Part shown: piece by piece, positions 1 through 64,000 of the stretch
How positions within the stretch are numbered: position 1 is the first letter of the stretch
How the letters are laid out: each line of letters starts with the position of its first letter
NCBI GenBank assembly: GCA_964503485.1
Contig: CAZDBH010000003.1
Span: forward strand, 678-64,677
DNA: 64,000 nucleotides
Direction: 5' to 3'
DNA from: an uncultured Bradymonadales bacterium
Lineage (GTDB): Bacteria > Myxococcota_A > Bradymonadia > JAFGEP01
Notes under the pieces: model-generated
The model's input: only the letters and a program-made list of their open reading frames with translations
Databases searched by the model: none
What the model was told of the DNA's origin: nothing
Made by a program: the position numbers and the translations under genes

Positions 1-762
1 ATCCAGGGCGGCGTTCTGAGAGGCGAAGTGGCTGACGTCTTGCTGATTGACGTCACACCGTTGTCCCTGGGTGTAGAAACCCAAGGCGGTGTGTTCACCA
101 AGCTCATCGACCGAAACTCGAAACTGCCCTGCTCCTCTTTTCAGGTGTTCAGTACGACGGTCGATAATCAATCTCTGGTTACCGTGCACGTTCTACAGGG
201 AGAGCGGCCACTGGCGGCAGACAATCACTCCTTGGCCAGATTCGATCTCATCGGAATTCCCCCGGCCCCTCGTGGTGTTCCCCAGATCGAAGTGAAGTTC
301 GCGATCGATGCCAATGGCCTGGTCTCGGTAGAAGCGACCGAGCTCGGTACCGGGAAGAAACAGTCGGTTGTCGTGACCGCGACCGGTGGCCTCAATGAGG
401 AGGACATCGACGAGCTGGTCGCGCTGGCCGACCAGCGAAGCGAAGACGATCGGGAACGGCGTGCTTTGGTGGAGCTAAGAAACCGAGCCAAAGGCCTGAT
501 CTACACCACGGAGCGAAGCCTAGTTGAGTACGCCGAATTTGTCGGTGTGGATGCGCTTGATATTCTGCAGCAGGAACTTGCGCACTGCTCCGAAGTAGTC
601 GGCAGAAAGCACGCTCTACCGGACGAGCTGCAAGAGGCCATCAACTCTTTGGAGGACGCGGCACACCAACTGGCCGACATGCTCTATCAGGAGATGTCCT
701 TTGACGATGACGGGGAGACCTACGACGACGAAGGTCCGGGTGAATACGAACAAGATATGTAG
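1..762 (+). CDS. dnaK: Molecular chaperone DnaK (Hsp70), C-terminal substrate-binding and lid region. Partial CDS; the 5' end lies outside the window.
   Basis: Frame 1 reads IQGGVLRGEVADVLLIDVTPLSLGVET.. without a start codon, the hallmark DnaK beta-sandwich region. It continues to an acidic EEVD-like tail and a stop at 760-762. Confidence 0.9.
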   Translation: MQGGVLRGEVADVLLIDVTPLSLGVETQGGVFTKLIDRNSKLPCSSFQVFSTTVDNQSLVTVHVLQGERPLAADNHSLARFDLIGIPPAPRGVPQIEVKFAIDANGLVSVEATELGTGKKQSVVVTATGGLNEEDIDELVALADQRSEDDRERRALVELRNRAKGLIYTTERSLVEYAEFVGVDALDILQQELAHCSEVVGRKHALPDELQEAINSLEDAAHQLADMLYQEMSFDDDGETYDDEGPGEYEQDM

Positions 763-1942
763 CCTGCTCGCCTTCGCGACCTGCCTTTTAGGCTATCACA
801 CAGCCGAAGCCCAAGTCCCGACCTCCCCTCGTATCGGCGTGATCCTACCACTCTCCGGCGACCACGCTCACATTGGGGAACAACTCCTGGATGCCATCAC
901 ACTCGCATTGGAGGATGCGCCCGGTGTTGTCTGGACCGTTGTCGATTCCGGCGGAACCGAAGAAGGCGCCAGGGAACGCGTTCGGGAGCTCACCGGGTTC
1001 CCTGATTTGCTCGCGATCGTCGGCCCAGTAGGGGCCAATGAATCGAGGGCGGCAGCGCAGGAAGCAGAGGTCATTGGCGTCCCCATTTTAACGTTGACCA
1101 GTCAGGACGGGATCGAAGACTTGGGGCCTATGACCTTTCGTTTGCGAGTCTCCCCCGAGGAACAGTCGCGCTGGATGGCTCGGTTCGCTGCAAATGACCT
1201 CGGGGTGGAGCGTGTCGCGATTCTCTACCCCGAAGACGAGTTCGGGAGGTCGTGCATGCGGGCATTTCTCGAGGCGCTCGAGGGCTCCTCGGTTCGGGTG
1301 GTGGGGGTGGAGTCCTACGAACTCGATGAAACCGACTTTGGGGATCCAGTAGAGCTGCTTGTGAATCGTCGTTACCGACAGATACGAATCGAGCCCTTTC
1401 GGCACGAGCCGCGAACTCGGGTTCGGCGTTTATCGCACACCAGCGATGTCGATTTCGATGCCATCTTCATCCCGGAGTTCGATCGCCAAGTCGGCCTCAT
1501 CGTACCGTTCCTAGCCTTCTGGGACGTCCCGATGGATCGTATTACACGCCTTCTAGGCCTCTCGAGCTGGGGTGGTGCCGGCCTTGCTAAGTCCGAAGAC
1601 CTCATCGAAGGCGCGACCTTCACGATGGTCTATCACGAGTCCCTCTACAACTCGGACGCCGAACGCTTCGCCCGCGCCTTTCGAGAAGCCTATGAGAGGG
1701 ACCCTTCTGAGGCCGAAGCTCAGGCATTCGACGCTGTCGGGATACTTCTCGAAGGGGTTCGGCCCTCATCCGCGACGCCGGCAACCCGGCTGAGTCTTGC
1801 TGCATGGCTTCGCGGTGGTCCGCGGCATCGCGGTGCGACGGGCGATTTGTCGATTTCTACAGATGGTGCGGTGGTCCACGACCTATCTCTCTTTGCGACC
1901 GACTCGGCTGGTTATATTTCACCGTGGATACATCTCCGATGA
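740..1942 (+). CDS. Periplasmic ligand-binding protein of the type-1 PBP fold (LivK/LpoA-like), secreted.
   Basis: ORF 701-1942. A signal-peptide-like segment (KICSLLAFATCLLGYHTAEAQ) is followed by IGVILPLSG..G, typical of Leu/Ile/Val-binding-protein and LpoA-like folds. The GTG at 740 with an upstream GAAGG avoids a 62-nt overlap with dnaK, so the start is uncertain. Confidence 0.55.
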   Translation: MNTNKICSLLAFATCLLGYHTAEAQVPTSPRIGVILPLSGDHAHIGEQLLDAITLALEDAPGVVWTVVDSGGTEEGARERVRELTGFPDLLAIVGPVGANESRAAAQEAEVIGVPILTLTSQDGIEDLGPMTFRLRVSPEEQSRWMARFAANDLGVERVAILYPEDEFGRSCMRAFLEALEGSSVRVVGVESYELDETDFGDPVELLVNRRYRQIRIEPFRHEPRTRVRRLSHTSDVDFDAIFIPEFDRQVGLIVPFLAFWDVPMDRITRLLGLSSWGGAGLAKSEDLIEGATFTMVYHESLYNSDAERFARAFREAYERDPSEAEAQAFDAVGILLEGVRPSSATPATRLSLAAWLRGGPRHRGATGDLSISTDGAVVHDLSLFATDSAGYISPWIHLR

Positions 1943-2021
1943 CTGCCTTGGATACGTCCCCGATAGAGATCGCGGCGCTTGAAGCTATTCCTGTCTCTCG
2001 GAATATCGTGTAGAAGCAGGC

Positions 2022-2951
2022 ATGGATTCGTCCCCCCAACTCGAGGCCGCTCCCCCGAAAAAGGACAGACGCTGGCTCCATTACCTCCTGTTCGGACTGA
2101 CCCTGGCGTCGACGCTCTATTTTGGTTTTGCGATGAGCGAAGGGTTCTATTTCGGGGCTGGCGGTACAGAAGGCGTCGTGCCCAGCTTTCCGTTGGTTGC
2201 TTTCGGCGCTGCGAGCTACTGCCTGTCGATCATGGGCATCCTTCTCGCACACGAAATGGGTCACTACCTGACCGCGAAAAAGTACGGTGTGGACGCGACG
2301 CCCCCGTTTTTTATCCCCATGTACACCATCTTCGGGACGATGGGGGCTTTTATACGAATGCGTGTGACCGAGAAGGTCCGGGGCGATCACTTCATGAAGA
2401 TCGCAGCCTACGGGCCGTTGGCCGGTTTCGCGGTGACTGTGCCTGTGGTCTTCTTTGGCCTGGCTCTCTCGTCGGTCGGTCCCGCGCCGGTCGATGGTGG
2501 CTCGGGAATGGCGTTGGGGGATTCCGCCCTCTTCCTGCTTTTCGAACCGATCTTCTTTAGCGAGCTACCGGCTGGGTACGACATTTGGCTGCACCCAATG
2601 GCCTTCGCGGGCTGGGCTGGCCTGTTCGTGACCGCGATCAACCTGATACCGGTCGGGCAGCTCGATGGCGGTCATATCTCCTATTGTCTTTTCGGCGAAA
2701 GTCACAACCGGGTAGTGCCTCTGGTTTTTGGCGGCTTTCTGGCCGTAACGTTTTTCGTTTTTGCAGGTTGGGTCGCGATCTGTATCTTCGTGTTCTTGAT
2801 GGGAATCAAACATCCTCCCCTTTGCACTGGGTTGCCGGTGGGGGGAGTGAGTCGAAGAATTGGTGTGCTCACCGTTGTAGTTTTCTTCCTGTCCTTTACA
2901 CCGATTCCTTTCGAGGGCTTTCCGTCTTTGTTGGAGATGCTTGCCCCATGA
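2022..2951 (+). CDS. Peptidase M50 (site-2 protease family) integral membrane zinc metalloprotease.
   Basis: Multiple predicted TM helices, an HEMGHY (HExxH) motif inside a helix, and a later LDGG motif. Confidence 0.8.
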   Translation: MDSSPQLEAAPPKKDRRWLHYLLFGLTLASTLYFGFAMSEGFYFGAGGTEGVVPSFPLVAFGAASYCLSIMGILLAHEMGHYLTAKKYGVDATPPFFIPMYTIFGTMGAFIRMRVTEKVRGDHFMKIAAYGPLAGFAVTVPVVFFGLALSSVGPAPVDGGSGMALGDSALFLLFEPIFFSELPAGYDIWLHPMAFAGWAGLFVTAINLIPVGQLDGGHISYCLFGESHNRVVPLVFGGFLAVTFFVFAGWVAICIFVFLMGIKHPPLCTGLPVGGVSRRIGVLTVVVFFLSFTPIPFEGFPSLLEMLAP

Positions 2952-3715
2952 AATTCGAGTGCGAAAGCTGTGGTCAGTTAGCCGAGGCCGCCAGTCTCGG
3001 CGTCGAGGACGGCCAAGTCGTCGTCAAATGTAGCCAGTGCGGAGCGATCAACCGCCCCGAATCCAAGGCCGGCAGCGGTCCCCACGAGGCCGCCCCCCTG
3101 GCCGAACAGCGAGAAGAGGTTGCCACCGGCAGCGTCTCGACCTCGGCGGAACCCGTCGAGGAAGAGCCTGAATCACACAGCCAGCCGGGCCCGGTTCGCA
3201 TCCACCACGACGAGATCAAGTGTCCGAAGTGTTTCCATACCCAGCTCGTGCGCTCCAATTGTGCTCGCTGTGGTCTGGACTTGAGTCAATCGGACCTGGA
3301 CAAAGCGCGGTGGGAGCCAGATCCATCAGGCAAGGAAGAGGCCTATGCGCGAGCGCTGGAGCTCTGGGCGCAGATAGAGATATCGCCGGGCGAACGCCAA
3401 CAGCACGAACGGTTTGTGTCTCACTGCACGAATCACCATCTTCTGGACCTGTGTACTAGGCGCTATCGAGAATGGATCTCGGAGAGGCCCGGCGACGAGC
3501 CTGCTACAGAATTCATGATGGTCGCTGTTCAGCGTATGGAGAAAGTGGCACTCGCGATGATGGGTACCCAGGCTTGGGCCGAGAATCTCAAGGACCGCGT
3601 GGCTTCAGTAAGGCGCTTGCTACTGTTTGTTTCGGTCGTGTTGGTCGTGCTCGGGTTGGCCCTGCTCTTCTTGATCATGAAAAAGAAACAAGAGGTACTT
3701 CCCGTCGATCTGTAG
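2948..3715 (+). CDS. MJ0042-type zinc-ribbon protein with a C-terminal transmembrane anchor.
   Basis: The ATG at 2948 overlaps the upstream stop (ATGA). MKFECESCGQ..CSQCGA forms a CxxC..CxxC ribbon and a second CPKC..CARCG pair follows. The terminal LLLFVSVVLVVLGLALLFLIM forms a TM helix. Confidence 0.55.
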   Translation: MKFECESCGQLAEAASLGVEDGQVVVKCSQCGAINRPESKAGSGPHEAAPLAEQREEVATGSVSTSAEPVEEEPESHSQPGPVRIHHDEIKCPKCFHTQLVRSNCARCGLDLSQSDLDKARWEPDPSGKEEAYARALELWAQIEISPGERQQHERFVSHCTNHHLLDLCTRRYREWISERPGDEPATEFMMVAVQRMEKVALAMMGTQAWAENLKDRVASVRRLLLFVSVVLVVLGLALLFLIMKKKQEVLPVDL

Positions 3716-3784
3716 CCTTCCGGTATGACTGATTCGGTGCCATAATGCTTGAACGACTTCAGCCAAGCGGTCGGTAGGAAACGA

Positions 3785-4471
3785 ATGGTTCAGTTCAATC
3801 TGAAAAAGCGCGAAGTTGCAATCAAGATCGTTTACTACGGCCCGCCGTTGAGCGGCAAAACCACGAACCTGCAAGCGCTTTTCGGAGAAGCCGACAAAAT
3901 GTCTCGTGGCCGGCTGGTCACTCTCGAGACACGCGACGACAGAACGATCTACTTCGACATGTTGCCGGTTGTCCTGTCCTCTCGCTCCGGCCATCGTCTG
4001 ACCTTCAAGCTCTACACAGTACCCGGGCAGCCGGTGCACAATGCGACCCGTCGAGTCGTGCTGCGGGGAGTGGATGGGGTTGCGTTTATTGCCAGCAGCG
4101 AGCGCAATGAGCTCGAGAACAACACACTGTCGTGGTCGAACCTATTGGAGAACCTCGAGGCCAATAACCTGAAAATTCAGGACGTCCCGGCGGTCATCCA
4201 GTTCAATAAACAAGACCTGCCAGACGTCCTTACGGCCGCCGAAATGAAGGCCGTGGAACGTTATTCCGGTGTACCGACCTTCGGAGCCACTGTCATTCGC
4301 GGAGAGGGGGCGTACGAAACCCTCAATGGGCTGCTGTTGCGGCTCTGGGATCAACTCTGTGAACGGCAGAACCTCGACAAGCGGCTCGGCTTGACCAAAG
4401 AAGAATTCGCTTCACACGTCAAAAAAGTCTTTGGAAAATCGTTAAATCCCTATGGACGACCTGGGTTCTGA
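3785..4471 (+). CDS. mglA: MglA-family Ras-like small GTPase (paralogue of the mutual gliding-motility protein A).
   Basis: IKIVYYGPPLSGKTTNLQ is the P-loop. RDDRTIYFD carries the intrinsic Arg finger and YTVPGQ the catalytic Gln. NKQDL is the G4 box. It aligns along its length to M. xanthus MglA. A start at 3749 is also possible. No Roadblock/LC7 (MglB) gene is adjacent, so it may be a paralogue rather than the true mglA. Confidence 0.7.
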   Translation: MVQFNLKKREVAIKIVYYGPPLSGKTTNLQALFGEADKMSRGRLVTLETRDDRTIYFDMLPVVLSSRSGHRLTFKLYTVPGQPVHNATRRVVLRGVDGVAFIASSERNELENNTLSWSNLLENLEANNLKIQDVPAVIQFNKQDLPDVLTAAEMKAVERYSGVPTFGATVIRGEGAYETLNGLLLRLWDQLCERQNLDKRLGLTKEEFASHVKKVFGKSLNPYGRPGF

Positions 4472-5828
4472 AATAAGCGTCTCCCTCGCGGAAGTCGTTC
4501 ACAAAGACCGCGAGCTCTTTCAAGAGGTTTGCCAGAGCTATGTCGATCTGTATCGAGTAGCGGTGAAACTTCTCGACAACCAGGGTAGCCGACTGATGGA
4601 CATCCCCAGTCGCGCCGAGCTCTGCCAGTATATCTATGGCTTCCAGACCTGCCGGCTGGGATGTGTTCGCACGGTAAACGCGATCCGATTCCACGAACCG
4701 GCCTTTCAAACAGTGGAACAATCCGTCTGTTTCAGCGGCGCAGAGTACCGAATCGTCCCAATCCACTATGCTACTGACGTAGTTGGCAAGGTCGTCTTCG
4801 GACCGTTTCTGCCGACCACTGTCACGGGCCCTCCAGCGCACTTCTTGGCCATGGATCCGGGTCTGGACGCACGAGCCGCATGGGAAAAAACCGTGCGCTT
4901 CCGAAAGATGAGCCCCACTCTCGCCGAAAAGGTAGCTCGAAACCTGGCGACCGTGATCGAGGTGATGTCGTTTGTCGGTTTCAAGGGGCAGATGACAACC
5001 GATATGCACGTCGAATCGATAACCGAGGCCTACGCGGAGCTCGAAGCGAAGAACAAAGCACTCGAAGCATCCGTTCATACCCTTCAAGGCCTCAACGAAG
5101 AACGCTCGACCTTCCTCGCGAGAATCAGCGATCAGGTCAAGAAGCCGCTCACTAATCTCATCGGATATGCAGAAATGTTGGCCGAAGGAATCGGCGGCGA
5201 CGTTACCGAGGATCAGACCGAGTTTCTCGGGACGATGATCGCCCAAGGCGAACTGATTCTCGGTCTTGCTGAAACGATGGATGAGTTGTCCCTGATCGAG
5301 CGAGGTCAGATCAACATCGCCCCCCATTCGGCGTCGATCGAAGAGCTGCTCATGTCGGTCTTGGACTTTGGGCAGAAGCAAGGCGAGCTACACGACGTCG
5401 AGGTCGAGATTCTCCCAGCCGATCCAGACCTGCCAAAGCTGTGGGTCGACGAAGACAGAATCCGCTCGATTCTGCTGAGAATCATCGACAACGCTGTTAA
5501 GTTCACCCCCGCTGGCGGTCGAGTTGTGATTTCGGCCTTTGGGGAGGACGACATAACCGATGGCGATCCTGTGCCACCCGGCTTCGTCGCATTAGCTGTA
5601 ACCGACAGCGGAATCGGCGTGTCCCCGGCCTATCACGACCAGCTCTTTCACCCGTTCTACAGTGTTCACGGCGCCGAGTCCGCATACACCGGAACGGGCG
5701 TTGGTCTCACGATTGCGGCCGCCTATGCCGAGGCACACGGCGGCAAGATACTCGTGCAGAGCAAGCCAAACGCCGGCTCGACGTTTAGCATCCTCCTGCC
5801 AACCAGTCCGTCGAGTTCACTTCCTTAG
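4452..5828 (+). CDS. Sensor histidine kinase with a Cys-containing N-terminal sensor domain (PocR-like?), HisKA and HATPase_c domains.
   Basis: The H-box is ERSTFLARISDQVKKPL. The N box (IIDNAVKF), G1 (DSGIGV) and G2 (GTGVGL) motifs are present. It overlaps the MglA-like gene by 20 nt. The N-terminal 190 aa are soluble and carry four Cys residues. Confidence 0.8.
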   Translation: MDDLGSEISVSLAEVVHKDRELFQEVCQSYVDLYRVAVKLLDNQGSRLMDIPSRAELCQYIYGFQTCRLGCVRTVNAIRFHEPAFQTVEQSVCFSGAEYRIVPIHYATDVVGKVVFGPFLPTTVTGPPAHFLAMDPGLDARAAWEKTVRFRKMSPTLAEKVARNLATVIEVMSFVGFKGQMTTDMHVESITEAYAELEAKNKALEASVHTLQGLNEERSTFLARISDQVKKPLTNLIGYAEMLAEGIGGDVTEDQTEFLGTMIAQGELILGLAETMDELSLIERGQINIAPHSASIEELLMSVLDFGQKQGELHDVEVEILPADPDLPKLWVDEDRIRSILLRIIDNAVKFTPAGGRVVISAFGEDDITDGDPVPPGFVALAVTDSGIGVSPAYHDQLFHPFYSVHGAESAYTGTGVGLTIAAAYAEAHGGKILVQSKPNAGSTFSILLPTSPSSSLP

Positions 5829-5831
5829 CTG

Positions 5832-6812
5832 ATGTCTGAGTTCTCGAACATCGATATCTTCGTAGACCGTCTTGGCGGAAGGGGCTCCTTTGGAGGTGTA
5901 GAGATCGGAAGTGGCGACGACGCCGCTGTTCTTCGAGGAGGGACCTGGCCAGTCGTGTCGGTCGACACGCTGGTCGAAGGTGTTCACTGGGATGAGAAAT
6001 ACTCGAGCTGGGAGGATGTGGGGTACAAATTGTTGGCCTGCAACCTGAGTGATATGGCCGCGATGGGTGCCATTCCAGGGCCCTTCTTGTTGGCGCTCAG
6101 TCTGCCCTCGGCACAGGACGCCGACCTAGCACGTCGGCTGGCCGAAGGCCTGGCCATGGCGCGGGAACCCCACGGCCTGAAAGCTGAAATGGTCCGCCCG
6201 ATTGGGGGAGACTTGACCCGAAGTCCGGGCCCGGCGGTCCTTTCCTTAACCCTTTTCGGACAACCCGGACCTGGCGAGCGCCTTCTGCTGAGGAGCGGCG
6301 CCCGAGTTGGCGACAGTATCTGGGTATCAGGACGCCTTGGCCTCTCCGCCAGTGGCCTTGCGGTTCTCGAAGCAGGCTGCGATCCACAACCGTTCGAAAG
6401 GGCGATTTCTCGTCACCGGCGTCCGGCGGCTCGGCTGGAGCTGGGTCTTGCGCTTGCTGAACATGCAGGGGTCAGCGCCGCCATCGACATCAGCGACGGC
6501 ATCGGCGGCGATCTCCCACATATTCTGCGGGCATCGGGCGGCCTTGGTGCGACCATCCGGGCGGACGACCTTCCGATCGCGGACGAGACCGAGCGCGCTG
6601 GGTCCATTCTCGGACTCGATCCGCTGGAGCTGGCGATTGGGGGCGGCGAGGACTTCGAGCTCTTGGTTACAGCAACGTCCGACGAAGACGCCAACCTGAC
6701 GGCGTTGGGATTGACACCTATCGGGCGCGTTGTGGAAGAGCCGGGCATCACTTACACTGCTCGAGGGGGGAAGCTATCGAATCACGTGATTTTTGGCTAC
6801 CAACACGAGTGA
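5832..6812 (+). CDS. thiL: Thiamine-monophosphate kinase (AIR-synthase-related fold).
   Basis: DDAAVL...VVSVDTLVEGVHW and a later ISDGIGGDL match the ThiL/PurM-like signature. Length 326 aa. Confidence 0.75.
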   Translation: MSEFSNIDIFVDRLGGRGSFGGVEIGSGDDAAVLRGGTWPVVSVDTLVEGVHWDEKYSSWEDVGYKLLACNLSDMAAMGAIPGPFLLALSLPSAQDADLARRLAEGLAMAREPHGLKAEMVRPIGGDLTRSPGPAVLSLTLFGQPGPGERLLLRSGARVGDSIWVSGRLGLSASGLAVLEAGCDPQPFERAISRHRRPAARLELGLALAEHAGVSAAIDISDGIGGDLPHILRASGGLGATIRADDLPIADETERAGSILGLDPLELAIGGGEDFELLVTATSDEDANLTALGLTPIGRVVEEPGITYTARGGKLSNHVIFGYQHE

Positions 6813-6818
6813 CCCCAG

Positions 6819-7766
6819 ATGGAGTACGGACTTCAGAGCGAAGGGTTTGCGTCAAGCTACGCCGCTGACGTAGCCCCGAAGTGGGACAAGGAACTCTGCG
6901 ACGCACTTCGGCCCTACCTGGCCCACGTCGACAATGAGAATGCGCTTGCGGCCGAGTGCCGCGCTGGGCAAATCTGCGACCTCATTTTGGAGTCCGTCGG
7001 AACCGGGCGGGTAATGGCTGTCGATCCGTCCCGAGAGATGCTCGATGTGGCGCGGGGCCGTCTCGCCGAACGGGACGGGCAGTCTGTGTTCTTCAACTGC
7101 CAGTCGACCACCAATCTCAGCTACGCAGGTGGCGTCTTTGGACGTGCAGTATGTCTGGCCGCACCGCTCACCAGGAAGAAGGCCAATCTCGTCGTGGGCG
7201 AACTCAATCGGGTTGTGAAGCCCGGTGGTCTCCTCGCGATTGCGGCACCGGTTTCGGGAACCGACGTGTTTCTCGACCTCCTAGTCGAATCGATCTGCGC
7301 CTGCGCGGCCCTCAACGAGAGATTGCTCGAGGACGTCGAGGCTTTTCGGAACGATCTGGTCAGCGCGGAATCACTGTCTGATTCCCTCGAGCGCCGGGGA
7401 GCCACGGTTGTGGCCAGCGGTCAAATCGACGCCGTGGCTCAGATCAATTATCCTCAAGCGCTCTACTTCACTCCCCTTCTGCAACACCTTTTGCTGCCAC
7501 ATTGGTTGGACGTGGTTTCAGTTCCAGCGCAGCGGAAAGAGCTGATGCAGGACGTCATTAAGAGGGTGCAGCACTACTTCGAGGGTATGGACCTGTCGAT
7601 CACAATCAGCGGCGCTTGGATCGTCGCCAGTACATCCGAAGAGCGACACGAAGAGATCTACGAGATCGAGGACCTCGATGTCGCCGAGGTCGAAGAGGCT
7701 GTGAGCGTCACCTCGAGAGACCTCTTCGATCCGCTGGATGACGACGCACACGAGCCGCCGCTGTGA
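6819..7766 (+). CDS. Class I SAM-dependent methyltransferase-like protein.
   Basis: ILESVGTGRVMAVDPS resembles motif I and VKPGGLL resembles the post-I/motif II region. The call is weak. Confidence 0.45.
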   Translation: MEYGLQSEGFASSYAADVAPKWDKELCDALRPYLAHVDNENALAAECRAGQICDLILESVGTGRVMAVDPSREMLDVARGRLAERDGQSVFFNCQSTTNLSYAGGVFGRAVCLAAPLTRKKANLVVGELNRVVKPGGLLAIAAPVSGTDVFLDLLVESICACAALNERLLEDVEAFRNDLVSAESLSDSLERRGATVVASGQIDAVAQINYPQALYFTPLLQHLLLPHWLDVVSVPAQRKELMQDVIKRVQHYFEGMDLSITISGAWIVASTSEERHEEIYEIEDLDVAEVEEAVSVTSRDLFDPLDDDAHEPPL

Positions 7767-10700
7767 TACCGAACGACCCAGCCAATCTCCGGCCGGGGTC
7801 TCTATTTGCAGGCCGGTATGTCATTCAGTTGAGAGTGGCCACCGGACCCCTATCAGTTGTCCATTTCGCCAGACGTACCGACACAGGACAGCGGGTCGCG
7901 ATCAAATGCCTGCGGGTTGACCGTATAGCCGACGCGGACGTCAGTCGCAGCTTCCGTTCCGAGTGTTTGGTGGCCTCTGGATTACGACATCGAAACACAG
8001 TCCAACTACTCGACTATGGTGCCACCGGTGGCATCCCGTATCTGGTTATGGAAGCCGTGCTGGGATCCAATCTGGGCGGTGTGCTCAAGACGGGAGGCAA
8101 ACTTTCCCCACAACGCGTGACACGCATCGTCAAACAGGTTCTGGATTCGCTCGAAGAGGCGCACAGCCTCGGAGTCCTACACCGCGACATCAAGCCAACC
8201 AACATCATGTTGGCTCAACACCCGTTCGAGAAGGACTTCGTCAAAGTCCTCGACTTCGGGACCGCCACGACGGTGGGCGCTGCAGCCTCGACCCCCTTGG
8301 CAGGGACACCGCTCTACATGGCTCCCGAGCTTACTCAGGGGACGTCGGCGAGCATCGGAAGCGACTTGTACTCGCTGGGCTGCGTGGCATACGAGCTCTC
8401 GGTTGGCAGACCGCCGTTCGAGGGTGAGTCGGCGATCGATACAATGATGATGCACGCCAAGGAGCCTTTTCCTTCGCTGCCCAACGACCTCCACTCACCC
8501 GCTCTGGTGGAGTTCATACAGTGGACTACTCAGAAGGACCCGACTTCGCGTTTGAGGGACGCTCGGACGGCCAGATTGACCCTGACGGGTGAGCGCCAGT
8601 TTGCAACCTTGCCACCGCCCCTATTCCATCGTTTTGGGCAGGTACCCGCAGTCCCGCTCAAAGCCGGAGAGACCTTGAGAGCGGTCGAGGTGGAGAGACG
8701 TGATGACTCCAACCGGCTGTTACGCGCGGTGGTTGAGGCCGTCGACTCGCCTCTTCCGACCTTTGTGTTCCTGACCGGATTGTCGGGTTCGGGGGTAAGT
8801 AGATTGGCAAGCGACGTGCTGGCTCTGGACGCTATCCAGAGACGAGTCGAGGTGAAGTCCGCTCGCTGTTGGCCGTCGAAAACATCCGAAGGCAAGCCAC
8901 TGGCGAATGCCTTCGCAGAGCCAGACGACGGCGATCCGCTTTCGAGGCTCGAAATGGCCACACGGCTGTGGGATAGGGCAAAGGAAAGGCCCTCGCTCCT
9001 GTTCTTGGACGAGATTCATCTTGCTGACGAGCTTACGCTCGGAATACTGGAACGCTGGCTCCATAAGGGTCGGGGAATCCCCCAGAATCTCACAGTGGTG
9101 GGAACGGTTCGTCTGCACGATCCGCGTACCAATCGCGGCTTCGATCAGATCTGCGGCCGCCTCGTGGGCCGATGGGCCCAACATCTGAGAGTCATCTCGA
9201 TCGAGAACCCGCCGGTATCGCAGGTGGGTGAGCTCGTATCCGAGACGTTCGGACCGTCAGACCAAGCAAAGCAGATCCTGTGGAATCTGACCCGTGGCCA
9301 TCTGCATTACCTGACCCAACTCTACCATCACTGCCACCAAGACCGCTCAGCGCGAATGGCGGTGGCGACCATCACCAAAACCACCGGCGCCAGAGGTCCA
9401 GAACTGCGAATGCCGACCAGTTTTCGCGATCTCGTAATCCGGCGGCTTGCGTCTACTCGAACCGAATCGCCGGGCCTCCACTATACGTTGCTCGCGCTCG
9501 CGGTGCTGGGCGGGAGCGCACGTGTAACCAAGCTCGACGAGATGGCAAAGGCTCTGCCCGACCAAGAGGAGGGCCTCTTCAGCCTCGATGATGTCGCCGA
9601 CTACGTTTCGCTCGGTTGCTCGCTCGGCTTACTAGTGGATGAGAGCACTGGTCACGAAACGCGCGTCCGGCTTGCCAACGACGCACTGTTCGAGGTCATC
9701 GTCTCGTCGATGATCGACAGTGGCCAATGGCAGACCGCCAACCTGAAAGCGGCACAAACTGCGCTGAGTACACAGCGAGGTGCATTCGGCCAACATTCTA
9801 CCTCGGCGTTTCACGCTCTCATCGGCGGAAACGTCGCAGAAGGATGCCGGCAGTTGATTCAAGCCTCTCACACCGCCCGTTCTGGCGGAGATCTGGTGCA
9901 CGCCGGCCAGCTTCTGGAGCTGGCCCACTTGCGTGCCGAGGCGGCAGAACTCTCGCCGCAAGAACGTCTACAGATCATGTTGCTGCTGGCCGAAATCAAA
10001 CGAACCTCGGGGGTCTGGGGAGCAGCCCAAGACTTGTTTGAACGAGCCCTCGAGTTCCCGCATACCGAGGACGACTCGGAACGCCGGTTGCGTTTGCGGC
10101 TCGATCTCGCCGACGTGATGATCTCCCGGGGCGACTTAGAGAACGCGAGGGAGCAACTGAGTTCCGCGCTGGGTGCAGCTGCGGAGCTGGAGCGATTCGA
10201 CCTCGAGGGGGAAACCTCTTTCCACCTCGGCAAGCTCGAAGCAGAGGCCGGCAATCCGGAACAAGCCCAGAGCCTATTTCAGCACGCTAGATTGCTGTTG
10301 AGTCAACAGGGCGATCGTGACTGGCTTCTGAAGATCGATGTCGCTCTCGCAAACTCACTCTTGGAGAGTGGGCAGAACACAGCCGCTCAGCAGTCCCTTT
10401 CACGGGTCGACGAGTCCGCGATCGCCCAATTGGGTGGCACTGTCGAGGCGTCGTTCTTTCACATCAGAGCGAAGTTGGCGTTGCGGTCAAAGGACTACTC
10501 CAAGGCCAAAGAGGACCTCCGAGCGGCGGTCAAGTTGAGGCAGGCCGCGGGGGAAGATCGACAACTCGGTCGATTGATCATGGACCTGGCCTGGACGTAC
10601 TTTCGAGAGGGCAGCTATCAGCGTGCTGCCCGGAGCGCAGCCAGCGCTGCCCGGAACTTTGCGATCGTCGACTATGCCTCCGGAGAATCGGCCGCTCGAG

Positions 10701-11347
10701 CGCTGCTGATCCGCGCCTCCTACCAGAGCAGGAACTTCAATGATGTGATCGACGGGGCGGAGGAGGCCTTGAGCTTGAGTGAATTCGTGGACAACACGGT
10801 CGAGTGGGCCTCAACCTCCCATTTCGCGTGTCGTGCTGCGCTCCGTGTGGGGTCCAGCGAGGAAGCCCTGAGGCATGCTCAGAACCTCAATGGTCATGTC
10901 GAGCAACACGGTCTGGAAAAACTCCGAGCTGCCGCGACACTCGATCTGGCTGACAGCCTGTTTTGCAATGGTAGATTCGAGGAAGCTCGCGGTCAGGTCG
11001 AGGCCGAATCGGCCGCGTTAGTTGCCCAGCCGTGGGCGACCGAAGCCGCCTTCCTGAGATTGCGCCTGGCCATTCTGGACCGACCGGCCGATATCGAAGC
11101 AGCTGCCGGCTTGGTCCTGTCACAACTCGACTCAGTCGACCCGTATGCCGATCTCGAGGGAAGGCTGCTCTTGGCCTTGTCAGCGGAACTCGGTTGGGCT
11201 GGGTGTCCGGGTGACAACCCGACTCGCCTCTTCGACCTATCAAAGCAGCCAGGCTCAGATCCAGCGGCAACACTCGACTATCTCTTGGGGTCTCATGCTT
11301 CAGATCAGGTCGAACACGCCCGACAGGCGGTGTTGAGGAAACTCTAG
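7763..11347 (+). CDS. Ser/Thr protein kinase fused to a STAND-type NTPase domain and C-terminal TPR-like repeats.
   Basis: Kinase motifs are VAIKCL, HRDIKPTNIM, DFG and APE. A central P-loop-like segment (FLTGLSGSGVSRL) and a Walker B (LLFLDEIH) follow. The C-terminal about 500 aa are alpha-helical repeats. The start overlaps the upstream stop. Confidence 0.8.
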   Translation: MIPNDPANLRPGSLFAGRYVIQLRVATGPLSVVHFARRTDTGQRVAIKCLRVDRIADADVSRSFRSECLVASGLRHRNTVQLLDYGATGGIPYLVMEAVLGSNLGGVLKTGGKLSPQRVTRIVKQVLDSLEEAHSLGVLHRDIKPTNIMLAQHPFEKDFVKVLDFGTATTVGAAASTPLAGTPLYMAPELTQGTSASIGSDLYSLGCVAYELSVGRPPFEGESAIDTMMMHAKEPFPSLPNDLHSPALVEFIQWTTQKDPTSRLRDARTARLTLTGERQFATLPPPLFHRFGQVPAVPLKAGETLRAVEVERRDDSNRLLRAVVEAVDSPLPTFVFLTGLSGSGVSRLASDVLALDAIQRRVEVKSARCWPSKTSEGKPLANAFAEPDDGDPLSRLEMATRLWDRAKERPSLLFLDEIHLADELTLGILERWLHKGRGIPQNLTVVGTVRLHDPRTNRGFDQICGRLVGRWAQHLRVISIENPPVSQVGELVSETFGPSDQAKQILWNLTRGHLHYLTQLYHHCHQDRSARMAVATITKTTGARGPELRMPTSFRDLVIRRLASTRTESPGLHYTLLALAVLGGSARVTKLDEMAKALPDQEEGLFSLDDVADYVSLGCSLGLLVDESTGHETRVRLANDALFEVIVSSMIDSGQWQTANLKAAQTALSTQRGAFGQHSTSAFHALIGGNVAEGCRQLIQASHTARSGGDLVHAGQLLELAHLRAEAAELSPQERLQIMLLLAEIKRTSGVWGAAQDLFERALEFPHTEDDSERRLRLRLDLADVMISRGDLENAREQLSSALGAAAELERFDLEGETSFHLGKLEAEAGNPEQAQSLFQHARLLLSQQGDRDWLLKIDVALANSLLESGQNTAAQQSLSRVDESAIAQLGGTVEASFFHIRAKLALRSKDYSKAKEDLRAAVKLRQAAGEDRQLGRLIMDLAWTYFREGSYQRAARSAASAARNFAIVDYASGESAARALLIRASYQSRNFNDVIDGAEEALSLSEFVDNTVEWASTSHFACRAALRVGSSEEALRHAQNLNGHVEQHGLEKLRAAATLDLADSLFCNGRFEEARGQVEAESAALVAQPWATEAAFLRLRLAILDRPADIEAAAGLVLSQLDSVDPYADLEGRLLLALSAELGWAGCPGDNPTRLFDLSKQPGSDPAATLDYLLGSHASDQVEHARQAVLRKL

Positions 11348-11363
11348 AGCGCCCGGAAGGCCT

Positions 11364-12182
11364 TCACTCGCTAGCAAGAGGCTGAACGGTGACGTTGTAG
11401 GTCGCTCTCACCCTCGGGTTGTGGCTTCCGACGTAGATCCTCACCAGTCCTTCTGAGAACCAGGCATCAATGGCTGGGTTGATTGAACCGCGGCTGTCGT
11501 CATTGCAGAAGATGCCATCGGACGATTTGACCACCAGCGTCAAGTCGCTCGACGACTCGGCCAAGATTCCCAGGTGCGCGTCGCTCGACAGCAAAATCGT
11601 GTGATTGGCCTCTTCCGAGATTGCCCCCAAGCAGGCTGCTCCATGAACCTGTGCGGACTGATCGCCCCCGCTGGTTCCCTGCAGCCGAAGCGGTCTGCTG
11701 CCCGTGACTTCTGGGGCGAGCGGCCGACCGGTATGGCTCACCAGAACGGAGTACTCACCCGTGGCATCACTGCTGGTGGTGCCGACGTAAAGCGAATACT
11801 CCCCGATTGCGAGGTAGTTGGTTAGCGCCGGGTCGCGATTCGTCTCAGATGCGTCATCGTTGCAGAAGCCCAAGTTCCCACCGCCCAGAAGTAAAGTCGG
11901 ATCGTGGTCTCCGTCTGTTGTGACTTCGACGCGAATGACGCCCTCTTCGATCACATCGAGAAGGAACTGGGGTTGGCGCGATACATAGCCCGGACAGCCG
12001 TGGACGACGGATCCGGCTGAAACCTCGCCACCATAGCTACCCGAGAAGTTTCCAGTGAATCCCTCGCGCACGATGATCCGGGATGGCCCCGTCTGGGCAC
12101 TGGCCACACAGGCTATGACCGTTACAATCATCCAGATAGTGATCGATATATGAACTCTCAGGGAGCGAGTTCCGTGTTGCAT
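11364..12182 (-). CDS. Secreted protein with two internally duplicated PPC-like (pre-peptidase C-terminal) beta-sandwich domains.
   Basis: A signal peptide (ITIWMIVTVIACVASAQ) is followed by two repeats, each ending in LGFCNDD or GIFCNDD with DPTLLL / DLTLVV motifs. Confidence 0.5.
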   Translation of the reverse strand: MQHGTRSLRVHISITIWMIVTVIACVASAQTGPSRIIVREGFTGNFSGSYGGEVSAGSVVHGCPGYVSRQPQFLLDVIEEGVIRVEVTTDGDHDPTLLLGGGNLGFCNDDASETNRDPALTNYLAIGEYSLYVGTTSSDATGEYSVLVSHTGRPLAPEVTGSRPLRLQGTSGGDQSAQVHGAACLGAISEEANHTILLSSDAHLGILAESSSDLTLVVKSSDGIFCNDDSRGSINPAIDAWFSEGLVRIYVGSHNPRVRATYNVTVQPLASE

Positions 12183-12321
12183 GCCTCTTCCTCGAATCCG
12201 TTATTGGGCGGCGGAATCATGGCGGATTCCGATCACAAGTACAACCCCACGTTCCGTTGGATTCTTGCATTGGCGCAGTGAACGTGTTAGCACGCTCTGA
12301 GAGCGTAACTTCAGGTGAGTA

Positions 12322-13251
12322 ATGGCAATCGTCCTCCTGATTGACCCGAGTCGAACGATTCGACGGGTTGTCGAAATGGCCTTCAAGGCTTCCGGGCATG
12401 ATATTGTGGCTGCCGATTCGGCTGCTGCGGGCAAAGAGGCGGTGGTTCGATATGATCCAGCAGTCGTCTTGCTCAACTACCGTCTGCCCGACGCCTCCGG
12501 TCTTGAATTGTTGGGTGCACTAAGAGCCGATCCTGCGACCTCTGGCGTGCCGATTGTCGTTATGGGTGGAACCTTCGAGGCCTTTGATGCGGACCAAGCC
12601 GCGCAAGCGGGCGCGAACTCGGTCCTGATGAAACCCTTCAAAACAGAAGCTTTGCGGCAAACCGTCGCCGGACTGATCAGTGGTGCAGGCGTTCCTGCTA
12701 GCGCACAGCCTTCGGCGCCACAGCCAGCCGCGCTTCCGCAGGCACCGCCACCACCGCCACCTGCACCGCAGGGAATGAGGCCTCCAGCTCCAATGGCCGC
12801 CCCTCGGCCGGCAGCAGCTGCGCCACCGGCACCGCCCGCACCTCCGAGAATGGCACCGCCTCCGGCGCCGCCAGTAAGGCAGGCTCCCGCAATGGCACCT
12901 CCGGTGGCACCGCCACCGGCCGCGCCGCCCGCGCCGCCAGTTGCGATGGCTGCTCCGGTTCCGCCGGTCGCTGCGCCAGTACCAGCTTCACCGCCTGTCC
13001 CGAGTGGCAGACCAGTCGGAGCGCCTCCTGCGGCCATGGTGACCGCCGATCCTGAAGCAGTCAGGGCGGCAGTTCGGGAGTTTCTACCCCAGGTAGTGCG
13101 CGACGCCCTCGCCCAGTTGCTTCGTGATGGACTAGAAAATCGCCTGCGCAGCTACGCCCAGGAACGGGTGGCGGCCATGTTCCGAGAGAACCTGCGCGAG
13201 ACTGCTCGCCAGCTCGTGGAACAAGAGCTTCAACGCTACCGAGGCGGATGA
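12322..13251 (+). CDS. Response-regulator-like protein: receiver domain with the phospho-acceptor Asp replaced (pseudo-receiver), a long Pro/Ala-rich linker and a conserved helical C-terminal domain (RomR/FrzS-like architecture).
   Basis: N-terminal LLIDPSRTIRR..VVLLNYRLPDASG..VMKPF has the receiver fold, but the residue at the canonical phosphorylation position is Asn (LLN). About 110 aa of P/A low complexity follow, then a helical 60-aa tail. Confidence 0.65.
   Translation: MAIVLLIDPSRTIRRVVEMAFKASGHDIVAADSAAAGKEAVVRYDPAVVLLNYRLPDASGLELLGALRADPATSGVPIVVMGGTFEAFDADQAAQAGANSVLMKPFKTEALRQTVAGLISGAGVPASAQPSAPQPAALPQAPPPPPPAPQGMRPPAPMAAPRPAAAAPPAPPAPPRMAPPPAPPVRQAPAMAPPVAPPPAAPPAPPVAMAAPVPPVAAPVPASPPVPSGRPVGAPPAAMVTADPEAVRAAVREFLPQVVRDALAQLLRDGLENRLRSYAQERVAAMFRENLRETARQLVEQELQRYRGG
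12700..13020 (+). repeat. GC-rich low-complexity tract encoding the Pro/Ala-rich linker of the pseudo-receiver protein.
   Basis: Reiterated ccgcc(a/g)ccggc(a/g)ccgcc units. It generates long spurious antisense ORFs. Confidence 0.6.
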
Positions 13252-13772
13252 ACGACCGACTGCGAGAACAGGTCCTCGCAGACCCGACTATTCCCAAACC
13301 AATCCGAAGTGCACTCGAACAGGGACTTCCGCTCGAAGAGATTCGTCTCGATCGGTTCGGAGCCTGGTGGCATGCCGGCCAACGGGTTGAGCATGAGCGG
13401 ATCTGCCGACTGTTTCATCGCAGTATCGAGCGGACTGAAGGCGGCACATACGTTTTGGCCATCTGGCATTTCACGTACCCAATTGTTGTCGAAGATACCC
13501 CGCTCTTTGTTTTGCGAGTCCGAATACCCGAAGACGGCACTGAGAAGGTGGCCGTTGAGCTCTCCGACGGTTCGACCGAGCAACTCGAGTTGGAGGATCT
13601 GAGGCTCGATGGCGAGCGCCTCACAACCACCTTCCAGAACCGACCCTTCGAGGCCCGCTTTCTGCGAGACCCCTACCATACGCTGTTGGACGCCGTTCGC
13701 GATTACCCCGGTGGCGGCTATGCACTGGCCGTCGGTGACACGCTCCAGCCACTGCCGTTTGATTCCGCGTGA
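13248..13772 (+). CDS. Conserved hypothetical protein, translationally coupled to the pseudo-receiver gene.
   Basis: ATGA overlap with the upstream stop. 174 aa, no recognised motif. Confidence 0.45.
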   Translation: MNDRLREQVLADPTIPKPIRSALEQGLPLEEIRLDRFGAWWHAGQRVEHERICRLFHRSIERTEGGTYVLAIWHFTYPIVVEDTPLFVLRVRIPEDGTEKVAVELSDGSTEQLELEDLRLDGERLTTTFQNRPFEARFLRDPYHTLLDAVRDYPGGGYALAVGDTLQPLPFDSA

Positions 13773-13898
13773 TTCGACCGTGCGGGCGGCTGCCCCCACC
13801 ATACCGTGCCTTTTCGGGCTGACTTTCGGGCTCTGCTTCGCTATCATCATGATGACAATAGCCTTTTAGAACAGTCGATTTGAATTGGAGGTAAAGCC

Positions 13899-14342
13899 AT
13901 GAAGCGCTTTCTTAGCGACGTATTGGCCCAGAAGGGGGGTACCGTTTACAGCGTGGCTCCTGATGCCACGGCTCTTGAGGCCGTTCACCTCATGAACGAA
14001 AAAGGCATCGGGGCGGTCCTCGTATTAGTCGATGGCAAAACTGTCGGCATCTTCTCCGAACGAGATGTACTTCGCCGGGTCCTGGACGACGGCTTGGATG
14101 CCGCAAAAACCGCGGTTAGCGAGGTCATGACCAAAAAAGTGGTCTCGATGCGTTCGGACAAGACAGTCAATGAGGCGATGGGCGTCATGACCGAGAAACG
14201 CTGCCGCCATCTTCCGATTATCGACGATGACGAACTGAAAGGAGTCCTCTCTGTCGGCGACCTAACGAAGTGGGTTTGTCGGGATCAGGAACATGAGATC
14301 GAGGAAATGATCGACTACATCGTGGGCCGGTATCCCGGCTAG
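13899..14342 (+). CDS. CBS-domain pair protein.
   Basis: Two CBS repeats are present (GAVLVLVDGKTVGIFSERDVLRRV and RHLPIIDDDELKGVLSVGDL). A good RBS (GGAGG) precedes the start. 147 aa. Confidence 0.75.
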   Translation: MKRFLSDVLAQKGGTVYSVAPDATALEAVHLMNEKGIGAVLVLVDGKTVGIFSERDVLRRVLDDGLDAAKTAVSEVMTKKVVSMRSDKTVNEAMGVMTEKRCRHLPIIDDDELKGVLSVGDLTKWVCRDQEHEIEEMIDYIVGRYPG

Positions 14343-17215
14343 TCGTGGTGAATCGATTCAGGCACTGGCGTTGTCGAGTGGACCGAGTCCTCCTCGTCGC
14401 TGACTTCTGTCTGAGAGACCTCGTCGATCAGAATCGAGTCTCCCTCCACGCCAGCCAGCAAGCATGTGGTCACCGGTTCGATAACACGCTCAGAGAACAA
14501 TCGGCGAAGGTCGCGAGCGTCAGTGAGCTTGAGGGCGTCTGCCTTGATGAGCTCCTCGGTTCGCGACTCGATATCAAGCTGCAGACCGTAGCCCTCTAGG
14601 AGACTGGCGCGAAATCGGGCCAGCTGTTGCTCGAAAAGTGCGCCGATTAAAGCACCGCCGGATGACGCGGCCGATTCGAACAAGATGGGGTGGTGAGCGT
14701 AACACTTCAGTTTAGCGCCCAGGCGCTCGTCATGAGCCTCCAGAAGGCGCGAGGCTCTTGCCCTCGTGTCCTTCACCGGATCGGCGCTTCCAAATCCGAT
14801 CCGCTTCAGTTCCTCTACGCCAGTGTTGACGGTCAGAACGAATACAGCGTGACTCGCGTCGGCGACCATACCCCGAGTATCCCTGATCTTGCCCTCTTCG
14901 AAGAGCGCAAAAAACCGGTCCTGAACTTGAGGATGGGCGAGATCGAAGTCTTCGAGTAGTACGACCGAAGTCGGCCGTCGCCTCAAGGGCGTCACGAGCG
15001 CGTCTTCGTCCTGATAACCTACGTAGCCTGGGGGCGAACCGATCAAACGACTGATCGCGTGCGCCTCCTGGAAATCGGTCATGTTGAGACGAATCAAGGC
15101 TCGAGTATCAGCGTAGATCTCCTTCGCGAGCGCTTTGGCCAGGTCGGTCTTGCCTACAGCCGGTGGCCCGACGAAGACGAAGACTGCTTGGGGACCGCTG
15201 CTCATTCCAGAGCGGAGGCGGCCCGACACCAGTGCGCGAGCCGATTGCTGGACTGCAGCCTCCTGTCCAATCACGTAGGGTTTGAGGCGAGATGCTAAAC
15301 CAACCCACCAACCCTGCTCGCCGTGAACGAGACGGTCGAGAGGCAGTCCCGTCTTCAGGGCGATTTGGGCGGCCACCGACTCCCGCGAAACCACGGGCAG
15401 CGTCGCCTGTGGCGCACCGCTATCGTTGTTCGAAGCCTCGTCCTGTGGCTGGTCGTCGACACTCTCGGCAGCCTTGATGGATTCAGCGATCGCCGCGTCC
15501 ATCAGCAGTTTCTTGGCCTTATCGGGCAGCCGTTGTTCTGGCAGGAAGCGGACAGAGAGCTCCAACGCCGCCACGACCGCTTCGTCAGAGACGCGAACTT
15601 CGTAGTCCTTTTCGTAGGCACTGACCAAACTGTGGAGGATCGATGCGCACAGCTCCTCTTCGGGCTCTGGGACCTCAATCCGCTCGAAGCGGCGCTTCAA
15701 GGCTGGATCTTGCTCGATCCAGCGGTGATATTCTGTCTCTGTGGTCGCTGCGACCACCGCAACATCGCCGTTAGCTAGCGCTGCTTTGAAGTGATTTGGA
15801 ACCTCGGCGGGCTGCCCGCTTCCACTCCTTGGCGAGAAAACCGCGTGGGCTTCGTCGATGAACAGGATGACTTTGTTGGTCGCTTCGAGAAGCAACGCTT
15901 TGATTCGCGCCTCGAGATCACCCCTGTAGCTCGTTCCGCCGATCAGGCTGGCGCCGTTGATCTCGACAACGCGGCAGCCGAGCAACTTGGCGGGGACGTT
16001 CCCTTGTTCGATGCGCGTTGCGAGCGCTGAGGCAAGGGCCGTCTTACCGACTCCAGCCTCTCCGGTCAGCAGTGGGTTGCGCTGTTCCGGTCGCAGTAGG
16101 ACGTTGATCATCCGTTGCAGCTCACGGTCTCGGCCGAGGATTTTCGGGAGGCGCCCGTTGGCAGCCTCGGCCGTCAGGTCCCGCCCCAGTAGGTCCAGCA
16201 TCGGCGTGGGCGACAGCGAACCGGCCAAATCGTCTCCGCGGTCCTGTTCGGCCAGAGCAGCACCCTCGAGCACTTTTGGATCGCCGAGCAAACTCCGGAT
16301 TTCGGATTCGAGACCTAGCGCTCGGATCAACTCGAGGCTGGAACCACCGTCTGCTAGAAAGCCCTCAACCAGATTGGCCTCGCCGACTCGACCCTTGAGG
16401 CCCGCCTTGTCCGATGCATAGGTCAGCATCCGAACCAGTCGAGGGGTCATCGTTCGGCGAGAGAGCAAGAACACGGGCTGTGCTGGAAAGCGAACCCCGA
16501 CAATCCGCAGGAGTTCCTCTCTCAGTTTTCGCGGATCGACGCCTGATGCTTCCGATGCCCGCCACAGGATGCTCTCTCTGAGGCTGCACAAAACTGCCAC
16601 GACGTGGGGAGTACCCAAGAAGGGCATTCCGTTCTTGGCCGCGAGTTGCATGGCGTCTTGCATGACTCGCCAGGTCTGCTCGATAAACGCAGTGGGTCGA
16701 AGCACGCCATCGGTATCGAAGAGGGTGTCGCTTCCCGGTGCAGCCAGCTGCCGAATCGCCCATCGTACTGATGCTGATTCCTGTACCTCGGCTCGCCAGC
16801 CGACGACTCGGGCAAGATCGTTCTCGGAGACCCGGTCCCAGCCAGCTTCGCGAGCCCAATTGAGAGCGTCGTCGAGAATACCGATGAATCCGAGGGAAAA
16901 GTTGTCGACCAGAAGCCTTGGCTCACCGTCCGTCTCGCGCTCGACGCGTCGTGCCAGTTCCTCGATGTCTGCAAGAATGTTCTGAGTCGTACCGGAACCT
17001 CGGGAAGCCCGAGCTAGCTGCTCGCCTAGTTCGTCGTGTCCGCTGCGGAGAAGGACGACAATCAAGTCGATCGGAAGGAACAGAGAGCGACCTACCTCGC
17101 CGAGCCAATCGCGAGTGTTTTCCAAGGCCTTCCAGGCCTTGGCGTCAAACAAATGACGTTGTAGATAACCTTCGCCGTCGTACAAACCCGACGACGTAGA
17201 CTGCCCTTTCATCAA
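14339..17215 (-). CDS. Clp/Hsp100-family double-AAA+ ATPase (ClpV/ClpA-like, short middle domain) with an extended duplicated N-terminal region.
   Basis: AAA1 has Walker A (GEAGVGKTA) and Walker B (ILFIDEAH). AAA2 has VGPPAVGKTDLAK, VVLLEDFD and a sensor-2 region. There is no long ClpB-type coiled-coil M-domain. About 360 aa precede AAA1. Confidence 0.8.
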   Translation of the reverse strand: MMKGQSTSSGLYDGEGYLQRHLFDAKAWKALENTRDWLGEVGRSLFLPIDLIVVLLRSGHDELGEQLARASRGSGTTQNILADIEELARRVERETDGEPRLLVDNFSLGFIGILDDALNWAREAGWDRVSENDLARVVGWRAEVQESASVRWAIRQLAAPGSDTLFDTDGVLRPTAFIEQTWRVMQDAMQLAAKNGMPFLGTPHVVAVLCSLRESILWRASEASGVDPRKLREELLRIVGVRFPAQPVFLLSRRTMTPRLVRMLTYASDKAGLKGRVGEANLVEGFLADGGSSLELIRALGLESEIRSLLGDPKVLEGAALAEQDRGDDLAGSLSPTPMLDLLGRDLTAEAANGRLPKILGRDRELQRMINVLLRPEQRNPLLTGEAGVGKTALASALATRIEQGNVPAKLLGCRVVEINGASLIGGTSYRGDLEARIKALLLEATNKVILFIDEAHAVFSPRSGSGQPAEVPNHFKAALANGDVAVVAATTETEYHRWIEQDPALKRRFERIEVPEPEEELCASILHSLVSAYEKDYEVRVSDEAVVAALELSVRFLPEQRLPDKAKKLLMDAAIAESIKAAESVDDQPQDEASNNDSGAPQATLPVVSRESVAAQIALKTGLPLDRLVHGEQGWWVGLASRLKPYVIGQEAAVQQSARALVSGRLRSGMSSGPQAVFVFVGPPAVGKTDLAKALAKEIYADTRALIRLNMTDFQEAHAISRLIGSPPGYVGYQDEDALVTPLRRRPTSVVLLEDFDLAHPQVQDRFFALFEEGKIRDTRGMVADASHAVFVLTVNTGVEELKRIGFGSADPVKDTRARASRLLEAHDERLGAKLKCYAHHPILFESAASSGGALIGALFEQQLARFRASLLEGYGLQLDIESRTEELIKADALKLTDARDLRRLFSERVIEPVTTCLLAGVEGDSILIDEVSQTEVSDEEDSVHSTTPVPESIHHD

Positions 17216-17372
17216 TCCTCCCTAATGGCCCCGCCAACCGGTGCGTCGCCAAGTATAGCAGGCTTGGCGGGTTCGGTAGATGGTCACTTTTGCAAAATCG
17301 GCAGTTTCAGCGGAAAAACAAATCTTTGTTACTTTACAACAACGCTTTAGGTGGCCAATACTCCCCGAAGCC

Positions 17373-18014
17373 ATGGCAAGAATTTGTCCCGAATGCGGTG
17401 TTACGAGCCCCGGAGAAGTCGACTTCTGCGAGCTCTGCGGTCACGACCTACGTGGGAGTGCGACCCCATCCGGCGGCCACCCCCACAGGATGCCGAGCGG
17501 CCTACTGCGTGTGCCTGGCGAGGCCGATAGCGGAACTGACCAGGGTTCCCGGCCGATCCAACACACTGAAGATCTCCCGGTGGTTCAGGTACAACCCGTC
17601 AACAAGGCGGCGGTCGGCGAAGCAGCTGCGCGGGTCTCTCTGTCAGGCGACTTCACCGGTCTCGAGGGCTCAATTGTCGGGCGAGTGAAACTCGTCGTCG
17701 AGCAGGGGAAGATCATTGGCGAGCAGTATCTACTGTCTGAGAGCCTCATGCTTATTGGACGCGTCGACCCCGAAGCCAATTTCTACCCCGATATCGATCT
17801 GAGCGGACAGGATAACGAATACGTGCATCGTCAACATGCCCGGATTCAATTCATCGACGGGGGCGCCAAAATCTCCGTGGAGCACATCGGCGGTCACAAC
17901 CAGACCCTTGTGAACAACTCGCCTCTCGAGGTCGGAGAACTCGTCGAACTCCGAGTCGGCGACAGACTCCGGGTCGGCCGAGTCGTCATGCGACTCGTGT
18001 GGTTTGAGTCGTGA
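17373..18014 (+). CDS. FHA-domain protein with an N-terminal zinc ribbon.
   Basis: MARICPECG..CELCGH forms a CxxC..CxxC ribbon. The C-terminal FHA signature is LIGR...D..L....VHRQHARI...G...V.H.GG.N.T.VN. Confidence 0.7.
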   Translation: MARICPECGVTSPGEVDFCELCGHDLRGSATPSGGHPHRMPSGLLRVPGEADSGTDQGSRPIQHTEDLPVVQVQPVNKAAVGEAAARVSLSGDFTGLEGSIVGRVKLVVEQGKIIGEQYLLSESLMLIGRVDPEANFYPDIDLSGQDNEYVHRQHARIQFIDGGAKISVEHIGGHNQTLVNNSPLEVGELVELRVGDRLRVGRVVMRLVWFES

Positions 18015-18058
18015 TCACCTATTGGCAAGACTATTGCTAGTATGACGATGACACTCAG

Positions 18059-20038
18059 TTGTGTGGGAGCGAACCGATTAACTTGCTACGTACCACTTTA
18101 TTTTTCCTATTTGGCCTCGCGCTAGTTCAGGGCACGGCCTGCACCAAGACCAAAAAGGTCATTGATGTCCGCTCCTCGTGCGCCGTGTGCCACTCTCCCA
18201 GACCGGCGACGGGAGGAGAACCTCATGGCATCGTCGATGCCCATCCGGGGCACGAGCTGTCATGCGTCGATTGCCATGGGGGAGACTCAACCTCCTATTC
18301 GCAAGACACAGCTCATGTTCAGCCCCCCGAAGAGGGAATGCAGCTGCGATTCCTCACCGCGGGCGAGCTGGACGAACTGGACCCGGAATACCTCAGATTC
18401 GTGAATCCGGGTGACTTGCGTGTCGCACCACAAGCATGCGGGCAATCTGACTGCCACGGTGATATCGTCGACCGTGTGTCGCGCTCTGTCATGACCCATA
18501 CCTCCGGTGAGGTCACAGTGGCCCGCTATCGCGCCGGAGTGCAGGACACACCCCTCGCAGAGGTCGGCGCCCAGGGACTGACCGATCCAGATTATGATCC
18601 AAATGTCCTGGGTTCGTCGGAGAGCATCACGCGATTTGATCCTCGTGTGGACGAAACACCCATCGAAGAACGCACCTACGGTCAGTTTCAGGATGACTAC
18701 ATGGTGAAATCCTGCTTCCGTTGCCACATCTCGGATTTCGGCGAGAACAGGTTTCCTGGTGACTACCGATCGTCCGGTTGCTCTGCCTGTCATATGTTGT
18801 ATGCAGACAACGGTGTGTCGGAGTCGGCAGATCCCACTATCAGCCGCGACCATATCCCGCGACCCATTACGCATGAAATGACCTCTGAGATAACGAGTGA
18901 GCAATGCATGCATTGCCACTATCGCGGCGCGAGAATCGGCCCCAGTTATTTTGGATATCGCGAAGCCGGAGGCGCCGGGTTTAACCCAGAGAATCCCGAA
19001 GTGCTGGGAATTGGGCTGCACGGGCATGATCCGGCCTTCTACTTAACCGACGAGGACACGACGAACTTCGTCGACGAAACACCGCCAGATGTTCATCAGC
19101 TGGGTGGTATGACCTGCATCGATTGCCATACCGAGCTCGAGGTTCACGGCGACGGCCACCTCTATGCAGATACACAGCTCGCGACCGAGATTCGGTGTGA
19201 GAGCTGTCATGGCTCAATCGACGAAGAAACCGACGGTCAGACAGCACTCGGCAATCCTGTGTCGCGGTTGACTCGCTCCGAGTCTGGCACCTGGACACTT
19301 GGCTCGGCAGACGGTCAGTCGACGTGGGAAGTGACGCAAATCGCCAACTCTGTCGACCCGAATAGCCCCACCTATTCCAGCCGAGCAGACTATGCGATGG
19401 GACGAACAGAAGACGGTTTCAGTCATTCAGATGGAATCAGCTGTGAAACCTGTCACGCAGGGTGGTTGCCGAGCTGCTACGGGTGCCATGTCACCATGAA
19501 CTACGACGGCACCGGGCGCGTTCAGAGTACTGGCCAGGTCACTCCGGGACGGCCCTCGGGCGACCGTTGGTGGGTGGTCACAGACGATCTTGTTCTCATG
19601 CACAAACCGGACGGCATGATCGGCCTGTCGATGCCCTCTGAGCGCTTCTTTCTGACGGTCCTAGACGGCTCTGATGAACCAATATTGGACCGCGTCGCTC
19701 GACCCTTTGAGGGGGAGGAGGGGATGGGCTTTGGCCAACGCACGGTTCAACCTCACACGATTCAGGAAAGGGCTGCCTTCAGCCAGTGCCCGCGCTGCCA
19801 CATCCTAGACGACCGCTCCAATGAGGATCAGTTGAGAGTCACCGTTGGTTTCGGTTCCGACCGATTCGTAGTGGAGGACGGCGCTGGCGTCAGCTACCGC
19901 CTCGATGCCATTCAGGATGAAGAGGGAAATCCGCTCGTCACGGTCGGCCACCCTGGCCAAGAGGAAAGCCGACCACTCGACATCGACCTAGCCCACTGGC
20001 TGCTCAACACGTCAATCGAAGATGAGGGGGCTGAGTGA
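18059..20038 (+). CDS. Multihaem c-type cytochrome (about 10-11 haem sites), probable lipoprotein.
   Basis: CxxCH motifs found: CAVCH, CVDCH, CFRCH, CSACH, CMHCH, CIDCH, CESCH, CETCH, CYGCH, CPRCH. There is one CX4CH-like site (CGQSDCH). The N-terminal signal has GTAC. Confidence 0.8.
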   Translation: MCGSEPINLLRTTLFFLFGLALVQGTACTKTKKVIDVRSSCAVCHSPRPATGGEPHGIVDAHPGHELSCVDCHGGDSTSYSQDTAHVQPPEEGMQLRFLTAGELDELDPEYLRFVNPGDLRVAPQACGQSDCHGDIVDRVSRSVMTHTSGEVTVARYRAGVQDTPLAEVGAQGLTDPDYDPNVLGSSESITRFDPRVDETPIEERTYGQFQDDYMVKSCFRCHISDFGENRFPGDYRSSGCSACHMLYADNGVSESADPTISRDHIPRPITHEMTSEITSEQCMHCHYRGARIGPSYFGYREAGGAGFNPENPEVLGIGLHGHDPAFYLTDEDTTNFVDETPPDVHQLGGMTCIDCHTELEVHGDGHLYADTQLATEIRCESCHGSIDEETDGQTALGNPVSRLTRSESGTWTLGSADGQSTWEVTQIANSVDPNSPTYSSRADYAMGRTEDGFSHSDGISCETCHAGWLPSCYGCHVTMNYDGTGRVQSTGQVTPGRPSGDRWWVVTDDLVLMHKPDGMIGLSMPSERFFLTVLDGSDEPILDRVARPFEGEEGMGFGQRTVQPHTIQERAAFSQCPRCHILDDRSNEDQLRVTVGFGSDRFVVEDGAGVSYRLDAIQDEEGNPLVTVGHPGQEESRPLDIDLAHWLLNTSIEDEGAE

Positions 20039-20601
20039 TTTCTGGTACGATTAACGCGATGAACACGAAACGCTATCAGCTACTTGCCATCGTTGGACTG
20101 GTTGCTCTCAGCTCGACCTTCACTGCATGTATCGAAGAAATTCTACTGATCGACCCGGCCGTCACGTTCTCACAATCGAACGAGCCGCCCGTCACTGGTG
20201 AGATTTCGATCACACTCGGAATGTACCAGGAACAGTTTTTTGACGAGCTGAACGAAGGCGATGACCTCCCCATCATCTTCGGGCTACAGGGCGGGACGTG
20301 GGTAATGCCTGCGATCCGATGCACCGGCATGGCAGTCTCGGTCGAAGTAACCGCTTCCGTGGTGACCGAAAACGGCGAGGACGTCGGAATACTTCCTGCT
20401 GATGGAATGCGACTGTTGCCTCAGCCGGACGGTTCGCTTCACATCGAGGCGATTCCAATTCCCATCGGGCATCCTGGCACCGCTTCGAACGAACCAATCG
20501 ACGACCTATATGGCCAAAATGCGATCCTCACGATATCGGTGGTCGATTCGGGTGGCCGGCGCGCTGAGGCCCATATTGACGTCGTGCTCACCAGCGGCTA
20601 A
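20035..20601 (+). CDS. Lipoprotein of unknown function, co-operonic with the multihaem cytochrome.
   Basis: ATGA overlap with the cytochrome stop. Lipobox LSSTFTAC. 188 aa. Confidence 0.5.
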   Translation: MISGTINAMNTKRYQLLAIVGLVALSSTFTACIEEILLIDPAVTFSQSNEPPVTGEISITLGMYQEQFFDELNEGDDLPIIFGLQGGTWVMPAIRCTGMAVSVEVTASVVTENGEDVGILPADGMRLLPQPDGSLHIEAIPIPIGHPGTASNEPIDDLYGQNAILTISVVDSGGRRAEAHIDVVLTSG

Positions 20602-20672
20602 CCACTATTTTCGCTCGACGAGTCCTCGAGGCTACGCTATAAGCCCCTGCGACAGGCTGGAGAGTCGTAGCG

Positions 20673-22544
20673 GTGAAGACATTTGATGCAATAGTTGTTG
20701 GGGGCGGTCACGCTGGCTGCGAGGCCGCCCATGCCACCGCTCGACTGGGCCTCAACACCCTCCTCCTCACTATGAACATCGATACAATCGGGCACATGAG
20801 CTGTAACCCAGCGATGGGTGGCCTCGCCAAGAGCCAGCTCGTCCGTGAGGTTGATGCACTCGGCGGCCTGATTGCCCGAATCGCCGATGCGTCCGCGATT
20901 CAGTATCGACGCCTGAACATGAGCAAAGGGCCGGCTGTACGAGCCACCCGCTGTCAGTGCGACATGCGCATCTATCGCCAGCAGATGCAGCAAACGCTTT
21001 TCCAAACCCCCAATCTCACAATTAAGCAGGGGACAGCGGACAAGTTCATAATCGCCAACGGGCGTGTCAGCGGCGTAGTTACTCGACTGGGCCAGACCTT
21101 TGAGGCAGACGCCGTGGTCTTGACGACCGGTACCTTTCTCCGCGGCCTCTGTCACGTCGGAATGCGCAACTTCGATGGCGGACGAGCTGGAAGCAAATCA
21201 GCCGTTGCGCTCGCTGAGGTCCTGGCAGGACTCGGCCTCGAGATGGGGCGCCTCAAAACGGGAACAACCCCGCGGATCGATGGCAGAACAATTGATTGGA
21301 GTGTCACCACCGAGCAGCCCAGCGAGGCGACAGCCCGTTTGAGCTACTTTCACGACAGCGATCTGCTGCCCCAACGGTCGTGCTTCATCACATACACCAA
21401 CGAGCAAACCCACGAAATCATCCGCGCTGCGACTGACCAATCACCGATGTTCACCGGTAAAATCGAAGGCGTAGGCCCCAGATATTGCCCCAGTATCGAG
21501 GACAAAGTCGTACGCTTTCCCGACAGGCCACGCCACCAGGTTTTTCTCGAACCGCACGGATTGGACACCCCGGAAATCTACCCGAACGGCCTGTCCACAA
21601 GCCTGCCAATTGAGGTTCAAGAGCGGTATGTCCAATCGATTGCCGGACTCGAGAACGCCCGAATCACTCGACCGGGCTACGCCGTAGAGTACGACTTCGT
21701 GCAACCCACGCAGCTTGCGCCCACTCTCGCTCTCAAGGCGCTGCCCGGCCTATATCTCGCGGGGCAGATCAACGGCACCAGCGGCTACGAGGAGGCCGCG
21801 GCGCAGGGACTGATGGCCGGCCTCAATGTCGCTCGTGAGATTCGAGGTGAGGATCCGGTTATCCTGGCCAGAGACCAAGCCTATATCGGCGTCTTAATCG
21901 ACGATCTCGTGACACTCGGTACTCAAGAACCCTATCGAATGTTCACCAGTCGGGCTGAGTTCAGACTTCTTCTTCGCGAAGACAACGCCGACGAACGCCT
22001 CAGCGATATCGGTCGGTCTGTCGGCCTCTTGCCCGACGCGGACTTTGAGCAATTCAGCCAGAAGATGCGCGCCATCGAGTCGCTTACCTCCAGGGTCAGG
22101 CGAATCGTCATACCTGTCAGCGAGCGCGGAAAGGAAATCGTCGCTGAACGGAACCTCGGCGGCCTGTCGAAAGCCATTACGGGCGCCGATCTGCTGGCTC
22201 GTCCCGGTTCATCGCTGGAGGATCTGGCCGTGTTGTCGGAGCAGCCCTTTGACGACGTGTCGCCAGAAGTCGCAGAAGCCGTCGAGATCAGGCTGCGTTA
22301 TCGTGGTTACATCGAGCGCCAGAAGGAACAAGCGGCCCGTTTTCACGTCATGGAGGATCGCAAGATCCCCGACTGGGTCGTCTACTGCGAGGTCGCTGGG
22401 CTCAGCGCGGAAGTGATTGAAAAACTGGCCTCGGTGAGGCCGATCACCTTTGGGCAGGCAGTTCGGATTTCTGGTGTCACACCAGCGGCAATTACGAACT
22501 TAATGGTTTATATCAGTTCACGTAAACGGGCAGGAACAGCCTAA
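20673..22544 (+). CDS. mnmG: tRNA uridine-5-carboxymethylaminomethyl(34) synthesis enzyme MnmG (GidA).
   Basis: The FAD-binding N-terminus (FDAIVVGGGHAGCEAA) and collinear MnmG motifs (NPAMGG, GQINGTSGYEEAAAQG) are present. Length 623 aa. Confidence 0.9.
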   Translation: MKTFDAIVVGGGHAGCEAAHATARLGLNTLLLTMNIDTIGHMSCNPAMGGLAKSQLVREVDALGGLIARIADASAIQYRRLNMSKGPAVRATRCQCDMRIYRQQMQQTLFQTPNLTIKQGTADKFIIANGRVSGVVTRLGQTFEADAVVLTTGTFLRGLCHVGMRNFDGGRAGSKSAVALAEVLAGLGLEMGRLKTGTTPRIDGRTIDWSVTTEQPSEATARLSYFHDSDLLPQRSCFITYTNEQTHEIIRAATDQSPMFTGKIEGVGPRYCPSIEDKVVRFPDRPRHQVFLEPHGLDTPEIYPNGLSTSLPIEVQERYVQSIAGLENARITRPGYAVEYDFVQPTQLAPTLALKALPGLYLAGQINGTSGYEEAAAQGLMAGLNVAREIRGEDPVILARDQAYIGVLIDDLVTLGTQEPYRMFTSRAEFRLLLREDNADERLSDIGRSVGLLPDADFEQFSQKMRAIESLTSRVRRIVIPVSERGKEIVAERNLGGLSKAITGADLLARPGSSLEDLAVLSEQPFDDVSPEVAEAVEIRLRYRGYIERQKEQAARFHVMEDRKIPDWVVYCEVAGLSAEVIEKLASVRPITFGQAVRISGVTPAAITNLMVYISSRKRAGTA

Positions 22545-22567
22545 GTACTAAGCTATGGAGAAGCAGC

Positions 22568-23509
22568 ATGGACTTTAAGGGCTCTGACATCATCACCGTA
22601 AAGAAGTTCGAGCGTGCCGATCTCGAGCGCGTTTTCAGCGTCGCCAAGGCACTGGAGCCGTATGCGCGAGCGGAGAAGACTACGGACGTGCTCAAGGGTC
22701 GAGTACTGGCCAACCTGTTCTTTGAAGCCAGTACACGTACTCGGCTCTCTTTCGGCAGTGCGTTCCTGCGGCTGGGCGGCTCCGTCGAGACGACGGTTGG
22801 TGTTCATTTCAGTTCCATCTCGAAGGGGGAGACCCTTGCCGACACCATCCGAGTAATCGACGGATACTCGGACTGCATCGTCTTGCGTCATCCCGAGGTC
22901 GGCTCGGCTGGCCTCGCCGCCGAGGTGGCACACTCCCCGGTTATCAACGGTGGCGACGGCCCCGGCGAGCACCCCACACAGGCTCTCCTGGACCTGTACA
23001 CGATTCAGAAAGAGCGCGGCAAAATCGACGGCAGCACGATCGCCTTCGTCGGCGACCTCCGCTTTGGCCGAACGGTTCATTCTCTTGTTGAGCTCCTCAG
23101 CCGATTCAGTGACATGCGAGTTATTCTGGCCTCTCCACCGGCTCTGAAACTGCCGAGTATGGTGGTCGAGCAACTTCGTGCCAGAGGCATCCCCTGTGAA
23201 GAAACAACAGACCTCAAACGCGCGGCGGCAGCCGCCGATGTCATGTACGTGACGCGGGTTCAGGCAGAGCGGTTCCCGGATCCAGCCGAAGCCGCCCGTT
23301 ATGTCGGTGCTTATGTCGTCGATCGGCGGCTGCTCGACGACGCCAAGGATGACGTCACGATTCTCCATCCGCTACCGCGACACGGCGACCTCGCTGAGGA
23401 TGTCGACGACCACCCAGGTGCGGCCTACTTCAGGCAAGCTCACAACGGCATACCGCTGAGGATGGCGATCTTCGCCCTCATCTTCGGCGTCGATTCGGCC
23501 TTTCTTTGA
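22568..23509 (+). CDS. pyrB: Aspartate carbamoyltransferase catalytic subunit.
   Basis: Motifs: STRTR in FFEASTRTRLSF, HPTQ, and the ATCase-type GDLRFGRTVHSL. The HPLP motif and the 313-aa length also fit. Confidence 0.8.
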   Translation: MDFKGSDIITVKKFERADLERVFSVAKALEPYARAEKTTDVLKGRVLANLFFEASTRTRLSFGSAFLRLGGSVETTVGVHFSSISKGETLADTIRVIDGYSDCIVLRHPEVGSAGLAAEVAHSPVINGGDGPGEHPTQALLDLYTIQKERGKIDGSTIAFVGDLRFGRTVHSLVELLSRFSDMRVILASPPALKLPSMVVEQLRARGIPCEETTDLKRAAAAADVMYVTRVQAERFPDPAEAARYVGAYVVDRRLLDDAKDDVTILHPLPRHGDLAEDVDDHPGAAYFRQAHNGIPLRMAIFALIFGVDSAFL

Positions 23510-23535
23510 GTTTTGAAGGGAGCTGACCTTCTCGG

Positions 23536-24231
23536 TCAGCGAGAGACTCTGAGCTCGCCAGTCACAAAGAAACTGACACCGACACTGAGGAGAATGTTGT
23601 GTGAGAACTCTTCTTCTGGTCGCTGTTCTCCCCGTTGCACCTCGGCCGACGAGAACATGTGATCCACGATGTTGATGGTCAGAGCCGTGTCCCCATTCAG
23701 GAAGAACCTTAGACCAGCACCGAATGCGGGCCCGAACTTGAAGCCCTCTAGAGAGGGTGAGTCAGAGGTGAGTAACGCCGCAGCGAGCCCACCGATGAGA
23801 TGCAGGTCGAAATTGACGGTCGTCGCCTCCAAGAAGTTGAACCGTCCATAATAGGGAACCCATCCGACGTGGAAGTTGAACAATAGCGTGGTCTCGGCGA
23901 AGCCCAGCGTTCGGGCAACCGACGGGTTGGTCGCTTCTACTTCGTCGAGGATGTTGCTGTTGTACTTCAGCGCGCCCCAACCGGCGTTGAGGCCGAGTGA
24001 GAACGTATTCGTCAGGTGGTAGTTTGCGCCCACATCCAGGAAGAGAGTTCGTCGATAGGGATCGTTCAGTGTGTGAGCCAGACTGGGCATCACTTCAATG
24101 CGATCACTTCGATATAGGAGCTGGCGGCGGACAATCGGTCCTTCTTCCAGACTTCGGCTCTGGGCGAACCCGGTTGCTTGGAAGGCAACGCAAACGAGAA
24201 GGACGATTGAGACTCTAATGATCATTTTCAT
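23536..24231 (-). CDS. Outer-membrane beta-barrel protein (small OMP family common in Myxococcota), paralogue 1.
   Basis: Signal peptide ...VAFQATGFAQS. Alternating amphipathic beta-strands and a C-terminal aromatic-rich strand. 231 aa. Confidence 0.6.
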   Translation of the reverse strand: MKMIIRVSIVLLVCVAFQATGFAQSRSLEEGPIVRRQLLYRSDRIEVMPSLAHTLNDPYRRTLFLDVGANYHLTNTFSLGLNAGWGALKYNSNILDEVEATNPSVARTLGFAETTLLFNFHVGWVPYYGRFNFLEATTVNFDLHLIGGLAAALLTSDSPSLEGFKFGPAFGAGLRFFLNGDTALTINIVDHMFSSAEVQRGEQRPEEEFSHNILLSVGVSFFVTGELRVSR

Positions 24232-24234
24232 GGT

Positions 24235-24930
24235 CTAATCCCAATCCAAGATGCGTTCTTCGTGCACTTCGTAGTCAAACGTGGTCGGCAAAAAGAATCC
24301 GAACCCGGCAGAGACAGAGACGATGTTGGTGAAGGCATTCCCAGAGGGCAATGGCTCGATGTAAATCCGGTCGCGCATCTCGAGGACGAGAGCCAACCAA
24401 TCGGTGATGAACGTCCGCTGACCAAATGAGACGGCCCCGGCAGGATGGATTTCGTCTAGACTCTGCACCACACCCAAACCAGCGGTGAGGTAGATGTCGT
24501 AGTAGACGATGAGTGCGTCGAAAAGAGCGAATTTACCGTTGATCGGGACCCAACCGAAGTCGGCCCCAGCATACATCGTCAGCGGGGCGACCTCAGGGAT
24601 GGTCGAACTGACGGTGATGACCTCATCGTACGTCTCGGTTGTGCCGCCGAAATCCGAACCGTAGTCGTACCACTCGAAGGTCGGACCCACGTGGTACCTT
24701 TCGGAAATGTGATAGTACAGACTTCCGCCGGTGTGGAATTGGCTGATTAGCGGATCGTTGAACGTCACGCCAAAACGGGGAATGAACTCGACCCGCTGCT
24801 GGACCAAAACCGGTTTTGGTTGGATGATTGCGATCTCACCTTCGTTGAGAGACTGCGCTACGGCAGGCCCTGCAGAGAGTAGTATCGCGATAACGATTAA
24901 TGCTATTCGCACAGCCAAAGAGAACCCCAT
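24235..24930 (-). CDS. Outer-membrane beta-barrel protein, paralogue 2 (tandem duplicate).
   Basis: The internal start MGFSLAVRIALIVIAILLSAGPAVAQS gives 232 aa. The strand pattern matches the neighbour, and 3 nt separate the two genes. The ORF-track start at 25152 is probably an over-extension. Confidence 0.55.
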   Translation of the reverse strand: MGFSLAVRIALIVIAILLSAGPAVAQSLNEGEIAIIQPKPVLVQQRVEFIPRFGVTFNDPLISQFHTGGSLYYHISERYHVGPTFEWYDYGSDFGGTTETYDEVITVSSTIPEVAPLTMYAGADFGWVPINGKFALFDALIVYYDIYLTAGLGVVQSLDEIHPAGAVSFGQRTFITDWLALVLEMRDRIYIEPLPSGNAFTNIVSVSAGFGFFLPTTFDYEVHEERILDWD

Positions 24931-25127
24931 TTCCCGCTGCGCCCTCACCATAGGTCCATTATCTAACACAGTTTCTGCCCACCTGCCAGCTCGTCTAATC
25001 TGGCCTTTCGAACTGTTCCACGTGTTTCCGTTGACAAGCGTCTTGTCAGCACTACACTCCCCCCGGATTCCGCTCGATATTCGCGGCTTCGTAAACCTCA
25101 AATCAAACCGGAACACCGAACAAAGAT

Positions 25128-26549
25128 ATGAACCTTTCAATCCCGGACGCAACCCTCATCGATCGGATTCCTGAACCTGGCCTCGCAGATCCCATTGAGG
25201 CCCTGGCACAAATCAACCAAGCAGCGGCTCCCGGCGTGCTCGTATGGGTCGGTTTAGCCGTTCTTTTCGGCCTTATATTTCTTCTGGTTCGAACTTTTGG
25301 CCGCGGCCAGATCGAGCAGGAGCCGCCGCCCAAGCAGCTCAAGACCGAAAAGGAAGTCGAATATGATGAAGACGGCAATCGCAAGCTGAGCCTGAAGGAG
25401 ATCAAGGCCGCGCGTGCTGAGAAGCTCACTGACGATCTGAGCAAACAAGCGCGCTTAGAGGCGCGCCAGCAACGCAAGGGTAAGAGCCGCGCTGCGCCCG
25501 ACTCTCTCGACGATTCTCAATCCGACGACGACAAGGAAGACAAAACGCCTGACGTCGAGGAGGACTCGGCGCCATCGTCTGACGCTGCCGAACAACCAGC
25601 CGACGCCGAGGAGCCCGTGGCCGACAGCGGCGCCGACCAGGCTGTCGTGGCGAAGTCGCTCAAAGAAGGCCTCGAAAAGACCCGTAGTGCGGGGTTTGTC
25701 GGTCGGCTCAAGAGCCTCTTCTCGAAGAAGACGGTGCTTGACGGCGATCTCTTGAGTGAACTCGAGGAAGTCCTCTTTACCGCCGACATCGGGGTCAAAA
25801 CGAGTCAGTACTTGCTCGAAACCCTCGAAGCCAAACTGTCTGACGCTGAGCCCGACTCTCAATCGGCCTGGGAGCTGCTCAAAGAAGAAACCGCTCGAAT
25901 ACTCCTGGCCAACCAAAAACCGTTCGAGGTGGGCGAGGAACGTCCCCAGGTCGTTTTGGTAATCGGAGTAAATGGGGTCGGAAAAACGACGACCATCGGC
26001 AAGTTGGCCGATCGCTATACAGAAAAAGGACTCAAAGTCCTGCTGGTAGCGGGCGACACATTCAGGGCGGCTGCCGTGGACCAACTCAAGGTGTGGGGCG
26101 ACAGAACGGGATGCGAAGTCGTCGCTGGCGCCGACCAGGCCGACCCATCTGCTGTCGTGTTCGATGCACTCGAGAAGGCAGAGAACGAGGGCATCGATCT
26201 CGTGCTCGTGGATACAGCGGGCCGTTTGCACACAAAAGTCAACCTAGTCGAGGAACTCAAGAAGGTGCGACGGGTCTGCGACAAAGCGATACCTGGCGCG
26301 CCCCATCAAACGCTTCTCGTCTTAGACGCCAACACGGGGCAAAACGCCATCAGTCAGGCCGACATGTTCTCGAAAGAGATCGGGTTGAGTGGTCTCATTC
26401 TGACCAAACTGGATGGTACCGCGAAGGGCGGCGTCGTGATTGGAATCAGCGACGAACTTCAAGTACCGATTCAATTCATTGGAATCGGCGAGCAGGTTGA
26501 GGATCTTCGTGAATTCAACGCTCCGGACTTCGTGGAAGCTCTGTTCTAG
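25128..26549 (+). CDS. ftsY: Signal-recognition-particle receptor FtsY.
   Basis: N-terminal TM/acidic region, then an NG domain with GVNGVGKTTTIGKLA, DTAGR and TKLDGTAKGG. Confidence 0.9.
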   Translation: MNLSIPDATLIDRIPEPGLADPIEALAQINQAAAPGVLVWVGLAVLFGLIFLLVRTFGRGQIEQEPPPKQLKTEKEVEYDEDGNRKLSLKEIKAARAEKLTDDLSKQARLEARQQRKGKSRAAPDSLDDSQSDDDKEDKTPDVEEDSAPSSDAAEQPADAEEPVADSGADQAVVAKSLKEGLEKTRSAGFVGRLKSLFSKKTVLDGDLLSELEEVLFTADIGVKTSQYLLETLEAKLSDAEPDSQSAWELLKEETARILLANQKPFEVGEERPQVVLVIGVNGVGKTTTIGKLADRYTEKGLKVLLVAGDTFRAAAVDQLKVWGDRTGCEVVAGADQADPSAVVFDALEKAENEGIDLVLVDTAGRLHTKVNLVEELKKVRRVCDKAIPGAPHQTLLVLDANTGQNAISQADMFSKEIGLSGLILTKLDGTAKGGVVIGISDELQVPIQFIGIGEQVEDLREFNAPDFVEALF

Positions 26550-27331
26550 CCCGGGTAGTACTCGCGGGATGTGACCTCGGGTTTGACGGCCGGTGTACTT
26601 CCGCTCAACTGGGCGTTGGCTGATTGCAATATCGACTTCGCGATCAAACGCCGAAAACGTCCATTTGTCAGGTAGCTATCCCAGTATTCGTTCCGGTCGT
26701 GGATATGAATGACCGCCGGTGGATAGCCTAACCTCAAGAGCCAAGCGTTCATGGCCATTCGAGCGACACAGCCGTTGTCTCGATGAAACGGGAACGTCTC
26801 GATCAGTTGCCGATGGATTTCGCAGGCCGTAGCGACGGCGTGCATTCCCCTGCCTTCGTCCTCGATCCAGCTGATCATCCGGCGTAGACGGTAGGAAATG
26901 CCAGTTGGGGGGGAGATATCGTGGCGGTAAGCCGTACTCGGACCAGCGTCCTTGCGGTATTTCCCGGCCGTATCATCGCCGTCACTGGTCAGCGCTCTGT
27001 GGATACTCTTGATGAAATCCAGGTCATACGGACTTCGGTGAGTCTCTGGGGCCTGAACCAGCTTGAGCGTACGCGCCATACAGCGCACCTTCTCTAGTAA
27101 TCGGTTCTCGGACCAGTTCGCGCCCTCACGCCCTCTCAGACCGCGCTCGAGTTCGTCGTCTCTGAAGATCGCACCTTCGATCGACAGGTCGTGGTAAATC
27201 CAACTGGCAACGAAACGTTCTTCGAGCCAGGGTGTGTCATTCCACTCCCGGCCCGGCCCTTCGCGGTTGATTGCGTGGAGCTTTTCGTCGATTTCAAAGA
27301 AGAGTAAATCCATTGGCGGCCTCCATCCCAT
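26546..27331 (-). CDS. Fic/DOC (Fido) family protein with a non-canonical active-site motif.
   Basis: The Fic-like core TFPFHRDNGCVARMAMNAWLL resembles HPFx[DE]GNGR but with substitutions (HRDNGC). It is convergent with ftsY, overlapping by 4 nt. Confidence 0.5.
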   Translation of the reverse strand: MGWRPPMDLLFFEIDEKLHAINREGPGREWNDTPWLEERFVASWIYHDLSIEGAIFRDDELERGLRGREGANWSENRLLEKVRCMARTLKLVQAPETHRSPYDLDFIKSIHRALTSDGDDTAGKYRKDAGPSTAYRHDISPPTGISYRLRRMISWIEDEGRGMHAVATACEIHRQLIETFPFHRDNGCVARMAMNAWLLRLGYPPAVIHIHDRNEYWDSYLTNGRFRRLIAKSILQSANAQLSGSTPAVKPEVTSREYYPG

Positions 27332-27537
27332 AGCAAGAGCGCTTCCCCAAAAAGGCTCGCCGATAGGCGTCGTCAGCCGCGACTCTTATAATCTAGGTAG
27401 CCTCTTACCCGATGTCAAACTGAGATGCCGCTGGGAACATCGGAAGACTCCCATCCGTTCCTCAGGCCGTGTATCATTTGGTGAGCTGGCGCCATCGAGT
27501 TACTATCTAAACGGTGTGTTCGGCGAAACAGGATTGA

Positions 27538-28800
27538 GTGATGATCGTACAATGCCCAGGCTGCAACTCTCGCTACCGAGTTAGGGAAGAAAAACTGCCC
27601 TCAGGAGGCGGGAACATCGAGTGCCCGAGTTGTCACTCTATCTTCCCAGCTGCCCCTGCTAGCCGAGTCGCAGCGCCGAGAAACACCCTTCCCGGATCGG
27701 GCCCCAAGGCCACGGCCACCAATTCGCCTCCTCCGCTGCCCGAAGGCGCTGAGGCGGGTGCGACCGTTCTCATCGAACCAGGGCAAAGCGAAGGTTCGAC
27801 GACCTGGAAGATTCGGACTCCGGTCGGCCTTGTGTATGATTTTCCGAACTTGGCCGCCCTCAAGAACTGGCTGTCTACCCGTGACAGCGTCGCCGATATG
27901 GTGGCCAGCACCGACGAAGGCACCACCTGGCAAAACTTGACCGCTTTTGACCAGCTCAAGGGCTCGTTACCCAAAGGGGGTAGGGCCGCCAAGGGCGCCG
28001 AACCACCCGCTCTCTCCAAAAAGGAAGGGCTGGCAGAGGCCATGGACGCCGTTCTCAGCAATCGTAAGAGCACTGAGATGCCTGGGTTCCAGCCGCCTCC
28101 CAAAGCGGTTCAAAAGCGGCCAGACCCGAAGACTATGCTCGAAAAACCCCGTAGGGCGAGCGCACCAGCCCGTCCCGCCTCGAGGGGTCCCGGCCAAAAG
28201 AACCGGCCGGCCACAAAACCAACTTTCCAGAGAATTCGGACCGCTCCCGCTCAAGAAGGCGGGGGTTTCGGGGCCATGCTGGGCATCCTTATCTTCGGTG
28301 CCGTGGTCTTCGGATTCACAGCCCAACTGGCTGGAGTCGACGTACTCGGTAAGATTGGAATCACCAATTCCGACGCCCCAGAGGTTGGAGACGACCCAGC
28401 ACGCATTGCGCCGGCTCCGTCAGAAGCCCTGCCGCCGATCGATGAGGTCGAATGGGTCGTCGTAGATGACCCGTATGTTCCGAATCAGGTCAGTCCCCAG
28501 CGCCCGCTCGGCAACGCAACTGAGTCGATAGGACTTATCCAACAGGGTGTCAGTCCCACCGATGTGCGTGTTGCGGGTCTCATACAGGAGGCGCAGCGCG
28601 AGATTCAGCAGGAGAACTACGACACCGCCGCCCAACTGCTCGGAAGCGCCTCCCATCGCGCGCCGACAAACCCAGAACCCGTCTGCCTCCTGGCTGGCGT
28701 AAACCGGGCTCAGGGCCGAATCGTAGAGGCGCAGACTCTTGAAGAGCGCTGTACGGCGTTGCGCGCAGCTCAGTCGCAAACCGCTGCTCAACAGAACTAG
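27538..28800 (+). CDS. MJ0042-type zinc-ribbon protein with a DUF4339-like domain, a Pro-rich linker, a TM helix and a TPR-like tail.
   Basis: MMIVQCPGCNSRYRV...IECPSCHS forms the ribbon. WKIRTPVGLVYDFPNLAALKNWL...WQNLTAFDQLKGSL is the DUF4339-like segment. The TM helix is LGILIFGAVVFGF. Confidence 0.6.
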   Translation: MMIVQCPGCNSRYRVREEKLPSGGGNIECPSCHSIFPAAPASRVAAPRNTLPGSGPKATATNSPPPLPEGAEAGATVLIEPGQSEGSTTWKIRTPVGLVYDFPNLAALKNWLSTRDSVADMVASTDEGTTWQNLTAFDQLKGSLPKGGRAAKGAEPPALSKKEGLAEAMDAVLSNRKSTEMPGFQPPPKAVQKRPDPKTMLEKPRRASAPARPASRGPGQKNRPATKPTFQRIRTAPAQEGGGFGAMLGILIFGAVVFGFTAQLAGVDVLGKIGITNSDAPEVGDDPARIAPAPSEALPPIDEVEWVVVDDPYVPNQVSPQRPLGNATESIGLIQQGVSPTDVRVAGLIQEAQREIQQENYDTAAQLLGSASHRAPTNPEPVCLLAGVNRAQGRIVEAQTLEERCTALRAAQSQTAAQQN

Positions 28801-28815
28801 CTGGGAGACCAACGG

Positions 28816-29619
28816 TTGACCGAGGCCCCGCAAATCCGAATCGCCTGCCCGGAATGTGAGAGGAAGTACAAGATACCCGCCTCGTCGCTCACCGGGAAAC
28901 CGCGCACGCTCAAATGCTCGAGTTGTGGGCACACCTTTCCCCTGCGAGCCCCCAAGAGAGTCGGGCGAGAACCCTCGGGCTTCAGGGTGAAAGATCCAGA
29001 CGGACTCCAGGTCAGAAGCGTGCCCTCTCTCGATACGATTCGGCGACTGATTATCGAGGGCCAATTGTCGGGCGACCACCAACTGGCCAAGGCAGCAGAC
29101 GGACCTTGGCAGCGGCTCGGCGATATCGAGCAACTCAAAGCCTCGTTGCGAATGGCAAAGTCGGGCGAATCGAAGGCCGCTCAGCCTCAAGACAGTCCCC
29201 CTGAAAGTGAAGCGGGCGGAAAGGCGGTCGCAGAGGGCGAAAGTGAGCCAGTGCCGGTCCCTGCCGTCCTGTCAGAGCTGGCGGCGACTCCAGAGCCCGA
29301 AACAACCCCAATACCAGACAACAGCGACGAAGACCCCCAAACGGAACCTGTCGAAGAATGTGCCGGCAGTTCGGACGATGTGAGCTCGTCGGAAGCGGGC
29401 CTAAGTGATGTGACGGTCCCTACCGCGAAGGGTGGACAACCGGTCGAACCCGCGCCTCAGCCCCAAGCGGCACCTCAGCCCGAAGCCTCGCCCCCAAGCA
29501 CTCAACCACCGGCACAGGTGGCTAAGAAGGAGGGTGGCTCTCCCATCGCCATCCTGAGTATACTCGCTGCAGTCGCTGCGATTGTGGTCTTTCTGCTGTT
29601 CTATTTCGAGGTAATCTAA
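28816..29619 (+). CDS. MJ0042-type zinc-ribbon protein with a DUF4339-like domain and a C-terminal TM anchor (paralogue of 27538-28800).
   Basis: IRIACPECERKYKI...LKCSSCGH forms the ribbon. GFRVKDPDGLQVRSVPSLDTIRRLIIEGQL...WQRLGDIEQLKASL is the DUF4339-like segment. The TM helix is ILSILAAVAAIVVFLLFY. Confidence 0.6.
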   Translation: MTEAPQIRIACPECERKYKIPASSLTGKPRTLKCSSCGHTFPLRAPKRVGREPSGFRVKDPDGLQVRSVPSLDTIRRLIIEGQLSGDHQLAKAADGPWQRLGDIEQLKASLRMAKSGESKAAQPQDSPPESEAGGKAVAEGESEPVPVPAVLSELAATPEPETTPIPDNSDEDPQTEPVEECAGSSDDVSSSEAGLSDVTVPTAKGGQPVEPAPQPQAAPQPEASPPSTQPPAQVAKKEGGSPIAILSILAAVAAIVVFLLFYFEVI

Positions 29620-29636
29620 CGGCCTACCGCCGCCTT

Positions 29637-30917
29637 TCAGCCCTTGTAACCGTTGATTACGGCCACAATTTCTTCCTCTTCGAGGGTGTGATTCGAGGCT
29701 TTTGCGACCTCGAAGATTGCTGAGACCAACCCCTCTTCAGGCTCGTACCCTCGGGAGCGCAACCAATACACAACGTTCGATTCGCCGCTCATATGTCCGA
29801 CGTCGATCTCTTGTCGGCGACCAAACATCCCAGCGGGAACCCCCGAATAGATCCGGTCGGCCAACCACTGGTCGCCTTTCTTCTCGGCTTTGATGATTGC
29901 TGACGCATGGACTCCAGTCGCCGTGCGGAATGCGTCCCGACCGGCCAGAGGATAGTTGAACGGGATTGGGGTGTGATACGCCTCGCCTACCACTCGGCAG
30001 TAATCCAGAAGATGGGTCAGATCCCAGTCGACTTCACCGAGCAGTTTGAGGTTCAGCAGGATTTGGTCCATCGCCGCGTTGCCGACTCGCTCGCCAACGC
30101 CCAGCGCTGTTCCATGAATTCGGGTGGCACCTGCCTCGATAGCGCGTATGGCGTTGGTGACCGCAAGACCCCGATCGTTGTGGCCATGCCAATCAATGCC
30201 AACATCGACGTTCATCGCCCGGATGAGGCCTTTTGTGAACTCGATGAGGTGTCGTAGCCCGTCGGGAGTCGCATGGCCCACGGTGTCGCAAAGACAAAGC
30301 CTAGACGCGCCATGGTTGATCGCATTGCGAAAGAGTGCGTCGAGTGTGTCCGGCCGAGCACGCGTTGTGTCTTCTGTGACGAAGGTCACTGTGAGGCCGG
30401 CTTTGACGCCTAGCTCGATGGCCTCGCCGGACATCTTGAGCATCCGATCCAGGTCCCAGTTCTCGGCGTACTGCCGAATAGGGCTACTTCCGAGGAACGC
30501 CATCACCTCGATGGGACGACCGACCTTTTGGCTGATGTCGATTATGGGGTTGATGTCATTGGGGTGAGTTCGGGCTGCGCAACTCGGCTTGACCTTGAGG
30601 TCGTTTCTGTCGATCTCTCGAGCAAGCTCGAGCACGTCTTCATAGGCTCTTGGACCCGCACCGGGGAGGCCGATGTCTGCGCACTGAACTCCGATGTTCT
30701 CGATCAGATTGAGAATCTCGATCTTCTTGGCGATAGGAGGGTCAACCACACTTGGGGACTGGACGCCGTCTCGCAGGGTTTCATCGTAGAAGGTGATTTC
30801 CTGCGATGAGAGGCTGCCTCGTTTCTCGAGGCTATTCCAATCGAAAATTATCTCGTCCGCGTGCGGTTGAGTCATCTCGACCTCCAAATTGTCGTCGAAG
30901 TACGAAGCATCAGGCAA
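29637..30917 (-). CDS. HMGL-like / LeuA-family synthase (2-isopropylmalate, citramalate or homocitrate synthase type).
   Basis: TFYDETLRDGVQSP is the DRE-TIM motif. HGHNDRGLAVTNAIRAIEAGA is the His-x-His metal-binding site. 426 aa, with no LeuA regulatory C-domain. Confidence 0.65.
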   Translation of the reverse strand: MPDASYFDDNLEVEMTQPHADEIIFDWNSLEKRGSLSSQEITFYDETLRDGVQSPSVVDPPIAKKIEILNLIENIGVQCADIGLPGAGPRAYEDVLELAREIDRNDLKVKPSCAARTHPNDINPIIDISQKVGRPIEVMAFLGSSPIRQYAENWDLDRMLKMSGEAIELGVKAGLTVTFVTEDTTRARPDTLDALFRNAINHGASRLCLCDTVGHATPDGLRHLIEFTKGLIRAMNVDVGIDWHGHNDRGLAVTNAIRAIEAGATRIHGTALGVGERVGNAAMDQILLNLKLLGEVDWDLTHLLDYCRVVGEAYHTPIPFNYPLAGRDAFRTATGVHASAIIKAEKKGDQWLADRIYSGVPAGMFGRRQEIDVGHMSGESNVVYWLRSRGYEPEEGLVSAIFEVAKASNHTLEEEEIVAVINGYKG

Positions 30918-30918
30918 A

Positions 30919-32589
30919 CTAGCCTCGGCGTTTTTTCCGAACCCAGAAGCTGGCGAACACTAGCACAAAACTAGGGAACCAAGAACGACCGCCCCTGGCC
31001 CCCACCTGAACGCAACCCTCCTCGCCCAGACCGTCCTCTCCGACGACTGCGAACCGTGACAACCCAGACTCTTCGGTAGTCGGGGTGCGGATGGCGTCAG
31101 GGGTTCGCCTATTGTCTTGGGTCACGCTGTCTGGCGTGTCCTCCGTCACGTCGGCTTCGGTGTTCAGGTCGGGTGCACTGTCGACCGATGGACTGTCCGG
31201 AGAAGACAGAACGACACTCGTCCAGTTATCGCGTCCCTCGCGGATCTCTACCGAGGTCTCAACCGTTGTGAATCCAGTAGCCGACACGGTGAGATCGTAC
31301 TGTCCTTCGTTCAAGGCATCGAAAACAAAGAACCCGCTCGAGTTGGTCGTCGTCTCGACTCCGCCCTCGAGGGAAACCGAGGCGCCGGGCACGCCCAGTC
31401 CAGTTTCAATCGACTCGGCGCGAACGACCCCGAGTAAGCGGGTACTGACGACTGGGTTCACACTTCGTGTCTGAAGGTTCGGTTGGTAGTGGGAAAGAAT
31501 CTCGAGGTAAGAGTCTCCTCGGGCCGAACGCTCAGCTGTCCCCCACTGGCAGATGCCCCTGACGAGGCAGCGGCCTTCGTCTGGGAAGTCCGGATTCACC
31601 TGGTGCGCTGCACATTGGGAATGACCGCACCAACCACCAGTCGTACACGCTTCTCCGCCTGTGATGTCTGGAATCGTTTCGTCTTGGTATTCCGGCAGGG
31701 TGCCGTGCCTACCGCAGGCCGCGGCGTATTCGTATTTGTCGATGGTGAATTCGCTGTCCTCTTTCACCAGGAACGTACCCGCAGTATCTGCAGCGGCCTG
31801 AACAATCAACTCATGGTAGGGCCCCGACACGTAGCGCTGGTTGCAGGCCGTGTCGTCCAGGTGGTAGTCCGCTTCTGGATCGCGCGCCCAAAACCAAAGA
31901 GCATAGGCTCGAGCAGCGATCGCGAACGTCTTGAAGCCCTCGAGCTGTCCGTCGGCACCGGTCGTAAGACTCCTGAACACGCCAATTTCGGCGGTCACTA
32001 CCCCGGCGGCATAGGTTTCGAGGTCGACCTCTTCGATCCTCAAGATCGGGTTGCCGCTGCAGCTCCCGGCATCGCGGCGACCGACACGAATGGTATTGGG
32101 AATGAGTTCGGGTAGCTCCAGACGGAAGATATCATCACCTGAGGGTGCGTCCGGGTCGCGATCTCGGGCCCAACGCTCCAGCAGGTCAATCGCGCCGCCC
32201 GTAGTAGTAGTAGAGGGCCTCTCGCCCGGCACGCCGACGGCGCCCGGCACGGTCGGAGCCCCGCCGTCGTCGAGCACGAAGGTGCGCCGCGGGTTAGTCA
32301 AATCGACATCGGCACGATCCAACCATTGGCGGAGTGGCTCGTAGCTGCCATCGGAGACCGGAATGAACATCTCGAGGAGGAAGCGTCCCTCTGAGGGTAC
32401 GGCGATCACGTAAAAGCCTTCGTCGTCGGTGAGGGTGTCGACGTCGCCAATTCTGACGATCGCGTCCTCAACCGCTGTTTCCGAAAAGGCGTTGACGACG
32501 TAGCCCATTAACTCGGTCGGCGCAGGCTCAGCTGCAGCCGTTGCCCCAAAACACAGCACAGTCGCTACTATCGCAAAAACAGCCCTCAT
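30919..32589 (-). CDS. SpoIID/LytB-domain protein flanked by carboxypeptidase-regulatory-like domains, with a MYXO-CTERM-like sorting tail.
   Basis: Signal peptide, then GYVVN..T..AIVRI at the N-terminus and a second copy near the C-terminus. The SpoIID core is FKTFAIAARAYALWFWARD. The tail is EEGCVQVGARGG-SWFPSFVLVFASFWV-RKKRRG. Confidence 0.7.
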   Translation of the reverse strand: MRAVFAIVATVLCFGATAAAEPAPTELMGYVVNAFSETAVEDAIVRIGDVDTLTDDEGFYVIAVPSEGRFLLEMFIPVSDGSYEPLRQWLDRADVDLTNPRRTFVLDDGGAPTVPGAVGVPGERPSTTTTGGAIDLLERWARDRDPDAPSGDDIFRLELPELIPNTIRVGRRDAGSCSGNPILRIEEVDLETYAAGVVTAEIGVFRSLTTGADGQLEGFKTFAIAARAYALWFWARDPEADYHLDDTACNQRYVSGPYHELIVQAAADTAGTFLVKEDSEFTIDKYEYAAACGRHGTLPEYQDETIPDITGGEACTTGGWCGHSQCAAHQVNPDFPDEGRCLVRGICQWGTAERSARGDSYLEILSHYQPNLQTRSVNPVVSTRLLGVVRAESIETGLGVPGASVSLEGGVETTTNSSGFFVFDALNEGQYDLTVSATGFTTVETSVEIREGRDNWTSVVLSSPDSPSVDSAPDLNTEADVTEDTPDSVTQDNRRTPDAIRTPTTEESGLSRFAVVGEDGLGEEGCVQVGARGGRSWFPSFVLVFASFWVRKKRRG

Positions 32590-32594
32590 CCGGC

Positions 32595-34367
32595 TTAGTC
32601 TCCTCCGGTGTCGTTCTCCAACAAGATCAATGGAGCCAGAAACTGTGCTTCGGTCGCAGGTCCACCTTGTAGCACGCCGTACTCGTCAATCAAGCGTTGT
32701 TTCACAGTGGAGGCCCACGTCCGGGCGAGGTGCGCTGTCGCGGGCGAAGCGTTCGCACTGCCCGCCGTCGAGGCTTTGTCTAGCGCAGCGGCAAGGGCCT
32801 CGGACAGTCCTTCGGCTCCGATCTCGTCGCTCAGAATCCGCCCGATCTCGGACGGCTTCACCAAACGGAAGTTCTGGACCCCATCCAGTAGCAATACGAC
32901 TGTCTCAGTTGCCAACAGCGAATCGAAGCTGATCTGATCGATGTTTGGTACGGCGCCTGGTGGCCCCAACAGGAGGGCGACGAGCTCGTCTTTCCGGTGA
33001 TGGCGCAGATTGTAGGTCCAGAGTTCCTTGTACGCGACCAGTGTTAGCTGTTTGGCCGCGTGCTCGATTTGCTCGAGTGTTCGAAAACCCTGCTGGTACA
33101 TTTTCGATCGCATGGGCCTCATCTCGGTGAGGCCGGCCAACAGATCTGTGACATCCGCGCCACACAGGGAAGAGCTCAAGCCTTCGACCAGCGTGAGATT
33201 CTCCCGTTGTAGTAGGATCTTTGCCTGCCGGGCCAGCGAGATACTCAAGCTGTGCCCCACTCGCAGGACGCGCTTCAGCGGCCAAAGATTGAGCAGGCGA
33301 CCTGCGGTCTCAACCTCGCTGTTGGCGAGGTAGCGAAGGCCTACGTTGAGATAGTCGTGGACCCGCCGGAAGGAGTCCTTCAACGCTTCCCCATCTGACG
33401 GACTCTCCAAATTAGCCGACACGGTGATGTTCACTAGTGTACTGATTTGGGAAAACAGAGCGTCCGCCGTCAGGCCATCAGTCACGGTCTGAGTCGCGCT
33501 GTCGAGCGCCTCGCCCAGGAAAGTGGGATTCTCTCTGGTGACCTGCCGGAGTTCGTCGATAATCGGCACCGGCAGCTGTACTGCCGTCCTCGTCGAGAAC
33601 GCCAGAACGTCGGGCTCTTCGGCGTTGAGATCGCGGTCTGCGGCCTCTTTCTCGCCACTGGGATCGACGGGTGCGAAGACGGCTGTAGCCTCTTCCGTCG
33701 GCAGGAACCCGTATTGCTCTATTCGGCCCTTGCGAACCTGGTATGCCGTTTCCTCGAGTGGCGCGTTGAGTTCCCAGCGAGCCGCATGCAGGAACTGGCG
33801 GGCAGCGTCCTGATCTGCTTGATAGAGACGGTGTATGATCAGGCGGATGAGGGCTGCCACATCTGGATCTTCCGGCATCACCAGCGCGTACACACCATCG
33901 GGTGAGGACTGAATCGGAGCGTCAATTACCTGTATCAGCGCTTCGTCCTCTTCCGATCGCCAGAACAGTACATGGACGTGCTCACGAAGAAACCGGCCCA
34001 ACACTTCGGCGTCCAATTCGTGGCTTAGGTCGACGATTTTTTCGTCGTCACCCTGAAACAACAGGGACAGCCAATGTGCCAACCGTTTGTGGTCGAGCGC
34101 ACCCTTAGTCCAACACTCGAAATCGAGGAAGGCCTGTGACTGCTCTCCAGAGGCGAGGTTCACCAGCTCGAGAGCGCTCTCAATCCCAACTTCTCGTATC
34201 AAGCTGTACAGCGCGAAGGCGTCGAGTGCGTGTACTTGGTCCCTGGCATCGTCAGCCGTTATGAGTGCGTCTAGGCGGTCCTTGATCGGGACCTCGGCTA
34301 GTTTTCTAGCCACTGGATCAAAGGGAAGGATGTCGCCCACTGGATGTCTCCTTTGCCGCCGGCACAC
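32595..34367 (-). CDS. Conserved hypothetical cytoplasmic protein (590 aa, helical).
   Basis: Long ORF with genome-typical codon bias. No recognised catalytic motif. The start could be an internal Met. Confidence 0.45.
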   Translation of the reverse strand: MCRRQRRHPVGDILPFDPVARKLAEVPIKDRLDALITADDARDQVHALDAFALYSLIREVGIESALELVNLASGEQSQAFLDFECWTKGALDHKRLAHWLSLLFQGDDEKIVDLSHELDAEVLGRFLREHVHVLFWRSEEDEALIQVIDAPIQSSPDGVYALVMPEDPDVAALIRLIIHRLYQADQDAARQFLHAARWELNAPLEETAYQVRKGRIEQYGFLPTEEATAVFAPVDPSGEKEAADRDLNAEEPDVLAFSTRTAVQLPVPIIDELRQVTRENPTFLGEALDSATQTVTDGLTADALFSQISTLVNITVSANLESPSDGEALKDSFRRVHDYLNVGLRYLANSEVETAGRLLNLWPLKRVLRVGHSLSISLARQAKILLQRENLTLVEGLSSSLCGADVTDLLAGLTEMRPMRSKMYQQGFRTLEQIEHAAKQLTLVAYKELWTYNLRHHRKDELVALLLGPPGAVPNIDQISFDSLLATETVVLLLDGVQNFRLVKPSEIGRILSDEIGAEGLSEALAAALDKASTAGSANASPATAHLARTWASTVKQRLIDEYGVLQGGPATEAQFLAPLILLENDTGGD

Positions 34368-34577
34368 GGCGAGCGTAGAGGCTTCCTAAAGCAGGTTTAC
34401 CGGGTGCTGGCAACAGAATTCTCCACTGGGTGGCGAGTAGAGGAACCAGGTGGCAAATATACTAGCCAGTGGGGGTCCCGGCTGGGGCCGAACCACCCCA
34501 GACCCGAACTTAAGCAAGGCATTACAACGACTTACACCTGGAAGGCGAGGGCGTACCGGGTGGATACTCCAGTTGAT

Positions 34578-34617
34578 CTGTCACAACAGACCCCAGATTC
34601 TGAGGGTCTGTGACACA
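34578..34617. promoter_or_regulatory. Imperfect palindrome TGTCAC-N3-AGACCC [11 nt] GGGTCT-G-TGACA, a candidate operator or RNA stem-loop.
   Basis: ctgtcacaacagacccc agattctga gggtctgtgacac. Located about 210-250 bp upstream of the start of ORF 32595-34367. Confidence 0.4.
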
Positions 34618-35150
34618 AATTTCTGGATCTGCGCACGCCACCCAATCGAGGGCGGACACCGGTAACACTCGGAGAGATGAGAAAAACCGGATACAAAACA
34701 ACGATTTAACTATAAACGTGAAATAAAAACAGGACGAAAACCTGTTTTGGCACACAGCTTGTATATGTACTGGTCATTCGCTGGCGATACTGAAAGAGCG
34801 CTGGCACAAATGATTTTTTTTGAATGTTTTTGCTGAATGGCCATCTAACGATTATTGAATGGCTCGAATGATTCGAATGGCTTTTTTTAATGGAATGATT
34901 TTCTTTTTTGACTTCCGCCCTGGATCGTAGTGGTCTTTGGTTTGGATTTAGGTTTCCTGGCGATACACTCGGGCCCCGTCATTGCGTACGGTGTGCTAGT
35001 CGAGTAAACGCCCGGTCGTCGAAAGGCGATAGTCGGGTCGCTTCGGATTACCAGCATTGCGAAGGTAATCAATCGAAGAAGTCAGGGAAGGATCGCAAAC
35101 TGCGATGGGCGTTATCGGCATCCATGCATTTTAATGTACTATTGGGTTGC

Positions 35151-38100
35151 CTATAGATTGGCCCTCGTCAAACGACGAGGGCCTTTTTTCTTTCTTGTTA
35201 GGCCAACCGCAATCAGTCCCATCCAGATCAGGAATCCCCGCGGCGATTCGGCGGTAATCGAACAGGCACAGTCTGAAGGCGGGGTTGTTCGGTCGTCCGC
35301 TGGGGTGTAGCCACCGGTGTCGAAGGAGAAGAGGTCGTCTGCGTCGCCACCGATCGACACCGCGTCAGATTCGTCCTCGACATCAGCACCCATATCTTCG
35401 CCAACCCGATTTGCTATCGTAATCGTGTGGCTGGTCGGCTGGCTGTTCGCACTGCCATCGAATACCACCAAGATGTACGTGCGCTCACTCCCGTCGGGTA
35501 GGTCGGGAACCAAGACGGTGATGAACTCGGTAGAAGGATCGTCGATGGCGACCGCTTCCGGCTCGAGAGGCGTCCAGTAGTGGGTCAACTCACCATCGTC
35601 GGAGGTGGAGTCACGGCCGTCCAATACGATCAGCTCACCGGGGACACCGGTCTCAGGCCCGGTTATCACAGCGGTCGGTATCTGGGCGTTGTTGAAGCGC
35701 TGAACGTCGATTGCGGTCACCCGAGCGTCACTGTCCGACAGGAAATCGCTGACCACGAGTTCGAACTCGAGCGTCACCTGCTCGCCCGGCCCGATGTCAG
35801 GGGCCTCGAGTGTGACGACTGCTTGTTCGTCGTCGAAGGATCCGACCTCTGGACCAGAGACCTGCACCCACAGGAACGAGAGTTCGTCGCCATCTGGGTC
35901 GAAAGACCGTCTGCCGTCGAGTGTAATCAAAGATTGGTCTGCCACCTGCTGGTTGGGGCCTGGATCTGCGATTGGAGGGCTGTTGGGTGGACGGCAGAGT
36001 CCGTCTCGGCAGAAGCCGGCGGTAGGGCACTCGTCGTCGTCGTCACACTCGAATTCGCACACCCCGCCACTGCAATCGGCCTCACCACAGTCGGTTCGCG
36101 TTCCCCGGACACACAGGCCACCGATGTCGCAAATGGCTGGGGGATCGGCGAACCGTCCGCTGCACAGGCCGTCTCCACAGACGTGTCCCACCTCGACCGC
36201 TGCGACTACACAGCTCTCAGCCATTTCGTCGCATGATCCACGCTGACACTCGGCGTCGAGCGAGCTGCAGTCGACGGGTTCGTCACCGCTAGTGCACACG
36301 CCGCTCCTGCAGTGGTCTGCGCCGTTACAATAGGAGCCATCGTCGCAGTCCTCACCCTCGAACTCGTCGCTGTCAACTTCACACTCGTCCGTTGTGGTGT
36401 TGCAAACGCCCAGGTTGCACGTGTCGGTGAGGTGTTCGCAGGTGGGCGCAGAGCCGGGGCGACACACGCCTGAGCCGCAGATTTCGGCGCCATTGCAGAA
36501 GACGCCGTCACTACAGGACTCACCGTTCAAGATTGACGCGTCGCGTTCGCACTCATCCGTTCTGACGTTACACACCCCGACACTACACTGATCATCTAGA
36601 TCAGAGCAGTCGGTCTCGCCACTGCCTACGCAGAGCCCTCGCGCATCGCACGTGTCATTTCGGGTGCAAAAGGTCTCATCGTCACAGACCGCTCCAACCT
36701 CAGGTACCCAGCCCGTTTCATCCACACTCGGATCGCAGATTTTACACTCGCCCTCGGCGGGTCGTTCATCCTCCCGGTAGCACTCGCCGTCGACCACGCA
36801 TCCAACGCAGCAGATCGAGTCCACACAGCGACTAGAGGCGCACTGCCGATCGTCACTGCAGGTAAGCCCCTCCTCCAGCAGGATCGTCGTCGCGACCCCC
36901 GTGAGTTGTGTCCAACCCAGCAGGTTCACCGCATCGCCGACCGGTGTTCCCGACGAAGAGACCATCTGGGCGTTCCCGTGGTCCCCCACGACGATGAACT
37001 GACTCCCTGTCCAAGCAGCAGAACGTACCGTCGCGCCCTCGAGGGCGACGTTCACTGCGCTGGCCCGCGAACCGAACGCATCGAGAAGCTGAACACCACC
37101 GCCGTCGCCCACAGCCAAAGCGTTCGTTCCATTCCAAACTAGAGCGTGAGTGCATTCCCCTTCGAGTATTTCGGCATAGGCATCCAGTCGGCCGATTGGA
37201 ATGCCTGCGGCGCTGACGCGTTGAATCGCATCGCAGCCCGCAATCAGCCACTCTTCACCGTTCCATTCGACGGCCTGCACCGCTTCCCCATCGAAAACCG
37301 AGATGCTTGCCACTGCCAGCTCGCCGTATTCGTCCGCTCGCCGAATCGCACCCGTGCTTCCGAAAAGAAACTCTCGGCCGTTCCAGGCTGCAGAGCTGAT
37401 CGTCAGACCGTCAAACACGGATACCGGGTCACTTGTCGGTGTTCCCGTGTCGTCCAGAAACACGAACTGACCGTTGCTCGAAGCCAACAGCCAACCGGCT
37501 CCTCGAAACAGGAGAATCGGTGTGGCACCAACGTCCTCGGCGAGTTCGGTATCGGCCGGTTCCTTTACCAGGGGCCCCTCGAGGACCAGCTGACGTGTCC
37601 ACCGGTGGGACGCAGCGAGCCAAAGAGAGCCGTCCCAACTCACCGTAGTGCGCCTAGTCTGCTCTGAAAACACCGTGAGCGGTACTGGGGGCTCGTCGGC
37701 TACGCCCGCATCCGAGACCGTGCTCACTGCCCCAAACTCTCCAACCAGGAGCCACTCGACTCCGGTCCAGGTCGCGGCGTGTATCGAATGACCACCCAGT
37801 GCGCGACCGACTTCTGAGGTCGGAACGCCCGAGGTGCTGAGCAAGCGAAACTGACCGTAGTCGCCCACTGCCACGATCGACTCGGAACCGTCAAAGGCTA
37901 GATCATGGATCCATCCGTCCAACACCTCGACGGGGTCGTCGATTGAGCCCCCTTCGTGAAGGAGCTGAACGAAGCCCGTATCGCCTGCAATCAACCAATC
38001 GGTGCCGTTGTAGAGGATACTCGTGACGACCTCAAAGCTGGTTTCGACACAGGTGCCGACCTCATCGGAAGCATCTACAAAACAGACGCTTCCACCCTGG

Positions 38101-38807
38101 CCGCCGACGATCCAACCCGCTCCGGCCTCGGCTGCCGCGAAGAGAGCGGAGCCGCCCGTCGGTTCGTAAATCGTACCAGTCGGCACGCCGCCGGATGTGA
38201 CCCGCTGCGCTTCTCCATTCAATCCGACAACAAGCCATTGGGTTCCGTTCCAGGCAGCGGCATTGACCGCGGTGCTGTTCAGCGCGGTCCGGGCAGGACC
38301 CACGTCGAAACTGGAGTCGATGCGGACAATCTGCCCTTTCGAACTCGTCACGAGCCAATCGGAACCACTCCAACTCGCACTGAGCGCATTGCCAGACTCG
38401 AACGGTGTGAGGCTCGAGTGGGTCCCTTGGAGACCGTCCTTGTCCAACTCTCCAACCGTGTTTTCATCTCCGAGGGCGAGTGCCGAGGCGTCGCCCCAGA
38501 TAACATCGTTTAGGGTCTCTTCACCCAGAGGTGGTGCCCAGGCGGATCCACCGTCGAGCGTCTCGAAACGCGTTGCGACTCCATCTTGCCCGACCACGAC
38601 GAACTGCGGCTGCGCTGCTAGGGCAGTGGGCAGAAGAAAGATGAGTGTGAATGGGAGCGCAAGGATCGAGTGTCGAAACTGAGTGGGGACTGTTTGGATG
38701 AGGCTACTGGAACCGTGCAAGAGTGCCCTCGTACGACGATGGAATAGGATCCCGTAGGGGCGCGGGCTGAGAAGAATCGAGGAGGCTAGAACTGACCTCC
38801 GAGCCAA
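35151..38807 (-). CDS. Giant secreted surface protein with N-terminal W-x-G propeller-like repeats, Cys-rich repeats (myxobacterial disulfide-repeat type), PKD-like domains and a MYXO-CTERM-like tail.
   Basis: Signal peptide, then eight or more copies of about 40 aa with [AV]xW[NT]G..[WF]L[IV][AV]G..G. A block of CxxGxCxxxxxxC / DxxCxxGxC repeats follows. PKD-like (IADPGPNQQV...LDG..S.DPDGD.L...W) and Ig-like domains come next. The terminal DCACS..FLIWMGLIAVGL-TRKKK is the MYXO-CTERM-like tail. Confidence 0.75.
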   Translation of the reverse strand: MARRSVLASSILLSPRPYGILFHRRTRALLHGSSSLIQTVPTQFRHSILALPFTLIFLLPTALAAQPQFVVVGQDGVATRFETLDGGSAWAPPLGEETLNDVIWGDASALALGDENTVGELDKDGLQGTHSSLTPFESGNALSASWSGSDWLVTSSKGQIVRIDSSFDVGPARTALNSTAVNAAAWNGTQWLVVGLNGEAQRVTSGGVPTGTIYEPTGGSALFAAAEAGAGWIVGGQGGSVCFVDASDEVGTCVETSFEVVTSILYNGTDWLIAGDTGFVQLLHEGGSIDDPVEVLDGWIHDLAFDGSESIVAVGDYGQFRLLSTSGVPTSEVGRALGGHSIHAATWTGVEWLLVGEFGAVSTVSDAGVADEPPVPLTVFSEQTRRTTVSWDGSLWLAASHRWTRQLVLEGPLVKEPADTELAEDVGATPILLFRGAGWLLASSNGQFVFLDDTGTPTSDPVSVFDGLTISSAAWNGREFLFGSTGAIRRADEYGELAVASISVFDGEAVQAVEWNGEEWLIAGCDAIQRVSAAGIPIGRLDAYAEILEGECTHALVWNGTNALAVGDGGGVQLLDAFGSRASAVNVALEGATVRSAAWTGSQFIVVGDHGNAQMVSSSGTPVGDAVNLLGWTQLTGVATTILLEEGLTCSDDRQCASSRCVDSICCVGCVVDGECYREDERPAEGECKICDPSVDETGWVPEVGAVCDDETFCTRNDTCDARGLCVGSGETDCSDLDDQCSVGVCNVRTDECERDASILNGESCSDGVFCNGAEICGSGVCRPGSAPTCEHLTDTCNLGVCNTTTDECEVDSDEFEGEDCDDGSYCNGADHCRSGVCTSGDEPVDCSSLDAECQRGSCDEMAESCVVAAVEVGHVCGDGLCSGRFADPPAICDIGGLCVRGTRTDCGEADCSGGVCEFECDDDDECPTAGFCRDGLCRPPNSPPIADPGPNQQVADQSLITLDGRRSFDPDGDELSFLWVQVSGPEVGSFDDEQAVVTLEAPDIGPGEQVTLEFELVVSDFLSDSDARVTAIDVQRFNNAQIPTAVITGPETGVPGELIVLDGRDSTSDDGELTHYWTPLEPEAVAIDDPSTEFITVLVPDLPDGSERTYILVVFDGSANSQPTSHTITIANRVGEDMGADVEDESDAVSIGGDADDLFSFDTGGYTPADDRTTPPSDCACSITAESPRGFLIWMGLIAVGLTRKKKGPRRLTRANL
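35161..35190 (+). terminator. Plus-strand intrinsic-terminator-like hairpin (GCCCTCGTC-AAAC-GACGAGGGC followed by CTTTTTTC) lying inside the last codons of the minus-strand adhesin gene.
   Basis: Perfect 9-bp GC-rich stem, 4-nt loop and a T-run on the plus strand only. It follows the small plus-strand ORF 34908-35156. Confidence 0.5.
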
Positions 38808-39859
38808 ACGCCGGCATCAGCGCCTCCTGGGTTGCCGATTCCCCAATCCCAGCAGACACCCGTGCAATCCGTTGTGTCGTCGCTAGCCCCACCTGCTGTG
38901 AGATACACGACCAGACCAGCTGCTACGCCGGCGATGCCTACGCCGTAGAGGATAAATGACAACGTCTTTGCACTGTCGAGGTCTTCTCTCAGCGAGTTGA
39001 ACTCGTCCTCGTCGCCCGCTGCTGCGGCTGCTTCATAGTCGTCAATGGTTCCGCCACCGGCGGCATCGTGAATGATCGCACCGAGAAGAACGGCACCGCC
39101 GACCCCAGTGATAACCAGTCCGAGAGTCCGTTGAGAGGCGCCGGCTGCTTCGAGGGCCTCCTCATTCTGTCTCTTGGTCTCTTCGCAAGCGGCTCGTGCT
39201 TCCTGGCAGCCGGTCGCGTCGACGCACTGTTCAGCGCGAACGAGGTCGCTTCGGGCCTCTTGTTTGATTCGTTCTTCGACGTCCGAGGCCTCGATGACCT
39301 GTGCGTTGAGGAACGTGATCGCGTCCTGACAGCGAGACAGGTGGTACAGAACGTCTGCATAGAGCATCCGCGCCTCTGGCTCGTCGCTGGATTCTCGCGC
39401 TTCAGCAATCAACTGCTCAGCCTCGGGTAGCTGCCCCGAGTTGATGGCGTTTTCGGCCGCTGTCAGAGCCGAGTCGTAGGCTTCAGCACACTCGGTCTGG
39501 CCTGGCTCGTGCTCTTCAGCTTGGCTCAACGCCTGAGTGTCTCCGCTGTTGAGGTACTGACGGAAGAACTGGCTGGCGGGCACACAGCGATCGGCCTGTT
39601 GGTAGGCTCGTGCAATATTGTAGAGCAGCACCGGTACCGCTTCGCAGTTGTAGGCTTGTTGAAGTACTTCAGCAGCTTCGAGGTAGCGATTGCTTCGGAA
39701 GTACTCCGCTCCTTGAGCGGCCAAGTCTTCTACGTTCTGGGTGCAGTCTTGAGCCCACGCATTTGAAGTCGCTAGTGATGTCAGCGTGATCAATGCGGTC
39801 ACGAGAACGCGTTTTGTTGTTCGTGTATTCATCAGCATCCACCTGGGCTCTTGGTCCAC
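38786..39859 (-). CDS. Secreted TPR-like repeat protein with C-terminal membrane-spanning segments.
   Basis: Signal peptide (LVTALITLTSLATSNAWAQD). TPR-like helices (YFRSNRYLEAAEVLQQAY, YNIARAYQQADRC). C-terminal hydrophobic segments (LGLVITGVGGAVLLGAII, FILYGVGIAGVAAGLVVYL). An alternative start is at 39838. The ORF-track frame overlaps the 3' end of the adhesin ORF by 22 nt. Confidence 0.5.
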   Translation of the reverse strand: MDQEPRWMLMNTRTTKRVLVTALITLTSLATSNAWAQDCTQNVEDLAAQGAEYFRSNRYLEAAEVLQQAYNCEAVPVLLYNIARAYQQADRCVPASQFFRQYLNSGDTQALSQAEEHEPGQTECAEAYDSALTAAENAINSGQLPEAEQLIAEARESSDEPEARMLYADVLYHLSRCQDAITFLNAQVIEASDVEERIKQEARSDLVRAEQCVDATGCQEARAACEETKRQNEEALEAAGASQRTLGLVITGVGGAVLLGAIIHDAAGGGTIDDYEAAAAAGDEDEFNSLREDLDSAKTLSFILYGVGIAGVAAGLVVYLTAGGASDDTTDCTGVCWDWGIGNPGGADAGVWLGGQF

Positions 39860-40305
39860 GTAACAGTGATGGGCGAGAGGACATCGTGTTCCGTACTGTC
39901 ATTGTTGTACGGCACGACCAGTAGCTCGTGGTCCTCCGGGTGGTCGGAGGCCAACGAGCACACCCTCACGTCGAGCTGGACTGAGGTCAGGGCGCGATCG
40001 CCTTGAACAATTGGCTCTCCGTCGATGTAGATCCTCACATGCCCCTGCGTTTCGACGTTTTCCCCTCCCGGGTCGACTAGCGAGAAATTCGTCGCCTCCA
40101 AACGTATTCGCAGAATATTCTCCACTGATTCGCCATCCGTTGGCGAAGTAACGGTCAGCTTTGGCGTTCCGTCGACGGTGCCGAGCTCGACGCCATCTGG
40201 ATCATAAGCAATCAAACAGCCAGACAGACCCAGAATTAAGGTGGTCAGTCCAAGCCATGCGATCAAGGAAAGCATCCGTGGTTTTCCGAACTGCCTCATA
40301 CCCAT
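39832..40305 (-). CDS. Lipoprotein of unknown function.
   Basis: Lipobox LILGLSGC after a basic n-region. 157 aa, beta-rich. Apparently co-operonic with the TPR protein. Confidence 0.5.
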   Translation of the reverse strand: MGMRQFGKPRMLSLIAWLGLTTLILGLSGCLIAYDPDGVELGTVDGTPKLTVTSPTDGESVENILRIRLEATNFSLVDPGGENVETQGHVRIYIDGEPIVQGDRALTSVQLDVRVCSLASDHPEDHELLVVPYNNDSTEHDVLSPITVTWTKSPGGC

Positions 40306-40632
40306 CCCGTCTCCCTGAGCGTTCTGGTCGACTCGGATTGTCCCGAGTGTCGAACCGAAAAAGAAAAAAACGTCTGTTAAATAACGACTATGACTTCATA
40401 CGTTCGGGGACTGTAACACAAGGCGATTCAGGCTTCCACAAATCCGGATTGTCTGTGTAAATCGGACGCCCGCCCCCAATCAGACCTCGGAAATCGCCTC
40501 CAAAATCGTGACGATCTCTGTGGGGCTTTGACCTGAGTCAGGAATTTGGTAATGCTGCTGGCCTGTTTTGACGTGGAACCTGCAGTACCGCCCTCCGCCG
40601 TGTTGCAGCATCAGATAACTCAAGGAGAGATT

Positions 40633-41316
40633 ATGAAAACTGGTCTTATCGCCGTGCTGTTCGTCTCGACCGCTATCGCGGGGGTCGCCTTCGCAGCCTC
40701 CGACTACCCGATTTCTGAAGATGTCGACGACGCGCGCGTTGCCCAAGACGTACCAGCGGTGGGAAGTGAAACCGCCGAAGACATTCTCGCCACGGTCCCC
40801 GGTGAAGGTCGGATTCACATGACTCTGACAACGTCCCTCGGCGCACTGCACTGCGTGATGTTCGACAACCTCGTGCCGAACACGGTGGCCAACTTCGTAG
40901 GTCTTGCCACGGGCATCAAAACCTTCGTCGACCCCGCGACCGGCGAACCGACCCGTCGTCGTTTCTACGATGGTCTGATTTTCCACCGAGTGATTCCTGA
41001 CTTCATGATTCAGGGTGGAGATCCACTCGGCAACGGCACGGGTGGACCCGGCTATCGCTTCAATGATGAGTTTCATCCCGAGCTGCGCCACGATCGTGGC
41101 GGACTCTTGTCCATGGCGAATTCGGGTCCCAACACCAATGGCAGCCAGTTCTTCGTCACAGAGCGGCCAACTCCGCACCTGGACAACCGTCACAGCGTCT
41201 TCGGCGCCTGCGACGAAATCGACCTGATTCGCACAATCGCTCGCGTACCGACGGGGCCCCGCGACAGGCCGCTGGAGCCAGTCACGATCGACTCCGTCGA
41301 GTTCGAGCGGCGCTGA
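40633..41316 (+). CDS. Peptidyl-prolyl cis-trans isomerase, cyclophilin type, secreted.
   Basis: AAGGAGAG RBS, then MKTGLIAVLFVSTAIAGVAFA as signal peptide. Cyclophilin motifs: FHRVIPDFMIQGGDP, GLLSMANSGPNTNGSQFF. Confidence 0.85.
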   Translation: MKTGLIAVLFVSTAIAGVAFAASDYPISEDVDDARVAQDVPAVGSETAEDILATVPGEGRIHMTLTTSLGALHCVMFDNLVPNTVANFVGLATGIKTFVDPATGEPTRRRFYDGLIFHRVIPDFMIQGGDPLGNGTGGPGYRFNDEFHPELRHDRGGLLSMANSGPNTNGSQFFVTERPTPHLDNRHSVFGACDEIDLIRTIARVPTGPRDRPLEPVTIDSVEFERR

Positions 41317-41324
41317 GCGAAACC

Positions 41325-41801
41325 ATGTCGAACGAACACGACGATAGCGAAGCCACCCACGCCCCAATTGACGGCGAAAGTGAAGCGGACCGGCAGGAAC
41401 GGGAACGCGACAGTTGGCTGAAAGAGCGCCTAGAGGGAATCGTTCCCGGAGTTGTCAAAAAGGCGATGCTGTCCGGGCTGGGTGCCATCGTCGTTACCGA
41501 AGAGACCATCCGAAGTGCTGTAACCGATGCCCCCAAAGAGGCGATGGGTTACGTCTTGTCACAGGCCGACAACACCAAAGACCAATTCCTCGGTCTAGTT
41601 GCCGCTGAGGTGCGTGATTTTCTTCGTGAGATGGACATCGAGACCACACTCGCCCGGGTCCTCTCTACGATGACCATGCAGATCAACACCGAGATCAAAT
41701 TCTCCCCAACCCAACCTGCAGATTCTGAGCAGGGTGACGTGGAACCGGAAGTGAAGACGGACGTCACTCTGAAGCGAACTCGGAAGAAAAAGAAGGACTG
41801 A
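41325..41801 (+). CDS. Hypothetical acidic/helical protein with a K-rich tail.
   Basis: 158 aa. Codon usage typical of the window. No recognised motif. Confidence 0.4.
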   Translation: MSNEHDDSEATHAPIDGESEADRQERERDSWLKERLEGIVPGVVKKAMLSGLGAIVVTEETIRSAVTDAPKEAMGYVLSQADNTKDQFLGLVAAEVRDFLREMDIETTLARVLSTMTMQINTEIKFSPTQPADSEQGDVEPEVKTDVTLKRTRKKKKD

Positions 41802-41803
41802 AC

Positions 41804-42181
41804 TCAGTCCTCCCCTTCCGGCAGCGCTTTGCACAATGCTTGCAGTTTCGAAGCCAGGCCTTGTTGCTCGTTTTCGATCGCCTCCAGGCGAGCAGCTATC
41901 GATCGGTGTAAGACCTCGCTCTGGTCGGATAGCTCCACAACGCGAGCAGTCGTCTCACTGACACGGGCTTGGAGGGCGGAAAACTCGGCTTTGACGAGGG
42001 CTCCGAGCCCAGCGGCAGCAGCTTCGAGTCGTTGAGTCGACTGTTCGATGGCCTGGCCCAACTCCCCACCGACTGCGGCCAGGGCGGCTGGGGTCGAACG
42101 ATTGGACTTCTTTAGGTGGTCCTCGATCTGAGCGAGTAGATCGAGTACCGACGCGACTATTCCTGATTCAGAGAGCTTCAT
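41804..42181 (-). CDS. Hypothetical coiled-coil protein.
   Basis: 125 aa, Ala/Leu/Glu-rich heptad-like. Convergent with 41325-41801. Confidence 0.4.
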   Translation of the reverse strand: MKLSESGIVASVLDLLAQIEDHLKKSNRSTPAALAAVGGELGQAIEQSTQRLEAAAAGLGALVKAEFSALQARVSETTARVVELSDQSEVLHRSIAARLEAIENEQQGLASKLQALCKALPEGED

Positions 42182-42378
42182 TGAACTGCCGGTATTGTGG
42201 GGACGACGTCGCTCACGAGAGTCTCGAGAAAACCCATCAGTTGGGCGTGTGCATCGTCGTTGTCGAAGATAACGAAGTGGCCGTCCTCGTTCTCAGCAGG
42301 TTGATACTGACCGATGGCCGCAGTAGCGGCGCCGTCGGCCACGTTCCCAGAGACGGGAGGGTCAATTTCTGGGCGGCC

Positions 42379-44667
42379 CTAGTCGTCGATAACTGGCCTC
42401 AGAATCGAGAGGCCCAGCACCCCCGAGAGCGCTTCTATCGAGCGATCGGGCGTGTAGGAATCGCCGATACCGAAGGTCTGAAACAGACTGGGAACGGCTG
42501 CCTCTTCAGGGCGCTGACGGATGATCCGGGCCGCGTAATTGAGTGGGTCGACCTGTTCGAAGTACATCTGGATCAGATTGAGAACAGGATGAAACTCGGA
42601 AGTGGACTCCTGCAGAACCAGACTGATACCGGAGGCGATATCGACCGGTTCGCTCTTTTCGAGCAGCGACAACAGAAGCCCCCCACCTGTTCCGCTGAGA
42701 ACGATAGCCGCGTAACTGTGGTCGGCTGCGGCCGCAATCGAACCGACGGTGCCTCCTTGCGAGTGACCAAAAAACACCAGGTTGGCTGGATTGAAGCGGA
42801 TAATGCCCGTGGTCGGTGAGTCGGCCCCAGCCACAGAAAAAGTCTCGGCAAATCGGCCATAGCTCAACACGTCGACTGCGCCTTGCAGCACGTTGCCGTG
42901 ACTGGCCCTGGGGTTGATGAAGTTGAAGAAGAGGCCGTCCGGTGGATCGGTCGAGTCGCCCCTGCGGTTGCCGTGCTGGACTCCGTCGTACCCGATCGTG
43001 GCGTATCCCATCTCGGACAACTCACTGCCAAGTTCGTCGACGTGGCCGCGGAAATTGCCCCCAGTCCCGTGGGCATAAACGACGACGGGCCAACCTTCAG
43101 CCGGCATGCTCGAGGTCTTCGGGACAGTGATCGTTGTACATACCGGCTCAGTGCGCTGCAGAATGGCGACTCCGCCGTCATCGAAGAGCAGTCCCCCGTC
43201 CTGTTCTAGATAGGGCGGTTCACCCACCTGAAAGACCGGAATCTCAACCGTGGTGTGAATCTCGAAGTGGTCTTCGCTTTCGGTGAAACAACCGCGGACA
43301 TGGTCTTCACCGTCCAATCCATCGTCGCATGGAGAAGTAGCGCCCTGACTGCAAAGCACGAGTTCGTCGTTCGTCGGCGGGTCCAACAGATCGAGTGCGG
43401 CCGAAATGCCATCGATCGGTTGGTCGGGATCGTCGATCGTGAAAACGGCCGCGGCCATGATGGTGCCTGAGGGTACGCCGACATCCAGGAGGTAAGTCCG
43501 CAGGGGGGCGTAGGCGTCCCATGCAGCGACCAGTTCTTGGTCCTCGGGCTCTCGCCCGTTCATCATGAGGGTAAAATCGTCTGACTGGACTGGCCGGTCG
43601 CCGTTTCGGCTGCGTATCCCATCAGTGATGATTGTGGCGTAAGTCGATCCGTGCTCGAAAGCCTGTGACCAAAGCGGTCGCACTGCTAGCCAGTTGTTGC
43701 AGATGAACGAACCGCGACCGTCGGTTGCCGACCAACTCAGCGATGTCCTGCGACCGTAGTTTCGGGATTCCGGAGTGATGTTGACCAGAGAGAGCACGGG
43801 GCTGTCGCCCGAGATGGTCACGCTGTCTGGATCGGGAAACTCATTGAAGCGAAAGAAGCCGGCTTGGTGGGTGCCAAACCCTGAGATATCGGCCTCGGCC
43901 TGCTCGATGAGTGTCTTGATGACATTGCCCACCACGTCGAGTTCTGGGCGTGGGTGCCCTGAAAGATCGACCCGACCGCCTGAGATGCGGATATCGTTTG
44001 GAAAGGGGAGTCGATAGAACTCCGTGACCTCTTCGTCCGAACGTGGAATTTCAAAAAACACTTGGAAATCACCGCCGTCTGGGATGCCTGGTGGCTCGCA
44101 CTCGATGGGTGTCACGAGCACCAACCCGCCGCCGGCTGCACCAGGTGTGCAGGCGGTTGCGTTCACCGTGGGATCGGGCTGAATGCATCCCAGGCCTGCT
44201 AGGCAATCAGCGGTCGATTCGCACTCGTCGCCCGAGTCGCCGATGCCAGGCTCTGCACAGACACCCACGAAGCCGCGCAGCTCACAGTAGAGTCCGGACA
44301 CACAATCACCGCTAGAATTGCAGGATTCGTCGATTTCGGATTCGCCCGCCTGAGCGCAGATACTGATCTCACTGCAGTACAGATCGTCTGCACACTCGCC
44401 ACTCAACGTGCAGCGACCGCCCTCGGGTTGGCTTCCCGTGGCAGTGCACAAGCCATCGTCGCAGCGGAGGCCGGTTCTGCAATCGCCGGCCACCGAACAG
44501 CTTTCGCCGACTCCTGCCCCTTCCGGCACTGCTGTAGGGGACTCTTCGCCTCCGAAAACAGCGTCGCAGCCGGCCATACAGAACAAGAAGGCACCGAGGC
44601 CGAAAAGCATCGCGGTGCGTTTTTTCCAGGCATGATGAGAACCGTTACTACGGTTTGATTGGTACAC
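42379..44667 (-). CDS. Secreted Cys-rich alpha/beta-hydrolase (lipase/esterase-like).
   Basis: Signal peptide, N-terminal CxxxxC-rich modules, then the nucleophile elbow FFGHSQGGTVGS and downstream Asp/His candidates. 762 aa. Confidence 0.6.
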   Translation of the reverse strand: MYQSNRSNGSHHAWKKRTAMLFGLGAFLFCMAGCDAVFGGEESPTAVPEGAGVGESCSVAGDCRTGLRCDDGLCTATGSQPEGGRCTLSGECADDLYCSEISICAQAGESEIDESCNSSGDCVSGLYCELRGFVGVCAEPGIGDSGDECESTADCLAGLGCIQPDPTVNATACTPGAAGGGLVLVTPIECEPPGIPDGGDFQVFFEIPRSDEEVTEFYRLPFPNDIRISGGRVDLSGHPRPELDVVGNVIKTLIEQAEADISGFGTHQAGFFRFNEFPDPDSVTISGDSPVLSLVNITPESRNYGRRTSLSWSATDGRGSFICNNWLAVRPLWSQAFEHGSTYATIITDGIRSRNGDRPVQSDDFTLMMNGREPEDQELVAAWDAYAPLRTYLLDVGVPSGTIMAAAVFTIDDPDQPIDGISAALDLLDPPTNDELVLCSQGATSPCDDGLDGEDHVRGCFTESEDHFEIHTTVEIPVFQVGEPPYLEQDGGLLFDDGGVAILQRTEPVCTTITVPKTSSMPAEGWPVVVYAHGTGGNFRGHVDELGSELSEMGYATIGYDGVQHGNRRGDSTDPPDGLFFNFINPRASHGNVLQGAVDVLSYGRFAETFSVAGADSPTTGIIRFNPANLVFFGHSQGGTVGSIAAAADHSYAAIVLSGTGGGLLLSLLEKSEPVDIASGISLVLQESTSEFHPVLNLIQMYFEQVDPLNYAARIIRQRPEEAAVPSLFQTFGIGDSYTPDRSIEALSGVLGLSILRPVIDD

Positions 44668-44687
44668 GGCTTCCTCTTTGCTTCGGG

Positions 44688-45356
44688 CTATCGGCTGAGG
44701 AATTTCATCGCCTGACCCAAAGTCGGCAATTCGTCCTCGTCTTCATCGTGGTCGATTTCCAAGACCTGATAGCCCAGTTTCGCTGCTGGGTCGAGGTCGG
44801 CTATTCGGTCGTTAGATACAACCAGTATCTCGTTGCGCTCCTCGACTTCGAGCTGGGTGGGCAACAGGTCGTAGAACCGCTGAGACGGTTTGTAGGCGCG
44901 GGCGAGATCGGTCGTCAGAAAGCGATCGAAACGACAGGATATTGTCGGCATGCACGGTCCCAAGGTGGCGCCGTCCAGCTGAGTCATTATCGCCGTGTCC
45001 AACTTTCGAGGCAGCAGGGCGACGAGCGAGGCATCTTCGTAGAGCGGCCAGCGCCTTACTGAATCGATCAGGTCGCGTTTCGTCCAGCCGGTCCATCGGA
45101 TGCCGTGGGTCTTGCAGACGTGTCGGAGCGTGAGCAAAGCGAGCTTGCTCCAAGGCTCGTAGCGTTTGTGCATCGCCCGCCACAGCAACTTTCGCCAAGC
45201 GAGCGCCATGCCTTCGAGATCCACATCAATCCGTTGCGCGCCGCATACCTTCACCAAGGCCTGCTGCATACCTGCCAGCTCGTCCATGAAGGTTCCAAAC
45301 CAACCAAAGATCACGATCTTGATGGGGCGGCGCTCGATGTGATTGAACCAGTCCAA
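44688..45356 (-). CDS. HAD-superfamily-like protein with a degenerate motif I.
   Basis: IKIVIFGWFGTF stands in place of the canonical hhhhDxDGT motif I, with the catalytic Asp absent. Motif III/IV-like VVSNDRIADLD is near the C-terminus. Confidence 0.45.
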   Translation of the reverse strand: MDWFNHIERRPIKIVIFGWFGTFMDELAGMQQALVKVCGAQRIDVDLEGMALAWRKLLWRAMHKRYEPWSKLALLTLRHVCKTHGIRWTGWTKRDLIDSVRRWPLYEDASLVALLPRKLDTAIMTQLDGATLGPCMPTISCRFDRFLTTDLARAYKPSQRFYDLLPTQLEVEERNEILVVSNDRIADLDPAAKLGYQVLEIDHDEDEDELPTLGQAMKFLSR

Positions 45357-45366
45357 AGTGCCTACC

Positions 45367-47358
45367 TCAATCGGAAATAGTCGGGATACCGTCGACTGCC
45401 GTACTCCAAAAGTTCACGGCGCGGAGGCGAGCCTCCTCGATATTATAGATCGTATAGTGCCCCTGTGAACCATCTAGAATCGTCGCGATTGTAAGAGACG
45501 ACCCGTCCACCGCACTCGTATTGCCTGACAGAGGCAAGCTCTGCGCCTCCATGTCCCACACGCCAAAGGGATCGACGTCCCAGCCAGCCGGGTCGATGGG
45601 CGTCACCGACCCCGCGATGGTGATCGCGTTCAATGACCGCGTGGGCGTGGTCACGTCGAGCATTCCGTTGATGAGCAGTAGATTCGAGCCCTCGGTATGC
45701 TCTTGCCATCCGCGCCATCTCGACGCGTAGCTGAGCGTATCGGACACCTCCCCTCCCATCTGTGCAAGCGCGACCAATGGATGAAACCGAGTCAGGGGGC
45801 GGCTGAGCCCCAATATGCCCTGAATCTGGGCATTGATGTCGATCGGGTCCTTTCGGTCAACGATCGTAATCGACAGATAACCACCAATCCCGTTTAGGGC
45901 GTAGGCGGCGATTTCGGTTTCAACACCAGCTGCGATCGCCCCGACCAACGCCCCCTGCGACTGGCCCCCGTAGATCAGCCGGTCAGTATTCAGCTCGGGT
46001 AGACCCTCTAGGCCGTCGAGCCCCTCCCTCAACAGCCTGACGAAGTACGCGGTATCGACGACCTGCTGCCTGAGGACGGTCCTTCCCGACTCGGGGTTCA
46101 GGTAATTGAAGGTGTGAGTGGTTGGGTCCGCACCTGTAGAGGCGCGTTGACCGTGGAACTGGGCCTCGAAACTGGCGATTGCAATGCCTTCGCGGAGTAG
46201 CAGCCGGGTGATCGGAGAGGTGACGAAGCTGTCGAGTGTCGCGCCAGTTCCGTCTTCCCAGATGAAGACCGGAAACGGTGGTTCACGATTTTCTGGAAAG
46301 GTAATGATGAAAGGCACCTCTTCGTAGCGTTGAATCCTCGGCAACCCGTCGCTGTCGTACTCGACACCTCCGCCCGAGTTATAAGGAGATTGACCTCGTT
46401 GAAAAATCGGCGACTCGAATGTTCCAGTGTAGGTCGCCGTCTGACCCGAGATCGACGCGTCATCATCTATCGCCCAGTTGCTTACAGTTGGGGCCTGAGT
46501 GGCGTCCGGATCGACCGCCACTGCTCGCATCGCAATGAGTTCTTCGGTCGGGTCTTGGGTGGTGAACACCGTCGCGACGGCGATCTCCTCGCTCGTCAAC
46601 CCCGCACCGTCCAGGCAGTCTCGCAGCGGGGCGAGGCTGTCGTTGAGAGCCTGATCCGATGAGCTGCCCGCGAGGGCCTCGGCGAAGAGCGAAGGCGTCG
46701 CAGTGACGTAGCCGGCCTCTGAACCAAAGGTTGTTGTAACGACGAGAGCATAACTGGTCACGGGCTCGAGAACGAAGCCTGGGACTGGTGCGATGGACAG
46801 CACACCCTCATCGACGAAGGCGTCCCCCTCTTCCTCGAAGACCGACTCCACCGGTATCCTCTGGTCGCAGCCCTCACTGAGGTTGATCAACTGGATCGAC
46901 GAGTCGGCCGCCAGGGTCTCGGACGGCTCGGGAATGGCCTCAGGGAGCGGGGTGTCGAATCGGACATAAATCACTGGAACGGTGGCAAAACCGTGCACGA
47001 ACTCGGTCAACACGCCCAGATACAGGTCGACGAATGGGTTGTTCGATTCCGGGAAATCGCCCAAGTCGAGGCTTCCGTCGTCCGTCACTCTGTGGTCCGA
47101 GGGCCACGGAAAGGCATAAAAACCGCTGTCGTCCGCTGCGTAGCTAGGCGTGAGCGTGCCGCTGTTTTGGGTCTCGTCTGGTGCGTCCGCGGTCGCGTCG
47201 ACCGTGTCGTCCGATGTGGCGTCATCGCCGCAAGACAGCTGAAACAGGACAGTCGCACACAATAATAGCCGGCCGAGTGGCCGTGTTCTACTCATCTTCG
47301 TTCGCTCCATACGCCAATGCGGCGCGGATTGTAGCAGAATCCGTGCAGAGGAAAACAA
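45367..47358 (-). CDS. Secreted alpha/beta-hydrolase, paralogue of 42379-44667.
   Basis: Signal peptide (LLLCATVLFQLSCG), a GxSxG elbow (YGGQSQGALVGA) and collinear similarity to the upstream hydrolase. 663 aa. Confidence 0.6.
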   Translation of the reverse strand: MFSSARILLQSAPHWRMERTKMSRTRPLGRLLLCATVLFQLSCGDDATSDDTVDATADAPDETQNSGTLTPSYAADDSGFYAFPWPSDHRVTDDGSLDLGDFPESNNPFVDLYLGVLTEFVHGFATVPVIYVRFDTPLPEAIPEPSETLAADSSIQLINLSEGCDQRIPVESVFEEEGDAFVDEGVLSIAPVPGFVLEPVTSYALVVTTTFGSEAGYVTATPSLFAEALAGSSSDQALNDSLAPLRDCLDGAGLTSEEIAVATVFTTQDPTEELIAMRAVAVDPDATQAPTVSNWAIDDDASISGQTATYTGTFESPIFQRGQSPYNSGGGVEYDSDGLPRIQRYEEVPFIITFPENREPPFPVFIWEDGTGATLDSFVTSPITRLLLREGIAIASFEAQFHGQRASTGADPTTHTFNYLNPESGRTVLRQQVVDTAYFVRLLREGLDGLEGLPELNTDRLIYGGQSQGALVGAIAAGVETEIAAYALNGIGGYLSITIVDRKDPIDINAQIQGILGLSRPLTRFHPLVALAQMGGEVSDTLSYASRWRGWQEHTEGSNLLLINGMLDVTTPTRSLNAITIAGSVTPIDPAGWDVDPFGVWDMEAQSLPLSGNTSAVDGSSLTIATILDGSQGHYTIYNIEEARLRAVNFWSTAVDGIPTISD

Positions 47359-47415
47359 CCGCGGCTTCCCGCCTGGCCCGCATCGTTCTACGAGCCGATT
47401 CGACCATCACTCTGC

Positions 47416-48234
47416 CTATCCCACGATCATCCGTATGGACAAGCCGATTGCCGTGACCAGGAAGACCGCCCTGATCAGTTTGTCGCCCTGTCGAATGACC
47501 GCGATCGTACCCAAGAACCCACCCAGCCCCGTAGCGAGCGAGAGAACGATTCCGTGGCCCCACGCGATATCATCCGCCAGCGAGAAAATCACGATCGACA
47601 CCAGCGCAAATGCTGAGATAGTGAGGACCTTGACTGCGTTCGCCTGGATCAAGCCGAGGCCGCCGAACATGCTGAGAGCCGTCAAGGCCAGCATGCCAAC
47701 TCCGGCCTGGATGAAGCCGGCGTAGAGACCAACGAAGAAGTAGGCGATCATCAGTGATTTGTTCTTCGAACCATCAAGGTGAGCGTCGTCTGAAGGCTTC
47801 TTGCGCAGGAAAATCACTGCGGCGAGCGGAATCATGGCCAGTCCGAAAATTTGGCGGAACAAATCCGGGTCCGTAATCGTCGCCAGATAGGTGCCAAGCG
47901 CCGCTCCAATCAGGCCTGCAGGCAGGAGCTTGGCCCCGAGCGTCACCCCCGAGAGTCCCCGTTTGTGGAATGTTCGAGTCGCCACGACTGACTGGACGAA
48001 CACTGCCACTCGATTGGTTCCGTTCGCCACGTTCGGGGGCAAACCGACCAACACGAGCAGCGGGAAGGTCAGCAGCGTACCGCCTCCCGCCATTGTATTG
48101 ATTGCACCCGCCGCCACACCGCCTGCGAGTAACAGCGCCCAGCTCAGGATATCCATCGCCCCTCCGCTCGCGTGAGTAGGTCGCAGATCGAGGAAAGTTG
48201 CAAGCTGGTCAGCTGCCAATTCCCACAGAAACAA
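47416..48234 (-). CDS. TauE/SafE-family (sulfite exporter-like) membrane permease.
   Basis: Seven to eight TM helices with the characteristic repeated G-rich motifs (INTMAGGGTLLTFPLL, FVGLYAGFIQAGVGML). The start is possibly at 48156. Confidence 0.7.
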   Translation of the reverse strand: MFLWELAADQLATFLDLRPTHASGGAMDILSWALLLAGGVAAGAINTMAGGGTLLTFPLLVLVGLPPNVANGTNRVAVFVQSVVATRTFHKRGLSGVTLGAKLLPAGLIGAALGTYLATITDPDLFRQIFGLAMIPLAAVIFLRKKPSDDAHLDGSKNKSLMIAYFFVGLYAGFIQAGVGMLALTALSMFGGLGLIQANAVKVLTISAFALVSIVIFSLADDIAWGHGIVLSLATGLGGFLGTIAVIRQGDKLIRAVFLVTAIGLSIRMIVG

Positions 48235-48304
48235 GAATCATTGCGAATCCCGTGTTCGCGAATTATTGTGTGGCTGCAACGTGTCCTATTGGAGAGAGTT
48301 TTTC

Positions 48305-48631
48305 ATGAATACGAACCGTCTTGGCAATTTCCGCGCTGTCCTCGTTTTGACTGCGCTTGTTTTCATGCTCCTCGGAGCTGCTTGCAAGGGTAGCGGAACC
48401 TCGGATGGAAGCGGCGAAGGAACGGGCGACAATGCGCCTACAGTAGAGGAACCGACGTCGGCGCCGGCTGCTACGCCAACTCCAACACCGACATCTGCAC
48501 CGACGCCAACTCCGACTCCAACTCCGACACCAACACCGACGTCCGCACCCACTGGGTCGGCACCCGCACCAACTGGCGCTGCGACTGCTCCCGCGACTGG
48601 CCAACCGACCAGCGCCCCAAGCGGACACTAG
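48305..48631 (+). CDS. Small lipoprotein with a (Thr-Pro)n low-complexity tail.
   Basis: Lipobox LLGAAC. TPTPTPTSAPTPTPTPTPTPTPTS repeats. Confidence 0.5.
   Translation: MNTNRLGNFRAVLVLTALVFMLLGAACKGSGTSDGSGEGTGDNAPTVEEPTSAPAATPTPTPTSAPTPTPTPTPTPTPTSAPTGSAPAPTGAATAPATGQPTSAPSGH
48480..48560 (+). repeat. Hexanucleotide (ACNCCN)n microsatellite-like tract encoding the TP repeats.
   Basis: ccaactccaacaccgacatctgcaccgacgccaactccgactccaactccgacaccaacaccgacg. Confidence 0.6.
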
Positions 48632-48855
48632 CCGATCCCACACGTTCGGCTCACAACAAGACAGGAAACCGTCAGCATCGAGATCGTGTGATGTCTCGCT
48701 CGGACTGCGCGTAGCGCGCCTCGTGTCCGGGCGCCGGGGGACGGAAGCCGAGATTGACGGGCGATCCCGACTCCGCTAAACCAGTCGTTGTCTCTTAATG
48801 AGTGTGAACGTTTAACTCCAGCGAGTGCCCCATCTGGCAGACTCCAGAGGTAGCG

Positions 48856-50955
48856 ATGACCAAGCGCCCGATAGTCTCAATTTCTCTTGCTCTACTGCTC
48901 GTTTCGGCCTGTGGAGACGAAACAGTTCCCGTCGAAGAAGATACCCGTTGCTCGTCCAGCGAAACCTGCCCCGATGGGGAGGTCTGCCGGTCTGGCTTCT
49001 GCGCCGATGCGCCTGAATGCGATCTTCTGACCGACTGCGGCGAGGGCGAAAACTGTCTCGAAAGCGTGTGCGCATGGGATCCGGACGTCTGCTTGTCAGA
49101 CAACGACTGCGACGAGAACTTGATCTGTGATGTCGGTGAGTGCCGAGAAGGCTGTCGTAATGACAACCAATGCGGTGACACAGAACTGTGTACCAGCGAT
49201 TTGGTCTGCGAGCGGAAGCCATGCACAGAACTGGCTTGCGATGAGGGCTACGACTGCATTGAGGACACTGGGCTCTGTCAGCTCCGACCCTGTAACGGCG
49301 GATGTGATGAGCCCTTACAGTGCCGGGAGAGCGACGATCAGTGTGTCGAGTGTTTCGAAACCGACGAGTGTGGCACCTCGCAAACCTGTACAGAGGACGG
49401 TTTCTGTCTCGAGGACTCCTGTGAGGTCCACGAACAATGTGAAGAGGGCACCTTCTGCATCAACGAGTTCTGCGAAGCACCTCCCGAGTGCGAAGACGAC
49501 GAGTTTGAAGACAACGACGAATACGACGACGGTGGCCTACTCGCCGAAGGCGTGTACACCGACATCGTGTCGTGTCCTTATGACGAGGATTTCTTCAAGG
49601 TCGTGGCCGACGCCAACCACAGCCTGACGGTCACCGTCGACTTTTTGCACGAAGACGGCAACGTCGAGCTCGAAATCTTCAACACAGTCGGTGTGCTATT
49701 CGCCCGTCGCATCAGTAGTGATGACGACGAGTCGATTACCGTGAACATCGGAACAACCGGCGTCTACACGATCCGTATCTGGCAAGATGCTGGCACGCAG
49801 GGCGTCGACTACTCCTTGACGATGGAGACGGGTCAACCGGTGGAAGTCGCTGCTGACCTTTGCGTCCCCGACGCATTCGAACCCAACGAAGACGTCGAAT
49901 CAGCCACCGAGATTTTCTCAGGACGGTGGACGGGCATGTCGATCTGTGAGGACGACTCCGACTACTACGATATCCCGGCCCAACCCGGCGAGATTATCGA
50001 AGTTTGCGTCACCCCGTCCGAGCTCTACGACAAGACACTGGGTCTCGAGGTTCTGGCAGAAGGTGAAGGCGTCATCTTGACGGCCGCCGGGCGAACCGAA
50101 TTCTGCGTCGATGAAGACCTTTCACTCGGCACCGCCTTCTACGCACATGTCTTCTCAACGGCCGATGGTGACGAAACGCCATACCACGTAACCTTCGACG
50201 TCAGGCCAGGCTGTCGCATCTACGACGACGCCTACGACCAGGCCGGCACACACGATCGTATGCCGCGGGATGGTGAAGATCCGCTCGCCCCCCTCGAAGA
50301 GCTTCCGGCCGAGCTTCGAGTCTGCCCAAGTGACTCGGACTACTGGCCTGTCGATCTGCTCTGGCGCGATCAACTCTCGGCGAACATCACGTTCGTTCAC
50401 GATGATGGCGATTTGCAGCTGAAACTCCACCGGCCCAATGGCAGTGCGAGATTGGGCAGTTCCGGGAGGACGGACACCGAGGTTATTGAATACCAAGCCG
50501 AAGAGAGCGGTACCTACTTTCTGCGAGTCTACGGAGAGGCCGACGCCATGGGACCGTACACTATCGACTACTCGGTTACTGCCTACTGCGAAGAAGACGA
50601 GCATGAAGACAACGATGACAGCGACTCTGCTGCGGAACTTGCCATTGGCGACCACGTCGACCTTTGGCTGTGCAACGAAGACGATGACTTCTTCAAGTTC
50701 AGCGTTGCCGACGACGCGGAGGCCGAACTGACCGTGGCGCTCAGTTTTGAGGCCAGCCAGGGCATCTTGTCTTTGTCAGTCGCACCGCCCGGCGGCGACT
50801 TCGTCGAAGCCGAGGGTTCGGGTGGCGAGTGGGCGGTCGTGGTTTGGCCCGCCCCCCGGTTCAAGGGGGGCACGCAAATTTTAACAATCAAGGTTGACGG
50901 GGCCGACGGAACAGAGAACACCTACGACCTGAGTATCGCGTTAGGCGGAGAGTAA
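48856..50955 (+). CDS. Lipoprotein with an N-terminal Cys-rich (CxxGxC) repeat region followed by four PPC (bacterial pre-peptidase C-terminal) domains.
   Basis: Lipobox LLLVSAC. About 200 aa contain more than 30 Cys in CxDGxC / CxxxxC spacing. Four modules each carry E[DP]N[DE]....A and a downstream D.D[YF][YFW] motif (DEDFFKV, DSDYYDI, DSDYWPV, DDDFFKF). Confidence 0.7.
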   Translation: MTKRPIVSISLALLLVSACGDETVPVEEDTRCSSSETCPDGEVCRSGFCADAPECDLLTDCGEGENCLESVCAWDPDVCLSDNDCDENLICDVGECREGCRNDNQCGDTELCTSDLVCERKPCTELACDEGYDCIEDTGLCQLRPCNGGCDEPLQCRESDDQCVECFETDECGTSQTCTEDGFCLEDSCEVHEQCEEGTFCINEFCEAPPECEDDEFEDNDEYDDGGLLAEGVYTDIVSCPYDEDFFKVVADANHSLTVTVDFLHEDGNVELEIFNTVGVLFARRISSDDDESITVNIGTTGVYTIRIWQDAGTQGVDYSLTMETGQPVEVAADLCVPDAFEPNEDVESATEIFSGRWTGMSICEDDSDYYDIPAQPGEIIEVCVTPSELYDKTLGLEVLAEGEGVILTAAGRTEFCVDEDLSLGTAFYAHVFSTADGDETPYHVTFDVRPGCRIYDDAYDQAGTHDRMPRDGEDPLAPLEELPAELRVCPSDSDYWPVDLLWRDQLSANITFVHDDGDLQLKLHRPNGSARLGSSGRTDTEVIEYQAEESGTYFLRVYGEADAMGPYTIDYSVTAYCEEDEHEDNDDSDSAAELAIGDHVDLWLCNEDDDFFKFSVADDAEAELTVALSFEASQGILSLSVAPPGGDFVEAEGSGGEWAVVVWPAPRFKGGTQILTIKVDGADGTENTYDLSIALGGE

Positions 50956-50959
50956 ACAG

Positions 50960-52936
50960 GTGCGACAGTCTCGTTTGGTTCTCGCTTGCAGTATCGCTGT
51001 TACCACTGCCTGCTCCGGCACCAACGTGGTCGTTTCGGACGGCTCCCTTCAAAGTCTAGAATCGTGCCAACAACTCATACAGCCCTATGATCTGTGGGGT
51101 GCCACTGAAGACGGCCTCGAGTGCCTCGGAGATTGGCTGGAAGAGGCTGAATACCCCTACTCGGTCGCCGGAAAAGAGGTGCGGAGCAATGCCCTCTTGG
51201 ATCTATGGGTGTTTTCCCAGCTGACGACCGATGACCAAGGCCGGCAACGCGCAATCGAACTAGTCGATGGGACGGTCGCTGCCTCGGGAGCGGAGAGTTT
51301 TGATGAATTGATTCGGTCCGATTTGGCCGAGGCCGAGGTCGAACGGGACGAACTCGCCACCGCCCTTGAACTACTCGAATTCGACATTCAAGCCGCCAGT
51401 GCGGCGTGGGACTTCGGACAGTGGAACGGCGCCACCCATTCTGGGCCCCGTTTGCGCCTCATTCTGGCGAGTTTGCTGGCCCGCCACGCCCCCGAATGGC
51501 TGGTGCCCGGTGTGCAAGCCAACCCAGCCTCCCTCGATCGCTTCGGTTGGCTGTGTGGCGCCGAACGAGGTGTCCCGCTGGCGCATATTGCTGGCCGGTG
51601 CGGCTATTGGTGCGATTCGGTTTCAGAGGCGGAGCCCACAGCCCCCCCGATCGAACGGGAAGCCCATGAGCTGGTGGAAGATGATACACCCGTCGAGGTT
51701 GACCTCGAACCGGACCCAAGCGACCCGGCTCCGGTGGTTGAAGACGATGACCGTGAGAGTGCCTGGCGACCCACGATCGGCGATGTGGGTTACGAACTGG
51801 TGAGCATGTGTGGCAGCGACTACTTCAGGCTTCCGAGTACAGGTGACTTGGTTCTGCTCAACGAGGCCAATTTTGTCCGGCTGGTCTACCTCGACTTCGT
51901 GGGCCAACTGCTGTCCGACATCGAAGGCGACCTGATTATGGGCGAGCCACTCACTGTCCTATCGTCCGACTTGCTGGCGGACTATTCGGTGACCTTCCTC
52001 GATGGTGCGGCGGCACAGGAGCTAACCCCTGCCGCCCTTGTGTTCGATGTCCGCCTCGAGCTTCCCCGGCTACTTGGAGCCCTCGCCGAGCGACGCTTGG
52101 ATCTCAGGGGGCCTGAGCTGCGAATCGTCTCGGTGCTGAGCTCCGGCGTTCATGTCGGTGTCCGCCCACACCTCCAATTGGCTCGCTCGGAGGCGGGTGG
52201 CTACGAATTAGACTACCCCGAGGGGAGATTCGGCCTGCATTACCCAGGTGAAGAGGTCGTCCCGTTTCCTCGACTCAACCGACTAGATGAAGGCGTGATC
52301 GAAGACGGCCGCCTTCCGGCCCTCGAGACCCGACTCAGCGAGCTCGAAGATCACCTGGGCGCGCTCGGATGGGCAACAGGCCGCGACACAGGCGCATGTC
52401 GAGTTGAACCGGGTACGACAGTCTCGGTTTTGGTAGATGGCTCCACCCCATTCGGCATCGTCAAGGCCGTGCTGGCGTCGCTACTACACTGCGGCTACGA
52501 ACCGACCCTTCACGGGCTCACGGATGAGCAGATTTTGACCGACGTACCGGGCTCGCTAGCCCAGGAGTCGATCTCGGAGCCCCACCACACCCTCACATTG
52601 CGCAGCCGAAACTACTCACTCGAACAATCGGGAGCGGCTGAAGACGAAGACCCCTTCTTGCTGCCCCGCTCCGAGTATGCGCCTATCTCCCGAATCGCTT
52701 CCCGTCTGTCGGAGTGGGTTGCCTCGGACTCGACCGCACCCCTCGTGGTCGTGGTTGAGGACTCTACCGACTTCGGAACAGTCGCCAACGTCCTCCAAGG
52801 ACTCGGCTTCCGCCGGATCGCTGTTGACGAAGTCGAGCGCGACGCGGACTTCCTTCGCCTCGATCTCGAATACGACGGCACGGGCTCACCGAGACCGCTG
52901 GTTCCTGCCGGTGTTGTGATTCGTCTCGCTCAGTAG
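50960..52936 (+). CDS. Lipoprotein of unknown function (GTG start).
   Basis: LVLACSIAVTTACSG lipobox. 658 aa with genome-typical codon bias. 4 nt after the upstream stop. Confidence 0.5.
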   Translation: MRQSRLVLACSIAVTTACSGTNVVVSDGSLQSLESCQQLIQPYDLWGATEDGLECLGDWLEEAEYPYSVAGKEVRSNALLDLWVFSQLTTDDQGRQRAIELVDGTVAASGAESFDELIRSDLAEAEVERDELATALELLEFDIQAASAAWDFGQWNGATHSGPRLRLILASLLARHAPEWLVPGVQANPASLDRFGWLCGAERGVPLAHIAGRCGYWCDSVSEAEPTAPPIEREAHELVEDDTPVEVDLEPDPSDPAPVVEDDDRESAWRPTIGDVGYELVSMCGSDYFRLPSTGDLVLLNEANFVRLVYLDFVGQLLSDIEGDLIMGEPLTVLSSDLLADYSVTFLDGAAAQELTPAALVFDVRLELPRLLGALAERRLDLRGPELRIVSVLSSGVHVGVRPHLQLARSEAGGYELDYPEGRFGLHYPGEEVVPFPRLNRLDEGVIEDGRLPALETRLSELEDHLGALGWATGRDTGACRVEPGTTVSVLVDGSTPFGIVKAVLASLLHCGYEPTLHGLTDEQILTDVPGSLAQESISEPHHTLTLRSRNYSLEQSGAAEDEDPFLLPRSEYAPISRIASRLSEWVASDSTAPLVVVVEDSTDFGTVANVLQGLGFRRIAVDEVERDADFLRLDLEYDGTGSPRPLVPAGVVIRLAQ

Positions 52937-53070
52937 CGCCGAGCGTTCATGGCCGGTAGGCGACCCACCCGTGCCGGCAAAACACCCCTTTACTTTCGAT
53001 TCGATCTGGATACACTGACCGGCCAGTCACACCTACTTGAGCTTGGGCGGCTTAGGGTAGTGCTACATCG

Positions 53071-54351
53071 ATGGATGGTGATACGCCGATGCGAACCGCT
53101 CTATCTTTTTCTCTGATGGGAAGTCTTGTCGTTTGTTGTTTTGCAACTGCCGTCAGCGGCTGTGCGGAGGACAAGATCGACCGGAACGCGTTTTCTGCGG
53201 CAGATAACTCGCAGAACGACGACACAGACCGAACTCGTCCCACCGACGACGACAACGATGATACGACCGATCCTCAGGTCGGTACTACCGACAACCCCGA
53301 TCCGAATCTTGCGGAGTTGGTTTACGAGGTGGACGAACCAATTGATCAGCCACTAGACGACGAAGAGCCAGACGATCCAATCGACCCGCCTCTCGACGAA
53401 CTAGAAGGTTTCATTGGTTCGCCCTGCGAAACGGCTAGCGACTGCGAGTTCGACAACCCGATGTGTCTGACCGACGAAGAGGGTTATCCAAACGGCATGT
53501 GCGCCGAGGCGTGCGATCGGCTGTGCCCAGACAGAGAGGGTTTTCCAACGACATTCTGCGTAGACAGCGAGGCGTCGGTTAGCGGCGCTTGCCACTCGCG
53601 ATGCGACTACCTCGCTTATCCCGGTATCGGATGCCGAGCTGGCTACAGTTGCCAAGTCACCGGCCGATACAACGAGTCCAGTACACAATATGGAACCTGC
53701 CTGCCGGGCGAAGGGCCGATCCAAGCCGAGTCCGAGTGTTTGCAATGGTTGATCGATCAGGGCGTGCCATTCGAGCCAACGACGTATACACCGCGCCATC
53801 CCAGCGGCGACACGAGCTTGACCTGCACCGTCGAGGACCCAGTCAGGCTGCATTCGCCCGTACATGGCGTCAACTTCCGCTACTACAGTGACAGCCCCGG
53901 CGAGTTCCGATCCATGCTCATGTCATGCGAACTGGCGCGGTCGCTCACCGAGATGTCGGACATCTTGTCCGAGGAATTCAACATCAACGAGACGCTGCAC
54001 ATCGGCACCACGGTCTGTCGCAAGATATCGGGCACGAGTCGGTTGAGCGAGCATGGCCGCGGCACGGCGATTGACCTGTATGGGTTCTTCGATGACGACG
54101 CCAACTGGTACGGTCTAGAAGACCATTGGGAACACGACACCACCAGCCCCACCACGGCTGAGGGACAAATGCTATACGAGTTCTCCGAGCGGCTGTACGA
54201 AGAGTGGGTCTTCAATGTCATCTTGACCCCGAACTACAACGCGGGGCACGACAACCACTTCCACGTAGACTTAACCGTAGGCTCCCATTTCATCGGGGTC
54301 CACGACGAGTACTGGGGTCCCTTTCTCGGGCCCAACACTCATGGCGATTGA
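53071..54351 (+). CDS. Lipoprotein with an acidic Asp/Pro-rich linker, a Cys-rich module and a C-terminal LAS/peptidase-M15-like (VanY/extensin-like) zinc hydrolase domain.
   Basis: Lipobox TAVSGC. SEHGRGTAIDL matches the SxHxxGxAxD zinc-ligand motif of D-Ala-D-Ala carboxypeptidase-like folds. A downstream GHDNHFHVDL matches the second His ligand region. Confidence 0.5.
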   Translation: MDGDTPMRTALSFSLMGSLVVCCFATAVSGCAEDKIDRNAFSAADNSQNDDTDRTRPTDDDNDDTTDPQVGTTDNPDPNLAELVYEVDEPIDQPLDDEEPDDPIDPPLDELEGFIGSPCETASDCEFDNPMCLTDEEGYPNGMCAEACDRLCPDREGFPTTFCVDSEASVSGACHSRCDYLAYPGIGCRAGYSCQVTGRYNESSTQYGTCLPGEGPIQAESECLQWLIDQGVPFEPTTYTPRHPSGDTSLTCTVEDPVRLHSPVHGVNFRYYSDSPGEFRSMLMSCELARSLTEMSDILSEEFNINETLHIGTTVCRKISGTSRLSEHGRGTAIDLYGFFDDDANWYGLEDHWEHDTTSPTTAEGQMLYEFSERLYEEWVFNVILTPNYNAGHDNHFHVDLTVGSHFIGVHDEYWGPFLGPNTHGD

Positions 54352-54382
54352 TTCGTTCGGTTGATCTGGCCTAAAAGAGGCC

Positions 54383-56107
54383 ATGAACGCAATCGAATAC
54401 TCCGTTAGCTTTCCTAATCCACACACTCACCGAATCGCTGTGACGCTGCGCTTTTGTGCGGCCAGCGACCGGCCTGAGGTCGCCATGCCCGCCTGGACTC
54501 CCGGCTCTTACCTACTTCGGGAGTTTGGGCGCCATATCGAGCACCTGTCTGCTCAAACAGGCGGGAAAGAGACCACGACCCACAAGATCGGGAAGGCAAC
54601 TTGGCGAATTGATGCCGTGGCAGGAGATGAGGTTGTCGTCGAGTATGGCATCTACGCCCATGAGTTGACTGTCCGAACCAGCCATGTCGACGGAACCCAC
54701 GCCTTTCTTTCTGGCACTTCGACCTTCCTCTTCGTCAAAGGACAGAAGGACCTGCCCGCCACCGTCCGGATTGCGACTCCTGATGGATGGCAGACCTTCA
54801 CAACCCTGCCGGAGGCCGGGCAGGATACCTTCAGCGCAAGCGACTACGATCATCTCGTGGACTGTCCGATCGAGATCGGACCCGACCACCACCACTTCGC
54901 ATTCAACGCACTCGGCGTCGAGCACCAGGTCGTGTTTTGGGGCCCGACCAATGCGGATTACGAAGAGCTCGCTGAAGACATGGCGGAGATTGTAAGGGCA
55001 AACGCAGCTCTCTTCGGTGGTCTGCCCTACGAGCGTTATCTGTTCATCGTTCACACCTCGAGCAAGGGTCAGGGTGGACTCGAACACCGCGACAGTTGTG
55101 CCCTGCAGTGGCAACGACACCGCTTCGAGGGTTCCGATTATGATGAGTTTCTGCGCCTCGTCTCGCACGAGCACTTCCACGTCTGGAATGTGAAACGCAT
55201 TCGTCCCGACAACCTGGGACCATTTGACTACCTCGCGGAGAGTCCAACGACCGTACTTTGGGCGATGGAGGGCGTAACCAGCTATTACGACAAGCGCCAG
55301 GTTCTTCGCTCGGGCCTGGTGGACGGCGAGCGGTACCTCGATTGGGTGGCAGAATCCATCAACAAGTTGAACCTCATCCCCGGCCGCAAGCTGACCTCAC
55401 TCGAAGAATCGAGCTTTGACGCCTGGATCAAGCTCTACCGACCGACTGAAAACTCGGCCAATGCCACGGTCAGCTACTACCTCTTGGGCAGCTTGGTCAC
55501 CATGGCGCTCGACCTCGAGATCCGGCGCACCACCAATGGGAATTCGAGCTACGACGACGTGATGGCAACCCTGTGGCAACGCTATCAGGACACCCGTTCC
55601 GGTCTAGACGAACTCGAGTTCAAACAGATCATCAAGGACATCGGCGGCGAACACCTCGATTCTTGGGTTCACGAATTGATCGAGACTCCCGCCGATCCGG
55701 ACTGGGATCATCACCTCAGCGTTGTGGGAATGAAACTCGAGGCCGAGAAGAACGGCAAACAACCCTACTTTGGTCTCGTCTTCTCGCGAGGAGCGAGGAT
55801 GCGGGTTACCACGGTGCTGACCGATGGACCGAACGCCGAGTCAGACATTTACCCGGGCGACGAAGTGATCGCGCTAAACGGCTTTGAAGTCGACCCAGGC
55901 AAATGGAAACGAGTTCTGTCGATGCTACCCAACGACGAGACAGTCGAGGCGACGCTCTTTCGGAAGGGGTTGCTTCACACCAGTACCATTCAATGCGGGC
56001 CACCCCGAGTGAAATTCAAGGTTGTGCCGGTCAGCGATCCGAGTCCGGAACAGTTAGAACACCGTGCCAGCTGGCTGTTTCAGACCGACTTGCCAGAGTC
56101 GGAGTAA
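54383..56107 (+). CDS. Peptidase M61 (glycyl aminopeptidase family) with a C-terminal PDZ domain.
   Basis: HEHFHVWNVKRIRP contains the HExxH zinc motif in the M61 context. The C-terminal PDZ-like segment is GDEVIALNGFEV. Confidence 0.75.
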   Translation: MNAIEYSVSFPNPHTHRIAVTLRFCAASDRPEVAMPAWTPGSYLLREFGRHIEHLSAQTGGKETTTHKIGKATWRIDAVAGDEVVVEYGIYAHELTVRTSHVDGTHAFLSGTSTFLFVKGQKDLPATVRIATPDGWQTFTTLPEAGQDTFSASDYDHLVDCPIEIGPDHHHFAFNALGVEHQVVFWGPTNADYEELAEDMAEIVRANAALFGGLPYERYLFIVHTSSKGQGGLEHRDSCALQWQRHRFEGSDYDEFLRLVSHEHFHVWNVKRIRPDNLGPFDYLAESPTTVLWAMEGVTSYYDKRQVLRSGLVDGERYLDWVAESINKLNLIPGRKLTSLEESSFDAWIKLYRPTENSANATVSYYLLGSLVTMALDLEIRRTTNGNSSYDDVMATLWQRYQDTRSGLDELEFKQIIKDIGGEHLDSWVHELIETPADPDWDHHLSVVGMKLEAEKNGKQPYFGLVFSRGARMRVTTVLTDGPNAESDIYPGDEVIALNGFEVDPGKWKRVLSMLPNDETVEATLFRKGLLHTSTIQCGPPRVKFKVVPVSDPSPEQLEHRASWLFQTDLPESE

Positions 56108-56114
56108 GACTGGC

Positions 56115-57680
56115 TCAGTTAGTCGGAAAGATCTGCTCGAATCGAGGCAGAGGTTCCTTGATTCGTTCAAGAAATGCCCGATCCCGGTCTAAATCAAGCT
56201 GGGCCGCCGAGATTATTGCGCTCGCCCGTTGCCAGCTCAGCACCAGCTCGAGGGGTGATGGGGGTGCTGCATAGGCCCGATACAAACTTGCGTAGGGCTG
56301 GTTTGCGGCCACCGACAGTGCTGCGATACGCTGCAGGGGCATGAACATTACGTTGCTGTTCACCTTTGGGGCGAATGGGTCTAGGGCATAAATGAACGCG
56401 TTGCGCGTCTTTGTTGTACCGGAGTGGACCGATTCCCAGGCGATTCGGGCGGGCACATTGTTGACCACGCCGCCGTCTGCCAACCCCCACAGTTTTCGCT
56501 CCTCGAACATCGCGTTGATGGTCGCTCGCGTTCCTTCGTGGACGTCGGATGGCAGGTCGTAGCAAAAAAGGCCGGGTACCGCGCACGAAAAGCCGACCGC
56601 ATCGATTATGGTCGTCTTTGCAGTTGCTTCATCGCGCCCAAACACGACCTCTTCGAGAAAACGTGGGTTGTCGACTAGGGTCGACAGGACCCGCATGAGT
56701 CCCGACACCCGCTTTCGAACCTTCAGCCCGGTGTACGTACGGAAGCTCCCTGGTGAGCCGGGCACTTCTCGCAACGCCGCTTTCATACCCACGCGAATTC
56801 CGGTCGTCACGATCTCGAGCGGAATCTGAAGCTCCTCGAAAGTGATTCGCGGTTGGTTGATGAGCAAATCGAGGGTGAGGCGCGAGATTTCGTTGAGCCT
56901 CAGATAGAACGCGCCAGGAAAGCCATATTTCAGCTTCCCACGATTGGGCCGAAAGAGGTCCCCGCGGTCGAAACGTCTGGGCAGAGCCAACATGGTGCCG
57001 ACCGGGTCCCAATCCTCTTTGATCGCTCTAAATAAGCCGATCAAGCTCCCCATAGAGGCGCCGACGATCAGGCTGGGCGTCCACGAGATGGCGTGCAACA
57101 AGGACAACACGCCGAGGTGGGCGAAGCCGGAGCCTCCGCCACCGCCGAGTGCCAGAACCAGTTCTTTGTTGCACACCTCGTTTTCGATGAGTTCGGGAGG
57201 CATTCGGTCGGCCGACTGCTCCTTCAACCGCTTTCTGGTCCTCACCATGCGCCGTTTGATGTCGGGAAGCAGGTAACTGAGGCCGGCCGGATCGATCGGT
57301 CCTTTGAGGCTGATCCGTTTGAAATTGTCGATCAGCCAACCGCGAAAGTCGCCTAGCGACCCGCTCAAATCGACGTCGTGGCCGCCGGGTGTGCGTATCA
57401 GACTCAGTTTTGCGAGGTTCAGGGCGTAGCGAGTGGTCAGCTCTTGGGACGACGCCATCGGCGTCTTGTTCGAGACAATCTGCTCGACCAACCGCCTCTC
57501 GAAGTCGATGAGAGGCCGTACTGACTCGAAGTGGGCTTTTGCTGAAACGACCAAATGGTTACCCGCTGCCAAACCATATAAAGACGCTTGCGATGACGCA
57601 CTGCGTCGGCTAAGTAACTCTCGAACCGCCTGAAAGTCCAGGGAGCTGTAGACATGGCTGAAGAAAGCAACGAACAACAA
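56115..57680 (-). CDS. Patatin-like phospholipase family protein.
   Basis: LVLALGGGGGSGFAHLGVL is the Gly-rich oxyanion loop. GASMG is the GxSxG nucleophile. The downstream DGG-type Asp is LADGGVVNN. The start may be internal. Confidence 0.75.
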   Translation of the reverse strand: MLFVAFFSHVYSSLDFQAVRELLSRRSASSQASLYGLAAGNHLVVSAKAHFESVRPLIDFERRLVEQIVSNKTPMASSQELTTRYALNLAKLSLIRTPGGHDVDLSGSLGDFRGWLIDNFKRISLKGPIDPAGLSYLLPDIKRRMVRTRKRLKEQSADRMPPELIENEVCNKELVLALGGGGGSGFAHLGVLSLLHAISWTPSLIVGASMGSLIGLFRAIKEDWDPVGTMLALPRRFDRGDLFRPNRGKLKYGFPGAFYLRLNEISRLTLDLLINQPRITFEELQIPLEIVTTGIRVGMKAALREVPGSPGSFRTYTGLKVRKRVSGLMRVLSTLVDNPRFLEEVVFGRDEATAKTTIIDAVGFSCAVPGLFCYDLPSDVHEGTRATINAMFEERKLWGLADGGVVNNVPARIAWESVHSGTTKTRNAFIYALDPFAPKVNSNVMFMPLQRIAALSVAANQPYASLYRAYAAPPSPLELVLSWQRASAIISAAQLDLDRDRAFLERIKEPLPRFEQIFPTN

Positions 57681-59192
57681 GAAGCTGCTGCCAAAGAAGA
57701 AAAGACCGCCGAGAAAAAGGCGGCTGCAAAGCCAAAGACCGCCAAGAAGAAGGCTGCCCCCAAAACGAAGAAGGCGGCGAGCTCAAAGGCTAAAGCCACT
57801 GCAAAGCCAAAAGCCAAGAAGGCTCCGGCCAAGGCGAAAAAAGCGACTACAAAGGCAAAAGCTGCCAAAGCTCCAGCCAAAGCAAAGAAGGCGCCTGCCA
57901 AAGCGAAGAAAGCACCCGCCAAGGCCAAGAAGGCGCCCGCCAAAGCGAAGACCAAGAAGGCACCTGCCAAAGCCAAGGCCAGTAAAGCACCTGCCAAGAC
58001 TGAAGAGGCGGCTGCCAAGGTAGAGACCGCCAAGGCACCTGCCAAAGCTGAGAAGGCGGCGAGTAACGGTGCCCCCAAGAAGGCGAAGGCGCCGAAGAAG
58101 AAGGTTCAGAACGTTCACCTCATCACTGGTTTTCCGGGCTTCATCGGCCGCCGGTTGGTTGGCGAGATACTGCGCACACAGCCCGACTCAACCGTCGTCG
58201 CGCTGGTTCAACCGCAGATGGTTGGGCACGCCAAGAAAGCCGTGGCCAACCTGACTGAAGAGAACGCTGGTAGCCGAGTTGAACTGGTGGTCGGCGACAT
58301 CACCCAGCCGAAATTGGGCATTGAGCCCAGCGTGCACTCGAGCCTTCTCGAGCGCGTGGGGACTGTCTGGCACCTCGCTGCGATCTACGACCTGGCCGTC
58401 GACGAACAAGTTGCCTATCGGGTCAACGTGGTCGGCACCTCCCACATTTTGGATTTCTGCGAGGCACTTCGCAATCTCGTTCGACTGAATTACGTATCCA
58501 CCTGCTACGTGGCTGGCGAGCGCGACGGGTTGGTGCTGGAAAGTGAGCTCGATGTCGGGCAAGGACACAAAAACCACTACGAGTCGACCAAGTTCTGGGC
58601 CGAACTCGAAGTTCAGCGACGTTGGGGGACCTTGCCGACCTCAATCTTCCGCCCAGGTATCGTAGTGGGCGACTCCAAGACGGGGGCCACGGACAAATAC
58701 GATGGCCCGTACTTCCTCATCAATCTGCTTCTACGCATTCCCAAGTGGTTGCCGATGGTCAACGTTGGTGCCGGTGACGCTACAGTCAACTTGGTACCGG
58801 TCGACTACGTGGTCGACGCAATGGTCTCGATCGGAAGCAGGGAGGGCACCACAGGAAAGGTCTATCAGCTCGGCGATCCCAACCCGATGCGCGCCAGAGA
58901 CTTGATCAGCTTGCTGCTTCAGCGATTGGGACGGAAGCAGGCGATCGGGACGATCCCTTCGTCGTTGTTCGAGGGGGCTCTCGGTGTTGCACCGATACGG
59001 CGACTGGTCGGCATCCCGAGAGAATCCGTGGTCTACTTCAATCATCCGGTTCGCTTCGATGTGAGTGCGACCCTCGAGGCTCTCGAAGGGACGGGCATCC
59101 GCTGCCCGCACTTCTCGGACTACGCGACCACAATGATCGATTACATGAAGCGAAACCCCGACAAGGGTTTCCTCGACAACCGCCGGATCTGA
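57654..59192 (+). CDS. Histone-H1-like Lys/Ala/Pro-repeat N-terminal domain fused to an SDR-type thioester/fatty-acyl reductase (NAD_binding_4-like) domain.
   Basis: About 145 aa of KAPAKAKKA repeats. Then VHLITGFPGFIGRRL (a GxxGxxG Rossmann loop) and YESTK in NHYESTKFWAE (the YxxxK catalytic motif). Confidence 0.7.
   Translation: MAEESNEQQEAAAKEEKTAEKKAAAKPKTAKKKAAPKTKKAASSKAKATAKPKAKKAPAKAKKATTKAKAAKAPAKAKKAPAKAKKAPAKAKKAPAKAKTKKAPAKAKASKAPAKTEEAAAKVETAKAPAKAEKAASNGAPKKAKAPKKKVQNVHLITGFPGFIGRRLVGEILRTQPDSTVVALVQPQMVGHAKKAVANLTEENAGSRVELVVGDITQPKLGIEPSVHSSLLERVGTVWHLAAIYDLAVDEQVAYRVNVVGTSHILDFCEALRNLVRLNYVSTCYVAGERDGLVLESELDVGQGHKNHYESTKFWAELEVQRRWGTLPTSIFRPGIVVGDSKTGATDKYDGPYFLINLLLRIPKWLPMVNVGAGDATVNLVPVDYVVDAMVSIGSREGTTGKVYQLGDPNPMRARDLISLLLQRLGRKQAIGTIPSSLFEGALGVAPIRRLVGIPRESVVYFNHPVRFDVSATLEALEGTGIRCPHFSDYATTMIDYMKRNPDKGFLDNRRI
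57790..57995 (+). repeat. Imperfect 27-bp tandem DNA repeats (about 6-7 copies) encoding AKAKKAPAK units.
   Basis: gccaaagcgaagaaagcacccgcc / aaggccaagaaggcgcccgcc ... reiterated. Confidence 0.65.
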
Positions 59193-59411
59193 AGCCGATG
59201 GCTCTCTCCTAAAACGCAGACGGCCTCCGACTTTCTTGCGACAGCCTCGTTGTGGGTGAGTGTAAGTTTTTGGCTTGATTCTTCCGCGTCAATTCGGTAA
59301 ATACGGTGTGTCTGGTCATGGTCCGTGGCGGCCCTTTGCGTCCCCTGGCCGGGCATTGTCGCAATCCACGGAATCCCATGTGTCCTTAACCGGCGCACTT
59401 TGGAGGCCAGG

Positions 59412-60707
59412 ATGCGATTCAACTCCCTATTCATTTGTAACATCACCCTAATCACTGCCCTGTTTTCGATTGGATGCGTCGAAGAACCGGTCGGCGATCT
59501 CGACGAGACCGGCGATTTGGCCACATCGACCCATGCCGTGCTCGAGGGAACGCCGCAGGCCATCGGCCTTCTGGCGTTGCTCAACGATCCGGCGCCCACT
59601 CTCGACATTCTGGATCATGACGTTCGGCTCGACAGTCGTGCCGCAAAGAACCTGATTCACCGCCGCGATGGTTACGACCAGACTCCCGGCACATCCGACG
59701 ACAACTTGTTCGAGAGTGTTGCCGAGGTAGATCGCGTTCGTTGGGTAGGCAACTCGGCGATCGGCCGCTTGCTTCACGCCGCGGAGAACTGGGGCTGGGT
59801 CCCGGAAGGCGACGAGCGTTTGGGACGCTGGGACCGCGTGGCCTTCACCGTCACCGAGGCCGCACTCACACTCGAGTTCGTCAATCAGGCCTCTCATGAC
59901 CTGCTTGATCACGATCTAGGTCTGGATCGGCGCGCCGCCGACTCGATTGTAGCTGCACAGCCCATCACGTCAGTCGCGACGCTGGCTGGCCTCTACTACG
60001 TAGGTCACAGCGCCTTGGACACGCTCAAGGAAGTGGCGAACCACGTGCCAGTGGTCGACTCCGTCCAATTCTCAGACCAGTTCAATCACGACGAAGCGGA
60101 CGAGATTCCCGATGGCGACAACTATGGCCTCACGACTCGAGTGCATGTGGCCAGCGTGCCGGATGTACGAGTCGGCGTTGTCATGGTCGTCGATTTTCTT
60201 CACGATGCTCAAGACGAGCTCCACCTGGAACTTACCAGCCCGACTGGCGACTCGTGGGAGTTCGTGGCCAACGACAAAGGGACCTATCCGATCGGCGCTC
60301 TGTTGAACCCGAACGGTTACTGGAGACTGACGGTTTCGGACCGAACAGACGGCAATGTGGGTGAACTCTACGGGTGGGCCCTGGAAGTCAGCACAGACAC
60401 GACTGAGTCCGTCATGCAGGACCGATTCAAACTCGACCTCGCCTGGTGGCTCGGTCACTGGTATCGCTCCTACGGCGCCGATGCCGTCCAAGCGGGAGGC
60501 CACTCCCTCGAGGAAGCAAGAGAGGCCATCGATGCCGGTACGGTCACAGAATTGGCGGACTACCAGGACGACCCCGAAGGCAACGATCCAGCCACAACGC
60601 TGGTCTTGACTCACAGTGACGTCGTATTCCCGGGTGGCGATACCGTGTGGTTCGTGTCCTACGACCGCGAGACCGGTACGATCGTCGACGTCTACGACTT
60701 CCAGTAG
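59412..60707 (+). CDS. Lipoprotein with two helix-hairpin-helix (ComEA-like) motifs and a C-terminal proprotein-convertase P-domain-like beta-sandwich.
   Basis: GGAGG RBS and lipobox LFSIGC. Two HhH-like motifs: LDHDVRLDSRAAKNLI and LDHDLGLDRRAADSIV...LAGLYYVGHSALDTL. The tail VVMVVDFLHDAQDELHLELTSPTGDSWEF...YWRLTVSDRTDGNVGELYGWALEV resembles P_proprotein. Confidence 0.55.
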   Translation: MRFNSLFICNITLITALFSIGCVEEPVGDLDETGDLATSTHAVLEGTPQAIGLLALLNDPAPTLDILDHDVRLDSRAAKNLIHRRDGYDQTPGTSDDNLFESVAEVDRVRWVGNSAIGRLLHAAENWGWVPEGDERLGRWDRVAFTVTEAALTLEFVNQASHDLLDHDLGLDRRAADSIVAAQPITSVATLAGLYYVGHSALDTLKEVANHVPVVDSVQFSDQFNHDEADEIPDGDNYGLTTRVHVASVPDVRVGVVMVVDFLHDAQDELHLELTSPTGDSWEFVANDKGTYPIGALLNPNGYWRLTVSDRTDGNVGELYGWALEVSTDTTESVMQDRFKLDLAWWLGHWYRSYGADAVQAGGHSLEEAREAIDAGTVTELADYQDDPEGNDPATTLVLTHSDVVFPGGDTVWFVSYDRETGTIVDVYDFQ

Positions 60708-60802
60708 CAATGTGCCCGTTCATCGGGTGGCGCCTCCTGCGGGGCTCGATCTCTGGTTAGGTAAACTTGTCAGCAGATCGGGTCTGGTGCTCTGCGAAGC
60801 AC

Positions 60803-60856
60803 ACTCTCAGCCACCAACTCCAAACTCTCAACTCTCAACTACCAACTTCCAACTGG
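60803..60856 (+). repeat. Heptameric direct-repeat tract (CAACTNN x6-7) in the nifS-like upstream region.
   Basis: ccaactc caaactc tcaactc tcaacta ccaactt ccaactg. Confidence 0.6.
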
Positions 60857-60917
60857 TCCCGTCCCAGGGTAGGTTGTCCCTGATCAAACCCGACAAAACG
60901 ACGCGACGGACTGGATC

Positions 60918-62141
60918 ATGAGCGAACAGAGAATCGTCTACTTCGACAACAACGCGACCAGCCAGGTCGACGAGAGAGCCATCACAGCGATGGTCGGAAT
61001 GCTGCGAGACACCTACGGCAATCCCTCGAGCTTGCACCATTTTGCGGAGCGAGCCAAAGAGGCGCGAGAGCAAGCCCGTCAGTCGGTTGCTACTCTGTTG
61101 GGATGCCGAAGGGCGGAGGTCATCTTCACCAGCGGAGCTACCGAAGCCATTGCGACAGCCTTTCATGGCGCTCTCAACGGTCTCGAGGGTGCTCATTTTG
61201 TGACGACGACTGTCGAACACCCAGCGGTGTTGAGCAACGCCGAGGTGTGGCGTGAGCGTGGCTGCCGCGAGACGCGAGTTGGCGTCAACGAGCACGGAGA
61301 ACTCGATTTAGAGGCCTTCGAGGCGGCACTGGCAGACGGAGCCGACTTTGCGGCCGTTATGGTCGCGAACAACGAGACTGGAGTTCTTTTTCCGGTTGGC
61401 GACATCGCCAGGCTGTGCAAGGAGCACGGCGTGAGCCTGCTCCTTGATGCCTCCCAGGCAGTAGGCAAAATCCCGTTCGACATCAAGAGCCTAAAACCGG
61501 ATTACGTGGCACTCTCAGGCCACAAGTTCAACGCCCCCAAAGGGGTTGGAGCCCTCTATCTGAAGCGCGGCGGGCGTTTCTCCCCTCTCTTCCCCGGGGG
61601 TGGGCAGGAACGCAACCGGCGGAGCGGCACCGAGAATATGCCTGGTATCGTCGCTTTGGGCGTCGCGGCTAGTATCGCGGGTGCACGTCTCGAAGCGGGA
61701 GAGATGGACCGCGTCGCCGAATTGAGAGACTACCTCGAATCCGAGATTCTTCAGCGCTTTCCAGAAGCCAGAGTCAATGGGAAGCGAGATTCCAGGTTGC
61801 CCAATACGTCGAACCTGAGCTTCAAGCATGCATCGGGAGAAGCAATTCTGCAGCACCTCGACGAACTCGGGATCGCCGCGTCCAGTAGCTCGGCGTGCTC
61901 GTCGAACGAACAGGAGCCGTCTCATGTACTGAGGGCCATGCGCGTGCCCGAATCGCACATTCACGGCTCCGTGCGCATTGGGTTAGGAGCGCACAACACC
62001 CGCTCTGAGATCGACTATTTGCTCGAACATCTGCCGCGAGTCATCGCAGCCGCGCGAGCGGCGAGTCCGTTTGTGGGCACCTCCCAAGGCGATGACTATT
62101 TCGAAGGAAACGCCAGAACTGGCGAGCGCTACTGCGAGTAG
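60918..62141 (+). CDS. Cysteine desulfurase, class V aminotransferase (NifS/IscS-like).
   Basis: FTSGATEA, and SGHKFNAPKGVGALY containing the PLP-Lys. SSSSACSS carries the catalytic Cys loop. 407 aa. Confidence 0.85.
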   Translation: MSEQRIVYFDNNATSQVDERAITAMVGMLRDTYGNPSSLHHFAERAKEAREQARQSVATLLGCRRAEVIFTSGATEAIATAFHGALNGLEGAHFVTTTVEHPAVLSNAEVWRERGCRETRVGVNEHGELDLEAFEAALADGADFAAVMVANNETGVLFPVGDIARLCKEHGVSLLLDASQAVGKIPFDIKSLKPDYVALSGHKFNAPKGVGALYLKRGGRFSPLFPGGGQERNRRSGTENMPGIVALGVAASIAGARLEAGEMDRVAELRDYLESEILQRFPEARVNGKRDSRLPNTSNLSFKHASGEAILQHLDELGIAASSSSACSSNEQEPSHVLRAMRVPESHIHGSVRIGLGAHNTRSEIDYLLEHLPRVIAAARAASPFVGTSQGDDYFEGNARTGERYCE

Positions 62142-62145
62142 GCCT

Positions 62146-62844
62146 GTGATTATTCGAGCCGGTACCAGTGGATTCCAGTACAAAGGCTGGAAGGGGTATT
62201 TCTACCCCGAAAAAATCGCCAACGCAGACATGCTCACCTACTACTCGAAGCAGCTGCCGACGGTCGAACTCAACAACACCTTCTACAGGATGCCAAAACG
62301 CGAGGTCGTCGCGAAATGGGCCGAACAGACGACCGACGACTTTCGCTTCGTGCTGAAGGCATCCCGGCGCATCAGCCATGTCAAACGGCTGAAGGACCCA
62401 GACGAACCCCTCGCCTTTCTGTATCGATCCATCGCTGAATTGGGTGACAAGCACGGGGCAACGCTCTTTCAGTTGCCGCCAAACGCCAAGCAGAACCTCG
62501 ACCGCCTGCGCACGTTTTTCGAGGCGCTTCCCGACCAGCATCACGCCGTGATGGAGTTCCGAAACCCCTCCTGGTTCGTCAAAGAGACCTATGATCTCAT
62601 GTCGGAATTCGGGGTGGGACTGTGCATGTCAGACTCGGAGGAGACCCCGCTCACGGATATCGTAGCAACCGCAGCACTGGGCTATTTGCGTCTTCGCAGA
62701 ATGGACTACGACAAAGCGCAGTTGGAACGCTTCGCCGAGCAGATTCGAGCCCAGAGTTGGACGGAAGCCTACGTCTTCTTCAAGCACGAAGACGAGGGGG
62801 CGGGGCCGCGCATGGCGGGACGTTTTCTCGAGATGCTCGCGTGA
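62146..62844 (+). CDS. DUF72 (YecE/UPF0759) family protein.
   Basis: The GTG at 62146, 4 nt after the desulfurase stop, gives VIIRAGTSGFQYKGWKGYFYP...ELNNTFYRMP...FRFVLKASRRISH, the DUF72 signature. Confidence 0.7.
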   Translation: MIIRAGTSGFQYKGWKGYFYPEKIANADMLTYYSKQLPTVELNNTFYRMPKREVVAKWAEQTTDDFRFVLKASRRISHVKRLKDPDEPLAFLYRSIAELGDKHGATLFQLPPNAKQNLDRLRTFFEALPDQHHAVMEFRNPSWFVKETYDLMSEFGVGLCMSDSEETPLTDIVATAALGYLRLRRMDYDKAQLERFAEQIRAQSWTEAYVFFKHEDEGAGPRMAGRFLEMLA

Positions 62845-62940
62845 ATTGAGGAACCCAAACGGCTGGCCTCTGCCGTATTCCAGCACTTTCCAATGTTTTC
62901 AATTGAACTCCACCTAGAAGTGCACTAGTGTCTTAATTCG

Positions 62941-63804
62941 GTGTATTCTGGAAAAACTATGACGACCAACTGGAAACCTGACATATTCAGTTATCTCGAC
63001 TACCGGAAGTACCTCGCGGACTACTACGATGCTGCGAAGGTGCACAACCGTGCCTTCTCTTATCGCTATTTCTCGCGAAAGGCGGGCTACAGCTCGCCCA
63101 ACTTCCTCAAGCTGGTCATTCTGGGTCAGCGAAACATCAGCTCAGATAGCATCGAGCGATTTGCCTCAGCCCTCAAACTGACGGTGACCGAATCCCGCTT
63201 CTTTGGGAATCTGGTGGCCTTCAATCAGGCGAGCAACGAGGAAGAAAAGAACGAGGCCTTCGAGCGGGTGGCGGCTAGTCGGCGTTTCAGGCAGGCCAGA
63301 AAGCTCGATCGAGACTTCTACACCTACCTTTCTCGTTGGTATTATCCCGCGATACGCGAAATGGTAGCGCGGGCCGACTTCGTTGAAGACCCCGAGTGGA
63401 TCGCGAGTCAACTTCTCCCTACAATCCAGCCGGCGCGTGCCAAAGCCTGTTTGGAGCTACTTTTGGATCTGGGACTAGTCGAACGAGACGAAACTGGACG
63501 TCTGACTCGGGGGGAATCCAGTATCACCACTGGGCACGAAGTGCGCTCACTGGCGGTCGGCAACTACCACCGGCAGATGCTCAAACGTGCCGCCGAGTCG
63601 ATTGAGTTGGTTCGGAGTGAGAGTCGGGACATCAGCGCCCTGACGGTCTCTATATCTGCCGACACGGTGCCCGAACTCAAAGAGAGAATACACAACTTCC
63701 GGGAGGTCCTGATCGACCTGTGCGATCGGGACGAGGCGCCCAATTCGGTGTACCAAATCAATATCCAGCTGTTCCCGCTGACCCAAACAGAGAGAGAGTC
63801 GTAA
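62941..63804 (+). CDS. TIGR02147/DUF4423-like helix-turn-helix family protein (hypothetical).
   Basis: YLDYRKYLADYYDAAKVHNRAFSYRYFSRKAGYSSPNFLKLVILGQRNIS matches the N-terminal region conserved in that family. 287 aa. Confidence 0.5.
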   Translation: MYSGKTMTTNWKPDIFSYLDYRKYLADYYDAAKVHNRAFSYRYFSRKAGYSSPNFLKLVILGQRNISSDSIERFASALKLTVTESRFFGNLVAFNQASNEEEKNEAFERVAASRRFRQARKLDRDFYTYLSRWYYPAIREMVARADFVEDPEWIASQLLPTIQPARAKACLELLLDLGLVERDETGRLTRGESSITTGHEVRSLAVGNYHRQMLKRAAESIELVRSESRDISALTVSISADTVPELKERIHNFREVLIDLCDRDEAPNSVYQINIQLFPLTQTERES

Positions 63805-63805
63805 A

Positions 63806-64000
63806 TGAAGGCGCTTCTTACTGCATTGATACTCGTAATCGCGTCTCTGGGCTGTGTTGCCACCGACGTGGGTAACCCCGCGCAGGAGGACGCAACTTCC
63901 TTGGAAGACTATAACGGTACCGGGCAGGACATGAGTTCCAGCATCGATGTTGGGCTCGACGAGTTCAACACCTCGGACGCCGGAGTCGAAGACACGAATT
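63806..64000 (+). CDS. Lipoprotein, 5' partial. The CDS continues beyond the window.
   Basis: MKALLTALILVIASLGC lipobox, 1 nt after the upstream stop. Confidence 0.4.

Follow-up and report, generated by a model that had tools for sequence, protein, structure and literature searches.

A Bradymonadia Hsp100/Clp ATPase with tandem N-domains and a putative ClpP-docking loop

The window, by which we mean the whole 64-kb stretch of DNA analyzed, encodes a double-AAA+ Hsp100 of 957 aa at 14339..17212 (−; stop codon at 14339-14341). With a probability of about 0.7, we take this protein to represent a Bradymonadia-specific subfamily of class-I Hsp100/Clp ATPases with tandem N-domains, the topology of ClpA, and a ClpP-docking loop, to which the neighboring FHA gene is secondary. 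The open frame spans 14339..17215 (−), the probable start is the ATG at 17212 with AGGGAGGA just upstream, and the layout of the product is N1-N2-D1-linker-D2-acidic tail. Pfam recognizes AAA (residues 381-512), AAA_lid_9, AAA_2 (674-805), and a single weak Clp_N match (187-239), which bears out the ClpA/ClpV-like double-AAA+ ATPase proposed by an earlier, sequence-only reading of this DNA. The protein belongs to class I by virtue of its two AAA+ modules, which have Walker A and B motifs and a pore-loop Tyr in each ring, and of its Clp N-domain. Its full-length AlphaFold model has a mean pLDDT of 84.9 and carries an acidic C-terminal extension; a Foldseek search with this model returns ClpC (in ClpC/ClpP complexes), ClpC1, ClpB, and ClpA as top matches, and the sequence matches in the PDB are ClpB, ClpC, ClpE, and ClpA (E 1e-84 to 1e-101). 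The homologues (n = 120) align over 86-100% of the query, mostly at least 95%, with 49-78% identity. All 43 genome loci of the family come from Bradymonadia/Myxococcota, the only group in which it occurs, and they keep the complete architecture. The gene itself lies among the housekeeping genes mnmG, pyrB, ftsY, and dnaK. We note that Bradymonadia are predatory bacteria.

The N-terminus consists of two tandem Clp N-domains that arose by internal duplication, the first of which is strongly diverged and highly conserved within the family. D1 begins at residue ~338-344 and has its Walker A motif at 384-391, which leaves ~340 residues ahead of AAA1; the long N-region noticed earlier is real, while its length had been put at ~360 residues. 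The duplicated or novel substrate-recognition module that had been suspected there is this N-domain pair, as judged from BLASTP of N1 against N2, hhalign, and AlphaFold with Foldseek, and the arrangement set against that suspicion, a ClpC-type N-domain with a UVR linker, was looked for in the N-region and not found. N1 (aa 1-160; 16733..17212, −) is modeled with a pLDDT of 87, and a Foldseek search with it is dominated by Hsp100 N-domains (TM ~0.5-0.6), with ClpC, ClpC1, ClpB, ClpA, ClpD, Hsp104, and SMAX1 among the best 50 matches. By BLASTP it is 28% identical to N2 over 96 aa (E 6e-5), hhalign places the two in register, and in the family consensus both open with LFDxxGxL, the fuller form of which is an L[FY]DxxGxL[RQ]xxxF hairpin. 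N1 is so divergent that Pfam is blind to it and that its profile has zero matches among PDB sequences; its weak sequence relatives in a search of 1.84 billion proteins are Clp_N domains. Near its end lies the motif WRAExxESASVRWA (aa 139-152; nt 16757-16798, −), which is invariant in the family.

N2 (aa 161-311; 16280..16732, −) is a canonical Clp N-domain whose alignment with the ClpC N-domain covers residues 6-144 of the latter, and in the PDB alignments query residue ~176 pairs with residue ~6 of ClpC or ClpB. Where ClpC has GTEH, N2 has GTPH (aa 200-203), which is invariant in the family, such that Pro202 replaces the phospho-arginine-binding Glu32 of ClpC; the equivalent of ClpC Glu106 in the second repeat is likewise not conserved, by manual alignment only. 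These substitutions suggest that the phospho-arginine pocket of ClpC is not kept in N2. The closest parallels to the doubled N-region are the multi-Clp_N proteins of CHAT/EAD7 conflict systems and other double-N Clp ATPases, uncharacterized proteins, some of them fused to CHAT proteases, whose Clp_N units the N1 profile matches weakly (E 1e-10 to 1e-4). P0185, P0186, and P0188 share the LFDxxGxLR-prefixed type of Clp_N, and the first two also have ~380 residues before AAA1. However, these proteins are just ~28% identical to the Bradymonadia Clp in the ATPase core, and their D2 Walker B is a normal DE. In contrast to the Bradymonadia protein, P0186 and P0188 lack a hydrophobic-Gly-Phe/Leu tripeptide in the C-terminal part; the VGF of P0185 (residue 727) lies upstream of the D2 Walker B and is therefore not at the ClpP-loop position.

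The first ring is conventional. D1 (aa 338-587; 15452..16201, −) contains Walker A GEAGVGKT (384-391), pore loop SYRGD (428-432), and Walker B ILFIDEAH (449-456), all three invariant across the 120 homologues; its ATPase site is intact, and the pore-loop tyrosines are conserved in both rings. D1 is joined to D2 by a short, acidic, and variable linker (aa 588-607; 15392..15451, −) that is disordered in the AlphaFold model. A coiled-coil M-domain is absent: ClpB 400-521 and ClpC 400-473 match just 22-34 residues of the query, and residues 198-810 align to ClpA 24-620 in one unbroken stretch. The protein thus has no middle domain and the topology of ClpA, in keeping with the short ClpA-type middle region that had been read from the sequence. 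D2 (aa 608-930; 14423..15391, −) has Walker A GPPAVGKT (682-689), pore loop GSPPGYVGY (725-733), and sensor-2 DAR (898-900), with poor conservation in its C-terminal half. Its Walker B, VVLLEDFD (aa 750-757; nt 14942-14965, −), is atypical in that LLED replaces LLDE throughout the family. Sensor-1 is variable across homologues, and in the window protein specifically the Arg finger is a Lys. Given these D2 features, the motor may differ from that of ClpA or ClpC.

The evidence for coupling to ClpP lies in the same ring. The tripeptide IGF (aa 805-807; 14792..14800, −), a putative ClpP-docking loop, sits past the sensor-1 strand in a flexible loop that AlphaFold models with low pLDDT, and among the 120 homologues its residues are conserved as I115, G120, and F120 between hypervariable flanks. 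It aligns with the VGF of B. subtilis ClpC and of ClpE, and the counterpart in ClpA, a loop of the same hydrophobic-Gly-hydrophobic kind closing the conserved D2 core, is IGL. Aligned ClpB has no such tripeptide at this position, and ClpV is not known to have one in D2. Because IGF is invariant at the docking-loop position of ClpC and ClpE, the protein most probably works as a ClpA-like unfoldase coupled to ClpP. We note that ClpP binding is read here from a single tripeptide, and that neither a clpP nor a clpS gene was seen within the 64-kb window.

The combination of no M-domain and a D2 ClpP loop is that of ClpA, from which the Bradymonadia protein differs in having two N-domains rather than the single, ClpS-binding N-domain of ClpA, an N2 that is nearer in sequence to the N-domains of ClpC and ClpB, and an ED Walker B in D2; the ClpA models TIGR02639 and NF008263 score 376 (cutoff 993) and 305 (cutoff 1350). 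ClpC, ClpC1, and ClpE are the best overall matches in sequence and structure, yet in comparison with ClpC the coiled-coil M-domain, an insert in the D1 small domain, is missing, and N1 has been added. Since the ClpC M-domain mediates resting-state control and MecA binding (PMC12583610), neither can apply here. Identity with ClpB/Hsp104 was rejected: TIGR03346 gives 410 bits against a cutoff of 1232, the long M-domain is missing, and IGF is present. ClpG/ClpK has an N1-N2-D1-D2 layout with a C-terminal extension, and in ClpG, too, an extra domain precedes the canonical N-domain (PMC10641755). This likeness, taken with the atypical D2, the acidic C-terminal extension, and scores of 336 and 334 bits with the ClpG/ClpK models NF033607 and NF033606, raises the alternative of a stand-alone remodeler or disaggregase like ClpG or ClpL that is independent of ClpP and whose extra N-domain binds aggregates or clients autonomously. 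We consider this alternative unlikely. The model scores fall far below the cutoff of 1900 bits; ClpG keeps an M-domain that is wholly missing here; the N1 of ClpG is a Zn-binding module of ~46 residues with a beta-strand binding site (PMC10641755), whereas the N1 described here is predicted to adopt a full Clp_N fold; and ClpG has been described as a disaggregase that acts alone, while the Bradymonadia protein has an invariant IGF at the ClpP-loop position.

Divergent from clp is the gene for an FHA protein that opens with a zinc ribbon, as the sequence-only reading had it. Orthologues start at the internal Met of MARICPECG (nt 17373), giving a 213-aa protein (17373..18014, +); an upstream ATG at 17280 would give 244 aa (17280..18014, +). 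With the start at 17373, the intergenic region (17213..17372) measures 160 bp, which nearly matches the 157 bp stated earlier, and it contains an extended -10-like TGcTATACT upstream of clp (~17252-17260, −) and a sigma-70-like site upstream of the FHA start (17333-17362, +), both of them consensus matches only; the TATAAT-like box in this region is shared between the window and loci L053 and L054. The FHA gene may share regulation with clp. The zinc ribbon, CxxC...CxxC (nt 17385-17441, +; aa 36-54 of the 244-aa frame), is followed by HPHRMPSG (17478-17501, +), an instance of the clade-specific motif HPHR(V/M)P(S/T)G, and by the FHA domain PF00498 (~17754-17978, +; aa 159-233 of the 244-aa frame), which scores 36.8 bits against a cutoff of 20.7. 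Canonical FHA domains bind phosphopeptides through Gly-Arg, Ser-x-x-His, and Asn. Here the Gly-Arg, His, and Asn are present and the canonical Ser is a His (YVHRQHA), as in all 48 homologues save the representative P0121, which has Gln.

The nearby Ser/Thr STAND kinase of the sequence-only reading is present as well, as a neighbor with Pkinase, STAND-like AAA_16, and a TPR tail by Pfam (7763..11347, +), 3 kb from clp, and tblastn searches of the 64-kb window with two kinase queries match no other kinase. These three genes could together form, in the sub-clade, a phospho-threonine-controlled remodeling or degradation module, in which FHA reads the marks of the kinase and acts on, or brings clients to, the tandem N-domains. 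The divergent Clp/FHA pairing is kept in 6 of the 7 genomes of a narrow sub-clade (Clp identity at least 66%), with Clp and FHA adjacent in the window, L053, L054, L020/L057, and L055/L056, even though the flanks of the pair have been rearranged on both sides (pyrB and mnmG are inverted in L055; a cytochrome pair is inserted in the window). The survival of the pairing through these rearrangements hints at a functional or regulatory link of some sort. The window, L053, and L003 each have a Pkinase-AAA_16-TPR kinase within 2-4 kb, and the HPHR(V/M)P(S/T)G motif could serve as a docking peptide. In addition, the genes for FHA homologues at a greater distance run into the beginning of the kinase genes that follow them, so that the FHA family is kinase-linked. 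The kinase adjoining those distant homologues is, however, an unrelated Pkinase-FGE-sulfatase protein, and they are unlinked to Clp. Moreover, the pairing is broken in L003, and FHA is absent within 10 kb at ~40 other family loci, where N1, N2, and IGF are conserved. L054 has no kinase near clp, and the kinases of L020 are of other architecture. The window kinase has just three full-length homologues, confined to the narrow clade, and the kinases that adjoin Clp in the major clade are not its orthologues. The FHA domain lacks the canonical phosphate-binding Ser, and the members of the clade are all closely related, so plain synteny accounts for much of the pairing pattern. We regard a module of this kind as improbable. 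Conservation of the FHA/AAA+ neighborhood holds within the sub-clade and fails at the ~40 other loci, and the repurposed FHA/kinase/AAA+ module that had been proposed does not stand as a property of the family: because the pairing and the kinase are clade-limited and distant FHA proteins are unlinked to Clp, a dedicated module would be at best a recent, clade-local association, and the FHA gene is a neighbor acquired in one sub-clade rather than a component that defines the system.

With its short linker and its nearby FHA and Ser/Thr kinase genes, the Hsp100 also resembles ClpV/TssH with Fha1/TagH and PpkA, the type VI secretion triad that the sequence-only reading had in mind, and the TssH model TIGR03345 is formally the best NCBIfam match of the Clp protein. 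The idea of a ClpV/TssH-type ATPase or relic with FHA and kinase as its post-translational switch is nevertheless rejected, as TIGR03345 reaches 442 bits against a cutoff of 885, with the ClpB and ClpA models scoring nearly as high, the TagH model TIGR03354 gives the FHA protein 20 bits against 120, the ClpP-type IGF loop is present, none of the ~45 ORFs scanned in the 64-kb window is a Tss, Hcp, or VgrG gene (the absence of TssB/C/Hcp/VgrG had been noted correctly), and bradymonabacteria are reported from comparative genomics to have lost the T6SS (PMC11509652). The locus has nothing tying it to type VI secretion.

The two N-domains and the conserved ClpP-docking loop argue instead for a lineage-specific protease partner. 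In such a ClpP-coupled protein, the hexamer would dock onto ClpP via the D2 IGF loop and, by analogy with ClpA and ClpC, would thread substrates into the peptidase. The doubled N-domain could give each hexamer twelve sites at which substrates or adaptors dock, with the invariant WRAE..ESASVRWA surface of N1 as a candidate lineage-specific receptor. The LLED Walker B of D2 probably alters ATP hydrolysis by this ring and may slow it. It is conceivable, if quite a long shot, that within the sub-clade the FHA protein is a phospho-threonine adaptor whose HPHRxPxG motif docks on N1 and which passes kinase-marked proteins to Clp-ClpP. Were this true, the sub-clade would have, based on phospho-threonine, an equivalent of the McsB/phospho-arginine/ClpC degradation-tag system.

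The clp gene lies in a minus-strand ORF (14339..17215) whose likely start, an ATG at 17212 with AGGGAGGA six bases upstream, gives a 957-aa product; at the other end, clp and the convergent CBS-pair gene (13899..14342, plus strand) share 4 bp at their stop codons (14339-14342). Pfam recognizes AAA (381-512), AAA_lid_9 (519-584), AAA_2 (674-805), and one weak Clp_N repeat (187-239). A sequence search of the PDB with Clp matched ClpB, ClpC, ClpE, and ClpA at E values of 1e-84 to 1e-101. The ClpB and ClpC alignments come in two pieces that skip the M-domains, so that ClpB 400-521 and ClpC 400-473 correspond to just 22-34 Clp residues, and ClpA aligns continuously. The full-length AlphaFold model (mean pLDDT 84.9) resolves D1 (338-587), an acidic, disordered D1-D2 linker (588-607), D2 (608-930), and a disordered C-terminal tail; when submitted to Foldseek, it retrieves ClpC chains of ClpC/ClpP complexes at the top, followed by ClpC1, ClpB, and ClpA. 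None of the NCBIfam equivalog cutoffs is reached (score/cutoff in bits: TssH 442/885, ClpB 410/1232, ClpA 376/993, ClpG 336/1900). Clp is a class-I Hsp100 of ClpA topology that falls outside all named subfamilies. What the sequence-only reading had described here, namely the ORF, its FHA/zinc-ribbon partner, and a kinase, was right on every point.

The same reading had suggested that the long N-region holds a duplicated or novel recognition module, and the duplication is borne out. In the PDB sequence alignments, Clp residue ∼176 corresponds to residue ∼6 of ClpC and ClpB, which makes ∼161-311 the ordinary N-domain (N2) and leaves ∼160 extra residues (N1). A profile HMM of 34 N1 sequences returned a single chance match and no meaningful one among PDB sequences; a fold search was required to identify N1. 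AlphaFold predicts N1 alone with a pLDDT of 87, and the top 50 Foldseek hits for this model include the N-domains of ClpC, ClpC1, ClpB, ClpA, ClpD, Hsp104, and SMAX1 (TM 0.5-0.6, 11-17% identity). N1 and N2 also align with each other, by BLASTP (28% identity over 96 residues, E 6e-5) and, as family profiles, by hhalign, in register across both half-repeats. An L[FY]DxxGxL[RQ]xxxF hairpin opens both domains, and the family consensus shows the motif at the start of each. The alternative of a standard ClpC N-domain followed by a UVR linker was checked in the N-region, where the architecture is different. We conclude that the long N-region arose by tandem duplication of the Clp N-domain.

When the N1 profile was run against 1.84 billion representative proteins, just 28 matches were returned, eight of them strong (E 1e-30 or better). 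The strong matches of approximately full length (930-966 aa) have the same architecture as Clp, and the remainder are short fragments. The weaker matches that were scanned are proteins with Clp_N domains, either CHAT/EAD7-linked proteins or other Clp-like ATPases. Four large proteins (P0178, P0180, P0181, and P0183), the closest sequence relatives of N1 outside the Clp family, combine a CHAT protease domain with Clp_N domains, with an EAD7 domain in one and a complete ClpA/B-like double AAA+ motor in P0180 and P0181; they look like conflict-system proteins. ClpG/ClpK likewise carries an N1 and an N2. The two N1 domains nevertheless differ in kind: that of ClpG coordinates Zn, spans ∼46 residues, and uses a β-strand to bind aggregates (PMC10641755), whereas that of Clp forms a full second Clp_N fold. 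ClpG also retains the M-domain that is absent from Clp.

Conservation was assessed over 120 homologues of 49-78% identity, with query coverage of 86-100% (95% or more for most). The Walker A and Walker B motifs of D1, the pore loops of both rings, and the WRAE..ESASVRWA segment of N1 are invariant. An IGF tripeptide occupies residues 805-807, with I in 115 homologues and G and F in all 120, and the 10-15 positions flanking it are hypervariable and gap-rich. In pairwise HMMER alignments IGF corresponds to VGF in ClpE and in B. subtilis ClpC, and the aligned ClpB has no such motif over this stretch. The loop is modeled by AlphaFold with low confidence, as expected of a flexible docking loop. Such a tripeptide is the ClpP-docking element of ClpX, ClpA, and ClpC, which is the main reason that we read Clp as a ClpP partner rather than a ClpV- or ClpB-like remodeler. 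No clpP gene is found within the 64-kb window. Clp is a lineage-specific variant of the ClpA/ClpC-type unfoldase, probably one that is coupled to ClpP.

Other positions depart from the familiar pattern. N2 carries an invariant GTPH where ClpC has GTEH. Glu32 defines the phospho-arginine pocket of ClpC (PMC12583610), and its counterpart in N2 is Pro because GTPH replaces GTEH; with the key Glu changed in this way, N2 was rejected as a ClpC-like phospho-arginine reader, a role it is unlikely to have. The Walker B motif of D2 reads VVLLEDFD in place of hhhhDE (E in 93 and D in 111 of the 120), a reading for which the window translation was checked. Sensor-1 of D2 is variable, and the presumed Arg finger is R in 95 homologues and K in 14, with Lys in the window Clp. 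From these D2 changes we infer altered D2 kinetics.

The FHA protein is encoded divergently from clp in a plus-strand ORF (17280..18014); it carries a zinc ribbon (CxxC...CxxC) and, at the C-terminus, an FHA domain. Three orthologues begin at an internal Met (MARICPECG, nt 17373), so the product is probably 213 aa long and the divergent spacer 160 bp. The divergent arrangement is found in the immediate clade (Clp identity 66-78%), namely in the window and in related loci L053, L054, L020/L057, and L055/L056. It withstands local change: in the window, a cytochrome pair has entered downstream of the FHA gene, and in L055 the pairing is kept despite inverted pyrB and mnmG. In L003/L004 it is broken by two intervening genes. 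Among ∼40 loci outside the immediate clade, where N1, N2, and IGF are conserved, none has a window-type FHA gene within 10 kb of Clp, as scored with a family-specific FHA HMM at a permissive threshold that could miss unrelated FHA domains. Conservation of the pair thus holds within the immediate clade, L003/L004 excepted, and fails at the ∼40 other loci. More remotely related FHA proteins (33-39% identity) have the same zinc ribbon and FHA layout and lie immediately upstream of a gene for a Pkinase with a C-terminal FGE-sulfatase domain, which overlaps the FHA stop codon (L050 10001-13160, L051 10001-13421, L052 10001-13274); no Clp is found near them. FHA plus Pkinase-FGE-sulfatase is a recurrent operon in these bacteria. 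Because the distant homologues adjoin this kinase without Clp, the FHA family is kinase-associated in general and its adjacency to clp belongs to one shallow clade. That the FHA protein and Clp are functionally linked within this clade is improbable, and the narrower proposal that the FHA protein is a phospho-threonine adaptor feeding a Clp protease is more doubtful still.

Two sequence features of the FHA proteins may be recorded. In YVHRQHA (17820-17840), His stands at the usual phosphate-contacting Ser of FHA domains (SxxH to HRxH); GR and Asn are retained. Of the 48 homologues, the cluster representative P0121 alone departs from this His, with Gln in its place. After the zinc ribbon, most of the FHA proteins nearest the window's carry HPHR(V/M)P(S/T)G (HPHRMPSG at 17478-17501), which may be a docking peptide. 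It is present in every near FHA protein whose contig was examined, all of which adjoin Clp, and distant homologues have ILPGLT in its place.

The window kinase (7763..11347, Pkinase-AAA_16-TPR by domain scan) invites a similar comparison. Outside the immediate clade, two genes are conserved beside Clp, one for a UbiE-like methyltransferase directly upstream and one for a Pkinase-AAA_16-TPR protein in the opposite orientation, the latter adjoining Clp in ∼24 of 45 major-clade loci. In the Bradymonas/Lujinxingia/Persicimonas clade (L001 961-10955, L006 3742-10835, and ∼22 more loci), the methyltransferase precedes Clp on the same strand, and the kinase upstream of it has no detectable orthology to the window kinase. 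The likeness between the two kinases is confined to the catalytic domain, and the major-clade kinase is absent from the best 120 homologues of the window kinase, three of which are full-length (5.8 billion proteins searched). The Clp-adjacent methyltransferases of the major clade are also unrelated to the window's, and an ancestral Clp-kinase linkage as a conserved module was rejected on both counts. Syntenic counterparts of the STAND-like window kinase share 35-39% identity where Clp shares 76-78%; by this measure the kinase evolves very fast. The proposal of an FHA/kinase module resembling that of type VI secretion is therefore unsupported as a general property, given that the FHA gene is absent from ∼40 loci and the kinases are alike in the catalytic domain alone. 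A ClpV identity for Clp was rejected outright, since TssH (442 vs 885 bits) and TagH (20 vs 120) score below cutoff, no Tss, Hcp, or VgrG domain occurs in ∼45 ORFs across the window, as the sequence-only reading had noted for TssB/C, Hcp, and VgrG, bradymonabacteria are reported to encode no T6SS, having lost it relative to Myxococcia and Polyangia (comparative genomics, PMC11509652), and the IGF loop is present.

Searching 185,579 species genomes for the N1 motif gave 43 confirmed loci. Most are named Bradymonadia, Bradymonadales, Bradymonadaceae, Lujinxingia, Lujinxingiaceae, Persicimonas, Microvenator, Myxococcota, or Myxococcales, and the remainder are MAGs that carry generic labels (bacterium, proteobacterium, delta proteobacterium). 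The protein-search matches that have names agree with this taxonomy. The nearest relatives of the window Clp are from uncultured Bradymonadales (66-78% identity). The window is housekeeping territory, with the dnaK 3′ end, a thiL-like gene, mnmG, pyrB, and ftsY. The Hsp70/DnaK 3′ end (28-762) places a second major chaperone gene 13.6 kb from Clp. Between the FHA gene and mnmG, which directly adjoin in L053, L054, and L020, lie a multihaem c-type cytochrome (weak ExtM-like match, 145 bits vs a cutoff of 800) and a 188-aa protein of no known family (18059-20601); the pair sits on the opposite side of Clp in L003, which marks it as a mobile two-gene block. Elsewhere, the gene for an Arf-like small GTPase directly precedes that for a PocR-sensor histidine kinase (3749-5828), and a syntenic block of PocR-sensor kinase, AIRS-family gene, methyltransferase, and STAND kinase recurs in L053. 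Two adjoining proteins (27538-29619) each have an N-terminal MJ0042-type zinc ribbon (Zn_ribbon_4), one with TPR repeats and the other with a DUF7836 domain.

A literature search on Bradymonadales Clp and on Clp-N/CHAT found nothing relevant to the Clp family. Its members are labeled ClpC, ClpA, or AAA family ATPase in databases, and reading them as ClpV is unwarranted. The finding opens no new kind of system. In the D2 Walker B, the conserved change from DE to ED represents natural variation in a motif commonly held to be immutable. Hsp100 N-domains determine which proteins get unfolded, and a subunit with two full Clp N-domains, of which one is unrecognizable by sequence yet invariant in a bacterial class, shows one way in which duplication can rewire specificity. 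With Bradymonas sediminis and Persicimonas caeni in culture, the family offers a tractable case for the contribution of a second N-domain.

Follow-up and report, generated by a model that had tools for sequence, protein, structure and literature searches.

The AT-rich gap between a DUF6178 gene and a PKD-domain gene in the window analyzed here, a 64-kb stretch of DNA from an uncultured Bradymonadales bacterium, probably contains a separate gene, whose product is a structured non-coding RNA of about 415 nt. This gene would be read from the plus strand (~34775-35189), divergent from the DUF6178 gene and convergent with the PKD-domain gene, and its upstream sequence suggests a promoter of the sigma-54 type. 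The RNA gene is previously undescribed. The coordinates of the features discussed below are collected in Table 1.

Table 1. Features in and around the proposed RNA gene (positions are those of the 64-kb window; a dot marks a feature without strand).
Feature	Position	Strand	Remarks
DUF6178 upstream/regulatory region	34341-34573	-	DUF6178 gene divergent, start GTG at 34340
TGGCA-N8-AGCCA palindrome	34451-34468		within DUF6178 upstream region
TGTCACA-N23-TGTGACA, inner arms ACAGACCC/GGGTCTGT	34579-34615	.	candidate activator (enhancer-binding protein) site
Weak IHF-like site AAACAACGATTTA	34696-34708	+	1 mismatch to WATCAANNNNTTR; between palindrome and promoter
AAAACAGG-N7-CCTGTTTT inverted repeat	34726-34748	.	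abuts promoter
Sigma-54-like promoter TGGCAC-ACAGC-TTGTAT (predicted)	34748-34764	+	GG at 34749-50; G-T at 34761-62, consensus G-C
Proposed non-coding RNA, ~415 nt	34775-35189	+	5' end estimated, +/-3 nt; 3' end at T-run
Variable 5' arm	34775-34956	+	hard to align across lineages; 88% identical to L001
(G/A/T)AATG(G/A/T) array	34808-34898	+	8 copies, all same orientation
GAATG(G/A/T) copies	34822, 34835, 34857, 34866, 34875, 34893	+	sequence scan
Divergent array copies	AAATGA 34808, TAATGG 34888	+	sequence scan
82-aa ORF, not a gene	34908-35156	+	TTG start
Four-way junction	34957-35085	+	P0 34957-61 with 35081-85, enclosing H1, H2, H3
H1; H2; H3	34968-35004; 35010-35038; 35041-35078	+	hand-built structural alignment, pair counts
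Hairpin H4 ATCGC-AAACT-GCGAT	35092-35106	+	hairpin in all lineages including L142
Hairpin H5 GGCATCC ... GGGT(T)GCC	35117-35151	+	one-nucleotide bulge; almost invariant
Intrinsic terminator	35160-35189	+	10-bp stem (8 G-C), AAAC loop, T6; all lineages
PKD-domain ORF, 1218 aa	35151-38807	-	ends ...RKKKGPRRLTRANL, stop
PKD ORF last 15 codons (RKKKGPRRLTRANL) and stop	35151-35198	-	overlaps 3' end of RNA gene

The locus was compared with those of the relatives L001 (the closest), L004, L006, L008, L139, L141, L142, and L145. All relatives with a DUF6178 protein at least 37% identical have a gap of 0.7-1.0 kb upstream of DUF6178, and on the strand opposite to that gene the gap carries the same module, namely TGGCAC-N5-TTG(T/A)A, a stretch of ~380-440 nt, and a GC hairpin followed by a T-run. 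An alignment-based scan turned up only DUF6178 relatives at ~30% identity; these have no intergenic gap, and neither nhmmer nor a covariance model matched them. Both methods match all related loci, on one strand only, with the covariance model finding one copy per locus and zero in the relatives that lack the gap. A single DUF6178 protein used as the query against genome contigs returned no match, and a scan of metagenome DNA for the pattern TCGAG..CCCGG..GGYRAT yielded, among the matches listed, only chance occurrences, none of which were confirmed by nhmmer. So far, the element is known solely from a small group of uncultured Bradymonadia-like bacteria. Conservation of the block greatly exceeds what neutral evolution would leave: L001 matches the window at 93.1% of positions in the RNA core and at 88.0% in the 5' arm, as compared to 46-51% for third codon positions of the flanking genes and 38.5% for the adjacent spacer.

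The 3' 230 nt keep a specific fold, consisting of a four-way junction, two hairpins, and a terminator, by means of compensatory changes. The structural alignment was hand-built to fit this fold and comprises 7 rows from 6 independent lineages. Across lineages, the first pair of P0 is C-G, G-C, or U-A, and in L008 paired co-insertions lengthen this helix; compensatory changes run through the whole of the inner stems of H1 and H3, and the three changes that L001 shows in H3 all yield G·U pairs. The four-way junction is not recognizable in L142, and H5 is kept there. H4 differs in sequence among lineages, with 2-5 pair types per position, while the sole variable pair of H5 is U-G, C-G, or U-A, apart from one U-U. 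The plus-strand terminator noticed in the first-pass annotation is real, with a stem at 35160-35183 that contains four compensatory pairs and runs directly into TTTTTT, as expected of rho-independent termination. A long-range helix proposed by the first RNAalifold run (ACGCCC/GGGCGT) was dropped because two lineages break it, and was replaced by GCCCGG/TCGGGT. Over 60 pairs of the alignment, which was fitted by hand, 98.1% of cells pair versus 89.4% in shuffles (0 of 500 shuffles reach the observed value), and in the same hand-fitted alignment changes on both sides of a pair number 20 against 8.5 expected; in controls with slid alignments, 27-49% of cells pair. Minimum free energy z-scores are modest and alike on both strands (-1.9 and -2.3), and do not discriminate between the strands. 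The alignment holds 47 G·U cells versus 4 A·C cells, and this excess, together with a T-run on the plus strand alone, identifies plus as the RNA strand.

A region that acts purely as DNA, made up of the DUF6178 promoter and operators and a terminator for the upstream gene and yielding no stable RNA, would suit the location between two genes and the conserved palindromes in the DUF6178-proximal part. Protein-DNA contacts, however, leave the 230-nt block of 93% identity, the compensatory pairs, and the G·U asymmetry unexplained, and the terminator is directed away from the upstream gene, making this explanation most improbable. A structured non-coding RNA gene on the plus strand is very likely, and it appears to belong to no catalogued family. 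An Rfam scan, a check suggested in the first-pass annotation, gave no match to the island: the Rfam 15 covariance models, those for CrcZ, CsrB/Rsm, 6S, RNase P, SRP, and tmRNA among them, run over 33800-35800 at E<=10 returned terminator-like sub-threshold matches only, and the RNA region of five homologous loci returned nothing. An ARAGORN scan for tRNA and tmRNA was likewise negative.

The 82-aa plus-strand ORF reported in the first-pass annotation does exist but is not conserved and does not qualify as a gene. In L001, two compensating 1-nt indels shift its frame and leave 45 aa; no ORF or peptide is common to the 8 sequences compared, and the 82-aa translation has no Pfam match. Indels in the RNA block across lineages are not multiples of three, and with no ORF shared, the block cannot be a conserved coding sequence. 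That the island instead encodes a small protein, through this ORF or a shorter one, is scarcely credible even though the AUGs of the repeat array all fall, by eye, in one frame in the window, since L001 carries a shortened form in another frame and no Shine-Dalgarno sequence is present. One practical consequence is that gene callers put spurious ORFs in the island.

At its 3' end, the RNA gene overlaps the convergent gene, and the last codons of that gene do run across the terminator as had been described; the label of giant adhesin is unconfirmed or overstated, the gene being a 1218-aa PKD-domain ORF. The overlap is 39 nt in the window and in L001, and an overlap also occurs in L139. It could be taken to mean that the RNA is a cis-antisense or 3'-overlap regulator that pairs with, or terminates, the PKD-domain mRNA, and the hairpin could work weakly in both directions. 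Against this, no overlap with the upstream gene exists in L004, L006, L008, or L142, and therefore the overlap does not count among the conserved features of the RNA; moreover, the upstream gene itself varies (a PKD protein, a TPR protein, or a 205-aa protein), and the minus strand has AATCTAT rather than a T-run after the hairpin. A cis-acting role of this kind is accordingly improbable. Of the two RNA readings in the first-pass annotation, the sRNA is borne out in the form of a structured, terminator-ended plus-strand RNA gene present in at least seven lineages, whereas antisense action on the adhesin as a conserved function is not, with overlap confined to the window, L001, and L139. The presence of the RNA gene also accounts for the basic C-terminal tail of the PKD protein being frozen at the nucleotide level.

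Upstream of the RNA, TGGCAC-N5-TTG(T/A)A occurs in exactly one copy in each of 9 distinct related sequences, always on the RNA strand and 377-439 nt before the end of the terminator T-run. The window and L001 have identical promoter cores, and the 64-kb window has no second copy of the exact motif. All 9 related sequences have, once per locus, a -24 element TGGCA(C/T) with an invariant GG, and the distance from this GG to the G of the -12 element is 10 nt in every copy, which is the spacing of sigma-54 promoters. The consensus for the -12 element is TTGC(A/T), with a conserved GC. Here (T/G)TG is kept, but the conserved C is replaced in all 9 copies, by T in 5 sequences and by A in 4. A scan of the region for sigma-70 promoters found none, and searches for rpoN and enhancer-binding-protein genes (GAFTGA and RpoN-box motifs) found none in either the 64-kb window or the related loci retrieved. 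On balance, TGGCAC-N5-TTGTA is somewhat more likely than not to be a sigma-54 promoter, from which transcription would begin ~12 nt past the motif (34748-34764). If so, it represents a natural -24/-12 case in which the -12 C is systematically replaced, and is relevant to the question of how far sigma-54 promoters depend on this base.

The non-canonical -12 element leaves some room for a shorter RNA, consisting of the 3' domain alone (~240 nt, ~34950-35189) and expressed from an unrecognized promoter immediately preceding it, with the GAATG repeats and TGGCAC serving as sites in DNA such as response-regulator boxes. Such an arrangement could explain why the 5' arm is poorly alignable across lineages and why the repeats are direct and lie on one strand, which is common among response-regulator boxes, and a TTGACT hexamer lies 3' of the repeats at 34908. 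Yet no -10-like hexamer is found 16-18 bp past TTGACT, which is itself missing in L006 and L008; the repeat spacings show no helical phasing; TGGCAC keeps a distance of 377-439 nt from the terminator; and the 5' arm is 88% identical to that of L001 versus 38.5% for untranscribed spacer. The short RNA is consequently considered unlikely, though less so than the other alternatives discussed here, and the ~415-nt RNA is preferred.

Farther upstream, the second palindrome of the first-pass annotation is confirmed as TGTCACA-N23-TGTGACA (34579-34615), the single site of this type in the 64-kb window. Its half-sites lie at -169 and -139 from TGGCAC; in L001 and L004 they are found at the same offsets within 1 nt, L139, L145, and L008 have one-mismatch versions in the same place, and none were found in L006, L141, or L142. 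For activator sites of sigma-54 promoters, a distance of about 80-200 bp is expected. The block that contains the palindrome (34574-34630) is 96.5% identical to L001, as compared to only 38.5% for the next 95 nt. This pattern makes the palindrome a candidate upstream activator site, at which an enhancer-binding protein could activate the promoter from 170 bp upstream, with the AT-rich spacer possibly supplying a DNA bend. The IHF-like site in the spacer is weak on its own, since the window contains 23 such matches against 16 expected; the equivalent spacer of L001 has, by eye, a perfect IHF-like match (AATCAATAGGTTA) on the minus strand. On the DUF6178 side, 34341-34573 contains conserved blocks and as a whole matches L001 at 69.8% of positions. 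The DUF6178 protein itself is predicted to adopt a confident all-alpha repeat fold (pLDDT 86.7) that has no significant PDB neighbor by fold or by sequence, and therefore offers no clue to the role of the RNA; literature searches on DUF6178 found no papers.

The GC trough that first drew attention to the island is genuine (36.9% over 34680-34920), although the background is about 59%, given a window mean of 58.6% (sd 3.8), and not above 60% as had been stated. The lowest 200-nt GC value in the whole 64-kb window, 36.5%, is at 34701, and the island is the deepest trough, 5.8 sd below the mean. Low GC is restricted to the promoter spacer and the 5' arm of the RNA (39% GC in the window), and the homologous RNA segment is 64% GC in both L006 and L141; AT-richness is thus not a conserved property across lineages. 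Similarly, the inverted repeat AAAACAGG-N7-CCTGTTTT is present at 34726-34748 as described, but the hairpin is not kept in L001, an 86%-identity relative in which the left arm reads AAAATAGCCGCGAAAACGAGTTTT, and it is probably incidental. The depth of the trough might suggest a horizontally acquired AT-rich remnant or an island bound by nucleoid proteins. Both were raised in the first-pass annotation, and both are exceedingly unlikely. The remnant is refuted by conserved synteny, with the element keeping its syntenic location across seven lineages or more, and by lineage-varying AT-richness; further, mobile-element genes and flanking repeats are lacking. An MrpC/H-NS-like binding region is without support; the repeats lie 3' of the promoter motif, within the conserved transcribed block.

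The GAATGG-type direct repeats are likewise real, with six GAATG(G/A/T) copies on the plus strand inside the transcribed 5' arm. GAATG is found 6 times in the arm versus 0.7 expected from dinucleotide shuffles (p<0.002), while GAATGR across the window is not over-represented (56 found, 68 expected), and hence the cluster at 34808-34898 is local. The repeats are spaced by 14, 13, 22, 9, 9, 13, and 5 nt. One array copy aligns in all 7 lineages. Relative to L001, a 13-nt unit in the window array is duplicated, and a 9-nt unit that occurs three times at 34856-34882 (by eye) is missing from L139, L145, and L004; a block of the arm, TTGACTTCCGCCC...CGTAGTGG, is common to the window, L139, L145, and L004. 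AATGG is enriched independently in L142 (7 versus 1.2 expected), making two enriched lineages in all, and a shuffle test detected no GAAUG enrichment in L004, L006, or L139. It is conceivable, but doubtful, that the array is a binding platform.

The RNA could act in trans as a regulator. Speculatively, a protein or complementary RNAs may be captured by the GAAUG(G/A) motifs, variable in number, of the poorly conserved 5' arm, in a decoy or sponge arrangement CrcZ/CsrB-like in outline, and the invariant 3' domain may stabilize the RNA or engage another partner. No target or partner emerged from an RNA-mRNA duplex test run on the translation-initiation region of DUF6178. Qrr1-5 and GlmY/GlmZ combine a -24/-12 promoter and trans-acting sRNA function with control by a two-component enhancer-binding protein, and are RNAs of 100-200 nt from Gammaproteobacteria that belong to families unrelated to the window RNA. 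CsrB/RsmZ-type sponges of CsrA are, like the window RNA, long and non-coding, with a repeated short motif in lineage-variable copy number, but have no Rfam match here, and GGA/ANGGA is not enriched in any lineage. The CsrA-sponge idea was rejected because GGA is in no lineage more frequent than shuffles predict.

Precedents for sRNAs driven by sigma-54 include CrcZ (PMC8395346) and Pxr of Myxococcus (PMC5568312). CrcZ (with CrcY/CrcX; Pseudomonas, Azotobacter) is a stand-alone intergenic RNA of ~407 nt, close to the ~415 nt proposed here, and its outline of a -24/-12-type promoter, an upstream palindrome, an AT-rich spacer, and a repeated short motif is matched. The two share no sequence or structure homology (no Rfam match at E<=10), come from different phyla, and differ in motif, which is A-rich AANAANAA in CrcZ and GAAUG(G/A) in the window RNA, whose binding to a protein is hypothetical; additionally, no activator gene is adjacent here. 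A CrcZ-type Hfq decoy, marked by multiple A-rich motifs (AANAANAA or ARN repeats), was rejected on the basis of zero AANAANAA copies in 8 of 8 RNAs. Pxr is an intergenic sRNA that folds into multiple stem-loops and has a terminator as well as predicted sites for sigma-54 (a promoter) and for an enhancer-binding protein (PMC5568312); it comes from the same phylum, Myxococcota (Myxococcus, Cystobacterineae). It measures ~108 nt, forms three stem-loops, and is encoded immediately downstream of nla19, a sigma-54 activator gene, unlike the ~415-nt (377-439 nt) window RNA, which has DUF6178 and TPR or PKD genes as neighbors and no activator gene nearby. Pxr and the window RNA are set apart by description and by Rfam, through which no similarity appears.

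Bradymonadia are salt-loving bacterial predators (PMC7460792). Searches of the literature for regulatory RNAs in Bradymonadia found nothing, the genome paper on Bradymonabacteria is silent on sigma factors and sRNAs, and regulatory RNAs are little known in Myxococcota beyond Myxococcus. The element described here surpasses the neighboring proteins in conservation, is of considerable length for an sRNA, and has a defined multi-helix fold with no Rfam counterpart. A bolder proposal, advanced as a long shot, is that it represents a new class of large regulatory RNAs under sigma-54 control in predatory Bradymonadia, built of two modules. The 3' module would be an invariant domain that binds protein (H4-H5-terminator, perhaps together with the four-way junction), and the 5' module a rapidly evolving arm in which slippage expands the GAAUG(G/A) array and which would titrate an RNA-binding protein or a set of CCAUUC-containing mRNAs. 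The covariance model (R1) can be used to mine metagenomes for further members, and the palindrome, the -24/-12 motif, and the RNA together would form a testable regulatory unit.

The gap under study lies between two minus-strand genes, encoding a PKD-domain protein and a DUF6178 protein, and the first-pass annotation had described it as an AT-rich island with repeats, palindromes, a small ORF, and a terminator. That description was largely correct. GC content drops to 36.5-36.9% around 34680-34920, the minimum of the window (mean 58.6%, sd 3.8). The GAATGG repeats are present as eight plus-strand (G/A/T)AATG(G/A/T) motifs, as are the hairpin AAAACAGG-N7-CCTGTTTT and a second palindrome, TGTCACA-N23-TGTGACA. 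The terminator indeed falls within the last codons of the putative adhesin, as the C-terminal end of the PKD ORF, ...RKKKGPRRLTRANL (stop), is encoded across the complement of its hairpin.

Features of the locus, with nucleotide identity to the closest locus compared (L001)
Feature	Position	Strand	Identity to L001	Basis or remark
DUF6178 gene, 581 aa	32595-34340 (start 34340)	-		Pfam E = 5e-92
89-aa ORF	34344-34613	+		811-1080 in L003
TGGCA-N8-AGCCA	34451-34468
Palindrome block	34574-34630		96.5%
TGTCACA-N23-TGTGACA	34579-34615
Spacer	34631-34725		38.5%
AAAACAGG-N7-CCTGTTTT	34726-34748
-24/-12 motif, TGGCAC-N5-TTGTA	34748-34764	+		sigma-54-like
5' arm	34775-34956	+	88.0%
CTGGCGATAC, two copies	34781-34790, 34957-34966	+
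(G/A/T)AATG(G/A/T) motifs	34808-34898	+
13-nt unit	34813-34825			TRF period 13
9-nt units	34856-34882
TTG-start ORF, 82 aa	34908-35156	+		ORF call
3' core and terminator	34957-35190	+	93.1%
PKD-domain ORF, 1218 aa	35151-38807	-		ORF call and domain search
C-terminus of PKD ORF	35151-35290	-
Hairpin, 10 bp, GC-rich, with T6	35160-35189	+		terminator
TTGCACAATGCTTGCA	41829-41844	+
Flanking-gene third codon positions			46-51%
L008 co-insertions	about 5580-5590, about 5430-5440	minus strand of L008

Relatives of the DUF6178 protein are few (15 clusters). DNA was fetched around those that are 86%, about 50%, or 37% identical, and every one carries a gap of 0.7-1.0 kb 5' of the DUF6178 gene; two are NCBI MAGs, one of them named Bradymonadales bacterium. 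On the strand opposite DUF6178, each gap contains one TGGCA(C/T)-N5-(T/G)TG(T/A)A, followed 377-439 nt later by a GC hairpin and T-run, and a covariance model built here (R1) matches exactly once per locus. At about 30-35% identity, relatives lack this gap and give neither an nhmmer nor a covariance match; the element is thus restricted to a single clade of uncultured Bradymonadia-like bacteria. The gene at the other flank differs by lineage, encoding a TPR, a PKD, or a 205-aa protein, and the window, L001, and L139 are the sole cases in which it overlaps the terminator hairpin; the proposed antisense function is unsupported.

Constraint was gauged by comparing the window with L001; their DUF6178 proteins share 86% identity, and third codon positions appear near saturation. 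The RNA block matches or exceeds codon positions 1 and 2 of the neighbouring genes (82-94% identical) in conservation. The reported 82-aa ORF exists, but as a gene it is unsupported: one -1 and one +1 indel shorten it to 45 aa in L001, no ORF or peptide is shared among eight sequences, and a Pfam search returned no match. A small protein gene was rejected on these grounds. Most indels in the multi-lineage alignment have lengths not divisible by three. Separately, the 89-aa ORF, a called gene on a public ENA contig, is almost certainly spurious because it overlaps conserved palindromes of the divergent promoter region and has no Pfam match.

When the 3' 230-260 nt were folded one sequence at a time, most lineages gave the same elements. 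Seven sequences, drawn from just six lineages, were aligned with structure as the guide and fitted by hand to a model in which a helix (P0) closes a three-hairpin junction (H1, H2, H3), followed by H4, H5 with a one-base bulge, and the terminator. Pairs were counted on an N-padded MAFFT alignment with the hand columns kept and H4, which MAFFT had shifted, excluded. Standard pairs filled 98.1% of cells, compared to 89.4 ± 0.9% in shuffles (0/500 reached the observed value) and 27-49% when partners were slid by 1-3 columns; 20 of 60 pairs had changed on both sides (8.5 ± 1.8 in shuffles, 1-5 in slid controls). P0 pair 1 is C-G, G-C, or U-A and H3 pair 3 is U-A, C-G, or G-C depending on lineage, the inner stems of H1 and H3 differ wholly in sequence between lineages, and each H4 position shows 2-5 pair types. 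The locus L008 alone has insertions after P0a (CCGGCGC) and before P0b (GCGUCGG) that are complementary and lengthen P0 by 7 bp, which supports the predicted junction. As to strand, G·U cells number 47 and A·C cells 4, a minus-strand reading of the same columns pairs only 87.8%, all three L001 substitutions in H3 convert Watson-Crick pairs to G·U, and a T-run follows the hairpin on the plus strand only. MFE z-scores were unremarkable for either strand. The most distant lineage, L142, retains the promoter motif, the repeat-rich 5' arm, and H4-H5-terminator; no four-way junction was recognisable there. The 10-mer CTGGCGATAC occurs near the putative 5' end and again as the P0 5' strand, and the former copy, reduced to CTGGCG in L001, could compete for the P0 partner GUCAG in an alternative pairing.

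The sigma-54 consensus is TGGCACG-N4-TTGCW. Ahead of the RNA block a single motif is conserved, and it fits this consensus in the -24 element, the spacing, and the TTG of -12, with the conserved -12 C replaced by T or A in 9/9 copies; the exact motif occurs once in the 64 kb, and a scan of the region for sigma-70-like promoters found none. A start about 12 nt further on, near 34775, would place the 5' end of the transcript where conservation among the window, L001, and L004 resumes (GTCATTCGCTGGCG). Measured from TGGCAC, the window has its TGTCACA/TGTGACA half-sites at -169/-139; L001 and L004 agree to within 1 nt, and L139, L145, and L008 have one-mismatch versions in that place. This is the usual spacing for an enhancer-binding-protein site. 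The AT-rich spacer between palindrome and promoter contains an IHF-like site with one mismatch, a weak indication, and the AAAACAGG hairpin adjoining the -24 element is not conserved. From such features we infer the transcript ends, a sigma-54 promoter, and an activator site; no RpoN or activator gene was found in the 64-kb window or fetched loci. Elsewhere, TTGCACAATGCTTGCA, in a short gap preceding a plus-strand ORF, has one mismatch to the -24/-12 pattern and a canonical TTGCA -12 element. Some 110 nt ahead of the DUF6178 start, the palindrome TGGCA-N8-AGCCA is conserved in L001 (perfect, TGGCA-N8-TGCCA), L004, L139, and L145, and L006 has a variant of it. It probably serves the DUF6178-SpoIID-like operon as an operator or promoter element; read on the minus strand, its GG...GC spacing exceeds the sigma-54 requirement by one base.

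The PKD ORF C-terminus, ...SDCACSITAESPRGFLIWMGLIAVGLTRKKKGPRRLTRANL (stop), has a Cys-containing motif, hydrophobic helix, and basic cluster, and resembles a MYXO-CTERM-type sorting signal. Its KKK and GPRR residues are coded by the complement of the terminator T-run and stem, so the tail is frozen at the nucleotide level; one residue differs in L001. NCBIfam gave the ORF a weak partial match to the body of a myxosortase-dependent M36 peptidase. DUF6178 is confidently predicted to be an all-alpha ARM/HEAT-like repeat protein (pLDDT 86.7, pTM 0.83) with no significant PDB neighbours by fold or sequence, and a literature search found no paper mentioning the family.

Within the proposed transcript, GAATG motifs lie 35-125 nt from the start (6 in the 5' arm vs 0.7 expected). 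One copy is alignable in 7/7 lineages, and additional copies occur in the window and L001 lineage. The window has two copies of the 13-nt unit and L001 has one, and three 9-nt units, TGAATGGCT/CGAATGATT/CGAATGGCT, are shared by the two and missing from L139, L145, and L004, a pattern pointing to an array that changes by slippage. L142 has its own accumulation of AATGG and GGATGG (AATGG, 7 vs 1.2 expected), L008 is marginal (2 vs 0.1), and L004, L006, and L139 show no enrichment. Given the alignment and enrichment counts, one copy or more of the motif is conserved, and two lineages have separately amplified it. CsrA-type GGA and Hfq/Crc-type A-rich motifs are not enriched. Predicted motif accessibility exceeds background in L142, L004, and L006 and not in the window, L001, or L139.

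Rfam 15 returned only terminator-like noise for the window region (E<=10) and no family match for the RNA region of five homologous loci. Sigma-54-driven sRNAs have precedent in CrcZ (407 nt), which uses RpoN, CbrB, and IHF (PMC8395346), and Myxococcus Pxr has a predicted sigma-54 promoter (PMC5568312). The element resembles CrcZ in outline only, and it failed all membership tests for CrcZ, CsrB/Rsm, and Pxr. Horizontal acquisition and nucleoid-protein binding, also raised by the first-pass annotation, are unsupported; its sRNA suggestion was right, the compared loci showing a non-coding, conserved plus-strand element with compensated secondary structure and a conserved terminator. This element is best classed as a new RNA family, whose repeat array may be a binding platform and, speculatively, a decoy or sponge.

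Follow-up and report, generated by a model that had tools for sequence, protein, structure and literature searches.

What does a long open reading frame of this locus encode, and what might its product do at the cell surface? The window, by which we mean the whole 64-kb stretch of DNA analysed, comes from a myxobacteria-like environmental bacterium and carries on its minus strand an ORF of 1218 aa (35151..38807). The ORF list and the translation confirmed the extent given in an earlier note on this DNA, and the peptides quoted there were found at residues 184-203 and 345-364. Judging from orthologues with 73% and 45% identity, we regard the ORF as a genuine gene. Position 38807 is only the start of the longest ORF and gives a 22-nt overlap with the upstream gene. 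Translation most likely begins at TTG 38720, which would give a protein of 1189 aa. An identical protein at NCBI (P0153) has this length and begins with MHGSSS, matching the TTG start, the alignment of the orthologue P0152 begins at the same codon, and 5 nt before that codon there is a GAGGG. Residue numbers of features follow the 1218-aa numbering of the longest ORF.

Table 1. Coordinates of the features at the propeller gene locus.
Feature	Position	Strand	Basis
Coding sequence, 1189 aa + stop (most likely start)	35151..38720	-	P0153, P0152, GAGGG before TTG
Signal peptide, residues 30-64	38616..38720	-	Read from sequence: FRHSILALPFTLIFLLPTALA, then AQ
Propeller 1 (predicted), blades 1-7, residues 68-339	37791..38606	-	Repeat HMMs, AlphaFold, Foldseek
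Propeller 2 (predicted), blades 8-14, residues 340-640	36888..37790	-	Repeat HMMs, AlphaFold
Disulfide-rich region, residues 645-935 (291 residues, 43 Cys)	36003..36875	-	Read from sequence
Two PKD/Ig-like domains, residues ~936-1125	35433..36002	-	Pfam K319L-like_PKD, PKD_4
MYXO-CTERM-like tail, residues 1176-1218	35154..35282	-	TIGR03901 sub-threshold, family tails
Intrinsic-terminator-like hairpin + TTTTTT	35160..35189	+	Terminator scan
Ultra-conserved noncoding element, ~290 nt	34905..35192	+	Conservation vs L006, folding
Two upstream envelope genes	38786..40305	-	ORFs, translations, Pfam TPR, L006-L009 order
157-aa lipoprotein gene	39832-40305	-	ORF and translation
357-aa exported TPR protein, two C-terminal membrane helices	38786-39859	-	ORF, Pfam TPR

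The N-terminal half of the protein is built from repeats. Repeat HMMs and the AlphaFold model give 14 units of about 40 aa, 12 clear and 2 degenerate; the repeats themselves had been recognised before, but their number had been put at eight or more. Their presence far above chance expectation was confirmed with a blade HMM trained on 173 blades, all from other family members: it recovers 12 of the window protein's blades at 207.7 bits, against a maximum of 2 domains and 7.5 bits on 200 shuffles. The two degenerate units are blades 1-2 of propeller 1, and the first residues of its blades 3-7 are 139, 179, 222, 259 and 299. The blades of propeller 2, the most conserved stretch in the family alignment, begin at residues 340, 384, 428, 468, 508, 551 and 592. 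The AlphaFold model of the propeller region (pLDDT 87.9, mostly >90 in the propeller 1 half) is all-beta with 3-4 strands per unit. The best 50 PDB matches in Foldseek were all multi-blade propellers and the top ones were 14-blade tandem (7+7) propellers, headed by 2ymu (E 4e-21, TM 0.56). The 14 blades are predicted to fold as two seven-bladed beta-propellers, and both the model and the matches support the earlier suggestion that the units are propeller blades.

The nearest solved folds for the 572-residue domain are tandem WD40-type propellers (2ymu, Aip1/WDR1, Utp21 and COPI beta-prime), with Foldseek E-values of 4e-21 to 1e-15 and TM of ~0.45-0.56. However, the identity is at most 14%, Pfam WD40 does not match and the GH and WD dipeptides are absent; these propellers are cytoplasmic scaffolds, whereas the window family consists of extracellular bacterial proteins. 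PDB sequence searches gave no solved propeller relative. A 3-sequence profile had no significant match, and a 16-sequence profile had weak WD40-type matches (E 1e-6 to 1e-3) to WD40-derived designs, CFAP52 and WDR1. Two DUF6242-like relatives (P0042 and P0043) matched PDB entries through their other domains only.

The repeats were said in the earlier note to belong to no named family, a claim that a match to a well-known one would have overturned. No YVTN, NHL, Kelch or WD40 model of Pfam or NCBIfam matched them even at E<=10, so this claim holds. Pfam on residues 66-647 likewise gave no match, including DUF6242 and PSII_BNR, even at E<=10. Calling the propeller novel was too strong, since the motif WNGxxW-hhhG-xxG is common to widespread surface propellers. 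The weaker HMMER matches of the family are surface proteins whose blades carry this motif together with an Asp-box; Pfam DUF6242 is matched by 31 of the 53 distant relatives with the WNG blade motif, which is also common to an archaeal class of proteins. Whole-domain HMMER E-values for the WNG/Asp-box propeller proteins go down to 1e-24. In hhalign, the blade-profile probabilities for these classes are 97%, with 96.9% (E 1.8e-10) for the WNG/Asp-box blades of the DUF6242-like surface class, in a comparison that is partly circular as its set was drawn from the family's own HMMER matches.

The ungapped blade consensus places the half-blade motif W-N-G-x-x-W/F-h-h-h-G-x-x-G in register with DUF6242/BNR-type blades. 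The general form, W-[NSD]-G-x-x-[WFY]-h-h-h-G-x-x-G, is shared in register with DUF6242/BamH (Bt3727) and distantly with PSII_BNR/Ycf48, as are the ~40-aa period and the extracytoplasmic or surface location of WNG/Asp-box propellers. The differences lie in the blade number (14 in two propellers, 6 in BamH) and in the Asp-box. S.DG..W motifs number 0-1 in core-family proteins versus 5-66 in distant relatives, and the Asp-box position of the family consensus reads d-a-d-G-x-p, a D-x-x-G-x-P turn instead of S-x-D-G-x-x-W. Since the weaker relatives have the same motif plus an Asp-box and mostly match DUF6242, the repeat is, as far as sequence comparison can place it, an unnamed, Asp-box-less branch of the known DUF6242-like WNG blade type.

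The disulfide-rich region that follows holds three tandem 56-57-aa modules of 8 Cys each, at residues 708, 765 and 821; the role predicted for it is that of a rigid stalk. All family members have a shorter Cys-rich region in the same position, with many Cys invariant. Its attribution to the myxobacterial Cys-rich repeats (TIGR02232) fails, because no Pfam or NCBIfam family, TIGR02232 and TIGR04201 included, matches the isolated region at E<=10. The same holds for the isolated region of P0001 in NCBIfam at E<=10, and the whole window protein matches neither of the two models in NCBIfam at E<=1. The proposed PKD domains did pass the Pfam gathering cut-off of 27, with 43.9 bits in two stretches for K319L-like_PKD and 28.0 bits for PKD_4. 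Residues 936-1158 also match the C-terminal 220 residues of NF038112, a family of myxosortase-dependent M36 peptidases (5e-27; 93.5 bits, far under the family cut-off of 1500). The PKD domains and the pre-tail region are alike in the two, but the window protein lacks the M36 peptidase domain. This alignment points to a common PKD-plus-tail cassette. Beyond the PKD and partial M36 matches and a sub-threshold MYXO-CTERM match, the Pfam and NCBIfam scans of the whole protein, the propeller region and the Cys-rich region gave nothing.

Both ends of the protein carry predicted sorting signals. The signal peptide has a predicted cleavage site after A-L-A and no lipobox, and equivalent signal peptides are found in P0006 and P0152. 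The remaining family members mostly carry a lipobox Cys instead. At the C-terminus, where a MYXO-CTERM-like tail had been noted, we found all three parts of such a signal: the Cys motif DCAC, a hydrophobic membrane helix GFLIWMGLIAVGL free of charges and Pro, and the basic cluster RKKKGPRR. They are laid out as ...PPSDCACSITAESPRG-FLIWMGLIAVGL-TRKKKGPRR at the extreme C-terminus, after an acidic linker that joins the PKD/Ig domains to the tail. The two Cys are not next to each other, an arrangement that Haft describes for the typical GCGC form, and Cys1180 falls on the Cys that is invariant in the family alignment. Lys, not Arg, dominates the basic cluster, and 10 further residues follow it. 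TIGR03901 scored 14.7 bits (E 0.03) on this tail, under its curated cut-off of 20, and ranks first among families for 16 of the 20 aligned family tails (best E 1.9e-8). The tail of a SpoIID-like protein in the window (ending at 30919) is of this kind too. A motif screen of the 64-kb window gave no CPBP-like ORF for a myxosortase. MYXO-CTERM proteins are abundant in Bradymonadales, which also have a myxosortase, MrtP (bioRxiv 10.1101/2023.06.07.544157).

A word-indexed homologue search found 2-3 proteins only, so an exhaustive HMMER scan of 1.84 billion representative proteins was needed to reveal the family. At E<1e-30 it comprises only ~27 clusters, with the common order propellers, Cys-rich region, MYXO-CTERM, and relatives were found in MAGs labelled Bradymonadaceae and Myxococcota. 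The family is rare and unnamed, and its design is familiar, not new. A metagenome scan for further window-type loci gave distant relatives only. In distant relatives that share the blade motif, the accompanying modules are SLH, SbsC, Cu_amine_oxidN1, dockerin, Ig-like or C-terminal anchors. Compared with its orthologue, the window gene has 73% amino acid identity, versus 86-93% for the neighbouring genes; it is the least conserved gene within its 10-kb neighbourhood, and the propellers are the most divergent part of the protein (70-72%).

Its neighbours are the lipoprotein gene, the TPR membrane protein gene and DUF6178. The first two probably form an operon with the propeller gene: the orthologous loci L006-L009 keep their order and spacing, and each product is 92% identical to its L006 counterpart. 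A SpoIID-like cell-wall enzyme is encoded two genes downstream and a secreted cyclophilin nearby. The genes downstream in L001, L004 and L005 bear no relation to those around the window gene, and neighbourhood partners are common to close orthologues only. As neighbourhoods are not conserved beyond close relatives, the gene context yields no functional clue. The co-occurrence of SpoIID in L001 was considered as a functional link and dropped.

The 3' end of the gene had also been proposed to double as an opposite-strand terminator, and the terminator scan agrees. Within the last 11 codons lies a hairpin (35160-35183) with a 10-bp stem, 8 G-C pairs and the loop AAAC, followed by TTTTTT. This stem-loop with its U-tract is a putative plus-strand intrinsic terminator. 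It is not the propeller gene's own terminator, because AAUCUAUAGG comes next on the minus strand. In L006, the locus of the 73%-identity orthologue, the stems are invariant and one loop base differs. The hairpin closes a noncoding element that converges on the propeller gene, and overlaps its 3' end by ~40 nt. Of all the findings at this locus, the element is the one least to be expected. The element is 91-95% identical to L006 at the nucleotide level, versus 58-82% inside the propeller gene. Its minimum free energy is -97.4 kcal/mol (z -3.2), and each of the 7 substitutions that fall in predicted pairs preserves plus-strand pairing, so that it may be a structured small RNA. No ORF is conserved on either of its strands; an 82-aa plus-strand ORF was rejected as a stop and a frameshift break it in L006, and a minus-strand ORF as its changes are all non-synonymous. 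Rfam, in gathering and E-value modes, returned no family, only terminator-hairpin matches, and ARAGORN nothing further. With nhmmer the element was found in syntenic loci only, and the metagenome scan gave no further copies.

On a modest balance of probability, the product of the gene is a secreted, surface-anchored binding protein consisting of a double propeller, a Cys-rich/PKD stalk and a MYXO-CTERM-type tail. From this architecture, a putative role as an adhesin or lectin is plausible. By analogy with the MYXO-CTERM pathway of TraA in Myxococcus xanthus, the protein would be exported by Sec, a myxosortase (MrtP in Bradymonadales) would cleave the tail at the conserved Cys, which would be lipid-modified, and the protein would end up on the outside of the outer membrane. 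There the Cys-rich and PKD segments would form a stiff stalk holding the two propellers off the cell, and the propellers would bind an external ligand, perhaps a glycan or a protein borne by prey, kin or substrate. For surface exposure we counted the anchor modules of the distant relatives and the divergence of the gene, which is faster than that of its neighbours; against the binding-protein reading count the sub-threshold, Lys-rich tail, the lack of a myxosortase in the window and of a contextual clue.

Propellers may also be enzymes or scaffolds. A structural role, with the double propeller as an S-layer-like or outer-membrane-machinery subunit making contacts within the cell's own envelope, is unlikely. 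It would suit the S-layer proteins with SLH and SbsC among the same-blade distant relatives, the anchors at both ends of most family members, and the window operon with its lipoprotein and TPR membrane protein and the cyclophilin nearby. BamH works in this way: its propeller is DUF6242, and in the BAM complex of Bacteroidetes it is a surface lipoprotein found beside a FadL-like barrel and peptidyl-prolyl isomerases. In L003, the gene after the family member encodes a FadL/Toluene_X outer-membrane protein. However, this FadL neighbour occurs in one locus only, the DUF6242 link is two steps removed, through a short blade motif and with no DUF6242 match in the window protein, and the fast divergence of the propellers is less expected of a conserved machine subunit than of a recognition surface that faces outwards. 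We consider it very unlikely that the protein is a surface enzyme with a glycoside-hydrolase-like or lyase-like propeller site, comparable to that of sialidase or GH74-type BNR propellers, and with polysaccharide of prey or matrix as its substrate. Sialidases and related hydrolases are found among the Asp-box (BNR) propellers, one distant relative has a weak match to the NCBIfam 'F510_1955 family glycosylhydrolase', and the SpoIID-like enzyme downstream has a similar tail. Yet the Asp-boxes are lost in the family, no hydrolase family of Pfam or NCBIfam matches the window protein, its closest structural matches are non-catalytic scaffolding propellers, and, the blade-framework Gly and Trp excepted, the propeller alignment has no invariant charged or polar candidate catalytic residue.

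A narrower form of the binding-protein reading is a TraA-like polymorphic receptor for self or prey, with propellers in place of the PA14 head. TraA has a lectin-like head, a Cys-rich repeat stalk and MYXO-CTERM (PMC3325183), and its myxosortase cleavage and surface sorting have been shown (PMC11980579). The head is PA14, the repeats are TIGR04201 and the myxosortase that sorts it is MrtX. The window protein has a signal peptide, an N-terminal binding head, a Cys-rich stalk and a Cys/helix/basic tail in the same order, in the same phylum-level setting and with the same predicted route to the cell surface. Besides this parallel (PMC11980579), the head domains evolve fastest and the gene stands out in its neighbourhood by its low conservation. 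Such a receptor is nevertheless improbable: Pfam PA14 does not match, the TIGR04201 repeats are absent, no TraB-like OmpA partner adjoins the gene, and the comparison covers two alleles. The window protein further departs from TraA in its predicted double seven-bladed propeller head, two inserted PKD domains, Cys modules that do not match TIGR02232 either, and a sub-threshold tail. Quite unlikely, too, is that the propeller head marks an unrecognised class of MYXO-CTERM surface receptors specific to Bradymonadia and Myxococcota for prey or kin contact, with expression in this lineage coupled to the convergent, ultra-conserved ~290-nt sRNA. If true, the receptor would match TraA in function but not in its head, and the sRNA, of no known family, would have its terminator embedded in the receptor's last codons.

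Fold, modular design and sorting signal are all of known kinds, and surface binding is as far as a mechanism can be supported, which makes the finding useful, not surprising, to the specialist. The family escapes Pfam and NCBIfam, and a defined family model would improve the annotation of Bradymonadia and Myxococcota genomes. The host group likely includes predators, and few surface receptors are known there. As it combines a well-predicted double propeller with an experimentally characterised MYXO-CTERM surface-sorting route, the protein is a concrete candidate for contact or recognition.

The target ORF, in a window of about 59% G+C, is by sequence comparison a genuine gene, since it has orthologues with 73% (P0152) and 45% identity (P0006) and the order of the surrounding genes is the same in the orthologous loci. 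Position 38807 is merely its first possible start and gives a 22-nt overlap with the upstream gene. The identical NCBI protein (P0153) has 1189 aa and begins at TTG 38720, the same point at which the alignment with P0152 begins, and GAGGG lies 5 nt upstream of this TTG. The peptides quoted in the earlier note were found at residues 184 and 345; residues are counted throughout from the first codon of the 1218-aa ORF. On the whole, what that note observed was largely right, while its interpretation held in part.

Coordinates of the target gene, its repeats and other features (window numbering unless stated)
Feature	Position	Strand	Remarks
Target ORF	35151..38807	-	1218 codons
Clear propeller units, starts	residues 139, 179, 222, 259, 299, 340, 384, 428, 468, 508, 551, 592		12 units
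Terminator hairpin	35160-35183, then TTTTTT	+	within last codons of target gene
Conserved noncoding element	34905-35192	+	~290 nt, ends at hairpin in target's last codons
Intergenic stretch downstream of target	34368-35150		about 780 nt
SpoIID/LytB-like protein	30919-32589	-	carboxypeptidase-regulatory-like domain; Cys/helix/basic tail GCVQVGARGGRSWFPSFVLVFASFWVRKKRRG
Secreted cyclophilin	40546-41316	+	1.7 kb upstream of target
Large secreted protein, cluster of three	42379-44667	-
Large secreted protein, cluster of three	45367-47358	-
Large secreted protein, cluster of three	48856-50955	+
FadL/Toluene_X outer-membrane protein	L003 2739-4451	+	follows family gene, Bradymonadaceae MAG

Iterated HMM searches revealed 12 clear units, each about 40 aa long, preceded by two degenerate ones (residues 68-138). 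In a non-circular test, we trained an HMM exclusively on 173 blades from other family members. It recognised 12 blades in the window protein with 207.7 bits; for 200 shuffled versions of that region it never exceeded 2 domains and 7.5 bits. The blade consensus of the core family is G..i.aaaWnG..WLVgG.gG.vqrldadG.p.g. The AlphaFold model from a three-sequence alignment had a pLDDT of 71, and the one with 16 family sequences a pLDDT of 87.9 and a pTM of 0.62. The latter is all-beta with 3-4 strands in each unit, and its short terminal strands could close the ring. When both models were compared with the PDB in Foldseek, 14-blade tandem propellers ranked first, with 2ymu on top (E 4e-21, TM 0.56) and Aip1/WDR1, Utp21, COPI beta-prime and CFAP52 among the other leading matches.

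The suggestion that these repeats lie outside well-known families such as YVTN, NHL and Kelch stood, since residues 66-647 have no Pfam or NCBIfam match even at E<=10. When 1.84 billion representatives were searched exhaustively with HMMER, 218 matched at E<1e-3, and 27 of these (E<1e-30) form the core family. The weaker ones (E 1e-27 to 1e-5) are mainly large surface proteins, in which W-[NSD]-G-x-x-[WFY]-h is as frequent as the Asp-box S-x-D-G-x-x-W. Asp-box-class relatives have the consensus L..VaWNGsqfVAVG..GtiltS.dg..w; 31 of 53 match Pfam DUF6242 and one of 53 PSII_BNR/Ycf48. A third class, with WNGEYWLIGG...KYDG blades, is probably of archaeal origin. Blade-profile comparison (hhalign) of the core family gave 96.9% probability with the Asp-box class and 97.2% with the archaeal class, values that are partly circular because both classes were chosen from the HMMER matches. 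A deeper family profile gave weak WD40-type chain matches in the PDB (E 7.5e-7 to 1e-3), and WD40 proteins ranked below WNG-type proteins in the large-library search. In our reading, the window blades belong to the WNG/DUF6242-like blade type, as an unnamed branch that lacks the Asp-box, and WD40 is related to them more remotely. Among DUF6242 members, BamH alone has been placed by experiment: it is a surface lipoprotein in the BAM complex of Bacteroidetes, and no role is known for its six-bladed propeller.

Three small, probably archaeal, membrane-anchored proteins (P0041, P0046 and P0049) consist nearly entirely of WNGEYWLIGG...KYDG.F.DLT repeats, which no Pfam family covers. One of them carries an EarA-like winged-helix at its N-terminus.

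Core members have 790-980 aa, with a lipoprotein signal, 14 blades, a Cys-rich region that is shorter (about 170 aa) and a MYXO-CTERM tail. An N-terminal lipobox and a C-terminal MYXO-CTERM occur together in most members (P0001, P0004-P0026, family alignment A3; loci L001, L003, L004 and L005), and a single protein with both is predicted to carry two lipid anchors. The window protein, P0152 and P0006 stand apart as a subgroup: their signal peptide is a plain one, their Cys-rich region is enlarged, and they have PKD domains in addition. The genomes with family matches are MAGs labelled Bradymonadaceae, Myxococcota or 'uncultured proteobacterium'.

Residues 645-935 hold 43 Cys, and part of this region consists of three modules in tandem, each 56-57 aa long and containing eight Cys. 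These modules had been taken for Myxococcus Cys-rich repeats (TIGR02232), an assignment we did not confirm: no Pfam or NCBIfam model, TIGR02232 and the TraA repeat TIGR04201 included, matches the region at E<=10. The proposed PKD domains are present, two of them downstream of the Cys-rich region and above the Pfam cut-offs. The myxosortase-dependent M36 peptidases have a C-terminal cassette to which residues 936-1158 are similar. The MYXO-CTERM-like tail ...PPSDCACSITAESPRGFLIWMGLIAVGLTRKKKGPRR... has the three-part layout; with 14.7 bits it falls short of the cut-off, which is 20. In the family, aligned tails of 16/20 members match the sorting model TIGR03901 (best E 1.9e-8).

Two genes precede the target, one for a lipoprotein of 157 aa and one for an exported TPR protein of 357 aa that has two membrane helices; beyond the intergenic stretch lie a DUF6178 gene and then the gene of the SpoIID-like protein, the predicted second MYXO-CTERM-type surface protein of the window. 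This order is conserved in close relatives only, and the neighbours at more distant family loci are unrelated. Compared with the orthologous locus L006, the target protein is 73% identical (propellers 70-72%, Cys-rich region 79%) and the SpoIID-like protein, diverging as fast, 74%; the TPR protein and the lipoprotein are each 92%, cyclophilin 93% and DUF6178 86% identical. The quicker divergence of both tail-bearing proteins fits surface exposure. The BAM complex of Bacteroidetes contains peptidyl-prolyl isomerases and a FadL-like barrel together with BamH, its DUF6242 propeller lipoprotein; the resemblance of the FadL neighbour in L003 and the cyclophilin in the window to this set may be coincidence. 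The cluster of three large secreted proteins suggests a neighbourhood rich in exported proteins. Two of them have Cys-rich N-termini and regions that weakly resemble VolA/Pla-1 phospholipases; the third is very rich in Cys and Asp and has pre-peptidase C-terminal (PPC) domains.

As the earlier note had proposed, the 3' end of the gene doubles as an opposite-strand terminator: the hairpin is terminator-like solely on the plus strand. It encodes the last residues, KKKGPRRLTRANL, and the extension beyond the basic cluster is mostly absent from other family members. The noncoding element ending there is 91-95% identical to L006, versus 58-82% in the target gene beside it and 58-85% when the neighbouring genes are taken together, with no conserved ORF on either strand in this comparison. 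Its plus strand folds at -97.4 kcal/mol (z -3.2) and its minus strand at -75.2 kcal/mol, and all 7/7 substitutions in predicted pairs keep plus-strand pairing via G-U intermediates. Searches of Rfam and with ARAGORN returned nothing. Our best guess is that the element represents a new small RNA, convergent with the target gene and sharing ~40 nt with its 3' end; as there are two distinct sequences alone, the case is suggestive at most.

Just upstream, the AT-rich stretch 34790-34905 carries repeated GAATG(G) motifs (tgaatgg, cgaatga, cgaatgg, ggaatga) and could contain a promoter, UP element or regulator binding sites; a sigma-70 scan of it found no promoter. The intergenic region has two more conserved blocks (34565-34625 and 34400-34495). 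One is a hairpin, TGTCACAGACCC...GGGTCTGTTGTGACA, and the other lies just upstream of the minus-strand DUF6178 gene, perhaps as its promoter or leader.

Sequence analysis shows the order of the domains as well as the tail, and we infer the route to the surface. The protein would be exported by Sec, cleaved and lipidated by myxosortase at the tail Cys and transferred to the cell surface, steps established for TraA of M. xanthus (PMC11980579). Such a route is expected in Bradymonadales, where both MrtP and numerous MYXO-CTERM proteins occur (bioRxiv 10.1101/2023.06.07.544157). In TraA, a lectin-like head is followed by a stalk of Cys-rich repeats and by MYXO-CTERM (PMC3325183). Since the target protein has this same layout, we read its Cys-rich and PKD parts as a putative stalk and its propellers as a putative ligand-binding head. 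In rival readings, the protein would serve as a scaffold of the envelope, act as an enzyme or be a TraA-like recognition receptor. Prey contact, as the earlier note suggested, is an attractive guess for the role of a binding protein because Bradymonadales are predators (PMC7460792).

The target protein is a new, unnamed variant in which two known kinds meet, a WNG-type propeller and a MYXO-CTERM surface protein of TraA-like layout. It is no surprising new system; it is of use for annotation and a reasonable target in predator surface biology.
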